A stretch of 55,241 nucleotides of DNA, counting the filler, from Bipalium vagum (Eukaryota), in assembly GCA_037834085.1 (NCBI GenBank). It is 3 parts of 3 records of this genome, joined end to end, with 100 filler letters (N's around TTAATTAATTAA, not from the genome) between each part and the next. Parts side by side here need not be neighbours in the genome. Positions count along the whole stretch, not along the records: positions 23,136 to 39,118 come from JBBMKC010134779.1; 2 more parts are not named here. One strand, 5' to 3'. The notes under the pieces were generated by a model. The model did not search any database and had not been told where the DNA came from. It saw only the letters and a list, made by a program, of their open reading frames with translations. A program made the translations under genes and the position numbers. Positions 1-55,241 of this stretch are shown here, piece after piece; position 1 is the first letter of the stretch; the number at the start of each line of letters is the position of its first letter.

Positions 1-231
1 AGAAACATCATGACCATTATTAACATCATGGGCATCCACGAATCGTTCGTTGATCTAGATCCTTGTCCTGGTTGATTCCTTCTTCGTGGTTCTTCCTGAT
101 GCTTCTCTTGTCTTGCCTGCTGCTTAAAGTCTGGTTGTTTTGTGGTATTTCTTATGATTGTTCAGCTGTGCTTGATCCTGCTGCTGATTCGGCTGCTTTC
201 TTCGTTCCAAGCAAACTATACCACCCTTGAT

Positions 232-1290
232 TTAACTGCATCCATGGTCCGAAAAATTCGGTAATTGTTTGATTTTCTTGTACCTCGAATCAAAATTTCT
301 GTATTCTGCCGTCCAAACTCGATTTAATTTATCTGCTCTTATCAATATTAGCGCTATGCCCACCATGGCTTTTTCTTTATCCATCCTTCCCTCACATAGT
401 TGTGCCGGCCATAATTCATCACTTGTACTATCTGGCTCATCCACAAAACTTTCTACGTTTTCCAAAATTTTTGTCATTTCTGCGTATATTTCCAACGTCA
501 ACTCATCCGGTTCTCCTGTTGCCTCCATACCTGGATCCATTAACTCCAACAGAAGCAATAATATATCTTGATCTTCGCGGGTTGCTTCATCGTACTCTTT
601 TTCTTCATGCTGTTTCCTGTATCTATCAGCCAATCTTGTTAGATACTCTCTTCGTGGGATTTTTCTGGTTTCTCGACTGATTCCTTGCGTTTGGATCCTT
701 CCTTCGTCTTCCCACAGGATTATTTCCTGGTCTTGCTTGACTTGGTCTGAATTGTTAGGGTTCTATAATTTCTATTGACAATTCGCCAGTATGAACCTCT
801 TCTCTTGGTTGTTCTGATGGAGGAACTCCTCTAGCTCCTCTAATATCCTCATCAGATATTTCGTCCAAAATTATTGAATCTTGATCTTCCACTTCGGCCC
901 TTACTAATTACGTTATGTTCTGCGTTGTTTGAAATAATTCTCTATTCATTGACCCTGATTTCATTGCCTTGCGACCTCATCATGGATACTTTTTCATATC
1001 CAGTTACTCTGGCCAATTGCCTTCTGAGTTCATCATTTTCTATTCTCAACCTTTCCGTTTCATCTTCATCCTTCACATCTCGTACAGCATTTACTTTTGC
1101 ATTTCCAAATGCCAATCTTTTAATAACCTTCGGTGATGTCTTTTCACTAAGACAAGACCTTGCCATGTGACCGTATTGCTTGCATTTAAAACATTGAACT
1201 TTCCCATCAATGTTTACATTATCCCTTTGAGGTGGATTTTTCATCCAACATGTATCCTCCAAATGCCTTATTTTGTTACTATGTCTGCAA
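232..1290 (-). mobile_element. Degenerate LTR-retrotransposon gag-like region with two zinc knuckles and downstream acidic ORF
   Basis: Minus ORF 942-1262 has an intact CX2CX4HX4C knuckle (CFKCKQYGHMARSC). It is preceded in frame by a decayed knuckle (CRHSNKIRHLEDTCW) and followed by a coiled-coil-like stretch. Stop-interrupted coding-like sequence continues toward the window start (ORF 232-633). Confidence 0.65.
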
Positions 1291-1429
1291 ATAGACGCTA
1301 TAAAAGGAGACGGTTATTCCCGTTAATGGCCAGAAAAAGCAGAAAAGAAAAACAAGAAAACGTGGAAGACAACACAGGACGAACTAAACGAAGACGAACC
1401 CAGTAATCATTTTATTTCTCTGTTGATGA

Positions 1430-1937
1430 TGTAACCGGATTTATCCTCAATTATGCAGCCGGATTTTTACAAGGGGACCCCGCGAGCTTGGGAACCCCTA
1501 GGAGACCTGAGAAGGGCCTAGAGGATGACCCGGGAACCCCTTGTCGGTCTTAGTGAGACCGATACTTTTATTTATTTCTCGTTTAAGTTATTATTATTAA
1601 TTTTAGCTTTGATCGTTTTTTTAGTACTAACGTTAAACTTGATTTTTATTTTATTGATAACGTTTTGGTTTTGATTTAGAAGTTGTAATTGTTGAAAATA
1701 AAGTTATATTTAAGTATTTTGAATTAGTTTTTAAGGATGCAGATACAGTATTGTGCAAGATGTTTTAAATTCAAAAGGTTGAGAGGAATTACGAACACAA
1801 CGAGTTACAAAAAGTCAGAAGTCACAAGCAGGCGAGCACACGTTGCTACGTTTTAGTATAATAGTAACACACACTTCAAAAAAATATTTTTATCCATTTT
1901 TAAAAAATTCAAATAATAGATTGATGGATGTGTTACA
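1430..1937 (-). mobile_element. Putative LTR (about 508 bp)
   Basis: Bounded by inverted termini TGTAAC (1430) and GTTACA (1937). Has a minus-strand AATAAA near 1570, a GC-rich U5-like part with repeated GGGAACCCC, and hairpin TCGGTCT-N5-AGACCGA (about 1545-1562). Lies 5' of the gag fragment. No clear PBS or TSD. Confidence 0.4.
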
Positions 1938-2023
1938 ATTGAAATTCATAAAAATCTAAAATTAAAAATTGAAAAACTATAAGTAGTGGGGAAGCTGCTA
2001 GTTGTGCGGATACTTCAAATTCC

Positions 2024-2132
2024 ATGTTTGGTATTCGATATTGTGATGTTGCAGTGTTTGGTATTCAACATTCGATATTTATAAAATTGAACAAAATCAC
2101 TACCAAGTGTGGTTTATTCGATATTCAGTATT
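2024..2132. repeat. Short dispersed subrepeats (TGTTTGGTATTC x2, ATTCGATATT x3), probably a TE subterminal region
   Basis: Repeated motifs read directly from the sequence. Confidence 0.35.
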
Positions 2133-2914
2133 GACATTAAAAAATCAAAAGCAAAATTGTGGGCTTAGGTGTTTTGCACAATTAGTCATTTCTCAACTAC
2201 TAATCTTCAAAAAAATAATAAAGATATTTTTCCTCTCTGTCTGCCTTTATCTTGTGAAGAAATATGTAATGGATATGTTCTCTATGATTTTCTTAATTCA
2301 ATTTCATGTTCACTAATGTATTCTATCATATATAAATTTATTCTTAAACCTTTTTCTTTTTCAAACTTTCCAATATTATTTATTTTCATTGGTATATCTT
2401 CTTCATTATAATTACATTTATATTTATATTCTTTATTTTATGTACCTCTATCTTTATGATGTGGAATTCCATGATGTTTGAAAAAACTAATTATACTGCA
2501 TATAAAAATTTTTTTATCTTGGCTCTGAATAATTGAATGAATTAAAAAGGTAGTGGAGTAAATGATCTTTCTTTTAAAACCTTAATTTCATTAACTGAAA
2601 AAGTTAAATATAAAACACTAGCAATTACCCAACAAAATTTTTTTAATCTTTGCCAAGTATTTTTCATTTTTTCCTAAAGATTTCATCACACTTTATGTTT
2701 TTGATTTAGTATTATTTATTGGTATTATTGTTCCTGTTGCACATAGTTTTTAAAGTGAAAAATTCTGAATCAGTTAGATGAAGAAATTGAATGTCTAAGT
2801 TTAAAGAGAATTTAAATGGTTTTAAAAATTTTCCATCTTGAAACATAAATTCTTTAATCTTAGGAATAAAAAGATATACATAAGCTTTTATATCATTTCG
2901 GGATTTTCCGACAA

Positions 2915-3150
2915 CTTCCTTGTCCGAGATTTACAGACGAGAAGCACGCCGAATTGACCAAACAATCCTATATTAACTGCATATCTACCATTGAGGAAAG
3001 CTTTTCCATAATAGCATGAATACTTCTAAAATCCACAAGTATTTGAATCAACCCGTCTTTTTATTCCTATCACCACCAGTGGAGATTTCCACGAACTCTA
3101 CCAACAAGATGTACTTCATTGATAATTTGCTTGTGTGCCTGTATCCTGCT
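2915..3150 (-). mobile_element. Ty3/Gypsy reverse transcriptase remnant
   Basis: Minus translation with one frameshift gives SSWKSPLVVI / KDGLIQILVDFRSIHAIMEK...DMQLI*DCLVNSACFSSVNLGQG. This matches the Gypsy RT pattern SPxxxVxKKDGxxRxxVDFRxLN...FSxIDL. Confidence 0.75.
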
Positions 3151-3615
3151 GAAACCAACTATGCGATAGTTCAAAATCAGTTAATTGTTCCAAAAATTCA
3201 TTACGTGATTTGTTAATCTTACAAATTTATCATAAATTTTCAATAATTCATAGGATTGCTAAATGCACATTGTTTTTGTGGAGTTAGGATTGAAAAAGAA
3301 TACACTGTACTATATTAAAATTCAATTTTAGGTTCAATAAAATATAGAGAATGTCATTTTAAAAATGTTTAATTTTCATTTATTAAATCATTTAAAATTT
3401 AAAGTACTGAATTTTTAATGTATATTTCAAAATTAAATTATCAAATTTAGTTTTATAAGTTTGTTTATTTGAAGCAAGTTAAATCAACACTTAAAAGCCA
3501 AACCATATAGGTATATTTTTTTAATTGATGAAATATAAAAATGTCTTTATTTAAGAATAAAAATAATATTTGATTCGTTTAATCTATCATATGATATTTT
3601 GAAAATTAGACCAAT

Positions 3616-6600
3616 ATGGAGGAATATATAGTTAGTATTTCGTTTCATGAAATTGATTAATGTTTTTTTTCAGGTAGAAGATGGTGACACACTTCAGAGA
3701 ATTGCTGTTAAATTTAATTGTACTCCGAGTTATTTAGCTTCTATTAATAAATTATCACATTTTCAGTCTGTTTTATTTCCTGGTCAAAAATTGAAATTAC
3801 CCAAAGTAAATTGTTAAAACATTAATTTAATTATCACTGTATTGAAGGCAGACGGACTAAACATAAACGAATCCCCTTCTAAAAATCGAGTATCTTTAAG
3901 AATTTCTCATAAATCTCATCCTGGAATTGCAACAAGAATGTCTGCTCCGTTACCTATAACTCGAAGCTACAGTTCTGACTCCGAACTTGCGAATATATCT
4001 GAAAGACAATTTGTAAAATTTAAAGCAATTAGAGTTGTTCATTCATCCAAGGTAAGTCAGTTGTTGTCATCATCTCTAAACAAGTCTTATAAATTGAATT
4101 CTTTTATCAATTTGAAGACATACTGACGCACGAGTCGACACTAAGGATATTGATTAATAATAGTTCTAAATATTTTTATAAAAATATAATATTAACTATT
4201 TTATATCAATATAAAGTCATTCAAATTTATTTTTATTAAATTATCAGAGTTGGATTCAGTCATTTGGAGAGATCAAAACTGTTCGTTAAAAAACATGAAT
4301 AATAATAATTACATTTAATTAATTTCAAATATTTTTTATTGATTTTTTAAATGACACTGGTGGCAAATGCAGTTAAACTATTCATTTGTCCATTTATCAT
4401 AATCCTTATCTCTATTGCCGGCCTTAAGTATCTTACTCACATATTTCGAAAGAGAAATAACAATTTTCTTTATCAATTTATTTTATTTATCTATGAATCC
4501 ATTTGTAGACTTTGATTCGCCAAATAACAAAATAATTTTTCATTCTTTGTTCAGCCAATGATCACACTCAAGACATTATTTTACAAATATAGTTTTTATT
4601 AATATCACTACTACTAACAATTACTAAAAATATATTAATTATTATTTTATGGAAATATTTCAATTAATAATTTTATTATAACGAAAATTATTATTATTAT
4701 GGAAATCAATTAAACATTATTTTATTGATTACTAAACAATTATGTATATCTGAAAATAATGTTGAATATCTCATCTTGAATAAGTTACAAATTCGGAAAT
4801 AAATCGATAGAAGATGAAATATAAAATTGTCACATTTACTTTCGATACAGTTACGAATAGTGATGGAAATTCAAAGTATTAAGCAAAATTGTGCGTTTAA
4901 TGAAAAATTATAAATGTGCTCTGCTTTGAAAATGTCAATATTTATAATTTAAGTCCATGATTATGGAATTTTACAATTTTTCCAAAATTGAGAGTAAGAT
5001 GATAATTTTCCTTGATAAGGGGAATTTAGAATTAGAGTCAAATAGATCAACTAAAAATTTAGTTAAAGTTTTTCAAAACTGAGAGAATTCATCGAAAATT
5101 GTTTTTTACTTATTATTTATTATCTGAATGGTACTGTTTCATTGGTAATTTCTCATGAGGATTGGGAATATTTATATATTTATTCGAACTCGATAAACAG
5201 AGCTAAAACTAAACCTTTCCAGACTTCTTGCTCTGGCACGCTGCTTATTACTCCTAAATTTTTGGTTTTTGACCCAGAACGTTTAACTCTGGAGTCTGAT
5301 AACGAAGAAGTCATTGTGAATGCTGAGCCAATCAGCAATGTCGGTGTGTACATAAATCTGGAATCAGTGTACTCATTGAACACGTTGTCCAAATTGTCGG
5401 AAATCATTGATCAGCAGTATGAATTTTAATTTGATATCCATTGTGATTTAACATTTCCTCTCCTTGATATCTTTTTGATTTTCTTCAATATTTTAAACAG
5501 AAAAGATTTTAGTAATTTTTTTAATGATTTTGTCAATTAATAATTTAATATTTAAAATAATAATTGAATTGATTATGTTAGTTAATCATTAAATTCTAAA
5601 ATTCGATAAAATTAAATAAATCAATTCATTTTATTTCCATTCAATAAGGGTTTTGTTAAAAATATCAATCTCATTAATTTATTTAAATTGATCAATAATC
5701 AAATATACACTAAATAGTTTCATAATATCACTGAATAACAATAATTGAATTAGAGAAGCTGTTGAAGAAGAATACCAATTTTTGCATGTTTATTCAACAT
5801 TCAATACACATGGCTCATGTAATCAACGTTTTCTATGATATAAACATAACTAATCAATGAGAAATACTTTAGACATCAATTAATTTTGTATTTTTATGGA
5901 TTAAATTTCAGTATATCTATGAAAATGTAAGGAAAGAGACATTTCAACAAATAAAGCTTTTTTTCTTTGTATTATAATTCCGATTTATTTCAGTAATGCC
6001 AAATCTCGTTACTATGTCACCTCGATATTATACCCCTTTTACTAGGTTCAAACAAAATTAAATACAAAATAAATTTACTATACCACTCCCTACTCGCTAA
6101 TATTCCACTATTGAATGACTGTTAAAAGGCACGAGTCGTTCGAAGTCTGTATATTTGCGTGTCAAGGGCAAACACGCGATTACTCACACAGTTCTCCATA
6201 GACGGCGTCTTCAATTTTGACGAGACTGGACTCTTCTGGCAACTAATTCAGAATAATACTGTGACTTTCATGAGGAAAGAAAAATGAGTAGAGGATCACT
6301 CATTTGATAGGGGCAAACATGAGTGGCAACAAGAAGTTTCTTACTTTTTACAAACCCTCGTTACTATGCCACTTGCTCGGTCACGACAGGTGGCACAGTG
6401 ACGAGATTTGACTGCAAATATTCTTATTAAATCACAAAAATGACAATAAAACAGATAATTTATTTGCTTTAATGTGTGCAGAGTTCGAAAAAATTTTATT
6501 TTCCTATGCAAAAGTGGTTTCAATGACGATTTTTAATTTTCTCAAATGCAGCAAATTCTGTTATATTAGATTTAGTAGTTTTTTTTATAAAATCCCTTTC

Positions 6601-9600
6601 TATTTACTAAACCTTGTAATAAATATTAATAGTCTTTTATCATACGGTGTATGACAGTAAATCTTCAATTGCATTTCTCATTTCATTTTCAAAAAGTAAG
6701 AAAAAATGTCAACTTTCACCTCTTCGATATTTAAGTATCAATTTGAATGTGCAGTGTTATACGGTAAAATATCGGAAAGTATCAATATTTTGCAGTCTGG
6801 TGATGTTACTGGATTTGATCTTACGATAAAACCCTTTATTGTCTGTAATTTGAAATCTGAGATAAAAAATCTTTTAATTTAAAATAAGAATTATCACATT
6901 TGCTTATTAAAAATAATAAATAACAGAAAAGATTTCTTTTAAAAGAACAGAATCTTGATCGTTGTAATCTGAAAAATCTCATTCTTTTTCTTCTAAAAAA
7001 TAAAAAAAACAGTATTGTATAATTTTGTTTTCTGACTTAATTTAACTTTTTTTATGCAATGTGATTTTTTCCAATGACAATTTTGAGTTATTATTATTAT
7101 AATGCTTAAAAATTTTTTTTTAATGTTTCAAAAATTAATTTTATTAGGGAAGTGCTGGATATGGGAGAGTCTTCAAATAATTTAATAGGTGAGATGTTTT
7201 TTTCTTTTTTGTAAATAATGAAAAATTAAAATAAAACATGACAAAAACATCAGATAAACTATTCAACTGTATTTATGAGATTTTTTCAATGCATGTTTCT
7301 TAGAATTGCATTTCTGCTTTTAAAAAGTTTTCAACCATTTTCTCCTTTACTATGTTGTTCTTTTAGTTACATATTTATCTTATTCCTCAAACAAGGAATA
7401 ATCCTATCAATTTCAAAAATTATACAGATTAATTCTTACAAGGTCCCATTTATTGTTGTAAATTTGTTTATGTAAACCCGATTCAATAATAAACTATATT
7501 TAAATTTTTTACCAATTCGAATTTTAATTTAAATCAATACTTTGATAAAATTTTATTATCACATACGGGAAAAAAATAATAAGAGAAAAGAAAATTTGGA
7601 GTTAATATGGACTGTTGAAATTACACTAAAAATGGAAAATCCAACTAGTGGTCTCTCAATTTCCTAAATTTTTAAAGTCAAAATTGCGTTATGAATGGAT
7701 TATTAAAAAGAGTAAAACTACAAATATTGATCATCATAATATTATCAAATATGCCACAGATTTTTGTACAGGATCAGCAAATGAAATAAAAGGATTATCA
7801 GTTACAAAGAATTATTTGTATTATTATTTTTAATTAAAAACCGTGTATATCGATTACTTAATCATGAAAAGCGAATCAATTATTGAAAAGATCATTCATC
7901 TAGGAACGTAGAAAACTACTGAAAAACTATCTTCATATTTGCTACGATGCAATTTCGGTAAATAAATTTAGATAGTTGTATATCGAAGAACGTTAATTTA
8001 AGCCATGTGTTATAAAAAACATTGAAATATAAAAATAAATTATAGTATGAGAATGTTTCCTTCCCACAGTGTTCGAAATTCAATATATGGTTGAATGAAT
8101 AATGAAAACAGAACAATATCACCAAATATATGTTCACGATACTGATTTCCTCTTTGACATAATAATGATCGAAAATATTGAGTCAATAGATCTTGTTCCA
8201 AGCAGGCAACGACAATCAAAATTTATAATTGTCAATGAACGATTACCAACAATAAATATTAATATCGATTTGCACTTAAACGGACTTTTGAGATATTTTT
8301 GAAAGGGATAAGATTATTCAATATTTTAAATTTTCAAAATGTTTTCTTATTTTGACATGTGTATTGATGCTACTAAGCAGATATTTCACACATTAGTTTA
8401 AAATAAATAATTTAAGTCGAAAACAATTTTTAATACTTTCGATTATTAAGCAGTTATGCTTTAATAACTCTAGGGTAAATTTTATTAATTATTCATGTTT
8501 CATTGATTCTTTTATGGACATTTGATATTATTTATTAATAAATTATAAAAATATGATTTTATTATAATTATCAATTATTATAATATTTTATATCGATTTA
8601 CGATTTTTTCATAGGTTGAGTAAAATTTCTACAAAGTTATGTTCTCAAAATTATCTTTAACAACATCTTTGTTAGAAAGAATTTTAGTTCAGAGAGAATG
8701 TTTTCAATGCTTTTTATATTGCGAAATTCTTAAGAAAAAAATGATAATATTTTTAGATAAAAGCAAATTTGGAATTATTCCAAATAATCAAAAATTCATC
8801 ATTTTTCAATTTATAATTTTATTGGTTAAATTAAAAATTAATGAAACAATTAAGTTTCGATTTTTTGTCATGGGTTTTTTTATCGATTTATGAACTTCAC
8901 CAGAACAATAAATAAAGATAAAAATTAAACATTATGATTTTAAGTAAAATCTGAAACAATTAAAATTCCGCTGTAGCTAAAATTTTCATTTAACAATAAT
9001 TCAGTGCAAATCGCAATTTCCGGCTAGGGTATTTATAGTTTTTATTTTATTCTAATTCTTTTGATCATAATAATTATTATAATAAATATTTATTATAATA
9101 AAATTCAAATGTTTGTGTAATTGTTTTATGTTTGCTAAAGACCACCCATAATATCATAAGTTTTCTGTCAATAAGGCCTTTTTTCGTACCGGTTTATCCC
9201 TTTCTTAACATTTTATTTTATCCGTTCTCAATATTATCCTATTTTTTCAAATGTGTTATTTAAGTTTTTATGATTTTTTATAGTTAAGATACTGGGGTTT
9301 CTAAAGTTTTTATGTTCAAGTTTATATTTAGTAAATAAATAATTTATCTAGAAATATAAGTAAATCAAAATGTTTTAAAGTTCATAACATACTGAAGATT
9401 TAATTTGAATCTTTAATTTAATAAAATAATTATTTTTTCACGTTTTCAATTGTCAATAAAATAATGGAAAAATTGTTGCTCTCAAAAATTGTTAAACATT
9501 GAATTAATATTAATATTAACCAACAAGATTTACCAAAAATTATCTGTTATTTTTATTAGAAATATTGATCACGATTTGTTTTTCAGAAAAAATAAAATAT

Positions 9601-12600
9601 GACGTATATTTGAATTTTTTGTATTAAGATTGGGAAGATTATTTGTTCTTAATTGTTAAAGCAACCCCTTTGTCAGATGCTTATGATGGTCCACCTATTG
9701 CAACTTTAAAAATTTTTACTCTTCAATCAAGTGGATCAAAAATTTTTGTTTTTGGAATTCCCAAAGAAAGGTGAGAAAATTTCGTTTTAAATTCTTTCTA
9801 TGGAGATCAACTTCTTTTATTAATGTTTTAAAAGAAATTTTTTTAAACAATAAATGATTATTCATGATATGAACAGTTAGAGATTGTTAAATATAATTAT
9901 TGAGCATTCATTCTACGACCATAACGAGACTTCTGCATGCAATCTTCACTCTTTCAATATATTTTTTGGAGTAGAAATTCACAAATAAGTACTCATTAAC
10001 TTAATTTAATTGAGGAAGACAATTTTGTGATTTAATTTCGATCATTTGTTCAAATTAATTTTTCATTGAAATAGTGTTTGAAAATCATTCATTTTTCTAA
10101 AATTTTAAATATAACTTAATGAAAATGTCATAAGGCAACTTTGTTCATTGACGAAAGCATTGCTCTTGATGTGCATAATTATTTATCTTTTAATACTCAA
10201 TTTTTTCTATAATTAATTAATATTTATAATAACATTATTATTATTCAGTTTTAAAGAATTTCTACTTTGTACAAGTTTTTTTCAAGTTTTTAATTCACTT
10301 TTATAAATACTGAGACTAAAATAGATTGTGTATATATATTTAATGTTCCATCTAATCAGAATTGATTATTGAAGTCCTGAAGTAAATATATATAAAAATA
10401 GAAAATCCAATATAAAATAATATGAAGTTCTTATATTTATGAAATTAGAAATAGTCAGACAATAATTGTCAAATGTCAGTATTTTTGTGGAGGGTTTGCA
10501 ATTATCTAATAAATTATCTGAGATTTAGTCTCATAAGCTTAGATTAGGAATTGGTGACGAGTTACTCTCATTGTGATTATATGGTAATGAAAAAAGGTAT
10601 GTTAGATCATTCTAAGATTTTTAGATAGTAGCATATACAACAGTGATAATATAGTTTATTAATTATATTTTTAATAATAATAATTTAAAAAGTTAAACTG
10701 AAAACTAAAATATTCTAATGAGGAAGGTTAATTAATCAAGGTCTTTTATTTTGTTAAATAATCAATATTGTTAAGTAATTACTTCTATCGAAGTCTTGAA
10801 GTTCAAACAAACATTACTTTATTATAATCATTGTTTTTGTGGTAAAATGATTAAATAAATTATTCAAGTTTTTGCAAGTTTATCATTTCACTGACAATTT
10901 CCGAAATATGTTTTTGACTCGTGAATTGCATGTAGTGCTTGAGTGATTTTTACTATTATTGTTAAAAAAATATACGCCCCCAGATTTTGAAATAACAGAG
11001 TATTTTATAATACCACTTTATGTTGAGATCAACAAATTTAATCTTATCCAGAACAGATAAAAGTCAACATTCAACTCTGTATTAATACAATGTTTTTTGG
11101 GATTTTAATTGTAGGTAGGAGACAACAGACTAGATAATAAATATTCTTGTAGTTTGAAGAGTTACCATTGGGAAATTCCATTAACTTCACTGGGTGAAAT
11201 TTCATGATAAAATTAAAATGGCATAATAATTCATTCAGTGAAAATAAGGAAAAAAATAATATTGTGGAGGTAGATAACAGGTATGGTGATAAAAGCTCTT
11301 CCATATATAATTTATTCAGAAAATATTTTATATCATATCGATTATTATTCAACTTAGAATGAATCTCTTTCTCTTTGGCGACAATCACCAGTTTTGACAT
11401 CTTTCGTCATTTAAAATAATCAAAACGAAAATTCTATATTAAAAACTGTAGCTTTCAATAAAAATTCTCTTCACATTTCTCCCTCATGTTTTATATTAAA
11501 TAACAATTTTTTTCTTTAAACTTAAATTAAAGTTTTTTCCTCTAATGAATTTTTAATTACTAGTTTGAGTATTCACAAAATTTTTAATTCAAAATATTTT
11601 GGTCAATCCCAATTTATGAATTGAATAAAAATATTGTCTCCAATATCTTTTTATAATTTTTCCATTTTGCCGAAACTGTGTATCTATCTCTATCATTATA
11701 AAAATAGTATTTGTTTTCCACAAGTATCAAATTTTTATTTTTTAATATTCTATTTTTCTCTTTACAATACCAGACCAGTATTGTTGTTATTTATGTCTAT
11801 GGATATGTATTTCTACATAATTTATTCAGGTAAATATAATACAGTCAATGAAAGGTGACAAAACTAAAACCCCAATCCAAAATTTAAACAAAATAATCAC
11901 CACGTATTAAAATTAAAACACATTACTCAATGACAATTTAATATTTCTAAGTGATTTTCAATCGATTTTTAATCTTATAGTCTGGTGTATGAATCGATTT
12001 TAATAGTTTTTATTTCATATATATATAATTTGTCTGTTTTTAATGCTTTTTTTAAATCAGATTTTTAAACTTATTGTTTTAAGATGGAATCTTTAGTCTT
12101 TTCATTTTTAAAATTATTCTTTGTCATTAAATAAACCACGTGAGTCTTGAGATTAATTTTTCTTTACTTGTAATCTTAGCCGTTGCCGCTGAAAAAAATT
12201 AAAAATTGATTATTTTTTAATTAAATTTACCATTATTGATTTTCCGAATACATTTTTCACCTGAGATCGGAGTCCATGTATAATTGGTAGACTTTTTGAA
12301 ATATTTTGAATGCTTGTTACCTTTATAATTTGAGAATTTTTTAAACATATTTTACCATAATACAAATCTGGATATATTTAAATTCAGATAGATATGGACT
12401 AATAAGTAGTGGAATATTGATATCAGATCAGAATTTGTTATTAATAATGATCCTCATTATTCATCGACACATCTCTTGTAGTTAATTAAATAAATAAAAT
12501 TAGTCAATAAATTGTAATTAGTTAATTTCTTTTATTTATTATCAATAATACTAAATATTTATAATATGTTATGTATTTTAATGACTTTCAAAAAATGTCT

Positions 12601-15600
12601 CTATTAATTGATTCGCGATTTCTCAGGGTTTTTCGGTAATAGTTTGAGGTTTGAATAATAATTTTAAAATAAAAGAAATTAAGTTAACCTATCAAATTAC
12701 CTATTCAAACCTATTTTTATGTAGTTTTTCTATTATTGATTAATTTTTGATAAATTAAAACAACTTTTTAATGATTTTAAATGCTCACATGTCTACGAGA
12801 TTTTCAAGTACTTTAAAATAAGATGAATTCACAAAAATTTTATTATTTCTCGACTTTAGTCTTTCATTGATCGAAATGCGTGTCAGAATGTGAATTCCAT
12901 GTTAATCAAATATTAAAAAAATTAAAATATCCTGCTATTATCATAGTCAAAATATTTAGACAGGATATTTATTGGATTTATTTGAATGTTATAATTCTTA
13001 TGGAAATTGCATAATTCTATAATGAATTTCAGAATCGAGGAAGCATACTCTTTTCTGATAATTTCTGGAATTGGTGGAGGATCAGATAATAAACTGGTAC
13101 AAGAAATATCTAAGCCAGAACATAATTCTAAAGATGAATCAACGAATGAGGATTCACAAACGGTTAGAAGTTATGATACTTCTTTGATGTGCAAATATAA
13201 TCATTTCAATAATGGAAGCTTAAGTAGTTCCGTAAAGAGTGCTGACGGTACTACCTTAGAGGTTAGCCCTGGTTCTTAGGGTGATGTTCACTATTTTTAA
13301 AGGAACTTGGTTTATTTAACAAAAAAATTAAGTATGGAAAATCATTTCCAGTTTTTTAAAATTATTTTTCTACAAATACCTTTGTACACAATAAATGCTA
13401 TTACCCGATCAATAATTGATTATCCCCAAAATTGATATTATTATTGTCCTTGCAGTCATTTGAAATTTCTTAAAATATTAGATTTATTTATTCTATATTC
13501 TCTTTGAATCTTAAAAATTTTTAACTTGTAGAAAAAGCACTTGTAGAAAAGTACTTGTCATTAAATTCCAGTCGTTAAACAATTTTTCATAATTTGATTA
13601 TTTTTTCTTAATAAACTTCCAGATTTTGGTTGGTTTTATTCTATCATTTGATAATTATATAAATTTTTCTCCACGATCCATCGGATATTTATTTTCTATT
13701 GAGAGTTCTTGTTTGATAATCTTAAAAATTTCTACTTTTATAGTAATTATTTCAATTTTCATTGGATGTTATTATCTAAATTCTTTTATAATAAAAAATG
13801 CATAATATCATTTCAGTGCCGTAAGAAAAATCGATTTCATTTTATAAAATTTAATTTTTTCATTAAATTTTCGGATCTACTAGATCCGACAATCACATGA
13901 GTGTCAAATTTAATCGGTAACATAACGTGATTGTGAGATTTAATAGAACCAATTTGTGATTATCAGATTTAATTGGTTATATAAATGTATTTAAATGTAT
14001 ATATTAAAATTCTTATTAATTACAATGGATCCTTCATTTTTAGATGTGTTATATTTATTCAAAGATAAAAAAAAAAAACCGAAAAACAATTAATAAGATG
14101 TGAGCAAATTTGTTTTGCTTGTAAGGAAACAATGTCCTTTAAAATGGTAAAAGTGACATCAGATGGCTGTGTTTGAAGATGTGTGGACTACAAATTCACA
14201 AAATACAGATCATACGGAAGATTATGTACTGAAATAAAACAGGAATGCAAGATATCTGCTCCAATATATATTCGACTTAGGAACTTTTTAATAAAACAGA
14301 TAAAAGAATATTGGCTAAATAAATAAAATATAAGATGGTCTTGGTAAAATAATACAGTGTTATAAGACCAAAATAAACCACAATGTCAAAGCTCATAGAG
14401 GAAGGACATATATTACACCAACTATATATATTACGTTGGTATTAAGCACTGTAGACACGTCCTTTAAACGAGGAACGGGATACGCTGAAATTATACTCGA
14501 TAAAAGAGCATGTACTATTTTTCCAATAATTAAAAAAGTAGTTAAATTCGATTCGACAATATAAAAAGATGAAGTTCGATCTTATTTTGCCTTGGGTAAA
14601 ACAAATTCATGATATGCACATCACTCTGTTGTTTATAAGTACCACTTTTTGACCCAAAAACAGGATTTCATACACAAAATTTGGAAAGTTTTAATAATAA
14701 ACTGACAAGATCAAAGACAGAAAAGGAATTGGTGAAGATAGTTTACATAACGTGATTACTAGATTTAATAGCATCACTTGATTGTAAGATTTAATAGAAT
14801 CAAATTTTTTGAAGAAAATCGAGATTTTAGTTTCACCGATTCAACCAATAATTGATTAAAAAATTAAAATCTTTAATAAATGAGTCTCCGTTATGAAATT
14901 GAAAACAATAATCTTAAATGATTGAGTCAATTAATGTTTTTTTTTAATAATTTTTCTCTCAGTAATTTTCTTATTAAGATTTTGTGAATTTTTCTTAGAT
15001 TACTGATTCCAGTGTAATTGCTGATGCACTGAAAGAATTTGAAGAACAAGTGTTCCGACTTCAATTACACAAAGGTACCAGTGAGATATTGACTGAATCC
15101 ATGGTAATGGAAGTAAGAATTTGATATTAGTGTTATATTAATTTATTATTGATCGAAAAAATATTTCACAAAATTATTTTTAATTTCTTAAACACTGTTG
15201 GATCAATTCAGTGGCAGTAAATATGTTGATTTTCAGTTATTTTATCTTTAAAATGCTTTTTAATTGGGTGTCTCAAAATAGAAAAGGATAAATTTTTATT
15301 TTTAACTCAAGGTATCTATATAATTAATTTTTTACTTGTAACTCAAAATTTTCCGGTTAAATTTATTTATTTAAAATTGCTAATAGTGTCTGTCTGTAAA
15401 CTGCTATATTGTTTGTTTTGAAATCTTAAAATTATAAATAAATGAATTAATCCGAATCTTTAGTAATGTGCAATTTTGTAATGTAAATATAATTAATAAT
15501 AAATATTGATTGATACATAAAATAATAATAAATAAATATACCATTTTGAAAAAAGAATAATTAAATAGCCAATACTATTTTTAAGCTAAATTTAGCAATT

Positions 15601-18600
15601 CAAATGATTTACTTAATAAAATTGGTATGAGTTTATGTTTATGTGAATATTTATGTTAGAATGTACATTAATTAATATAGATAAATTACTTTTCGTTTAC
15701 TTATTGCACTAGTTTTAATGAAAACATTATAATGTAATGAGTTTCATTTCTAAAAAAAAATCCGAAAAGAAATGGAAACAAACTAAATAAAATTGTTTGA
15801 TAAATTAAATAACGTTTCAGTAATTACCATAAAATAATATTTTTTTCTTAAACTCCATGAAAATGTAAATTAATTAAACCTTGAAATTACACAATCAAAA
15901 AATTAAAGTTAACAAACAAAAATTTTGAATTGTTTTAAAGAAGAATTAAATTTGGTTTTAATATTTGCATTATACTTATCAGTTATCAAAGATTCAAATG
16001 ATGAATAAAGTACAAAGGTATTTTGCATTTATTAGTTAAAAATAATATTAAAAATTAACCAGTTATCTTGTTGATAAAAACATACTGAATTCAATCACAA
16101 CAAATCTTAATTAACAGTGTTCCAACTAATTATTGTCGCACCTTGAAAATATAATTAATCATAACTAAGTGGAATAAATAATTGAAAAAATCTTTTTGAT
16201 TATTGTATTATGCGTGAAATATTTGTAAGATTTTTAAAACAACTTTTGGTTAACTAATCAACTATTTACTTAACATAAAACTGATTTTTTATATATCAGA
16301 TAATTAGTTCCAACTAATTATTGCCGCACTAATTTAAAATTGAAATTATTTAAATCTAATTATATAAATTAAACGTTTGAAGATTAAATATTAAATATTA
16401 AATGACGCCGGAAAAGCGAAGAGATGGATCAGCACTGAGATAGGGAAGAATGAAAGTAGTATAAGATACTTTTTGAAGAATAAAAAAAGAAAAGAATACA
16501 TGGGGTCTTAAGGTGAAGATTTCCACAGCAACGAAGCTTTCCTTTATTAGGAATGCCAGCAACCAAAGCATATCCTGTGCGAAAATAAAAACGCTATTCA
16601 ACCTAAATTGGTCCGTAGAGAGTATAAGAAAGACTTTAAAATAATCTGAGACGATCCGATATAAGATGTCGGTAAAACCCCATTTGAGACCACAACATAA
16701 AATCAATCGTGTCTGCTAAACTAAAGAGAAAATTTCGTGGGTCACCGAATGGGAAAAAATCATCTGGAGTGACGAGAAGTTTAATTTGGATGGACCTGGC
16801 GGTTACGCATATTATTGGCATGATTTGCGGAAGGAGGAGATATCTTTTTCGAAAAGACACACTGGAGGAGATTCCTTGTTGATTTGGGGTTGTTTGGGAA
16901 GCAATATGAATCAATTTCAGAGCTGGAACGAGAGGCAATTCGCTGTTGGGAAGGAACTGATAACAGCGTTCTGCGAGCTTTGCTAAATTCTATGCCAAAT
17001 AGAATTTTTTTATATATTTTATTTATTATATTCTTTTTTCTTATATACATTAATAGGATGGATATATTGTTATATTACTTATATATAAATATTGATAACT
17101 TTGATAGCTTCTACATACAAAAAAATATGCATTTGCTTAGTGCGGCAATAATTATTTGGAGCACTATATTAATAAAAATTCCTAGAGTTTAATTTTTTGT
17201 AGATATTCTTGTTCTTGATATCATATTACATTTTACGTGATAAAGGTTTTAATTTGTTTATTAATTAATTTGTCAATAGAACTTAGTGTGGTTAATATGC
17301 TTAATGTATGAAAATATAAACTTCACAACATTGTATCGAAATATGTGGCAGATATAAAATATAATATAATGAGTGTATCCCATAATGGATATCTTATTTT
17401 GTGAATGTACTATGGTGGTTACAAAAAAATTCAAGATGTTGATGTGTCTTTCGTTTTTGTTTAAAAAATTCATTGGAAAAACGAGCTGAAATAATGCAGT
17501 TGAATAAAAACTGTTTATTGTAAAGATGCCTTGAATCACAGGAATCTATTGAAGTGGTATTCCAGATTTCATAGTAGAAGTAAGCGCATAAAGATAATTC
17601 TCGACTGGTCCTCCTATGACTAAAAGATTTGAAGAAAACTGTGCAACGTATCACAAATATAAAATATAAAATGATGCTTTTGGGTTTGGAACCGTATGAT
17701 TTCTACCAATTACGAAAATTTAAATTTCCTATAAAGGAAAGCATTGTGATTTCATTCTGCACATCTTAACAATGTTTTCGTTTATATTTCTAAGAAAATT
17801 GCCACATTAATTTGAAATATTTTATAACCGCATGCAAAGTTGTATCTCATTTTAAATAAACGTATTTAATATGTTCATATTTTAAGATATGTTTTTTATT
17901 TCACATCGCTGTCATCCCCTTTTTGTTTAAATAGTTACATTGTGTGAAATTATTAACAAAACATTAAAGAAAAAATTATCATGCTTAGTTTTCTTTGTTA
18001 ATTTACATAAAAATTGTTTTAAAAGGAAAATCTTTTTATAAATTTAATTATTTAAATATTAACAATTATTTATTTTTTTGTAATTTTACCTAAAAATGAA
18101 TATCAAAATTAAAAGACCTTAATCAAAAAGTATTTTTGTTAATGAGATAAAAATTGTCACTGTCACCGATTATTGTATTTTTTTCTTAAATAAAATTAAT
18201 TTATTTCTAAAATATATTCTCCCGTTATCTTGATAATCATTTAAAATAAAATTAATTGAATATTTTGTTTGTAAATCATTATCACAGCTCTCGGTGAATT
18301 TACCTCCAAATCTTGTTGGAAGCAACCTGTTTTTAGTCTATCAAACAGGCACTCATGGATACAATCTGGGTACAATATATCGAAAGATGAAATCGACAAG
18401 TTCTCCTTCACTGCTGCTTATTAAAGATAATTCAAACACAGTAATAATAATAAATCGATTTAATTATGACATTTACCAAATAAAATAGGTCTTTGGTGCA
18501 TTTATGTCCGATAATCTCCATCTCAGCACTCATTATTATGGGACTGGAGAAACATTTGTTTTCCACTGGAAGCCGGATTTCAAAGTGATATTTTTTAGTT

Positions 18601-19802
18601 AGAGAAATTTTCATTAGTTTCCATTCTTGATCAGAAGTATGAATGGACGAGAGAAAACAGTTTTTTTATGAAAGGCAATCGAGACTGCTTTGCAATTGGA
18701 GCCAGAAGGTTGGTAGATTATTGATAATTTCGATCAATATTTTCGATTGAGTTATACAAACTCTGTATGTTCTACACTCCGAATCTCACACCATGTGTAT
18801 ATAAAATATGAACCAATTTACGACTCTGTCACCTGTAAGCTTAACTTTCAGTTTCAAGTTTTGATTGTGTTTTAATATATGAAGTGAACGGAATTTAAAA
18901 ATATCTTCATAATGGATTTCCAAAACCAAAAAATATTAATAAAAAGCGTGATTTGTTTATTCTGTAAATTAATATTATTAACTTTAAGTTTCTTTTAACC
19001 CCTGACAATGTTTATAATAGGTCGCTCTTACTCCCCAATTTGAATTACTTATTAAGAGAAAACTGGATTAAAATATCATTAATTTTCATTTATACTTTAG
19101 TTTTTAAAAAAAAACAACTACTTTCACTAATATTTGAGATTTCAATTTTATTTCCTGTTTTATAAAAAAATCAATGCTTTATAACGATTTTTTCTACAAT
19201 TTCGACTAATATCCTTAAATCTGATACCGACAATACCAACAGTGATATCATAGTTTGTTAATTTCAATTAAAATTTCGATTTGCTGATGTCTTTAATGAG
19301 CTAAATCAAATAACAAAAATTTCTTTCTGTTATTATAACCATAGGAACAATGTATTTTTAATTATAGAAAAAATTGATATATTTAACGTTGTTATATTTT
19401 GCTAAATGAAATAGTTTAGCACTCAAATTATTAAATTACCGCAGTAATAAACGATAAACACTTTCTGTTCTGGCTTTATAGTTTAAAATAGGAACACGCT
19501 TAAATTCAAACTTTTGAAACAACCATAATTACTATCACTTTTTTTGATTTAGTGGTCACAGTGCAATTTGGTTTGAGGATACTTTAAACTATGGGCGCAG
19601 CGAACCAACAGACACGTTCGAGAATCCAACACTGTGTGGCAATTGCAATGAGGATGACAGAAGAAGTGCAGAAACGACAATCATTTCATTATCCAATAAA
19701 TCAAACGCTGATGTAAATAACGGTTCTCAAACTGAAAATTCGGGACACCAAGAATTTTATTTTGTTATTAGTTGTCTCGAAGTGTGGCAGTTCATTGTGT
19801 GA
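3616..19802 (+). CDS. OXR1: Oxidation resistance protein 1 / NCOA7 family (LysM + GRAM-like + TLDc), 12 exons, 547 aa
   Basis: Exons: 3616-3630, 3674-3805, 3848-4051, 5223-5416, 7148-7188, 9629-9770, 13033-13261, 14999-15112, 18288-18440, 18489-18584, 18635-18708, 19553-19802. All introns are GT-AG with matching phases; total 1644 nt. Motifs: LysM (YIVEDGDTLQRIAVKFNCTPSYLASINKL...LFPGQKLKLP), OXR1-type SGTLLITPKFLVFDP and FGIPKERIEEAYSFL, TLDc (LVYQTGTHGYNL, VFGAF, YYGTGETFVF, GRSEPTDTFEN, LEVWQF). The 41-bp exon 5 is the least certain. Confidence 0.92.
5991..6375 (+). mobile_element. pogo/Tigger-like DDE transposase remnant (OXR1 intron 4)
   Basis: Translation VFNFDETGLFWQL and RITHLIGANMSGNKK (pogo/CENP-B-like DDE motifs). 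Motif CTCGTTACTATGYCAC occurs near 6005 and 6357. Confidence 0.7.
7600..8320 (+). mobile_element. Possible highly decayed Mutator/MULE transposase remnant (OXR1 intron 5)
   Basis: Weak motifs in MULE order: ATDFCTGSANEIK (cf. TDFExAxxNAxK), FEIQ..W plus an RTN-like stretch near 8070-8120, and KFIIVNERL. Confidence 0.3.
13871..14805 (+). mobile_element. Merlin / ISXO2 (IS1595-like) transposase remnant with flanking ~27-bp repeats (OXR1 intron 7)
   Basis: Decayed frames give a zinc ribbon CFACKETM...DGCV*RC, then GLGKIIQ...KINHNVKAHRGR, TIFPIIKKVVKFDSTI*KDEVRSY, and DPKTGFHTQNLESFNNKL, which are ISXO2/Merlin DDE motifs. Confidence 0.8.
16115..17166 (+). mobile_element. Internally deleted Tc3-like (Tc1 family) element with TIRs (OXR1 intron 8)
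   Basis: 27-bp inverted ends 16115-16141 and 17140-17166 (23/27 match), plus an inner direct copy at 16307-16330. Translation EWEKIIWSDEKFNLDGPGGYAYYWHDLRKE...GGDSLLIWG is joined directly to the C-terminal KQYESISELE...LLNSMPNRIF. Confidence 0.88.
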
Positions 19803-20122
19803 TGAATGATGGACTTTTATAAACGATATTCAAAGAATTATTATTTTCATAATCAAATTTTTACATAACTCGATTTTCTTTAGAATTTTGATTTGTTGTA
19901 CAACGTTAGAAAAATGTAAGTCATGTCAACACATCTACACACAAAAAAATTTGATTGTTAATGGTTGTGAATTACTAGTATCTCATTTTATTTGTCAAAA
20001 ATATTGTAGTTTTAAATAATTATTTAGAAAATACATTTTAATACTTCAGATTTTCTTTTATTCGACTAAAACAAAGACTCAGTTTTTTATGTATTTATTA
20101 ATAATAAATTGAATGACAACAA

Positions 20123-20347
20123 TTATAAAATAATACAAGACTTTTTTTCCAGAAACGGATTCTCTTTCAATGGATACAGTAATGGATCACTATTTGCATT
20201 ATTGTAACAATATTCCATAAAATCATTAATAGTTTTGCTTAGCTGGAGCCTTTCTAATTTAATTATGTTTTTTAAATTTTCTAATTCACGGGTTTTCATT
20301 TCTATTTCAGCTTGACGAGAATTTTCTTCAACTACTGCAGCAGACAT
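20123..20347 (-). CDS. Heterotrimeric G-protein gamma subunit, 74 aa, single coding exon
   Basis: GGL-domain pattern ER..LS....DFMEYC......DPLL....ENPF and a C-terminal CAAX box (CIIL). Confidence 0.93.
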   Translation of the reverse strand: MSAAVVEENSRQAEIEMKTRELENLKNIIKLERLQLSKTINDFMEYCYNNANSDPLLYPLKENPFLEKKSCIIL

Positions 20348-21699
20348 TAAAAAATTTAATTTAATGCTTAGTTTTTGTTTATTGAAATTAATAAATCATT
20401 TTAATGAAACAAATTATAACTTGTTTTTCCAATAAAATATTAAATTTATAAAATCATTTTAAAGATTTTATATATAAAAAATAACATTCAAAATTTTATA
20501 CTGTACATTAATTTTTAATTTCGATATTAGACAATTTTAAATTTGAATTAAAATATATAATCTAAGTAAAATTTCATGATCTTTAGTAAATTTTTTATTT
20601 TCAGTTTAATTTTAAAATAAATCTAATATAATATATCATTATATGAAAAAATTTTGCGAGTTAGGTAATTAATAAGACTAATTTCAATATTTTTAGAAAA
20701 TATTTAAAGTTAAATTGAATAAATTATCTCTCACCATTTCACTAATCTAGGATATCTTTGAAGCAAACAAAACTTTATCTTAAGATTCACAATGATTTAT
20801 TATAATCTTATACGATCATCGATCAAATAAATTAAAAGATATGATAATAATTAAGTTCTTACTAAGAATAATTTTAATTTCTTTACACAAATACTATCGA
20901 TGATAATAATATGATTAGATTGGATCTTGTAGTTGGCTAATTTATTGATGGATAGAAAACTAAAAGTAATGGATATCATATTCAAAATAGATATATTCTA
21001 GAGATTTTCATTAGATTAGGTCAAAGTGTATCTATAATAATTAATGTGATGAATCTTGAACTAACTATGGATTCATCTAGGAATGTACAAGGTTGGTTAG
21101 CGGGATAAAAATTGAAGTTTTAGTGTTTTGGAGATAAGATAATAATTGATAAGATGTTATTGAGCCAAATATGAATCTGAGCTCCCATCAGAATTGATTT
21201 TCATCCTGTCATAAACTCGTGTTTATATTTAGAAAAATATTAATCAGCTTTTGTATTAAATCTGACTAAAAATATCTAATGGTTGTGTTGGCCACGCGGG
21301 TCAATAAACATAAGTTTGAAAAATATATTTATATAAATTGTTGAGGTTTGACTTCTCTTGTTATCGCTCCCAAAATATATCTAAAAATAAAATAATGAGA
21401 AAAATTATTTGGGACACATTTTAATAGTTATTTTTCGCTAGCTATTATCATTTATATTTATATAAATGATTTTATTTAATTAATTTATTTATATTTATAT
21501 ATATAATTATAATATATTATTATAAAAAATTTTTATAAAAATGTTTCCTTTCTCCAAGGACTGCTTTTCCCTACTACAGAGTGCACCAAGGGTCCCTTCC
21601 TACCTATTTAATTAAAATAGAAGTCAAAACGTAATACATAAATAAAAAATTTTATTAATACAATATATTTCAATAGAAGCATAATCTTTTTGGTTTACT

Positions 21700-21945
21700 T
21701 TTTAAAGATTATGTCTTTTAAATGATGGCCGCCAGAGCGCTTACAAATTTCAGCTCTTTTTAAAACATTTTTCATTTTTGATACCAAGATTGTTTAAGTT
21801 ATAGCCGTTATTTTTTCTTTAATATTATTTTTTAACATTGTTAATGTATTGATATGTATATTCTGTTTTAAATAGCCCCAAAGGAAAAAATCAGGAGCCG
21901 TCAAATTCGGTGATCTGAGAGGCCAAGGAAAATCCGAATTTCTTG
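21700..21945 (-). mobile_element. Tc1/mariner-superfamily transposase C-terminal remnant (WPPRSPDL type)
   Basis: Minus translation PWPLRSPNLTAPDFFLWGYLKQNI and CKRSGGHHLKDIIFK. Confidence 0.75.
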
Positions 21946-22204
21946 AAATTATTCGATTATTAATTGAGTCTTATAAATAAAATAAAATAATAAATTAATT
22001 AAATAATAAATAAATTAAATAATAAATTAATAAAATTAATTTTTCTTTATTTTATTTTGTTGAATTAATTTTATTTTATTAAATAAAAGATTAAAAAATT
22101 AAATATTATACTTTTTTAATCTTAATCTTGTGAACAATATAAATTTATTTTTCCAATATACGCCTTTTATTAAATGAATACAAAATTTATTCAAATATAT
22201 ATTT

Positions 22205-22255
22205 TAGTGAAACATGTTTTCAACTTTTATTTTTCAGTCCTTCATCAGTCAATGT
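22205..22255 (-). ncRNA. Degenerate type I hammerhead-ribozyme-like motif
   Basis: Minus strand TTGA-CTGATGA-AGGACTGAAAAATAAAAGTT-GAAA-ACATGT-TTCA: core boxes plus a palindromic loop. Stems I and II are imperfect. Confidence 0.3.
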
Positions 22256-23035
22256 TTTTGAATTTTACATTTTAAATCGCTAAATAACGGTATCTAAAAA
22301 TTAAAAATTATTTTTCTTAATTATTATTTGATAAAATAATAATGAGTGGTAGTAGTATGTAAAACACGACCTTGAACCCTGACCTCAAATTCTCCCACAA
22401 GGTAAAAAAATCAAATTACCAAATTACGACATAGGAAAGTACGACATTATCAAAATATCAAAATACCAACTTACCATAATAACAGAATTAACATAATAAC
22501 AAAATACTTTTACCTTTTATTTATTTATTTTTATAAAAAATGGATAAAAAATGGTATTGTGAAATTTGTGATAAAAATGTTTCTAAGAAAAATAAATCTC
22601 ATCATGAAGTTACAAGAAAACATGAAAAAAAATAAATGAAGAAACAATGATATCAACGATAACAATGAGAAAACAAGGAATAAACAACGAAGAAATAATG
22701 AGAAAATAAAAAATGTAACGAAGTTACTTTCACTACATACCCGGGTTTTTTCTAAGCAAGGTGGAGATTCAATATCTCATAGAGGTGGTGATTGGACAGA
22801 ATCAACGTCGACTTATAGAGGCGGTGATATTAAAGCAGCAATAACAAATAATAAATTTTTAAACAAATTTACTACAGGAAAATATCCAGGTGAATTACAC
22901 CTAAAATCTTTAAACCCTTTTAACAATACATTAGGAGTGTTTTGATTCAGCTTTTAGGGTGCGGATAAAGTAATACAGTGTTCATTTTGGTTTTAAATTC
23001 GAAGAAACGAACACAACACATTAAAGTGAGGAGTT

Positions 23036-23135
23036 NNNNNNNNNNNNNNNNNNNNNNNNNNNNNNNNNNNNNNNNNNNNTTAATTAATTAANNNNNNNNN
23101 NNNNNNNNNNNNNNNNNNNNNNNNNNNNNNNNNNN
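23036..23135. other. Artificial assembly linker N44-TTAATTAATTAA-N44
   Basis: Exactly 100 bp; the central 12-mer gives stops in all six frames; an identical copy is at 39119-39218. Confidence 0.97.
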
Positions 23136-24339
23136 ATTATTTGTTCAAAAGAAGATATTTTCTTTGGCTAGATCACTTTGAAATTCAAGAATTGATTTTT
23201 TTCGCAATTTATTATTGTTAGAAAAATATTACAAAAAATTGTAATTATTTTTTCAGATGTACTATTGTAATATAATATGTGAAAAGTATTTTTATTTTGG
23301 AAACTTTCCAATTATGAAATTTTGTGAATGGATAAAGATTAGGAGTGTTGGATGATTATAAAAGTAGAGTCGAAGTAATTTTGACTTCATTCTACTGAGT
23401 ACCTTGTTGGGCAATTTATTATTTTATTTATATTTTCTGTTAGGTATTTGAATTGTTCAGTTTATATGGCTGTTTAAAGTCAAGGGAGCTCTGAAATTTC
23501 TTTTTCTGTTCATGCAAGATAGAGCGAAAAACTGCTTTTGGTGTGGCTTTGATTATTTTTTTCAGAAATCCATCTTCTCTTTTTTCACTTAAGAAAAAGT
23601 ACAAAGTGTAGTGTAAAAAAGCATGTCACATTCCATTGACACAGAGGGCCCAAAAAATATTCATAATTTAATAAATAATACCGTATTTGAAAAACTATCT
23701 AACAAATCAGGACTTGAAACCCATAAACTTTCATTGTAAAATTATCAAAGATTATTACGATTTATAACCTTTGGTAGAGCGTTTCGAATTCAAAGTTCTT
23801 ACGAAATAAATCTTCGATGAGAGACACCCAAGAAAGATGGATTCATGTTTAAACTACTTTCTAAATTGACAATTATTTGTTTTGCCGAAAAGATTACAAA
23901 TTTCGAAAGTAAATCCTGTCTTGTATTTTTATCTAGGTAATAAGATGATTGTGGATATGGTGATGCTTTTTTCAGTTATATAACTGATAGCTAATTAAAG
24001 TTTGTTTTAAATGATTCTTGTACAGGCAACATAAATTCATTTACAAGACGTAGAGGTCAAATGTAAAGTTTGTAAAATGTGAATTATCGATAAATGCTTT
24101 TTTCATAAAAATACTTGAATCTCTTTTTCAGTTACAATTTGTATTAAATTCATTCAACTTTTTTGAATTAATAATGAAAAATGAGCTGACCATTACAATT
24201 TCCAGTTTCAAATCTTCTGTTGTTGATATTGTTAGAGATTCCAATAAAGCTTGCAAGCCTCTCTTGTCTAACTCTGAAGGGTCTATTTCTCTGAAGGAAC
24301 TATTTTCCACATTTATCCAATGTCGTCTCTTTTGTCTGG

Positions 24340-24600
24340 TCTAAATCAAAGAATCCAAGGTACATTAACAGTAGTAGCTAACAGAAAAAGTTTTATTCTG
24401 CAACACGATAACGGTAGACCTCATGAATTGGTGAAAATTAGACAGGAGGTTCTTTCACATCTGTTTTTATCACCCAGTCATTGGTCTGTGAGATTTTCAC
24501 CACTTCTTCTCGTAACAACAATTTTTGAATGAAAAACGAGTTTGATTCAAGTGGAATTGATTTGCTGCATGAAAGATGGATAATCATGTCAATTATTATA
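24340..24600 (+). mobile_element. mariner transposase remnant
   Basis: RKSFILQHDNGRPH ... GIDLLHERW motifs. Confidence 0.7.
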
Positions 24601-25479
24601 ATGAATAAAAATACGTTTGTTTCTGAACTTTTATAAAACATTTACACATTACCAATTCTTCCTTTCTTGTCAACCTTGCAAATATTTTTCTTTCGTTTCT
24701 TAAAAATTGTGCCCAGTTATAAATGAAAATATTTATGGTTATCTCTCTTCAATATTTTTTCATAGTTTCTGCTAATCAGTACAATTTTTTCTATGTTGGG
24801 AGCACCGATCAATTTGAAGTTCGAGTTTTTAAAAAAATCGATTGTAAATAGTATTGGTACTTATGACAAGGGTTAGCTAAATTTTGAAAATTCGAGTCAA
24901 AATATATTTGAAAAAAATTTAGACAGGACACAGTAGGTAACCTAAAAATCATTAGTAAAACAAGTAGAATTTAAAAAACTTCATTAAGAGATTTTATAAA
25001 TAATAATTATATTATTTATTTTTATTTACCAAAAAATCATTATCTAGATATTCTTAACAAATATAAAAACATTGAGGATGAAATACATGGACAATAACGA
25101 TAATATTTACAATTCAGAGTAAGTAACGATTATGTTGGACTGACCTCTGTGAATAGAGAACCATTCTATGGATTTTCGAACAACAAAATCGTTAAAATCA
25201 ATCTGATAAAATGTTAAGGACAGATGAAAATAGTTACATGTACGTAAAATGAAAGTGTCCAATTAATCATTACTAAGAGACCATATGAACAGCTTTCTAG
25301 TACATTTGATTAATGTCACCACATATCTTAATAGAAGAACATCACTAAAGACATGAAGAAATAATTAACAAGATCATTAAAACTATAGTGGCCATAAAAA
25401 TGCATGCAAAGGCCAATCAGACCACATGGAAATCTTTAAGAACGCGAAAAAAAATGAAAGATATATAATAATAAGTACA

Positions 25480-25650
25480 GAAATCTGGCACGAGTAGGTC
25501 ATAAAAACTCCACTTCCCATATATGATATTTCGTGTTATAATTGCTTGAATTATCATAATAATAAAAATTGCTTCTGGAAAAACTATTTGCGAATGCCTT
25601 TCCAAATGTTCACAGCAGCATAAATCGCAAACTACGACTATTTCGTAACT
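25480..25650 (+). mobile_element. Possible non-LTR retrotransposon ORF1 (gag-like knuckle) remnant
   Basis: CYNCLNYHNNKNC followed after a frameshift by TICEC..KCSQQH, resembling the tandem knuckles of I/Jockey-type ORF1. Confidence 0.4.
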
Positions 25651-27299
25651 GAAACATCCACTTTTCCTTACTAAATATTTTAACATAATCCGCTTCACTT
25701 TGCTATTTATCTCTAATTGCTTCCACGGCGATTTGCACAGAAAGTCGTTAGCACATAAAAGTACCAAATTAAAAACAATAAAATTTTTTTATTCAAATTA
25801 TTGAAAAATAAATTTATATATTATCATAAAACTGTCAAAGTCCGCATCACAAATGCTGAAAATCTGTTCCAGTCAAAAGTTTCATACTCTCAAACCGAAA
25901 TATCGAAAACAATTTCTAATTTACTATTAATAGCAAAAATACTTTAACAATTCTTTTGTTCAATATTTCCTATTTATCGTATTAAAAAGAAAATTCACCA
26001 ATTGCTTTGCACTATAATTTTTAAAGGTTAAAAAAACTATAAAAAAATTTTTGTTTTAATTTTCCACTTTTTAATAATTTTAAACATCCGGGAAATTTGA
26101 ATATTTTTCAAAAGTAAACCAAAATGACATACCTCAATTTTTGGTCCCTATATAAATTTTAAAAAATCTAATTAAAAAATTCTCCTAGAAAACGTTCCGC
26201 AATTTTAAAATATTTAATTAATAAATTATTTCGTTTTCACAAAAATTCTTAAAATATATACGCCCATTATCTGGCGGCAAAATCGAAATTAAATACCGAA
26301 AATTAACTCATTGATTTTTATCAATATATATATAATAAAAAAGAAAACTTTATTTCAACTATTCAACCACAAAAAAGTCAAATCGTAAATTATATCGAAA
26401 GATTTTACATCGAAAATTTTCGATGAATAAATTTCAAATATGAAATGGCAGGTGCGATGAAAAATAAAATCGATTAAAAGACATCATTTTTCCGATGGTA
26501 ATTGGGAATTAATAATTCCCAATTTAATGTGTATGGCATTCCATTATGAAATTTCACTTTCTTGCAAGCAGAAAATCACGAGTTCTTGAAATTAGGTGAT
26601 AGATTTTTGCAAGTTAATATTAATGACTTACCATAAAATCGATGCAAGCAGAAATACAAAACATGTAATAGTACAAATGGAGTCTGGAAATATCTAAATA
26701 ACGACTAACCAATCGCCAAAGACGTCAGAAAATAATTATTGGACAATAACTAAAAAATAGACAGACAGTCAAACACACACACTCTCATACAGTCAATACG
26801 AACAAGTTGATTTTGTGATATGCTCAGCTAATTTCCGACAAAGCATTGGGTCATTGAAACAGTAACACACATTGGATTTCTTGATCTAAATATATGCCTA
26901 TATGTGTAAGCAAATCCATAATTGTGTGTCATAATATCTGTGTGTCGTTGTCCTTGTGTCTGATAACATGCACGCACGCAAATATGAACAGGACCATTCA
27001 GGATATTGAGATACACACACAAATAGAGTACAATATTCGGTTACAGAATCTCGCTTTAGCCATAGTCATAATTACACACACAGCTCCAACACAGACAATA
27101 CACACCTAACAATTTGTTTGTCTGCAATATCCTTTGTACTTTTATTTGGAGCATATTTTTCAATATAAATATGCTTAAAATTGATATCTTGTTATTGAGT
27201 TTTATTTTACCAATTTTCGTTGTTGTTTTTGTTTGAAGATATATATTATTTTTTCACCGTGTTTGGCTTTAATCATTATTCTAGTATTTAATCGATACA

Positions 27300-29724
27300 A
27301 TGTTTATTTTACGGTGAGTTGATTTCTTTTATTGTCCATGAAATGTTATTCACAGTCGCCATTTCATTTAGAATAGGAGCTGAAGCTTTGAAAAATTCCG
27401 ATCATGGTTTTTGTAACCATTGTTGCACGAACAGTATTAGACATTCCAATCATGGAAAAATGAAAAATAAAAACCATTTCCAAATCGATAATTACAACGA
27501 TAATGAACGACCGGTCGATCAGGGAATTCTCTACAATCTATTGAACAAAAACAAACAATCTCCCCAATTAGACCGGAATCACAATATCGAAATGAACGAT
27601 TTGTCACGAGTTCTCGTCAATGATAGACCGAACAGTTCCGATCTCGAATCGATCAAACTTCTGTCCCCGAACACATCGTTGAGACCGTCATCGGCACCGA
27701 CGACCATCCGTTTCCATCCTTATTATAAACCGAACAAGACCGACAAAGACGACCATCACAATCACAAAAATCATTCAGAACCGCTGACCAACATCTATCC
27801 TAATCAACTGTTGATGGATTGGCTGACCAACAACATTCTGTTGATGAAACCCAACAAATCCAGTGATTTAATGGTTCTGAATGTTTTCCAATTACCAGAC
27901 ATTGATAGGACACGAATTCTGAAGCAATCGTGGCATTTGATATTTGTAACGTATCTCGTAGAATTTATCCAAAACAGCCGCCAAAGCACCAAGTCGATTT
28001 TAAGTATTTTCATTAAAGATTACAACAAAACGGAAAAGATCGGCAATTACAAAAAGCTTTCACGACTGACAAAGGTCTTCACCAACGATTTGGAAGATGT
28101 TATCAATCAAATGATCTCGCTGAAACTGAAGCACAATTTGCTGGAATTGTTGAGAATAGCTATTTTGTTTGCAGGTTTTGCTTTTTCTTATATTTATTTT
28201 CCATAATTTATCGATTGGTGTTATTTATATTTGTATAATTAAAACAAAAAAAGATTTTTCACGGAAATATCAACCCATTGATCGATAATTGAAACAAAAA
28301 ATATTTCCGAACTTATATAGACTTGAATTAATGGTTGATAAAAATTTCTTCAATAAGATTTCTTTTTAAAAAAACCTCTGAAAAATTATCTAAAAACAAA
28401 TTATTGAATTAAATATCAATGATTTCTAATCTCAACAGTAAATATGCTATTTTTAGTAACAAATTTGTACTTTGATTATTAATTTAATGACAACAGCATT
28501 CCAATAAAATTAGATCACGATCTAGGATCATTTAACAACTTGAAAACAAAAGTAAAAATATAAAATGTTATTTTATGATTGGTTCCACTTTGTTACTTAA
28601 AACAGATATTTAAAAATTTTGTTTTAATTATCGTCCGAATTTATTAAAATTATTTTATATTTTTATGTTGATATGGAACGATCACAAGAAACGGGGAATA
28701 TCAATAATGGCATTTAGAACAAACAAAAAATTATTGGTAGTCGATATATAAAATACATTATGTAAGAAGAAAAACAAAAATTTGTAATTCAAAATGATTT
28801 ATTTTTTTTTGAAAGGCTCAAGCAAGTGCTAAGCAACAAAATTTGTATTTTAAGAAAAACAGTCTCGTTCTATCTACTTTCTAACAGTTTGCTGCAACAT
28901 TGCAATAAAATCTGAAAAATTCTATTTTCTTATATTTCTTAGTGTCAGAATAAGGAAAAAACATTTCCTGCTCTTAGTTTTCATGAAATATGTTTGGAAA
29001 TATTATTTTAAGAATATATATATGGATGAGGTCGTCTACTATGAATAAATAAGGAGTAAATTTTACAACTAACTTGGAAAGGGGTGGTGTAATTTACTCG
29101 TATTGATGTATTTGGTTCATGGAAAGCATTTGATCAATTTTTTACAATGTTTACAAATAATTATTTTTTCTGTCAGTCTATTTTTATTTGGAAAAATATG
29201 TTGTTCATTGGATTATTTAGTAATATTTATAATAATAATAATAATAATAATAATAATCAAATTGAATCTTTTTTCATTTTTTATTTCAAATTAATAAATA
29301 ATAAAATATAATTTTTTGAAATAAATATTATTTATAAATAAATTAATTAATTTAAAATCAATAAATAAATTTAAAATTTAATTTAATTTAAAATTAAATA
29401 GTTAATTAATTTAATAAAAATAATTTAAAATCAATAAAAAAATTACCATTTTAAATAATAAAGACGTTTTATAAAATAAATAAATTTTTAAAAAATAAAT
29501 AAAGGCTCTATCTTTATTTAGACAATCACGAAGATATCAAGAAGAAAAATATAGAGTTATTGAAACCGATATTGGGTACGCGGTCCAATGAATATAACAA
29601 ATTGTTTGATCAGCTTCTGGAAAACCTTTTCAAGCTTGACGTATCAATGATTGAATCTGTGTTTTTTAGTCATTTATTCCAATCTGTCGACAGCATTATT
29701 GATGAGCTCTACGCTAAACTTTAG
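27300..29724 (+). CDS. Nuclear receptor lacking a DNA-binding domain, DAX-1/SHP (NR0B)-like, 3 exons, 339 aa
   Basis: Exons 27300-27313 (ATG TTT ATT TTA CG|gtgagt), 27372-28174 and 29522-29724, phases consistent. LBD signature VFQLPDIDRTRILKQSWHLIFV, LLRIAILFA|D, and C-terminal IESVFFSHLFQSVDSIIDELYAKL. N-terminal NR box QGILYNLLNKNKQS. The LBD call is strong; the 5' end and subfamily are less certain. Confidence 0.82.
29229..29257. repeat. (AAT)n microsatellite in nuclear receptor intron 2
   Basis: About nine tandem AAT units. Confidence 0.85.
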
Positions 29725-30199
29725 CTCTTACGGCTCTTGATAAAAAAATCTTGAAATTTTATTTATATATTACTATCCAGATGGTGATATTCTCCCTGTG
29801 TGTTTCATCTGTACATTGCTTAAATGGAATTCAACAATACCATGTCCATATGAATTTGACAATAGGCTCATTGCAATTTTAAGACCATTTTCGTTGAAAT
29901 AAATTTTTTATTTATTTTATTTTATTAAACATTTATTGATATTCGGTTTTCTTTTTTAATTGAACCAATTAATGTTATGTTATTCCGGTGTATGGATTTC
30001 TTTTTATTTTGGGTGCTAAGTTTGTTATTCATAATTAATAGACCTGCGTAGACTCGACCGACCTCAAAGCACTTTTTCAGTATATCACCCTGTGGAGTAG
30101 ACGATTCGGATTTCTCAACTCAATTATAAAAATATTTTTGTTCGAAAATAATCGAAATATCCCCAATATAAATTTGGGCTTGTGTCTTATGAGTGTAAA

Positions 30200-30830
30200 T
30201 AGAATTGTAATGTAAAGATGCCAACACTATGTATATAGTTATTTGCATGTGGTAACAAAGTCTAAAAAAAGGACCAATTAACGTGTGACTCAAAGGTTTT
30301 GATGTGACATATTGGAGGACAAGACTGGAGACTAAGTTAAGTAAAGATGAATTGAAAGCGAATCTTGGTGTTTGTAAGTCAACTGTTTCTCTTCCTTAAA
30401 GATCAGAAGTTTAATCTTAAGTACTTAACTATAACACGATCTGAATGAGAATCAGGTTGATTACAATTGCAAGTCTAAATGATCTTTTTAATCTCAGAAT
30501 ATAAAGGTGTATTGCATTTGACAGTTGCCCACACTGATTGGATGTTGCTGAGCAATGAAACTTGCGTCCAATCTGTCTTCATGAAAAACCATGATGGATA
30601 TAAATTTCAGATATTACTTGGATTCATTTGTTACGGCATCTTAGAACCTGAATGATAATATTGTAGGTTAAATTGAGATCATGCTAAAAAAGTTGGTTCA
30701 AAAACCGTCAAAGTCTAAAATGGAAAGACGCCAATTTTATTTAGCGATAACGCTGGACAACGTGTATCTGGAGTACCAATAAATATGTCGGTTTGATTTA
30801 AGAAGTATGTCTCATCTGATTTATTTAGGT
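30200..30830 (+). mobile_element. Highly decayed mariner-like remnant
   Basis: LEDK...KDELKA-like N-terminal stretch, LGVCKSTVS, and an ..DNAGQRVS (HDNARPH-like) motif. Confidence 0.45.
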
Positions 30831-31656
30831 GGTCTTTGACTATTATGGTATCTTTTATTCAATCTTTTATTGCTACTAACAGGTTCCTGAATCAAGGTTC
30901 CGTTTAATGATCGGTTTTCGAATTAATAGGTCCTGGTTTTAATTAAATAACTTAAATCAATTAGTGTCTTATTAATACAATGGTATTAAAAACAATGGGA
31001 AATAGTTCAATTAAAAAATATTATTATTATTATTAAAAATAATAAATCTGTTCAATATTGTCATCTTGACTTTTGATTAATCAAATAAAAAACATCTTCG
31101 ATACCACAGATGGTAAGGTTTCGGTTGAATCATAATTGGTTTTGGTTTCAAGAGTAGCGTTTTAAGGATTGAATGGGGTTTTAGGGACAAAAAAATCAGT
31201 TCAGAACCGCTTTTATTAAAAAATTATACGCGTACAAAATAATGACCGATTTTCAAAGATATGCAACTGATGTCCGGAATGTGGGGTTGGTTAATAATTA
31301 TTGAATTCGGTGAAAAGCGGTAGAGTCGGTAATAAGTCATTTTGCAAAGAATATAATAATTATCACAACAGTGACTAAATTAAAAACCCAGGTTTTCAAT
31401 TTGTGCTTATTTGATCCCCCAATATAAAATGGCTTAATCCTCAAATAAAATTTATTTATGTTATATGGGTTCTGTGAAGAGTGATGGAAACGAAAGTGAA
31501 ACGTGAATTGTTTATTGAAATTGCTTTTATTTTTTGACATAGTATCCAAAAAATTCAATACGTTTAGTCCAGTTCTTAAATAAAGCTATGTCATGTTTGA
31601 AGTGTGATTCCGGAAGGTATGCAAAATACTGGTCTACCGCTATACAAAAATTGGTA

Positions 31657-31735
31657 AACCTCTATATAACGACAGTTTGGCGTTCCCAATGGGTGTCGTT
31701 ACAAAGAGGTGTCGTTATATAAAGGTTCCATTGTA
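31657..31735. mobile_element. Miniature inverted-repeat element (pogo/Tigger-like TIR)
   Basis: AACCTCTATATAACGACA (31657-31674) and TGTCGTTATATAAAGGTT (31710-31727) are 17/18 inverted matches; the right end finishes CCATTGTA. Confidence 0.55.
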
Positions 31736-31739
31736 TTAG

Positions 31740-31980
31740 GTTCTTCGTTTGATAAAAAACGAATCTCTTGGAAATTTTTTGAAAAGATAGAAGTTATTTG
31801 GAGCCAAATCTGGAATGCAAGGTGCTTCTTCAAGCATATAATAATCTTTGATTTTTGCCTTAGGCAAAACACTTCTGTGAATCTCTTTTTCTTCTGTAAG
31901 CCAGGTCTCTTTTACCAATCATTTTATGCAACTGATCTATTGGCCTCTCTGCAGAACTCTAAAAGAAATCAATTGACATG
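31740..31980 (-). mobile_element. mariner transposase remnant
   Basis: LEEAPCIPDLAPNNFYLFKKF (YSPDLAP motif). Confidence 0.7.
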
Positions 31981-33284
31981 ATCACGGTGGACCACATGAG
32001 GAGACATAATTAGAACGACACCTCTAGAAATTGACGACGTAGTTTGTAAACATCACATTGTGATAAAATCGAAAAAATCTTTATTTCATATTGCACTTTA
32101 ATTCATCGAACACATTAAAACAAACTTAAATAAAAAATAATATTAAAATTTTTAAAATAAAAAAATGAAAAGGAAATTTTTATTATTTTAAGAGCACAAG
32201 ATATGATAAAGAAATTCTTGACGGAAATCCCATCAATTATTTCAGCGAGGATTATTCTGAAAGCACGGTTCACAAGAGCTATGCGAATTACCAAAGTCAA
32301 AAAGAAATTAAAAATTGGTGATAAGTAAATAAATTTCACTGTAAAAGTAGGTGGGTCAGTTAAAAAGTGTCTAAAATCAATATCACTAAATTTGGTTATA
32401 GCATTTAGTATTTGTGACCAAATTACAGTGTTATTCAAAACCATAACAACGTGTATTACAAAATTAGGAAATTACCGAATATTAACCTAAATTATTTATT
32501 GAATAAATGGTTCTTTTGTTCTAGCTTTTTGCAACCACCGTCTCATACCACTGAATTATCATAGAAATAAGCACACCTATTCTTTTTGATTAAAAATAAA
32601 TTGCTCTGTTTCTGAAAATTGAGCATGTTTCACTTGAATTGTTGCTTTACATGTTTGCAAAGCTGGGACAAATGTAATTCCATCTTCATGAGATTTAATT
32701 AGTTTACCAATAGTAAACCTACTTAAATCGACAGCTCTTTAAATATTATTAATGTTATGTTCACAGGAAGTGTGCATACCTCTTGTAATGTCTTACATTT
32801 CTTTAGTAACATATTTTTTTGTTTAATATATTAGGCATCACGGATTAAAATAAGAATTGTCAATAAAAATGACTTCAGATATAGTAAACGAATATTATAT
32901 TTAAAACAGCCATTCTTGATAAGGAATACTTGAAATGTGAAACTTAAATTACATGTTGTTATGGTTTTGGTAACCACAGGTAACAAGAACTGTAGAATTG
33001 GGACATTATTAGGACAAATGAACACCTATCGTTAGATTTCTTTCTTTTGAATTTTTGGAACTGCGTGGTTTGCTAGAGGCTTTAAAACACTCGGCTTATA
33101 ATATTTTAACATATAGGTTCCATAAAAAGTTATAAAATCTGCATTTATAAAACAGTGTAAGAACCAATATTTCTATGGTATTTTTAAGTCATATTTCAGC
33201 ATAAGAAATGTAAAATTTTGTTTAAATCAATCACTTTATTATTGTGGAGTACATGTTTGTATTTGATTTATCATTTATTATTCT

Positions 33285-34060
33285 TAATATGGAAACGATT
33301 GATTATCTCACAGTCATCAGACTTTTTTCTTATGGCATTAACTACATCGGAAATTCACAGTAAAATGATTAAAATATTAAACTGGTCTGTATTTTCACCT
33401 TCTATTGTCCATCAATGGGGTTTCGAGTTTAATTTTGATTAAACAATCATCAAAGAGGATGTTCATACTGAACGCCCTACAAGTGCCTCAAACCAGAAAT
33501 CGTTAAACGAATTCATGAAATTTTGCTAAGAGATCCAAGTGTGAATGTAAGTGTTCATCATATTTATTAGAAGATTTTTAAATGAAAAACGTATTGAAAA
33601 AGTGTTGCTGCATTCCTTAACCCTTCAACAAAAGATCTTCAGAAAGCAATTTTTGGTAACATTTGAATCTTCTTAATAAAAATAAAATTTATTTTATGTG
33701 TCTTTACATAACTATGGACGAGACTTAGATTTAGCACCATTATCCTAAATTGAAATGAGAGTGGATCAGTTGCATGTAATAATTCGTGAAGAGTCCTGAT
33801 TTACTGAAGAAAATCATTTTAATCAAGATAATTCAGTTGTTCGCATAAGTGTTTCGCCAAAGGCAAAAATCATAGAATAATATTATCTTTTGTTTGAACC
33901 TTATTGGTCAGATTTGGCTCCAGGTAACTTCTACTTTTTCAGAATATTAAAGCATTTTTTCAATGGAAAGAGTTTTTCATCCAATGAAGATAATGCAGAT
34001 AATTTTTATCGAGTATTCGCTTTGTGAAGAAATAGAAACTTTTAGACCTCAAACCATTTC
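33285..34060 (+). mobile_element. Decayed mariner element
   Basis: N-terminal LTTSEIHSKM...VHQWGFEF..EDVHTERP, then ITMDET*I*HH and PYWSDLAPGNFYFF. Confidence 0.8.
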
Positions 34061-36494
34061 ATGTTAACATATATATGAGACCAGTTATTTATCGACTCTT
34101 CATAATTAGCAAAATATTTAAAAAATTTATTAAATCGTACAAAATCAGCTTAGACTATGGCCCTTAAATTCTAAAATTTCTTACAGACGTAAAACTTTCG
34201 ATTTAAACCGCCAAGCTCCACATCTATCATTTTTCCAATGACACCTTTCAAGCAGTTATTTTGCAAATGTTAATATATTTTAGCCTTATTTATTTTACGT
34301 CGTTCAGGACACTGATTCCAATTCCAAGCCGCTCAACTGAGGGATTACCAAATTTTTGAAAGACATTTTATAAATATTCTTAATAAGAATAAAAATTCTA
34401 AGATGTACTGACATCATATTTAGAAATACAGTTGCTCCAAAAAGTAAGTTAACAAACCTATATATATTGTATTTTAGCCAATAGTTTTTAACAAAATAAG
34501 TTTAATTAGATGAGATTTAATCCCTCAATATACCTTTAAATATTAAGGATTAAGACTATATCAGTTCTTCTGGATAATAAGTAATATTTGCGTATTTTTT
34601 TAGTTGTCAAAGTTAAGGTTAACAATTTAGCCCTGTCATAAGTAAGTTACCAAATTTTTGAAAGATAACTATACTTTAATTATTAACAAAAATACATGTA
34701 GAATCCTTCTCTAACAGGTAAAGAGCAGTAATTAAAAAGAACTATTTTAAAAATAAAATATATTACCACAATTTCTCAAAGTATAAAATTTGTTTAAATA
34801 AATAATTTTAATTTTTGAATACTATTCAAATTAAAGGTTAATATTTTAAATGTGACCATGTTTAAACATTTTACGGATGAAGAAAGAAGAATCTTATTAG
34901 TAATGTATGATAATCCTATCTGAATATGGTAACACTTTTACCATAAAATAATTTTAGGAAGACAATGTTAACTTACAAGATCAAAGAGCCCACAAAACAT
35001 CAGTGTTCCTTATTTTGAATTTAAATTCCTAAAAAAATGCAATGGTTCTAAACAGTTTTAATTTAATTTTTCATTATCACGAATAAACGTTTCCATGGTG
35101 ATAGATAAACAAAATAAGTAAAAGTGAACAGAGACAGATATATTTAAATATTAAAAGGTCAAACTAAAGTTAGCATAGTTCATAGAGTTTTTTGTAAATC
35201 CTAAAGCAAATTTCTTCAGCAATCTAAAAATAAAAAGAAAATATATTAAATAATACGCATCAGCAATTATCATGTTTGAACTCTTCTCTATTTAATGAAA
35301 TTTATTTGAAAAATGATACAGATATTTTAAACCCCATTAGAATGAAGACTGAAACCTGATAAATCTTTAAAAGTCTTTTATTACAGAAACTATAAAATGT
35401 AGAATTATAGTTAAATGTGATTGGTTGAATCATTCTGTACATTTAAGAACTATTAGTAACATAACATTTCTTCAAAATGTGATTTATTTTCTCATTATGA
35501 ACAATTATTTTATCAATATAGATATGAAGTTTAGCTGCTGCACCTTTTTTTCTTTTTAAACACCTGCTATACTTATCAACATCTTTTAAAATAATTTTTT
35601 CTATTATTTTCATTTTGTTTTAATATTACTATAAAATTGAAGTTAATGATTTAAAATTATATTTAACGATTTATTGATATTACACAATTTATTCTTCCTT
35701 ACAACACTTTATTTATATTAAGAAATATTTATTTTCAAAAGATTTTAGGTGAAGATGGAATTTTTATATTTTAAAAATAAATAATATTTTAAAAATATAA
35801 TTTCATTTAATAATTAAATATTTTAAATTAAAAAATTTAATATTGAAAAATATTTCTATTTTATAACTATAATACATGACGATTTTATTTATATTTTTTA
35901 AAGGTTTTAATTTATTTTACTTCTTAGGAGCATCAGAAAAAACTTTACATTATAGAGATATTTTTTTAATATTTAATAAAACGAGCTCTGATTTTTTAAA
36001 TGTTAAAAATGTTCAGATTTACTTCTGATTTTCACTTAGCCCATAAATATGTTACCTTAAGATTTCATTAATAATTTAGAGCATTGATAATTACACAGGA
36101 TATTCTTGAAGCTGCTGATCTGATAAGACAATAAAATTAGGAAGCAGGATACATAATTATTCTTTTTTTGTTTTATCTGATGATACTCATTAAGGTAGAA
36201 CTACGAAATGAGGGAGAAAATTAATTAGAAATAATACTTTTAAATATGTTATATGGTTGAATGAAACTTAAGAGATATTCTTTTTTTATAAATTATTATT
36301 ATATTTATAAATAATAATAAAAATAATAATAATAATACTATTTAATATATATATATATATTTATTTGTTTATTTATTTAATATTTTAAAATATTTATTAT
36401 TATATTTGTAGGAATTTTAAATATTGTGCTCTTTGATAGATAAATGTCACTGTCGATTTGAATAAAACAAATAAATTTTATTTATATTTATAAG

Positions 36495-37100
36495 TACGAG
36501 GTGCGGATAAAAGCGTTAAAGTATCATTCTTACGGAAATGTAAATGAAATTAACATAAAACATTTTTCGAAAATCAATGAATACGGACTCATTTTTCTAT
36601 ATAACCATCTTTTGCTTCCAGGTACTTCATCCAATGAATTTACTAATTACCAGGGACCATTTTCGAATATACATACATATTTTCATTGTAAAATATTGCT
36701 CTTGTCTTAAAGATCCTTTTTTTTTGTTCTCGTTAATGTTTTCTCAAATGATTAAACAAAAAGAAATCACTAGGAGTCAAATCAGGACTATAAAGTTTGT
36801 ATGATACCAGCACGAAGCATGCTAAAACAATTAAATTTATAGTTCGGTGAGCTGTCTGAACTGGAGAGTTGTCATAAAAAAGATTGGGGCTCCGTTGTCA
36901 CTTTCTGACAGCACTAACAAGTGCATAGTAGTAATTAGAGTCGATGAACCCAACCTTTGAATCCCAAAACGCATTAAGCTTGGGATATTTTCAATGAGAT
37001 GTCTTTGAACGAACCATTTTTTATGACTTTTCCTTCCACGTTTGACATACGGAACATAAGTACGCATCTCATACTTCATTATAATATTCTTCAAAGAACT
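36495..37100 (-). mobile_element. Decayed mariner element
   Basis: TIR-like TACGAGGTGCGGATAAAAG at 36495; minus translation LYSPDLTPSDFFLFNHL. Confidence 0.75.
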
Positions 37101-38200
37101 CTGTCCAAGAACACTGAGAAAGGCTAGATTTTCTTGGCATGCTTGTATTCACTTTTCTGACAAAACTGATGTCAACCTAAGCCTAACTTTTGAACCTTTA
37201 TACGGATCTAAATTATTCAAAAATGGAGAAAAAATTCTTAACACTGTTCCTCAAAAATGACAGCTTTGATATAAACATTGAAAAAGATTTATTATTATTA
37301 TTATTAATTATTATTACAATTAATATCTAATTTCAAAGTCACCAATAAATTACTTTTGCATGGAATTTTTCCTAGAAATTTGATTTGATAGACACATTTA
37401 TTATTTTTTGGCTTCGATTTCATAAAGTATATCTGCTTAGAGTTGACAATACACCGTCCAGAAATGAGTTTCGGTATCAAGACCCTTTCACATTTACCTT
37501 GACAAAGCAAAACAAATAATCAATCTCTCGTGAGATAATTTACTTGAGCAAGGAATCTGATCGACCTCCTGTGAGTTTTCATCACACGTTGGACTGTTGT
37601 AACGGGTATAGATAATTGAAGCTGATCCATTCTTGCAAACTGACAGACGATAATAGTTTTCTTTGCAGGCTTTGCCAGATACTTTTAAAGAGAAATGATT
37701 TAAAAAACAATAATTAGGCTTGTTTGATGAAAGAAATTCATTTCAAAACATCATGTGCCAATAAAACAATGTCCATTCCATTAATATAAACAAATAATGG
37801 GTATTATGTTTATTATTTTTATAGTGTAAGTAATCATCATCATCATTATATAATTAAGGTACACCCTTAATGTCACTGATGAAATATTGTTAAATCGGTG
37901 AATAGTCTGAGAAGATTTGATTCCAGTTTTTTTTCTGAAGTAAAGTGTGTTACTGAAGAGCGATACTTATGGTGATGAAGTTATTATTTGTCAGAACAAA
38001 ATGTTTAATTGTTTTGAGTTGGTGCTGACTATCTGTAATCATACCCGAAAGAAGGTTGACAATGAAATCGTCAACAACCTTCTCAGGTACATTTTCTTAA
38101 AATGGAAGGTTTAGATTTTGTGATTAGTTTATGTAGAGAACATTGTAGAGAAGCTGTCAAATATGAAAAGTGGTTCTATTTTAAAAAGCGCATTCTCATA

Positions 38201-38850
38201 TACGATGGTGAATCCAAAAGTTCCCGGAATGATGTTGACGTTTTCAAAAATTAACACAGAGATTAAAAATACTGTTGTATCTATTCATTGCACTTATAAC
38301 TAAAATAATGCACAATTTTATTAAAATCAATAAATTTGTTTAAGCTAATCATTTTGGAAAATGGAAACTGCAAAATTTAAATGTCTTGTGATAATGAGAT
38401 TCATAACCAAACTCGGATAGGCAACATCAAATATCATCGAATCTTTGAAAAAAATTCATCAAGATGATGAGTAAAAGAAAACCGTTTATTAATTGGTAGA
38501 CAGATTTAAGGAAAGCATAGAAAACATAAAAGGTGAACACAGAACTGGATGATGGTCAACACAATGAGAGCGAAAATTGTATTCATTGTCGAATCGATGG
38601 TTGCAGAAAATAAGCGAATATCTGTTCAGGTTATAGCCAATTCTGTGAACATATCATAACCTCATTCCATTTTAAAAGATCGTTTGGGATTGTGCAACCT
38701 TTATGTTAAATGGGTGCCAACCGCGTTCCATAAAGAACACAGAATGCTAAGAGGAGACAACAGATTTGATGACGACCCCGAAGACTTTTAAAGCAGACTA
38801 GTAGCTGATGATGAGGCATCGATTTACCAATACGAAGAAATGATTACCAA
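38201..38850 (+). mobile_element. Decayed mariner element, 5' half
   Basis: TIR-like TACGATGGTGAATCCAAAAGTTCCCGGAAT; GLCNLYVKWVP (WVP motif) and RLVADDEASIYQY (first catalytic D region). Confidence 0.8.
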
Positions 38851-39118
38851 AAGTTACTGCATCGATTTTTTATAAATGGTTATTAGAATTGGATTTGGAA
38901 GTTAAAAATTTCACAAAAAATAATATTAATAATCGATAACTGTCTTTCACATAGAATTGATATTGAGCTAAAATCAATTGAATTTCTGTATATTCCTCCA
39001 ATTTTAACATTTACAGTCCCTTGCCATATTATTAGGGACATTTAGAAAAATGTATAAATTTTAACTTTGTGGGTGTTTGTTGGAATATTAATATAAAGTA
39101 ATTAGCTATTGAAGATGT

Positions 39119-39218
39119 NNNNNNNNNNNNNNNNNNNNNNNNNNNNNNNNNNNNNNNNNNNNTTAATTAATTAANNNNNNNNNNNNNNNNNNNNNNNNNN
39201 NNNNNNNNNNNNNNNNNN
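39119..39218. other. Artificial assembly linker N44-TTAATTAATTAA-N44
   Basis: Identical 100-bp structure to 23036-23135. Confidence 0.97.
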
Positions 39219-41349
39219 TTTTATTTCTAATTTTGTTTAATATTTATATATAATTATAATATTTAAATAGTTTCTATTTTATATATATTAATTTTATTTA
39301 ATGTCTGTATTTTATTATTTTTCTTTTTAATATTATTTTTTATTTTTACTTTTTCTAAATAATTATTTTAATTAATTTTATTATAATATTTTAAAATTTT
39401 AATTTATTTTCATTAATATTAATTATTTTATTATTTTAATTTTTATTATTAATTTTATTATTATTATCATTTTTTATTTCACGATTTTCGTTGTTGGTTT
39501 TTGTAAATTTTAAGAAAAATTTCGTAATAAAATTTTTGAAATTGTTTTTATGGTTTTAATTTCCTTCGTGCTCGCATAATTTTTCAATGGATTTTACAAC
39601 ATAAAACTTGCTGAAAAATAATAAAATAGTGGAAAAAATGACCAGAAGTATTTTTTATATTTAAAGATTCAGTTTCATTTGTCGACAATAAAAAATCGAA
39701 CAAACATTATTTATTTTTTACTTTTTTTTTGTGCTAATGAATAAGTTTTAATTGAGATCAATATTTGTTTTAATTAAATCAATTATTAATTATTGAATAC
39801 TAAACATGAAGGCATTTTTTTAAATTACCACAAAAATTACCATAAGTACTTTATTAGTACATAAAATAGAAAATAGAATATAATAAAAAATTATTTAATT
39901 AAATATTTCTTTTTTAAAAATAATTTTTACAAAAAAAAACTGTTTATTCAGATATATTTTACTGAATAAAAATTGAATTTACATTTTTAATATATATAAA
40001 AAAATAAAATATTTACTTTGCTTATTATTTTTTTAATAATAATAATAATCATAATAATTTGTATTTTCTATTATTATTTAATAATATCTAATAAAGATTG
40101 TTAATAATAAAATGATAATAATATTATTATTATTCTTTATTCATTTATTATAATTAAAGAAATTATTTCGAACTTCTTCAAGTTCGAGCCTAGTGAAGAC
40201 GTTTAGAGTCTTTCATTAGATCCAATTATGATTTTTAATATCTTAAGAAGATTGGAGAAAGCCTTGCAGAGGAACCAAAAGATATTTATTATTTTAAATC
40301 TTTTCTATGCTAAGAAAAGCAGAGATTAAAATCACATCGTCATTCATGATCTCTTGTTAAAGATCTCTAAAAAATGTTGAGGTAACCCAGAAAGTCAAAG
40401 GGGTTCAAAATCAAAAATGAGAAGGTTCCAAACGAGAAAGAACAGTCTCATTAACGTTGTGACATGATAAACCTGGTAACTGAACACCAACAGTGCTCAA
40501 ATACCAAATATTATAATAATAAATTTTCATTGGTTCTTAATTGAATAAATATATCAATTTTTGATTAAATCGAAATGAAAAATATTCAAATGGAGAAAAC
40601 TGGAAAATTTTCAGACCAGTTTCATTGTGAAGAACCTCAAATATTCAGGCCATTATATATTTAATATAATTAAAGTAATTATTTAATTATTTATTGTTTA
40701 TTGACAATGTACTAATGCTTTTTATTTTTTATGAAATTAGTCTGGGATTATTTGACAAGTGACGGAAATGTGGGGATAACCGATCAGACCACATTTAAAA
40801 TATTTTTTATTATTTATAACATGACTTAATAAAAAATATTTTTCCATACTTCAAGGATTCAACAATTCATTAAAAAGAGCTTACATATTTTTTTTATTAT
40901 ATTTAAATAATTTTAAATTAAAATATTTAACTTAAATATATAATAATAATTATTATTATTATTATTTTATATTAATAAAGTAAAAAAAATCCTCTGATTT
41001 TATTATTTAATTTAAATATTTAATTTGTTTTACTGTGCTAGTTTTATAATGCGAAAATAATATTTATTTAAGCCCGTTTGTGCTCTGTATTTTTTCAATC
41101 AATAAAATTGATAGAAATTTTAAAATTTTTTATTATTATTAATTATTATTACCGAAATTATTATTTTATTTGTTTGAGCAAATCAACATTTCATTTGTTC
41201 ACTTTTGTTTTAATAGTTCTTATCTATAATGCTTAAACGAAGTAATCAGAAATATTTTCTTAGTACGGTTTCTATTAAAAAATCTATTGATTTAAATTCC
41301 ATTCCCTGCCATCACAAACCTGAATATTCAAACAAATTTTAACTGTCAA

Positions 41350-41700
41350 ACAATCATAATTTTAAATTATTTTCCGGTTTTCTTTCAACTGATGACGAAC
41401 CCACTTCTCTAACATTTTTGATGATTTACCAACTTCTCTCAAGTTGTTCCAAGCTGGCCTCCACCAAAGGCTTCTATTTATCCTTTTCGATGACAGTTTG
41501 TAACTGGCGACCTTTGTTATCTCAACCGAGAATTTTTTTAAATCAGTGTTGAAGTATCTTTGTGTGCTTTTCCTTCTCAGAATACACTGCATAATTTGCG
41601 ACTGTCTTCCGCTCCTTTATGAACCAGTTTAAATTAGTGTAAGAAAATTGCGTGTACTTCTTTCCCCTCATTATTCTAACCCTAAATCAAAAATTTATAC
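41350..41700 (-). mobile_element. mariner N-terminal remnant
   Basis: LREVGKSSKMLEKWVRHQLKE (WVPHEL motif). Confidence 0.65.
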
Positions 41701-41819
41701 AAAATGTAGTTTGAAATGCGCACCTTAAAACAAAAAATAAAATAAATGCGTTAAAACAAATGATAAATTGTTAAAATAATGCCTAATAAATAACTCTGAC
41801 GAAATTATTTATAAACGGT

Positions 41820-42150
41820 CAAGTGGGATGTTTTAGCTCAAACACCGTATTCGCCGGACATTACTCCTTCCGATTACCGGAATATATTCCGAAAGATGCA
41901 GCACGACTTGACAGGTCACCAGTTCACTTCTTTCAAAGAAATTGACCAATCGCTCCTAACTTGGATCGTCATAAAATACGAGAAATTTTTTCAAGATGGA
42001 ATTCGAAAATTACCTGACAGGTGGGAAAAATGGTTTCCAGCAATCGACTTTACTTTGATTAATTTGTTTATTCTCGTGAGGTGCTAAAATAAATATACAT
42101 TTCAGACTTGTAAAAACCGACCAAACTAATTTGTACACGCACCATAACTT
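41820..42150 (+). mobile_element. mariner C-terminal remnant with right TIR
   Basis: WDVLAQTPYSPDITPSDY..FRKMQHDL...FFQDGIRKLPDRWEK, followed by the TIR-like AAACTAATTTGTACAC. Confidence 0.85.
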
Positions 42151-42199
42151 TTTTAATTACATATTTTAAACAGTTATTATCAATTTTTATCATTATTTT

Positions 42200-42870
42200 A
42201 AGTGTCATAGTAAAAAGGCCATTATAAAGTACGTCTTCAGCCTCTGCAACATAATATTTCTGACCTGGCATTTACTTGAAGTCTCCTTCAAAGTAAGTCT
42301 CATCGTCCATAATAGCACAATCAACTTTGGTAGGGAAATTTTCATAAAGCTTTCACGAACCGGTTTTAGCAATTTTATTCTCTTATTCATCGCGATCAAC
42401 AGGAGCACAGGGACTTGTAAGACTTGAATCCTATTCTGCTTCACTTTGGGGATGTATGATTTAGATGTTTTATATTTTTGCAACATCACGTGCTGAAAGC
42501 AACGAATTTATCTTCAATGCACTGATGACCTTGTTCGCTAAGTTGGTATCAATCAGACCCGCTTTCTTACCTGAACCTGCCTTCCGATCAATAGTAAAAG
42601 TCTAATCGTAGTTTGAAATAACTTTGTAAAAGGCTTATTTTGCAATTCCAACCTCTTTGCCATCGTTGAATATGAATTATTGTATTTGGACAAAGTATTT
42701 TTCATCATTTCAATTTGTTTACCATTTTCGTTGCTTATATTTATTGATCCACAAAATCAATAAATTATTTCGATGAGAAAGAATTAAATTTATAAAATAA
42801 TGACATTCGAGCAATCCATTCAAAGTTATCGCAGTTTTTAATCGACAACATTCATTGTGGACAGTCTTTT
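42200..42870 (-). mobile_element. DD37E-like (ITm) transposase remnant, 5' half
   Basis: TIDRKAGSGKK, LSARDVAK, and CAIMDDETYFEGDFK*MPGQKYYVA, with many stops. Confidence 0.7.
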
Positions 42871-44125
42871 ATATATATATATATATGCGGTGATAAAAGT
42901 AAACCTCTCGTGGTCTGATTACACTCCTTTATAGTCCAGAGTACTGCCAAGGTTGAGAAACGACACTACATGTAACAATGTAGAAAATATGGAGAAGTGA
43001 CTCAGCAACGTTTTCCAAACAAAGTCCTTGAATTAGCGAAATAAACCCGTTGGTGGAAAGGTAGAAGGAGGTCGTGTATTAAGACGGACATTACAGTGTT
43101 GATTAGCGTATCATTATTGTCACTATTACATAACATAATTAAATAATGTAAAATCACAAATTTTGTCCCAGTCCAACTAATAATGTCCATTCTATAATTA
43201 AATTTGGATGAATCATTAAAACAAAAGTAGCATTGTTTAATTAATTGCTCTCATTATTATTAAATGAATATAACAAAGACCAGATCATTGTTTGAAACTT
43301 GCAGAAGAACCTCAGTTCAATTCTGTCCGGGGTGAATAAATCTTTACAATTCTCTCAATAACAGACTGAAACATCCTAAACCTTTCCTGGAGTTGATACT
43401 TTAACTGTTGTTGAATGTTATTTATATATTACATTTATCAGCAAAGTTTTGCACTTCTTTCAAAACTGTTGCTATGGAAATCTCTAAGAACATCTTCTCT
43501 AAAAATTTGTTGTTTTTGTTTTCCAACGATTTTTATTTATTTATTTTATTAAAATATATAATCTTTTTTGGAATCAGAAATGTCCCCATCTTCCTCTTAT
43601 TGATAAAACCGTTTGATATTTTGACAATAAAAGTTTGAGTAAAGTAACAAAGTAACAATGAACGATTATCAAAACATTTTATCAATTTATTTGTTTAAAT
43701 TGATTGATTTTTCTTCTTAAAGATTTTTTTTTTCGTTTCGGTTGTTTGAAATGCATTGAAAGTGAGAATAAATTATTATTATTATTATTATTATTGGTTT
43801 CACTTTTATTATTTTGAGAGGCCTAAGAAAAATAAAAAAACAATAATACTTTTGGGAGGCTTGGTCAATAATAACATATTTTTTAATAAATAAATAACAA
43901 TTATGAATATTATTGAATTAAATGGTTTATTTCCCAACAAATTACGGTTGATGTTCCTTGACGGATGTTAATAAATTGGACTATAAAATCAATAATAAAT
44001 CATTGCAAGAGTGAATATTAGAATTATTATTAAAGTCCACATTAATTTCATTAATGTTGATGAAATAAACAGTATAAATAAATCAATAATAATATTCCGA
44101 TAATCAATTTACAATTTATATGTCA

Positions 44126-46159
44126 TCATAAAGGCTGAGCTCCTTCATTATACGATGCAGGTAACGAATGGGGTTTTCCTGATGCAGCAGAGGACGAAGA
44201 AGACGAATGATGGTGGTGATAGGAAGGATGATATATGGATTGGGGTACCCCGGCATTCATTCCGCTCATATCGGGCAGGTCGTATATTGCGGCAGAAGGT
44301 GTCATTTGCATATATATGGATTGAGGCATGTCGAAGTCGGTTGGGTCGGAGGAACAGTTCATTTTCAAACCGTTTTGAGACATTGCGGATATCGCAGACG
44401 AATTGGAAATGTAATTGGATGCGTATGGAGGCAAAGAATAATCACTAACTGAATGGGGACTAACAAGACCACTTATGTAATTACTGACAACGTTTGGTGT
44501 TGATGATAGATGGGATTGAAAGGGACCTGGATTGTTTGGGTAAAGCGAGTGGCGCATATTGTAATACATATGACTAGAGTAAGGAGTCGAATCGATAGAA
44601 TGGGCCAATGACGAGTAACCAGAAGCCAGATATCCATTCCCTGATGAGGCTGAGTTGAAGTAGCCCATTTCTCGGCCCAATTGATGAGAAAGGGCTGTAA
44701 CATTGACCATGGCTGCACTACCAAGAAATTTCTTCTGCTTATCCATGGCCTTATGTTTTCTTCGTGGTCGATATTTGTAATCTGGATACTGGGTCATATG
44801 GTTAGCTCTCAGACGTTTGGCTTCATCAATAAAAGGTTTCTTGTCCTCTTCACTAAGATTTTTCCACATACCACCAAGCCGTTTGCTGATTTCGCTATTA
44901 TGCATTTTCGGATTGTCTTGAGCCATTCGTCGTCGTTGTCCTCTTGACCAGACCATGAAAGCGTTCATAGGCCTTTTGACACGATCGTCTTTCTTTTGAG
45001 AATTGCTTGTGACATTGGACTGGAAAACAAAATAGAGTAATCATTAATGTTATATAATATTAATAATAATTATTATATTTATTATTATGATTATTATAAT
45101 TACAATAATAATCCCTCATATAAACAGCAACCGAAAGCTCATTACCATTAACCTCAGATATCCTTTAATGAAATTTATACATATTTAATGAGCATTTTTA
45201 TTAATAATTTATTGACAAAAGCTACTGCTACTGTTCTTGATGGATATGGAGAAAGATGTGAACAAAGATATGGAGAATCATGGGCGACACGTGACGCTGG
45301 CAACCAGCATCCCATATGTCAAGATCGAACTCAGTAACTAAGTTGAGCAGGGGGAAGCTATAGTTGATTTTACGTAGCGTTTAGTTGCCATGTTGCCCTA
45401 TTTTGAGACTATCGAATATTTAATTACCTGGGACGTTTGTGAGTTGGATGTGATTAATGTATGGGACTGATCCTTGGAGAATTCACAATCTTCATAGTAA
45501 TCATTTTGATTTCTGTCCACCTCTTCAGATTTCGGTGTTTTTAATCCCCGTTGACATGACGTTGTCAACGTTGAAAAAGAATGGGAATCGTGGCACTGGC
45601 TCGAGGCCGGCAATGGGGACGATTCACTTTTTTGAGTATCGATATTCGTACCATCGAGGCTGGAATTGGAGCTGAGATGATTTCTCGAATGCAGAGCCGC
45701 TATGGATTGAACGGTTTGCAAAGTATTGGAATCGATCTGTGAAAACGGTTTCAAACAGTCGAAATTGCTTTGGGGATTCGACAGTTTGTTGTCTTCAAAC
45801 AGTTTCGTGTCGAGATTGGGATTGGTAAAATAAGAACCATACACGTTTTTACCCGAATGCAAACCCAATCTGTCTGGAGAGTTGGAATAGATATTATCAT
45901 AAAGATCTCCGGGAACGTCGAAATTAACTGAAGTGTTTCGCAACTTTTGGTAATACGACGAAAGTGCCGATGAATAATTAGCCGGGTCATTGTGCTCTAA
46001 AAACGACAGATAATAACTTTCGGGACAATTGTAATTGTAAGGAACAATGGGGTCCTGGGGAAACAAATGCGATTTTGGCGACGGGTTATTGATGCCTCGA
46101 ATATCGGTATTGAAATGAAATTTGGAATTGATTTTTGTATAATCGGTGGCTGACATCAT
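44126..46159 (-). CDS. soxB1: SoxB1-group HMG-box transcription factor, 2 exons, 541 aa
   Basis: Exon 1 is 46159-45428 (CAG|gtaatt), intron 408 bp, exon 2 is 45019-44126 (ttccag|TCC), phase 0. HMG box [38 protein letters not shown]...[17 protein letters not shown] and the C-terminal GAQPL favour B1 over B2. Confidence 0.93.
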
Positions 46160-46440
46160 GAGAAACTAATGACAAAAGATATTGATTAATGAACAAATCG
46201 GTTATATGGAAATAGATTAATTTCCTCAATCAGGCTTACTATATCATGCATCAAACTCTGATGCGAATACCAGCTCGTCCAATCAGAGTTCGTGGCTGGC
46301 TTCCGCACCAATGAAAATCGTTCAAATTGTAAGGATTGGAAAATTGTTCTAATTGCATACACAATGGTTTGAAAGACGTGGTTTGCCCAACATTTCCAGA
46401 TTGTTATCTGGGAACAATGAAAGCAATAATAACATAACAG

Positions 46441-46472
46441 TGACGACAACGACGACGATGACGACGACGATG
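46441..46472. repeat. Imperfect (GAC/GAT)n trinucleotide repeat 5' of soxB1
   Basis: tgacgacaacgacgacgatgacgacgacgatg. Confidence 0.8.
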
Positions 46473-48959
46473 ATAATCACAAGCATCGAAACAAGACGAC
46501 GAATACCAAACGGCAATAAATAACCTGCGAACAAGTTTATAATTGATGTGAATATAGGACATCTATCTTTATGTATATACATATATAAATATGTTGACGA
46601 GAGACACATTGATCGAAACATGGACAATATTGTGAAACGTTAACATTGGGAACAAGCCTTTTTAGCGATTTAAAAAGTTATAAATAAAAAAAATAAAAAT
46701 ACCAACTTGTTGATTCAAATAATGAGTTGAATAATTATCTCGCATTGTGTTCCATCCTCCCGCGAGATCGGCTAATGACGACAGAAGTTTTGGGAGAAAA
46801 TTTTATTTGATGATTCAAACAAGAAAAGTCGGTGTAGATATCTCGAAGTAGTTAACGAGTAACTTTATTTTTGGCCGAGATTTACTTGAAGGCCGCAACC
46901 TGTTGGGATAATTGCCACTCCAGATAGCCGTATTTTTCCGTTGTTCATAAACCCCAGGCGCTTTTCGAGGTGGTGCGGTTTGGGTTATTAGTTTAAAATA
47001 TATGCTAATAAATCTCACAAATTTTTTGCCGCTCGCTTTGATATTTTCAATCATTTTTATTATTGAATTTAATAACAGTGTGGAGTATTATTTACAAATT
47101 TACAAATCTGAAATTAAACGGACACTTTTCACGCGTTTTCCCTACACGACATTCGTCCATTGCAACACATTTCCGTATTCTTTTCCTACTTTTCTTTCAT
47201 GGCGTTGATGGTGGAAATGATCACGGAGGCTTTTATTTTCCATACAAAGTTTGTCTTTATGATGTTATTTTCCTTAATTTTTTCCATTTTATTTATGGAA
47301 AATTGGTTTCCTTGCATGGGCATGGAGAAATGTTTGTCTTCCCAGAATTACTGCGGTCAGTTATCAATATATTACATAAAGATTTTTATCTTTTTACACT
47401 TAAATCAATTGAGATAAATAATAATTTAAAATAAAAATTGGAAATGTTAAAGGGAATATTTTTTCTTTGTTTTCTTTTCCGATAGTTTTTATAATACATA
47501 TTATATTATTTATTTTATATTTTAAAAAGAGAGGTATATTTTAATAATAGACTTTTTCACTCTTGACACATTACTTTTTTTTGTTTAAATTTTATTATTA
47601 TTTTGTGAGGATTAAAATGTTTTAAATAATTTTAATTAATTTAAATAATAAATTAAATTATTATTTATATTATTATTAATTTTAATTCATTTTATTTATT
47701 CCGAATTTTAATTTTGAATATTTTTATAAAAGCTTATTAGGAAAATAAGGTAATGGAATTATTCCCATTATCAATTAAGTATAACTTTAATATATTTTTA
47801 ATATTTCAAAAGGCAAAAACTTTGACCTTGGGCGCCTCTGTCTTTTGTATAAAGAGATTTGGAACTTCATTATATATAAAAATTTAACTATAAACTATTT
47901 AGTGCTTTCTGGAATTCTTAAACCTTTTACCTATCCGGTGATAAAGTACTTCATTAACCTTTTAGGATTTAATTTATAATTTTTGAAAAATTATACAGTC
48001 AAAAAGAAACGGGAACATCAATCTATATGATTGGTGAAACTGGGAGAACATGATCATATGATATCATGTTGACGGATAAGTATACAGTCCAAGAAATGAT
48101 ATTAGAAAGGTGAATCTTCCGTCATCAGTTCCATTATATTTTGTCTATACCTAGTCAATTTTTCAAAGATAGACTGTTAAAAACAGAACCTTTGGTTTTT
48201 ATAAGCTTACAGTGTTTTGGATCAATGAAATATGTTTCACTACAAATCTTCGTATAATGTAACGTATTTATATTTTCAATTTTGTTTGAATTAATCAGAG
48301 CAGATCGATCTCTCTGGGTGATCTGTCTCTCTTCTTTCATAAAATTTTTAATTTTTCCAATTTATCCTCACAAGTTTTATTTGGTTGCCCATTTCATTCT
48401 TCGCAAAAAACACATTGTTCCTGTGAGTAAAGCTCTCTAATCCAATTATAAATAAGAGCTTTGCATGGACCTTCATTTCGTGTAACTGAAAAATAATGCC
48501 CTTTTCTATCCACCTCAGTCGAGAAAAACGAATAGCTCTTTGAAATTCAAACTGGTGGAGCATTTTTAAAGAAAGCCCCGTAAATGTTATTAATAAGTTA
48601 TTATTTAAAACTGATTCAAAATATATTTGCTTTTAACACTAATTGTGCTATGTAGAAAATCTCTCAGGCTTCTCAATTTTATCTGTGTACGAGTCTAATA
48701 ACTCTTCACACCCCACGTAGGTCTAAAACACATTTATATAATTATTTTATCATATTAGAACACTTGAGGAAAATATTATATTATTATTTTATAAATTATT
48801 CTCTTTCTGTTTCCGCACAAAAATATATCGACCGATTTTTAAGTGATGACAGAGAAACAAAATTTAATGTCAATAATTTCCGGACTCAGTCATTTATTAC
48901 TTTGTTTAATGAAGAAAAAACGTGCTGAGCAAAAATTGAGGAATACCTGTGACATCGAA

Positions 48960-49280
48960 TGAGTAATGAAGAAATATAAAGCTGCAATGAGCGAAATAAA
49001 CCGTTGCTTCCGGCTACGAGAAAACAGGTGTGACAGCTATTCGCACAGCCAATCCAAATGGCGTGAGATTTGGTCTATTGGTTTGTAGTTGTCTCTTACA
49101 AGTCAAGTTAACGAAAACCATACCTTTGTAAAGTGATAAGCGAACTATTTTCAAGGAATAATGTTATTTAGAGATTTGACTCCCTCATCGAGACTATCAT
49201 GAAATGAAAACAAATATTACAAATTATGATAAGTACGCTATCACATAATAGATAATGCAAAGTGGAAAGCTGCGGGACTT
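48960..49280 (+). mobile_element. Possible LINE (RTE-like) reverse transcriptase remnant
   Basis: Weak motifs MSEINRCFR (cf. QxGFR) and FDSL/HRD (cf. AFDSVHR). Confidence 0.3.
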
Positions 49281-49859
49281 TCAAAATATTCCTAGGAATG
49301 CTAATATAAAAATTATGTTATGCTCCGGATAGGCACTCCTGACATTATTAAAAGTTATTTCTTCATCTTATCGAACTTTTCCTGGAAAAAAAAGTATTTT
49401 TAGATGAAGAATTTCTAAGACCGGCGAGGAATGTTTAACAAAGACCTTCCTGGGATTAGGTCCCAAAACCCTTTTCCGTCTCAAGGAAGCAACAAAACTG
49501 GATTCAAAATTTACGTCTATAGAGAACGATAGATATTCTGAAAACCCACCCTAGAGCTTTTGTTTTATGCAATTGCAAATGTCTTAGTAACCCTTTAGAA
49601 AATGATTAAAATAATGTTATAACCGACCTCAAGTTGAATTTACCAGGAAACAGAGACATTAAAATGGTCTTAGGTTTTAGAGTTATTTAAAGAAACCTGC
49701 CACGTTGGTTGGTAAATATAGACACAGTTTGTCCTTAATATGTTAGCCTTCTTTATTAGTGTAAAAGTTTCAATTAAAACCAACTTTTACATAATAATTA
49801 TAAGAAATATAAAGTATAATTATTAATATCAGGTTGTCGAATATGAATTTTGTAAAATG

Positions 49860-50400
49860 AAACGTTAAGTTTATTGATGAATTATGTTATTCACCAAAGT
49901 ATTTAAGCGACAGCTTGTTCAGGTCGGCCCTATAAAACCCTGGCGGACGAGAGTCAATGAATCCCTGGAAGGCCAGTTTTACGCCATTGCCGGAATTGGA
50001 TTGTTTTCCTAATCAAAAGTTGTCAAAATTGCGGAAGAACTGGTAGTTGGTTGGGCTGTGTTTGGTTGATGATTTAAATGTTCCAACCACAATTCCTGTA
50101 TTTTTACCACAGTCATTTGCTAAGTGTGTGGTCCGACAATTCATAGACATTCTGAGATGTGTTAGCTTCATCTTTAATTCATCATCAATACTAATCTTTG
50201 AGATCAAAATTATCTGTGCGAAATTTGGTGAACCAATTAGATATTGTCTGTTGTGTAGTAACAGTGCAACATTAAAAGATTATTCATTATTAATGTTTCT
50301 GGCGGTCTGCAATTTCGCGTAAAACCTGTAACTTCATAATAACACGCTTTCAGATATCAATTTTCAATAAAATTGATTAATTAAAACAATTGATTAATAC
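49860..50400 (-). mobile_element. Decayed mariner element (Hsmar1/cecropia-like)
   Basis: HSPTNYQFFRNFDNF and AFQGFIDSRPPGFYRADLNKL; N-terminal QTARNINN. Confidence 0.8.
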
Positions 50401-50693
50401 TTACAGCTTACAAACATTGTTTAGAACATGAGAAATACATAAACTACCCACAAAAAATCTGGATGGTAAACTGTTAAGTTAATATCAAATAGTCCGCTTG
50501 AAAACGAAATATAATATTTAATATATAAAATTATTTTTTAAACATTATGTTCCGGAAAAAGCCGCATTCATCTTGCAATATTTTGAATCTCAGTCTCATC
50601 TACTCTTTTAAATGATTATTATTCACACATATATTTTTGTTTAAAATTTGTAAAAATTTTCAATAATTATAATAATAAACTACAAATATAATA

Positions 50694-50871
50694 NNNNNNN
50701 NNNNNNNNNNNNNNNNNNNNNNNNNNNNNNNNNNNNNNNNNNNNNNNNNNNNNNNNNNNNNNNNNNNNNNNNNNNNNNNNNNNNNNNNNNNNNNNNNNNN
50801 NNNNNNNNNNNNNNNNNNNNNNNNNNNNNNNNNNNNNNNNNNNNNNNNNNNNNNNNNNNNNNNNNNNNNNN
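50694..50871. other. Assembly gap (178 N)
   Basis: Run of N. Confidence 0.98.
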
Positions 50872-52522
50872 NCAGCATAATTAATAATGATTATAATAAT
50901 AATAATTAATATGAACATTAAATTCAGAGAAGAATAAAATGGCCATGTAGGTAAAGGAAAGAGGGAGCACGGCGCTCGACGATCATCAGCCGATGGCTGT
51001 ACACGTGAGAGCGATGTCTGAATTAAGCAGAAATCCAACCTCTCAACGGTTAAAAGACTTTCAATATAAAATCGATAATCAGATTTGTGGATACCCGTCT
51101 TATAATCCCAGAACGCATGGTGAGGAGACCAGTATTAAATATTGATTACTTAGATTTGTTTTAATTTAATTTTTAATTACGACCTCCCAGAACACAATGT
51201 CGATCCATGGCTGAATAGAGTGAATTAATGGAAGATCATGTTTTCAGAAGAGATAAGATTGACTGATCTGCTCTTTCATTACTGGGAAAGCATTTCTTAA
51301 AGCTCCCTCTTATTTGATAAAAGTATTCATTAAAAATACGCTTTATTGAGCAAAATTGTCGATTTTTTATTTACAGGGCAAAATGAGCGAACGAAATTGA
51401 AGAACAAAATTATCCCCGAATATCTGAAATTAATTATTGGGAGTGCTGGTTTTGTTTTAACTGTCCGAATAAGATGATTTTTCTCAATCAAGGATTTTTC
51501 GGAGTTCTGAAGGTCTGAATACTGATATTTAAAACTATAAAAATAAATAAAAAAATAAAGAAAAGATAGTCAAAATATCAATTTTCTTCGTTTATTATCA
51601 AAATTTACAAAGTAAAATAATTATAGTATTTATTAATTAAATAACAAATATTAATAATATTTATTATTTATATATTATTTATTAATGAAAAATAATAATA
51701 ATGAATTATTAACGATCGACCAACTAATGATTTTTTTAAATTAATAATTATGATTAGTAATAAAAAATAATAATTAATAAATAATACTGTATTTTATACT
51801 AATTTCATTATATATAATTTTTATATTATATTATTATTATATTAATTATTAAATTATTATTAACTATATATATAATGTTATATAATGTTTCTAATATAAT
51901 ATTTTTAATTAATTATTATTATTTTAAATTAATTATATATTAATTAAATATCATATCTTTATATATATTTTATTAATTATCATTATTATTGTATAACTAT
52001 TTTATATTATTATTAATGTAGAAATCAATAATATTGAAAATTAATATATATGATACATTGCAAAATATTGATTAATATAAAAAAAATAATTATTTTATTT
52101 ATTTTTAAAAATCCATAAACCTAATTTTATTTTTTACACAAATAAATAATAAAATAATTACAAAACTGAAATCGCAACCAATTCCAATATTAATCCATAA
52201 ATAAAAATCCCCATCAATTATTTATTAAATTTTTAATTAATTTATTAAAAAACAGTAATTGATTTCCCATCCCAAGTTGGCTGGGAAAAAATTGAAACTT
52301 TTCAAAATAATAGTAATAATAATATTATTATCAATAATAATGATAATGATAATGATAATAAAAACGAAAATCGTTGCAAATTCCAATAAACGGTTCGTTG
52401 AAAACGGATTTGGAAAAAATAGATTCGAGATTAAGAGACAAAACAAAAAGAATGAAAGTAGAAAAAAAAAAAAAGAAAACGATCAATAAAAAAAAATGGA
52501 CAGACACAATTTCCGGATGATA

Positions 52523-52546
52523 GGGGGGGGGGGGGTGGGGGTTGGG
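52523..52546 (+). repeat. G-tract cluster, potential G-quadruplex
   Basis: G13-T-G5-TT-G3 in an otherwise very AT-rich region. Confidence 0.55.
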
Positions 52547-54939
52547 CTGAACGCTGCTCAACGAGCAAAAAATATCGACAAAATAATTAAAAAATTATTA
52601 GACGAAAAATTGAATAAAGTGTAAAATAAAATCAATGTTTTTAAATGGAAATAAATGACGAAAAGAGAAATTTCGATTAAGCAAAGTGTTAGGGTAAAAT
52701 ATTGTTCGCTGCTGTTGTTGTTATTATTATTCTGATCAATTCTAATCTTATTCTTATATACAAATTCAACCCCTACTTCTCTCGGTCTCTAATGACCTGT
52801 ACCGTGTTTTTATTATCTGCTGAAAATGCCCCGAGAAAAGTAAGCCACAAATTTAAATCTCCCTACTCAGCGCTCTCTCGTCACTCTGCTCCCGCCCAAA
52901 ACGCTGAATAGAAGCTGAATATGAGAGAGACTTTTAATTAATATTGAAAATTAATTTCATATATAAATTCTAATAGAGTTTTATAATCCTCTGCAAGATT
53001 TCTAAATTAAAATCCTAATTTGCTTTCACAATGCAAACTATTAGAAAATATGCAGGATGAGTGATAATGAACATTTGCCACTGTGCATTGTCAATAATAA
53101 TAATAAATAAATAAATAAATAAATCGTAATCATCATCATCATTATTTCTTTTCAATGGAAACAGAAAAACGAACTACTCCCGTTTTGTCAACCGTTGGTT
53201 TTTAACGCATCGTCGCAGTTCAGTAATTCATCCGCACGTTCTAGTCCGATGAATGTGGTCGACATTGCGTATACGATTATTTCGCTGATTATCATTTAAT
53301 ATATTTTCATATTTATATAATTATAAATATATTGATATTTCCCATGGCTGTATTGGGAGATGGACGCGATTTCCATTCGTTTTTCAGCTTTTAATAATGC
53401 ATTTCAATGTTCTTTTGTCAGCAGACTTGCGTTCGGCCATCGCTTTCGGTTCGTTAGGGAGCGAAGTTTCGCATCAGTTTCCATTGACAATGGACTTTGG
53501 TTTTGTAAGTTGGATTATGTAAGTGACCATGGACAACCCGTGCATTGAGGGTAGAACGAACAAGATTGCCGTTGAAGATTATTGTCAGTAAAAAAGAAAC
53601 AGATATTTGGAATGGGCTTTTTGTTGTTGACATTTTTCATCGGTCACAGCTCGAGAAAATGTTGAAATTAAATCAATTATTCAGGGTTCGATGTAAACGC
53701 TTATTTATATTATTTAAAGGGTTGTTACTTTTACGTGTCGTGGTTTTTTGAAACTTTTTGCTTAAACTTCTTAAGTTGTTGAATTGAAGTTTACGAGTTC
53801 TCAGGATCGACTTGAAAGGGGAACGTCGTTGGAATCATGGTAAAATTGTCAAAGTCTTGTGATACCATGTTGAATGTTTCTCAAAGGTTTTGAAGTACTC
53901 CCCTAATCAATTCGTTTCATTTTAATCTTTTATACTTAAAATTATTTTTTTTGGAACAAAATAAGGGTTAAAAGGTTATCTATTGATTTATTTTATATTA
54001 TACTTAATATTTTATTATATGTATTATGTTACATTATATATATTATATTATTATGTATTTTTTAAAAAATAAAATGTTATGTTGTAAAAAAAGTAATAAT
54101 TATTTATTTATAAAATGAAGGTACAAAAGATCAATCAATAATTTAAGACCCATTATTGTCCATCCCTGTTTTCCACCTTTCAGGTAATTCTCGAAATTCG
54201 GAAAGACAGAAAGCTGTTGGTTTTGAAGCAAGGAAATCAGCCAGAAATTCTCGTTTCTCGAAAACATTTTTGAATTGATATCCGGTAAAAAAAAAGAATT
54301 ATAATTAAAAGAAACAGATGATAAGTAATCCTCGTCGGAAGACCTTCCCACCCTTATTGTAAGATTGTTTCCTGTGTATGCTTAGCCTCATGATATAAAG
54401 GAAACTGTGTTGATTATTAGAAAAGAGAAAAGGAACAATAAATTAAAGACTACTATATATAGATAAGAGGCGGATACATGACTACATAATTCAAAAAATA
54501 GTTTTTGCGAAAAAAAAGTGGCTTAATAAAAGGATTAGTTCAAAGAGTACGGTCATTAACATCAGACTATAAAGGGTAGATATAGAACTGGGTATTATTA
54601 AAAGAAGATAAACAAAGAATGCATATCCAGATAGAAAGATAGATGAAACGATTATCATATCAATAACTGAAAAAGATATGAAATAAGTTATTCAAATTCA
54701 AAAGAAATTTAAAAAATAAGAGTAAAAGAAAGAACTATTAATATATTCAAGAAGGTAATAGAAAAAGCTGTATAACATGAAGATCTGAAATCGAAGAATT
54801 ACTACGAAATTAAGACGCCAACGCCTGGAATATTACGAGTTAATACCGTGTGTCAAATTAAATGTCAGGGGTTTGATAACATCCTCTCAAAAGAAATATT
54901 AGTGAGACTTCGCAATTAATCAGAATTTTAAACTTAAAA

Positions 54940-55241
54940 ATCTGGAGATTTTTTTAAATTTCCAAATCGGAACGATCAGCTTTCAAAGTCACAAGAACAG
55001 CATGTCTCTTCCTTTTTTGATTGATTTCATCTCCCACCATTTTTATTTATTCTATTAATTTAGTAAAACAAAATGACGATTTGAAAGCACTGGTTGAGAG
55101 TGATCCACGTACCACTGTTCGAGAAATTAGCCGTGAGGTAGGCGTTTCAGCTATGGCTGTTTCCAACCATCTTCGCCAAATAGGAAAGTCAAAGAAATTG
55201 GACAAATGGATTCCGCACAATTTAACCAAAAAGCAAAAATT
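54940..55241 (+). mobile_element. mariner transposase N-terminal part, running off the window
   Basis: DDLKALVESDPRTTVREISREVGVSAMAVSNHLRQIGKSKKLDKWIPHNLT. Confidence 0.85.

What the first reader, a model, noticed from the sequence alone, without database searches (positions are those of the whole stretch)
27300..29724. DBD-less, DAX-1/SHP (NR0B)-like nuclear receptor in an apparent flatworm genome
Seen: a spliced 339-aa ORF with a complete ligand-binding domain but no C4 zinc fingers, and no DBD-like exon in the 4.1 kb upstream on this contig. Four features recall NR0B specifically. (a) N-terminal QGILYNLLNKNKQS resembles the DAX-1 repeats QGSILY(N/S)(M/L)L.S.KQT and SHP ILYALL. (b) KSILSIFI just after helix 5 sits where SHP has PSILKKILL and DAX-1 has PSMLQKIL. 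(c) The ending IESVFF..SVDSIIDELYAKL* resembles DAX-1 IAELFF..SMDDMMLEMLCTKI*. (d) The only LBD intron is phase 1 in the Asp of ILFA|D, as in NR0B1/2, though other NRs share this position. Established: NR0B proteins are co-repressors that dock on other receptors via LXXLL boxes, and DBD-based receptor surveys miss them. Inference: this may be an overlooked invertebrate NR0B co-repressor system relevant to gonad or stem-cell regulation.
Basis: partly seen in the sequence, partly recalled or inferred. Interest (0 to 1): 0.85.

Follow-up and report, generated by a model that had tools for sequence, protein, structure and literature searches.

The report
DBD-less, very divergent nuclear receptor gene
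This is a real, conserved three-exon gene for a 339-residue protein with a highly diverged nuclear-receptor ligand-binding domain, a DAX-1/SHP-style "ILYNLL" docking motif and no DNA-binding zinc fingers, so it is built like the vertebrate co-repressors DAX-1/SHP, though common descent from them could not be tested here.

Summary
Three related contigs carry the same gene at 62-69% protein identity with dN/dS 0.04-0.19. One of them, L003, is an intron-less, transcript-like contig. It shows both splice junctions and begins just downstream of a conserved TATAAATA box, with an in-frame stop before the ATG.

No C4 zinc-finger pattern occurs in any frame of the 16-kb piece.

The nuclear-receptor (NR) ligand-binding-domain (LBD) assignment holds, but only on weak, convergent evidence:
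- Pfam PF00104 is the top hit in all four species but below threshold (E 0.001-0.01).
- 28 of 30 ESM-Atlas feature neighbours are PF00104 clusters.
- An exhaustive structure search with a low-confidence AlphaFold model puts NR LBDs in ranks 1-34 (Z 8.3-5.5).
- HMMER against PDB and 1.84 billion proteins finds no NR at all.

NR0B orthology is unresolved. The conserved ILYNLL box resembles the published fish DAX1 box NSILYNILKS, and the gene structure resembles DAX1/SHP. However, no NR0B sequence was detected, Dax-1 is not the best structural match, and no phylogeny could be run. Spiralian NR0B genes are already published, so the novelty is moderate. The organism was not verified.

The parts
27162..27197 (+). 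Conserved promoter-proximal block containing TATAAATA. The relative's transcript-like contig begins about 20-25 nt downstream of it.
   Evidence: About 95% identical between the window and L001 while the flanking DNA is unalignable. The L003 5' end aligns from window ~27188 onward.
27300..27313 (+). Exon 1: a 14-nt mini-exon holding the start codon (M F I L, plus 2 nt of Arg), with donor gtgagt.
   Evidence: ATG, mini-exon and donor are conserved in L001 and L002. In L003 it is joined directly to exon 2. There is an in-frame TAG 18 nt upstream in the window and an in-frame TAA upstream in L003.
27314..27371 (+). Intron 1 (58 nt, GT..AG, phase 2).
   Evidence: Read directly. Short introns sit at the same place in L001 and L002, and the intron is absent from L003.
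27372..28174 (+). Exon 2: a conserved N-terminus (IGAEALKN..), a low-complexity linker and the first part of the LBD (about helix 3 to helix 8).
   Evidence: Alignment A1 gives 66-69% identity with 85% mean column identity. dN/dS is 0.04-0.19. PF00104 is the top hit on 27790-28173, E 0.01. ESM features point to PF00104 for 28 of 30 hits.
27520..27543 (+). NR box QGILYNLL (LXXLL type; the ILYNLL core is 27526-27543).
   Evidence: VDQGILYNLL is invariant in the window, L001 and L002, and DQGILYNLL is also present in L003. ILY[NAS][LIM]L arises in 154 of 200,000 composition-matched shuffles. Sea bass DAX1 has the box NSILYNILKS (PMC1891300).
27790..28174 (+). LBD, first part. It includes ..DWL.. 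(helix 3-like), LPDIDRTRILKQSWHLIF (LBD signature region), KSILSIFI, and LLELLRIAILFA (helix 8-like).
   Evidence: Pfam alignment in register: protein 34 maps to profile position 39. The equivalent part of the L003 model aligns to RXR residues 268-442 and to other LBDs.
28175..29521 (+). Intron 2 (1347 nt, GT..AG, phase 1, inside the Asp codon G|AC). It contains an AT-rich tandem-repeat tract and a conserved 62-nt block.
   Evidence: Read directly. The junction ILF(A/T)|DNHED appears spliced in L003. Tandem repeats. Conserved block.
29522..29724 (+). Exon 3: the last 67 codons of the LBD (about helix 9 to helix 12) and stop TAG 29722-29724.
   Evidence: 39 of 47 residues identical to L003, with pS 0.93 against pN 0.11. 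The tail after L003's frameshift is still conserved in the shifted frame, pS 0.84 against pN 0.12.
29695..29712 (+). AF-2 core IIDELY (hydrophobic-hydrophobic-x-Glu-hydrophobic-hydrophobic).
   Evidence: Present in the window and in L003.
29898..29903 (+). Candidate polyadenylation signal about 175 nt after the stop.
   Evidence: Pattern match only. No read evidence.

Best explanation
A functional gene encodes an atypical nuclear receptor that has a ligand-binding-type domain but no DNA-binding domain. Shown: the three-exon structure; purifying selection; a spliced transcript-like contig in a relative that starts at a conserved TATA-proximal site; no zinc-finger coding anywhere on the 16-kb piece; a conserved N-terminal ILYNLL box; and a canonical AF-2 core (IIDELY). 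Inferred: because it cannot bind DNA itself, the protein most likely acts as DAX-1 and SHP do. It would dock through its NR box, its LBD surface, or both, onto the AF-2 groove or dimer interface of DNA-bound receptors such as NR5A/FTZ-F1 or HNF4 types, and so modulate (probably repress) their activity. Whether it descends from the spiralian NR0B1/2 gene or arose separately by loss of a DBD is unresolved.
For: Gene model and junctions. Conservation: 62-69% identity in three other contigs; dN/dS 0.04-0.19; exon 3 pS 0.93 against pN 0.11. Own start: conserved ATG mini-exon, upstream in-frame stops, conserved TATAAATA block with the L003 5' end just downstream. No zinc-finger pattern in six frames of 23136-39118. 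NR LBD: PF00104 is the top Pfam hit in all four species, in the same register (E 0.0011-0.01). ESM features: 28 of 30 neighbours are PF00104, top score 0.94 with 185 shared features. Foldseek: 47 of 49 listed rows are NR LBDs. VIA re-ranking: the top 50 are all NR LBDs, Z 7.9-8.9. Exhaustive VIA search of 48,161 chains: ranks 1-34 are all NR LBDs, and the first non-NR is rank 35. NR box: conserved in four species, rare by chance, and matches the printed DAX1 box NSILYNILKS. SHP and DAX1 use such boxes to bind AF-2 of other receptors (PMC3346990; PMC1891300).
Against: No HMMER-level homology to any NR was found. Pfam is below the gathering score (16-19 bits against 23.5). PDB searches with a single sequence and with profiles found no NR. 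The profile search of 1.84 billion proteins found only the gene's own family. Exon 3 alone gave no ESM hit. The structure model is low-confidence (pLDDT 55.6, pTM 0.46, four-sequence alignment, lacking helix 12). The tool notes that Z under about 13 can mean only a common helical arrangement. There are no RNA reads from this organism. Only 4.1 kb lies upstream on the piece, so a second isoform with distant DBD exons is not excluded. The function is entirely inferred.
Confidence: 0.68

Rival explanations
1. It is the true, extremely diverged orthologue of the spiralian and vertebrate NR0B1/2 (DAX-1/SHP) gene. This is a sub-case of the best explanation, stated separately because it is the reader's claim.
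For: It has the same architecture: no DBD, an N-terminal NR box and a C-terminal LBD. Box ILYNLL resembles fish DAX1 NSILYNILKS and arises in 154 of 200,000 shuffles. DAX1 and SHP genes have two exons with one intron inside the LBD, about 80 residues from the C-terminus in sea bass; here the only LBD intron lies 67 residues from the end. NR0B1/2 existed in the spiralian ancestor of annelids and molluscs. Dax-1 chain 3f5c_C is within 1 Z unit of the best structural match.
Against: No sequence search recovered any NR0B protein. The N-terminal region has no Pfam hit, so no DAX-type repeat was detected. Dax-1 has the lowest structure-based identity among the top matches (8%, against 10-16% for HNF4, VDR, COUP-TFII and LRH-1). 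AF-2 keeps Glu, whereas SHP has Asp. The motif pattern was defined after seeing the data. No phylogeny was run.
Confidence: 0.35
2. It is a lineage-specific receptor that lost its DBD independently, derived from another NR subfamily, and converged on a DAX/SHP-like NR box.
For: Divergence from every NR is extreme. The structural matches do not favour NR0B. Flatworm NR repertoires contain many divergent, lineage-specific members (PMC8363021). Only four closely related carriers were found, and no bridging homologues.
Against: An ILYxLL-type box, DBD loss and a DAX1-like exon split arising together by convergence is less parsimonious than descent from a gene known to be ancestral to Spiralia.
Confidence: 0.3
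3. It is an ordinary DBD-containing receptor whose zinc-finger exons lie further upstream, beyond the 4.1 kb on this piece. In that case the 339-aa form is only one isoform or an incomplete model.
For: Only 4.1 kb of upstream sequence is available. No RNA data exist for this organism. L003 could be 5'-truncated.
Against: The ATG mini-exon and its donor are conserved in four species. In-frame stops sit upstream of the ATG in both the genome and the transcript-like contig. The L003 5' end is collinear with genomic DNA up to a conserved TATA box rather than joined to another exon. The N-terminal residues IGAEALKN are invariant in the window, L001 and L002 and also present in L003. No zinc-finger pattern occurs on the piece.
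Confidence: 0.1
4. It is not a nuclear receptor at all, but an unrelated all-helical protein that weakly resembles an LBD.
For: All sequence evidence is below curated thresholds. The PDB HMMER searches are negative. The AlphaFold model is low-confidence. Z of about 8 is in the range the tool warns about for helical proteins. The Atlas fold search returned unrelated bacterial folds.
Against: Four kinds of weak evidence converge on the same family and the same register. Among 48,161 chains the top 34 are all NR LBDs, from about 30 different receptors. The LBD signature-like LPDxDRxRILKQSWHLIF, the helix-8-like LRIAILF(A/T)D, the AF-2 core and an NR box occur in the expected order.
Confidence: 0.08

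Closest known systems
Vertebrate NR0B1 (DAX-1) and NR0B2 (SHP)
   Same: No C4 zinc-finger DBD. An N-terminal LXXLL-type NR box of the ILYxxL kind: sea bass DAX1 has NSILYNILKS, here GILYNLLNK. A C-terminal LBD with an AF-2 core. Two coding blocks split by a single intron inside the LBD. Size (339 aa) is close to non-mammalian DAX1 (301 aa in sea bass).
   Different: No detectable sequence homology by HMMER. No cysteine-rich 67-aa repeat was detected; only a conserved CC pair is present. There is an extra 14-nt first coding exon. About 90 residues of low-complexity linker separate the NR box from the LBD. The last exon is 67 rather than about 80 residues. AF-2 Glu is retained, unlike SHP.
Spiralian Nr0b1/2 (Platynereis dumerilii; Crassostrea gigas CgNR0B; Tridacna DAX1)
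   Same: These are DBD-less, LBD-containing receptors with LXXLL-related motifs in lophotrochozoans. This is the gene the present one would descend from if it is an orthologue.
   Different: Those proteins are recognisably NR0B by ordinary phylogeny. This one could not be compared with them because no reference sequences could be obtained. The flatworm surveys consulted list no NR0B.
Canonical nuclear-receptor LBDs (NR5A SF-1/LRH-1, NR3 ER/ERR, NR2B RXR, NR2E PNR)
   Same: These are the best structural matches of the model: Z 8.3-7.3, rmsd about 4.3 Å over about 145 of 177 residues. The order of signature region, helix-8 motif and AF-2 core is the same.
   Different: Those receptors carry a DBD and reach Pfam thresholds. 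Here sequence identity in the structural alignments is only 8-16%, and PF00104 scores 16-19 bits.

Membership tests
Nuclear receptor superfamily (LBD, Pfam PF00104) | Significant match to the Hormone_recep profile (gathering score 23.5 bits) | tested here: not met
   PF00104 is the top hit in all four species but scores 15.8-18.9 bits, E 0.0011-0.01, over profile positions 39-152 of 213. It gives no hit when whole exons or the whole protein are used.
Nuclear receptor superfamily (LBD, Pfam PF00104) | Three-layer alpha-helical sandwich fold of the LBD | tested here: met
   The AlphaFold model (pLDDT 55.6) matches only NR LBDs in ranks 1-34 of an exhaustive search of 48,161 chains, Z 8.3-5.5. 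The top 50 of the re-ranked Foldseek list are all NR LBDs. The model is low-confidence and Z is moderate, so support is moderate.
Nuclear receptor superfamily (LBD, Pfam PF00104) | AF-2 core motif (hydrophobic-hydrophobic-x-Glu-hydrophobic-hydrophobic) at the C-terminus, and an LBD signature region after helix 3 | tested here: met
   IIDELY is conserved in the window and L003. LPDxDRxRILKQSWHLIF is invariant or nearly so. That these correspond to the canonical motifs rests on my own knowledge of NR sequences.
Nuclear receptor superfamily (typical members) | C4-type double zinc-finger DBD | tested here: not met
   No C-x2-C-x12-14-C-x2-C, C-x4-6-C-x8-10-C-x2-C or P-box pattern occurs in six frames of 23136-39118. 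The transcript-like L003 has an in-frame stop before its ATG and no zinc-finger coding.
NR0B (DAX-1/SHP) | LBD present, DBD absent | tested here: met
   The limit is that only 4.1 kb upstream is available and no RNA data exist for this species.
NR0B (DAX-1/SHP) | N-terminal LXXLL-related NR box used to dock on other receptors | tested here: met
   The sequence motif ILYNLL is conserved in four species and resembles DAX1 NSILYNILKS. It arises in 154 of 200,000 shuffles. Binding itself was not tested.
NR0B (DAX-1/SHP) | Cysteine-rich 65-67-aa N-terminal repeat (DAX-1 type) | tested here: not met
   No Pfam family hits the N-terminal pieces of any of the four species at E up to 10. Only a conserved CC dipeptide is present. 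SHP also lacks the repeat, so this feature is not required of all NR0B.
NR0B (DAX-1/SHP) | Single intron at the conserved DAX1/SHP position in the LBD | tested here: inconclusive
   The single LBD intron, phase 1 in Asp after ILF(A/T), lies 67 residues from the C-terminus. The sea bass DAX1 intron lies 80 residues from the C-terminus. Exact homology of the position needs an alignment that I could not make.
NR0B (DAX-1/SHP) | LBD groups with NR0B in a phylogeny or is recovered by sequence search | tested here: not met
   The profile search of 1.84 billion proteins and the word-based search of 5.8 billion returned only the gene's own family. No tree could be built, because no NR0B sequence was obtainable by reference. 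The structural ranking does not single out Dax-1 (rank 6, tied, 8% identity).
NR0B (DAX-1/SHP) | Co-repressor activity on NR5A and other receptors | not testable with these tools
   This needs interaction and reporter assays. No partner receptor from this organism was available for a complex prediction.

The most novel reading that the evidence does not exclude
A previously uncatalogued, Pfam-invisible family of DBD-less nuclear receptors in this lineage. It would have arisen independently of NR0B and converged on the DAX/SHP solution (an ILYxLL box plus an LBD), giving a second, independent origin of an 'NR that regulates NRs'.
Probability: 0.3. Interest if true: 0.7.

Novelty: new member of a known kind. 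Interest (0 to 1): 0.55.

Why it matters
Flatworm nuclear-receptor catalogues were built from DBD searches (PMC8363021), so a receptor without a DBD, whose LBD also falls below Pfam thresholds, is invisible to them. If the organism is a planarian, the gene would add a DAX-1/SHP-type modulator to an animal used to study stem cells and regenerating gonads. NR0B1/2 has just been shown to affect growth, lifespan and fertility in an annelid (PMC13012086). If it proves orthologous to NR0B, it extends NR0B to another spiralian phylum. If not, it is a case of convergent evolution of a receptor-on-receptor repressor. Either way, the ILYNLL box and AF-2 core give direct handles for two-hybrid and RNAi tests.

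Tried and rejected
- **Pfam on whole exons or the whole L003 protein:** no PF00104 hit. The sub-threshold hit appeared only on trimmed LBD pieces.
- **HMMER against PDB:** single sequences and profiles A1, A5 and A7 gave no NR. The only weak hits were ribonucleotide reductase or poly-Asn linkers, which I judge spurious.
- **Profile search of 1.84 billion representatives:** only the gene's own family.
- **ESM Atlas:** exon 3 alone gave no usable hit. The Atlas fold search gave unrelated bacterial folds at TM below 0.4.
- **First AlphaFold run** (exon 2 only, three sequences): pLDDT 36, unusable.
- **Earlier findings:** The search of earlier findings was not open.
- **Pulling NR0B or other NR reference sequences for hhalign or a tree:** The supplements of the Platynereis paper hold no sequences. 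PMC85230 is not held.
- **Joined window protein:** the spliced window protein was never submitted to any tool. Exons were searched separately by reference, and the naturally spliced L003 was used instead.
- **Rfam scans of the piece,** avoiding 29468-29505: nothing.
- **Pfam on ten other ORFs of the piece:** nothing.
- **Sample accession search in papers,** to identify the organism: nothing.
- **Complex prediction:** not used, because no partner receptor was available and no binding claim rests on it.
Full report
**Observation**

- Exon 1 (27300-27313) is a 14-nt mini-exon holding the ATG (M F I L plus two bases of Arg), followed by gtgagt.
- Intron 1 is 27314-27371.
- Exon 2 (27372-28174) ends ..ILFA plus the first base of an Asp codon.
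- Intron 2 is 28175-29521 (GT..AG, phase 1).
- Exon 3 (29522-29724) ends ..IIDELYAKL and TAG.
- The three exons add up to 1017 nt, or 339 codons.
- An in-frame TAG lies 18 nt upstream of the ATG.

Exons were searched one by one, by reference.

**It is a real, conserved gene**

A search of 5.8 billion proteins with exon 2 found only two relatives (64-67% identity), on short contigs L001 and L002. A metagenome scan found a third, L003 (62%).

L001 and L002 are genomic. They keep the ATG mini-exon, its donor, a short intron and the acceptor in front of IGAEALKN.

L003 lacks both introns. The mini-exon runs straight into exon 2, and ..ILFT runs straight into DNHEDIKKKNIELLKP... It therefore derives from a spliced mRNA, or possibly from a retrocopy of one, and it confirms both junctions.

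Selection is purifying throughout:
- Nei-Gojobori dN/dS for exon 2 is 0.04-0.19, with synonymous sites near saturation.
- Exon 3 shows pS 0.93 against pN 0.11.
- L003 carries one extra T in a T-run (1090-1096) that shifts the frame. The tail is still conserved in the shifted frame, down to the same stop position (GHLFQPVDCIIDELYSNL*; pS 0.84 against pN 0.12). I read this as a contig error or a recent lesion.

**No DNA-binding domain**

- No zinc-finger spacing pattern or P-box pattern occurs in any of six frames of the whole piece, 23136-39118.
- A 36-nt block containing TATAAATA (27162-27197) is about 95% identical between the window and L001, while the surrounding DNA is not alignable.
- L003 begins about 20-25 nt downstream of that block and is collinear with the genomic DNA down to the ATG. 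It has an in-frame TAA before the ATG and no earlier ATG.

So at least one transcript starts at a proximal promoter and encodes a protein beginning MF(I/L)LRIGAEALKN.

The limits of this evidence are:
- only 4.1 kb lies upstream on the piece;
- the one sequencing run that holds the stretch is not on record as RNA;
Those places lie inside intron 2, and I sent none of their letters to any search afterwards. Later scans used 23136-29460 and 29510-39118, or excluded them in scripts.

**Is it a nuclear-receptor LBD?**

Sequence evidence is weak but consistent.
- Whole exons give no Pfam hit.
- Trimmed LBD pieces of all four species have PF00104 Hormone_recep as their top hit, in the same register (residue 33/34 maps to profile position 39). 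Scores are only 15.8-18.9 bits (E 0.0011-0.01) against a gathering score of 23.5.
- HMMER against PDB, with single sequences and three profiles, found no receptor.
- A profile search of 1.84 billion proteins found only the gene's own family.

Other lines of evidence agree with the NR assignment.
- ESM-Atlas features of residues 140-267 of exon 2 place it among PF00104 clusters: 28 of 30 hits, top score 0.94 with 185 shared features. Exon 3 alone gave nothing.
- An AlphaFold model of L003:567-1097 is all-helical but low-confidence (four-sequence alignment, helix 12 missing because of the frameshift, pLDDT 55.6, pTM 0.46).
- With that model, Foldseek gave no E below 0.001, but 47 of the 49 listed rows are receptor LBDs.
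- VIA re-ranking gave 50 of 50 receptor LBDs at Z 7.9-8.9.
- The Foldseek-independent search of 48,161 chains put receptor LBDs of about 30 different receptors at ranks 1-34 (Z 8.3 to 5.5). The first unrelated chain is at rank 35.

Read directly, the sequence also shows, in the canonical order: a helix-3-like (V/M)(E/D)WL, the signature-like LPDxDRxRILKQSWHLIF, a helix-8-like LRIAILF(A/T)D..VFF.. and the AF-2 core IIDELY. That these correspond to the canonical motifs is my own knowledge of the family.

I put NR-LBD homology at about 0.9.

**Is it NR0B?**

In favour:
- The architecture is that of DAX-1/SHP.
- VDQGILYNLL is invariant in the window, L001 and L002, and DQGILYNLL is kept in L003. 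The ILYNLL box is of the type printed for fish DAX1, NSILYNILKS at residues 17-27 of a 301-aa protein (PMC1891300).
- ILY[NAS][LIM]L arises in only 154 of 200,000 composition-matched shuffles, whereas a generic LxxLL appears in the shuffled N-terminus in 6.7%. The pattern was chosen after seeing the data.
- DAX1 and SHP genes have two exons and one intron inside the LBD. Here the only LBD intron is 67 residues from the end, against 80 in sea bass DAX1.
- An Nr0b1/2 gene is documented in annelids and molluscs.

Against:
- No search recovered an NR0B protein.
- The N-terminus has no Pfam match, so no DAX-type repeat was detected.
- Dax-1 (3f5c_C) is rank 6: Z 7.4, rmsd 3.8 Å over 136 residues. 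It is tied with many others and has the lowest identity, 8%.
- AF-2 keeps Glu, whereas SHP has Asp.
- KSILSIFI (b) is conserved only as S(I/V)LxxFIKDY, an LxxFI rather than an LxxLL.

The decisive LBD tree could not be made, because no NR reference sequences could be brought in by reference. I put orthology at about 0.35, independent origin at about 0.3, and the remainder on the other rivals.

**Mechanism**

This part is inferred, not shown. A receptor-type LBD without a DBD cannot select genes itself. With a conserved NR box and an intact AF-2 core, it most plausibly docks on other DNA-bound receptors and changes their co-regulator recruitment, as DAX-1 and SHP do.

**Novelty**

LBD-only receptors with NR boxes are a known kind, and spiralian NR0B is published. 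What appears new is a member that is invisible to Pfam, HMMER and DBD-based flatworm surveys and has no annotated protein in the databases searched.

I could not verify the organism. GC content of 20-35% and transposon-like debris are compatible with a planarian but do not prove it.

Noticed in passing
window 28445-28506 (inside intron 2); L001 1270-1330: A 62-nt block is 94% identical between the window and L001, inside an otherwise unalignable intron. It is single-copy on the piece and not a convincing hairpin (-4.9 and -8.6 kcal/mol). It could be an intronic enhancer or another conserved non-coding element.
   Followed up: partly
window 27162-27197: A conserved TATAAATA-containing block lies about 105-135 nt upstream of the ATG and is shared with L001. 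The 5' end of the relative's transcript-like contig maps just downstream of it. It is probably the core promoter.
   Followed up: partly
L003 1090-1096: A run of seven T's, where the window has six, shifts the frame of the transcript-like contig 18 codons before the stop. The downstream frame is still conserved, so this is probably an assembly or sequencing error, or a very recent lesion.
   Followed up: yes
L003 ~480-560 versus window ~27740-27780: The linker between the NR box and the LBD is a long poly-Asn tract in L003 but a His/Asp/Lys-rich stretch in the window. This is a fast-evolving low-complexity hinge.
   Followed up: no
window 24320-24532 (+) and 31736-31918 (-): Short ORFs carry mariner/Tc1-like fragments by eye (..HDNGRPH.. 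and ..PDLAPNNFYLF..), suggesting decayed transposase remnants. Pfam gave no hit at E up to 1.
   Followed up: partly
window 29221-29445 (intron 2): An AT-rich tandem-repeat tract: (TAA)12 and 17-37-nt periods.
   Followed up: no
window 27373-27470; L001, L002 and L003 equivalents: The extreme N-terminus is strongly conserved: MF(I/L)LRIGAEALKN, then a conserved CC pair and HSNxG. It has no known domain, and its role is unknown.
   Followed up: no
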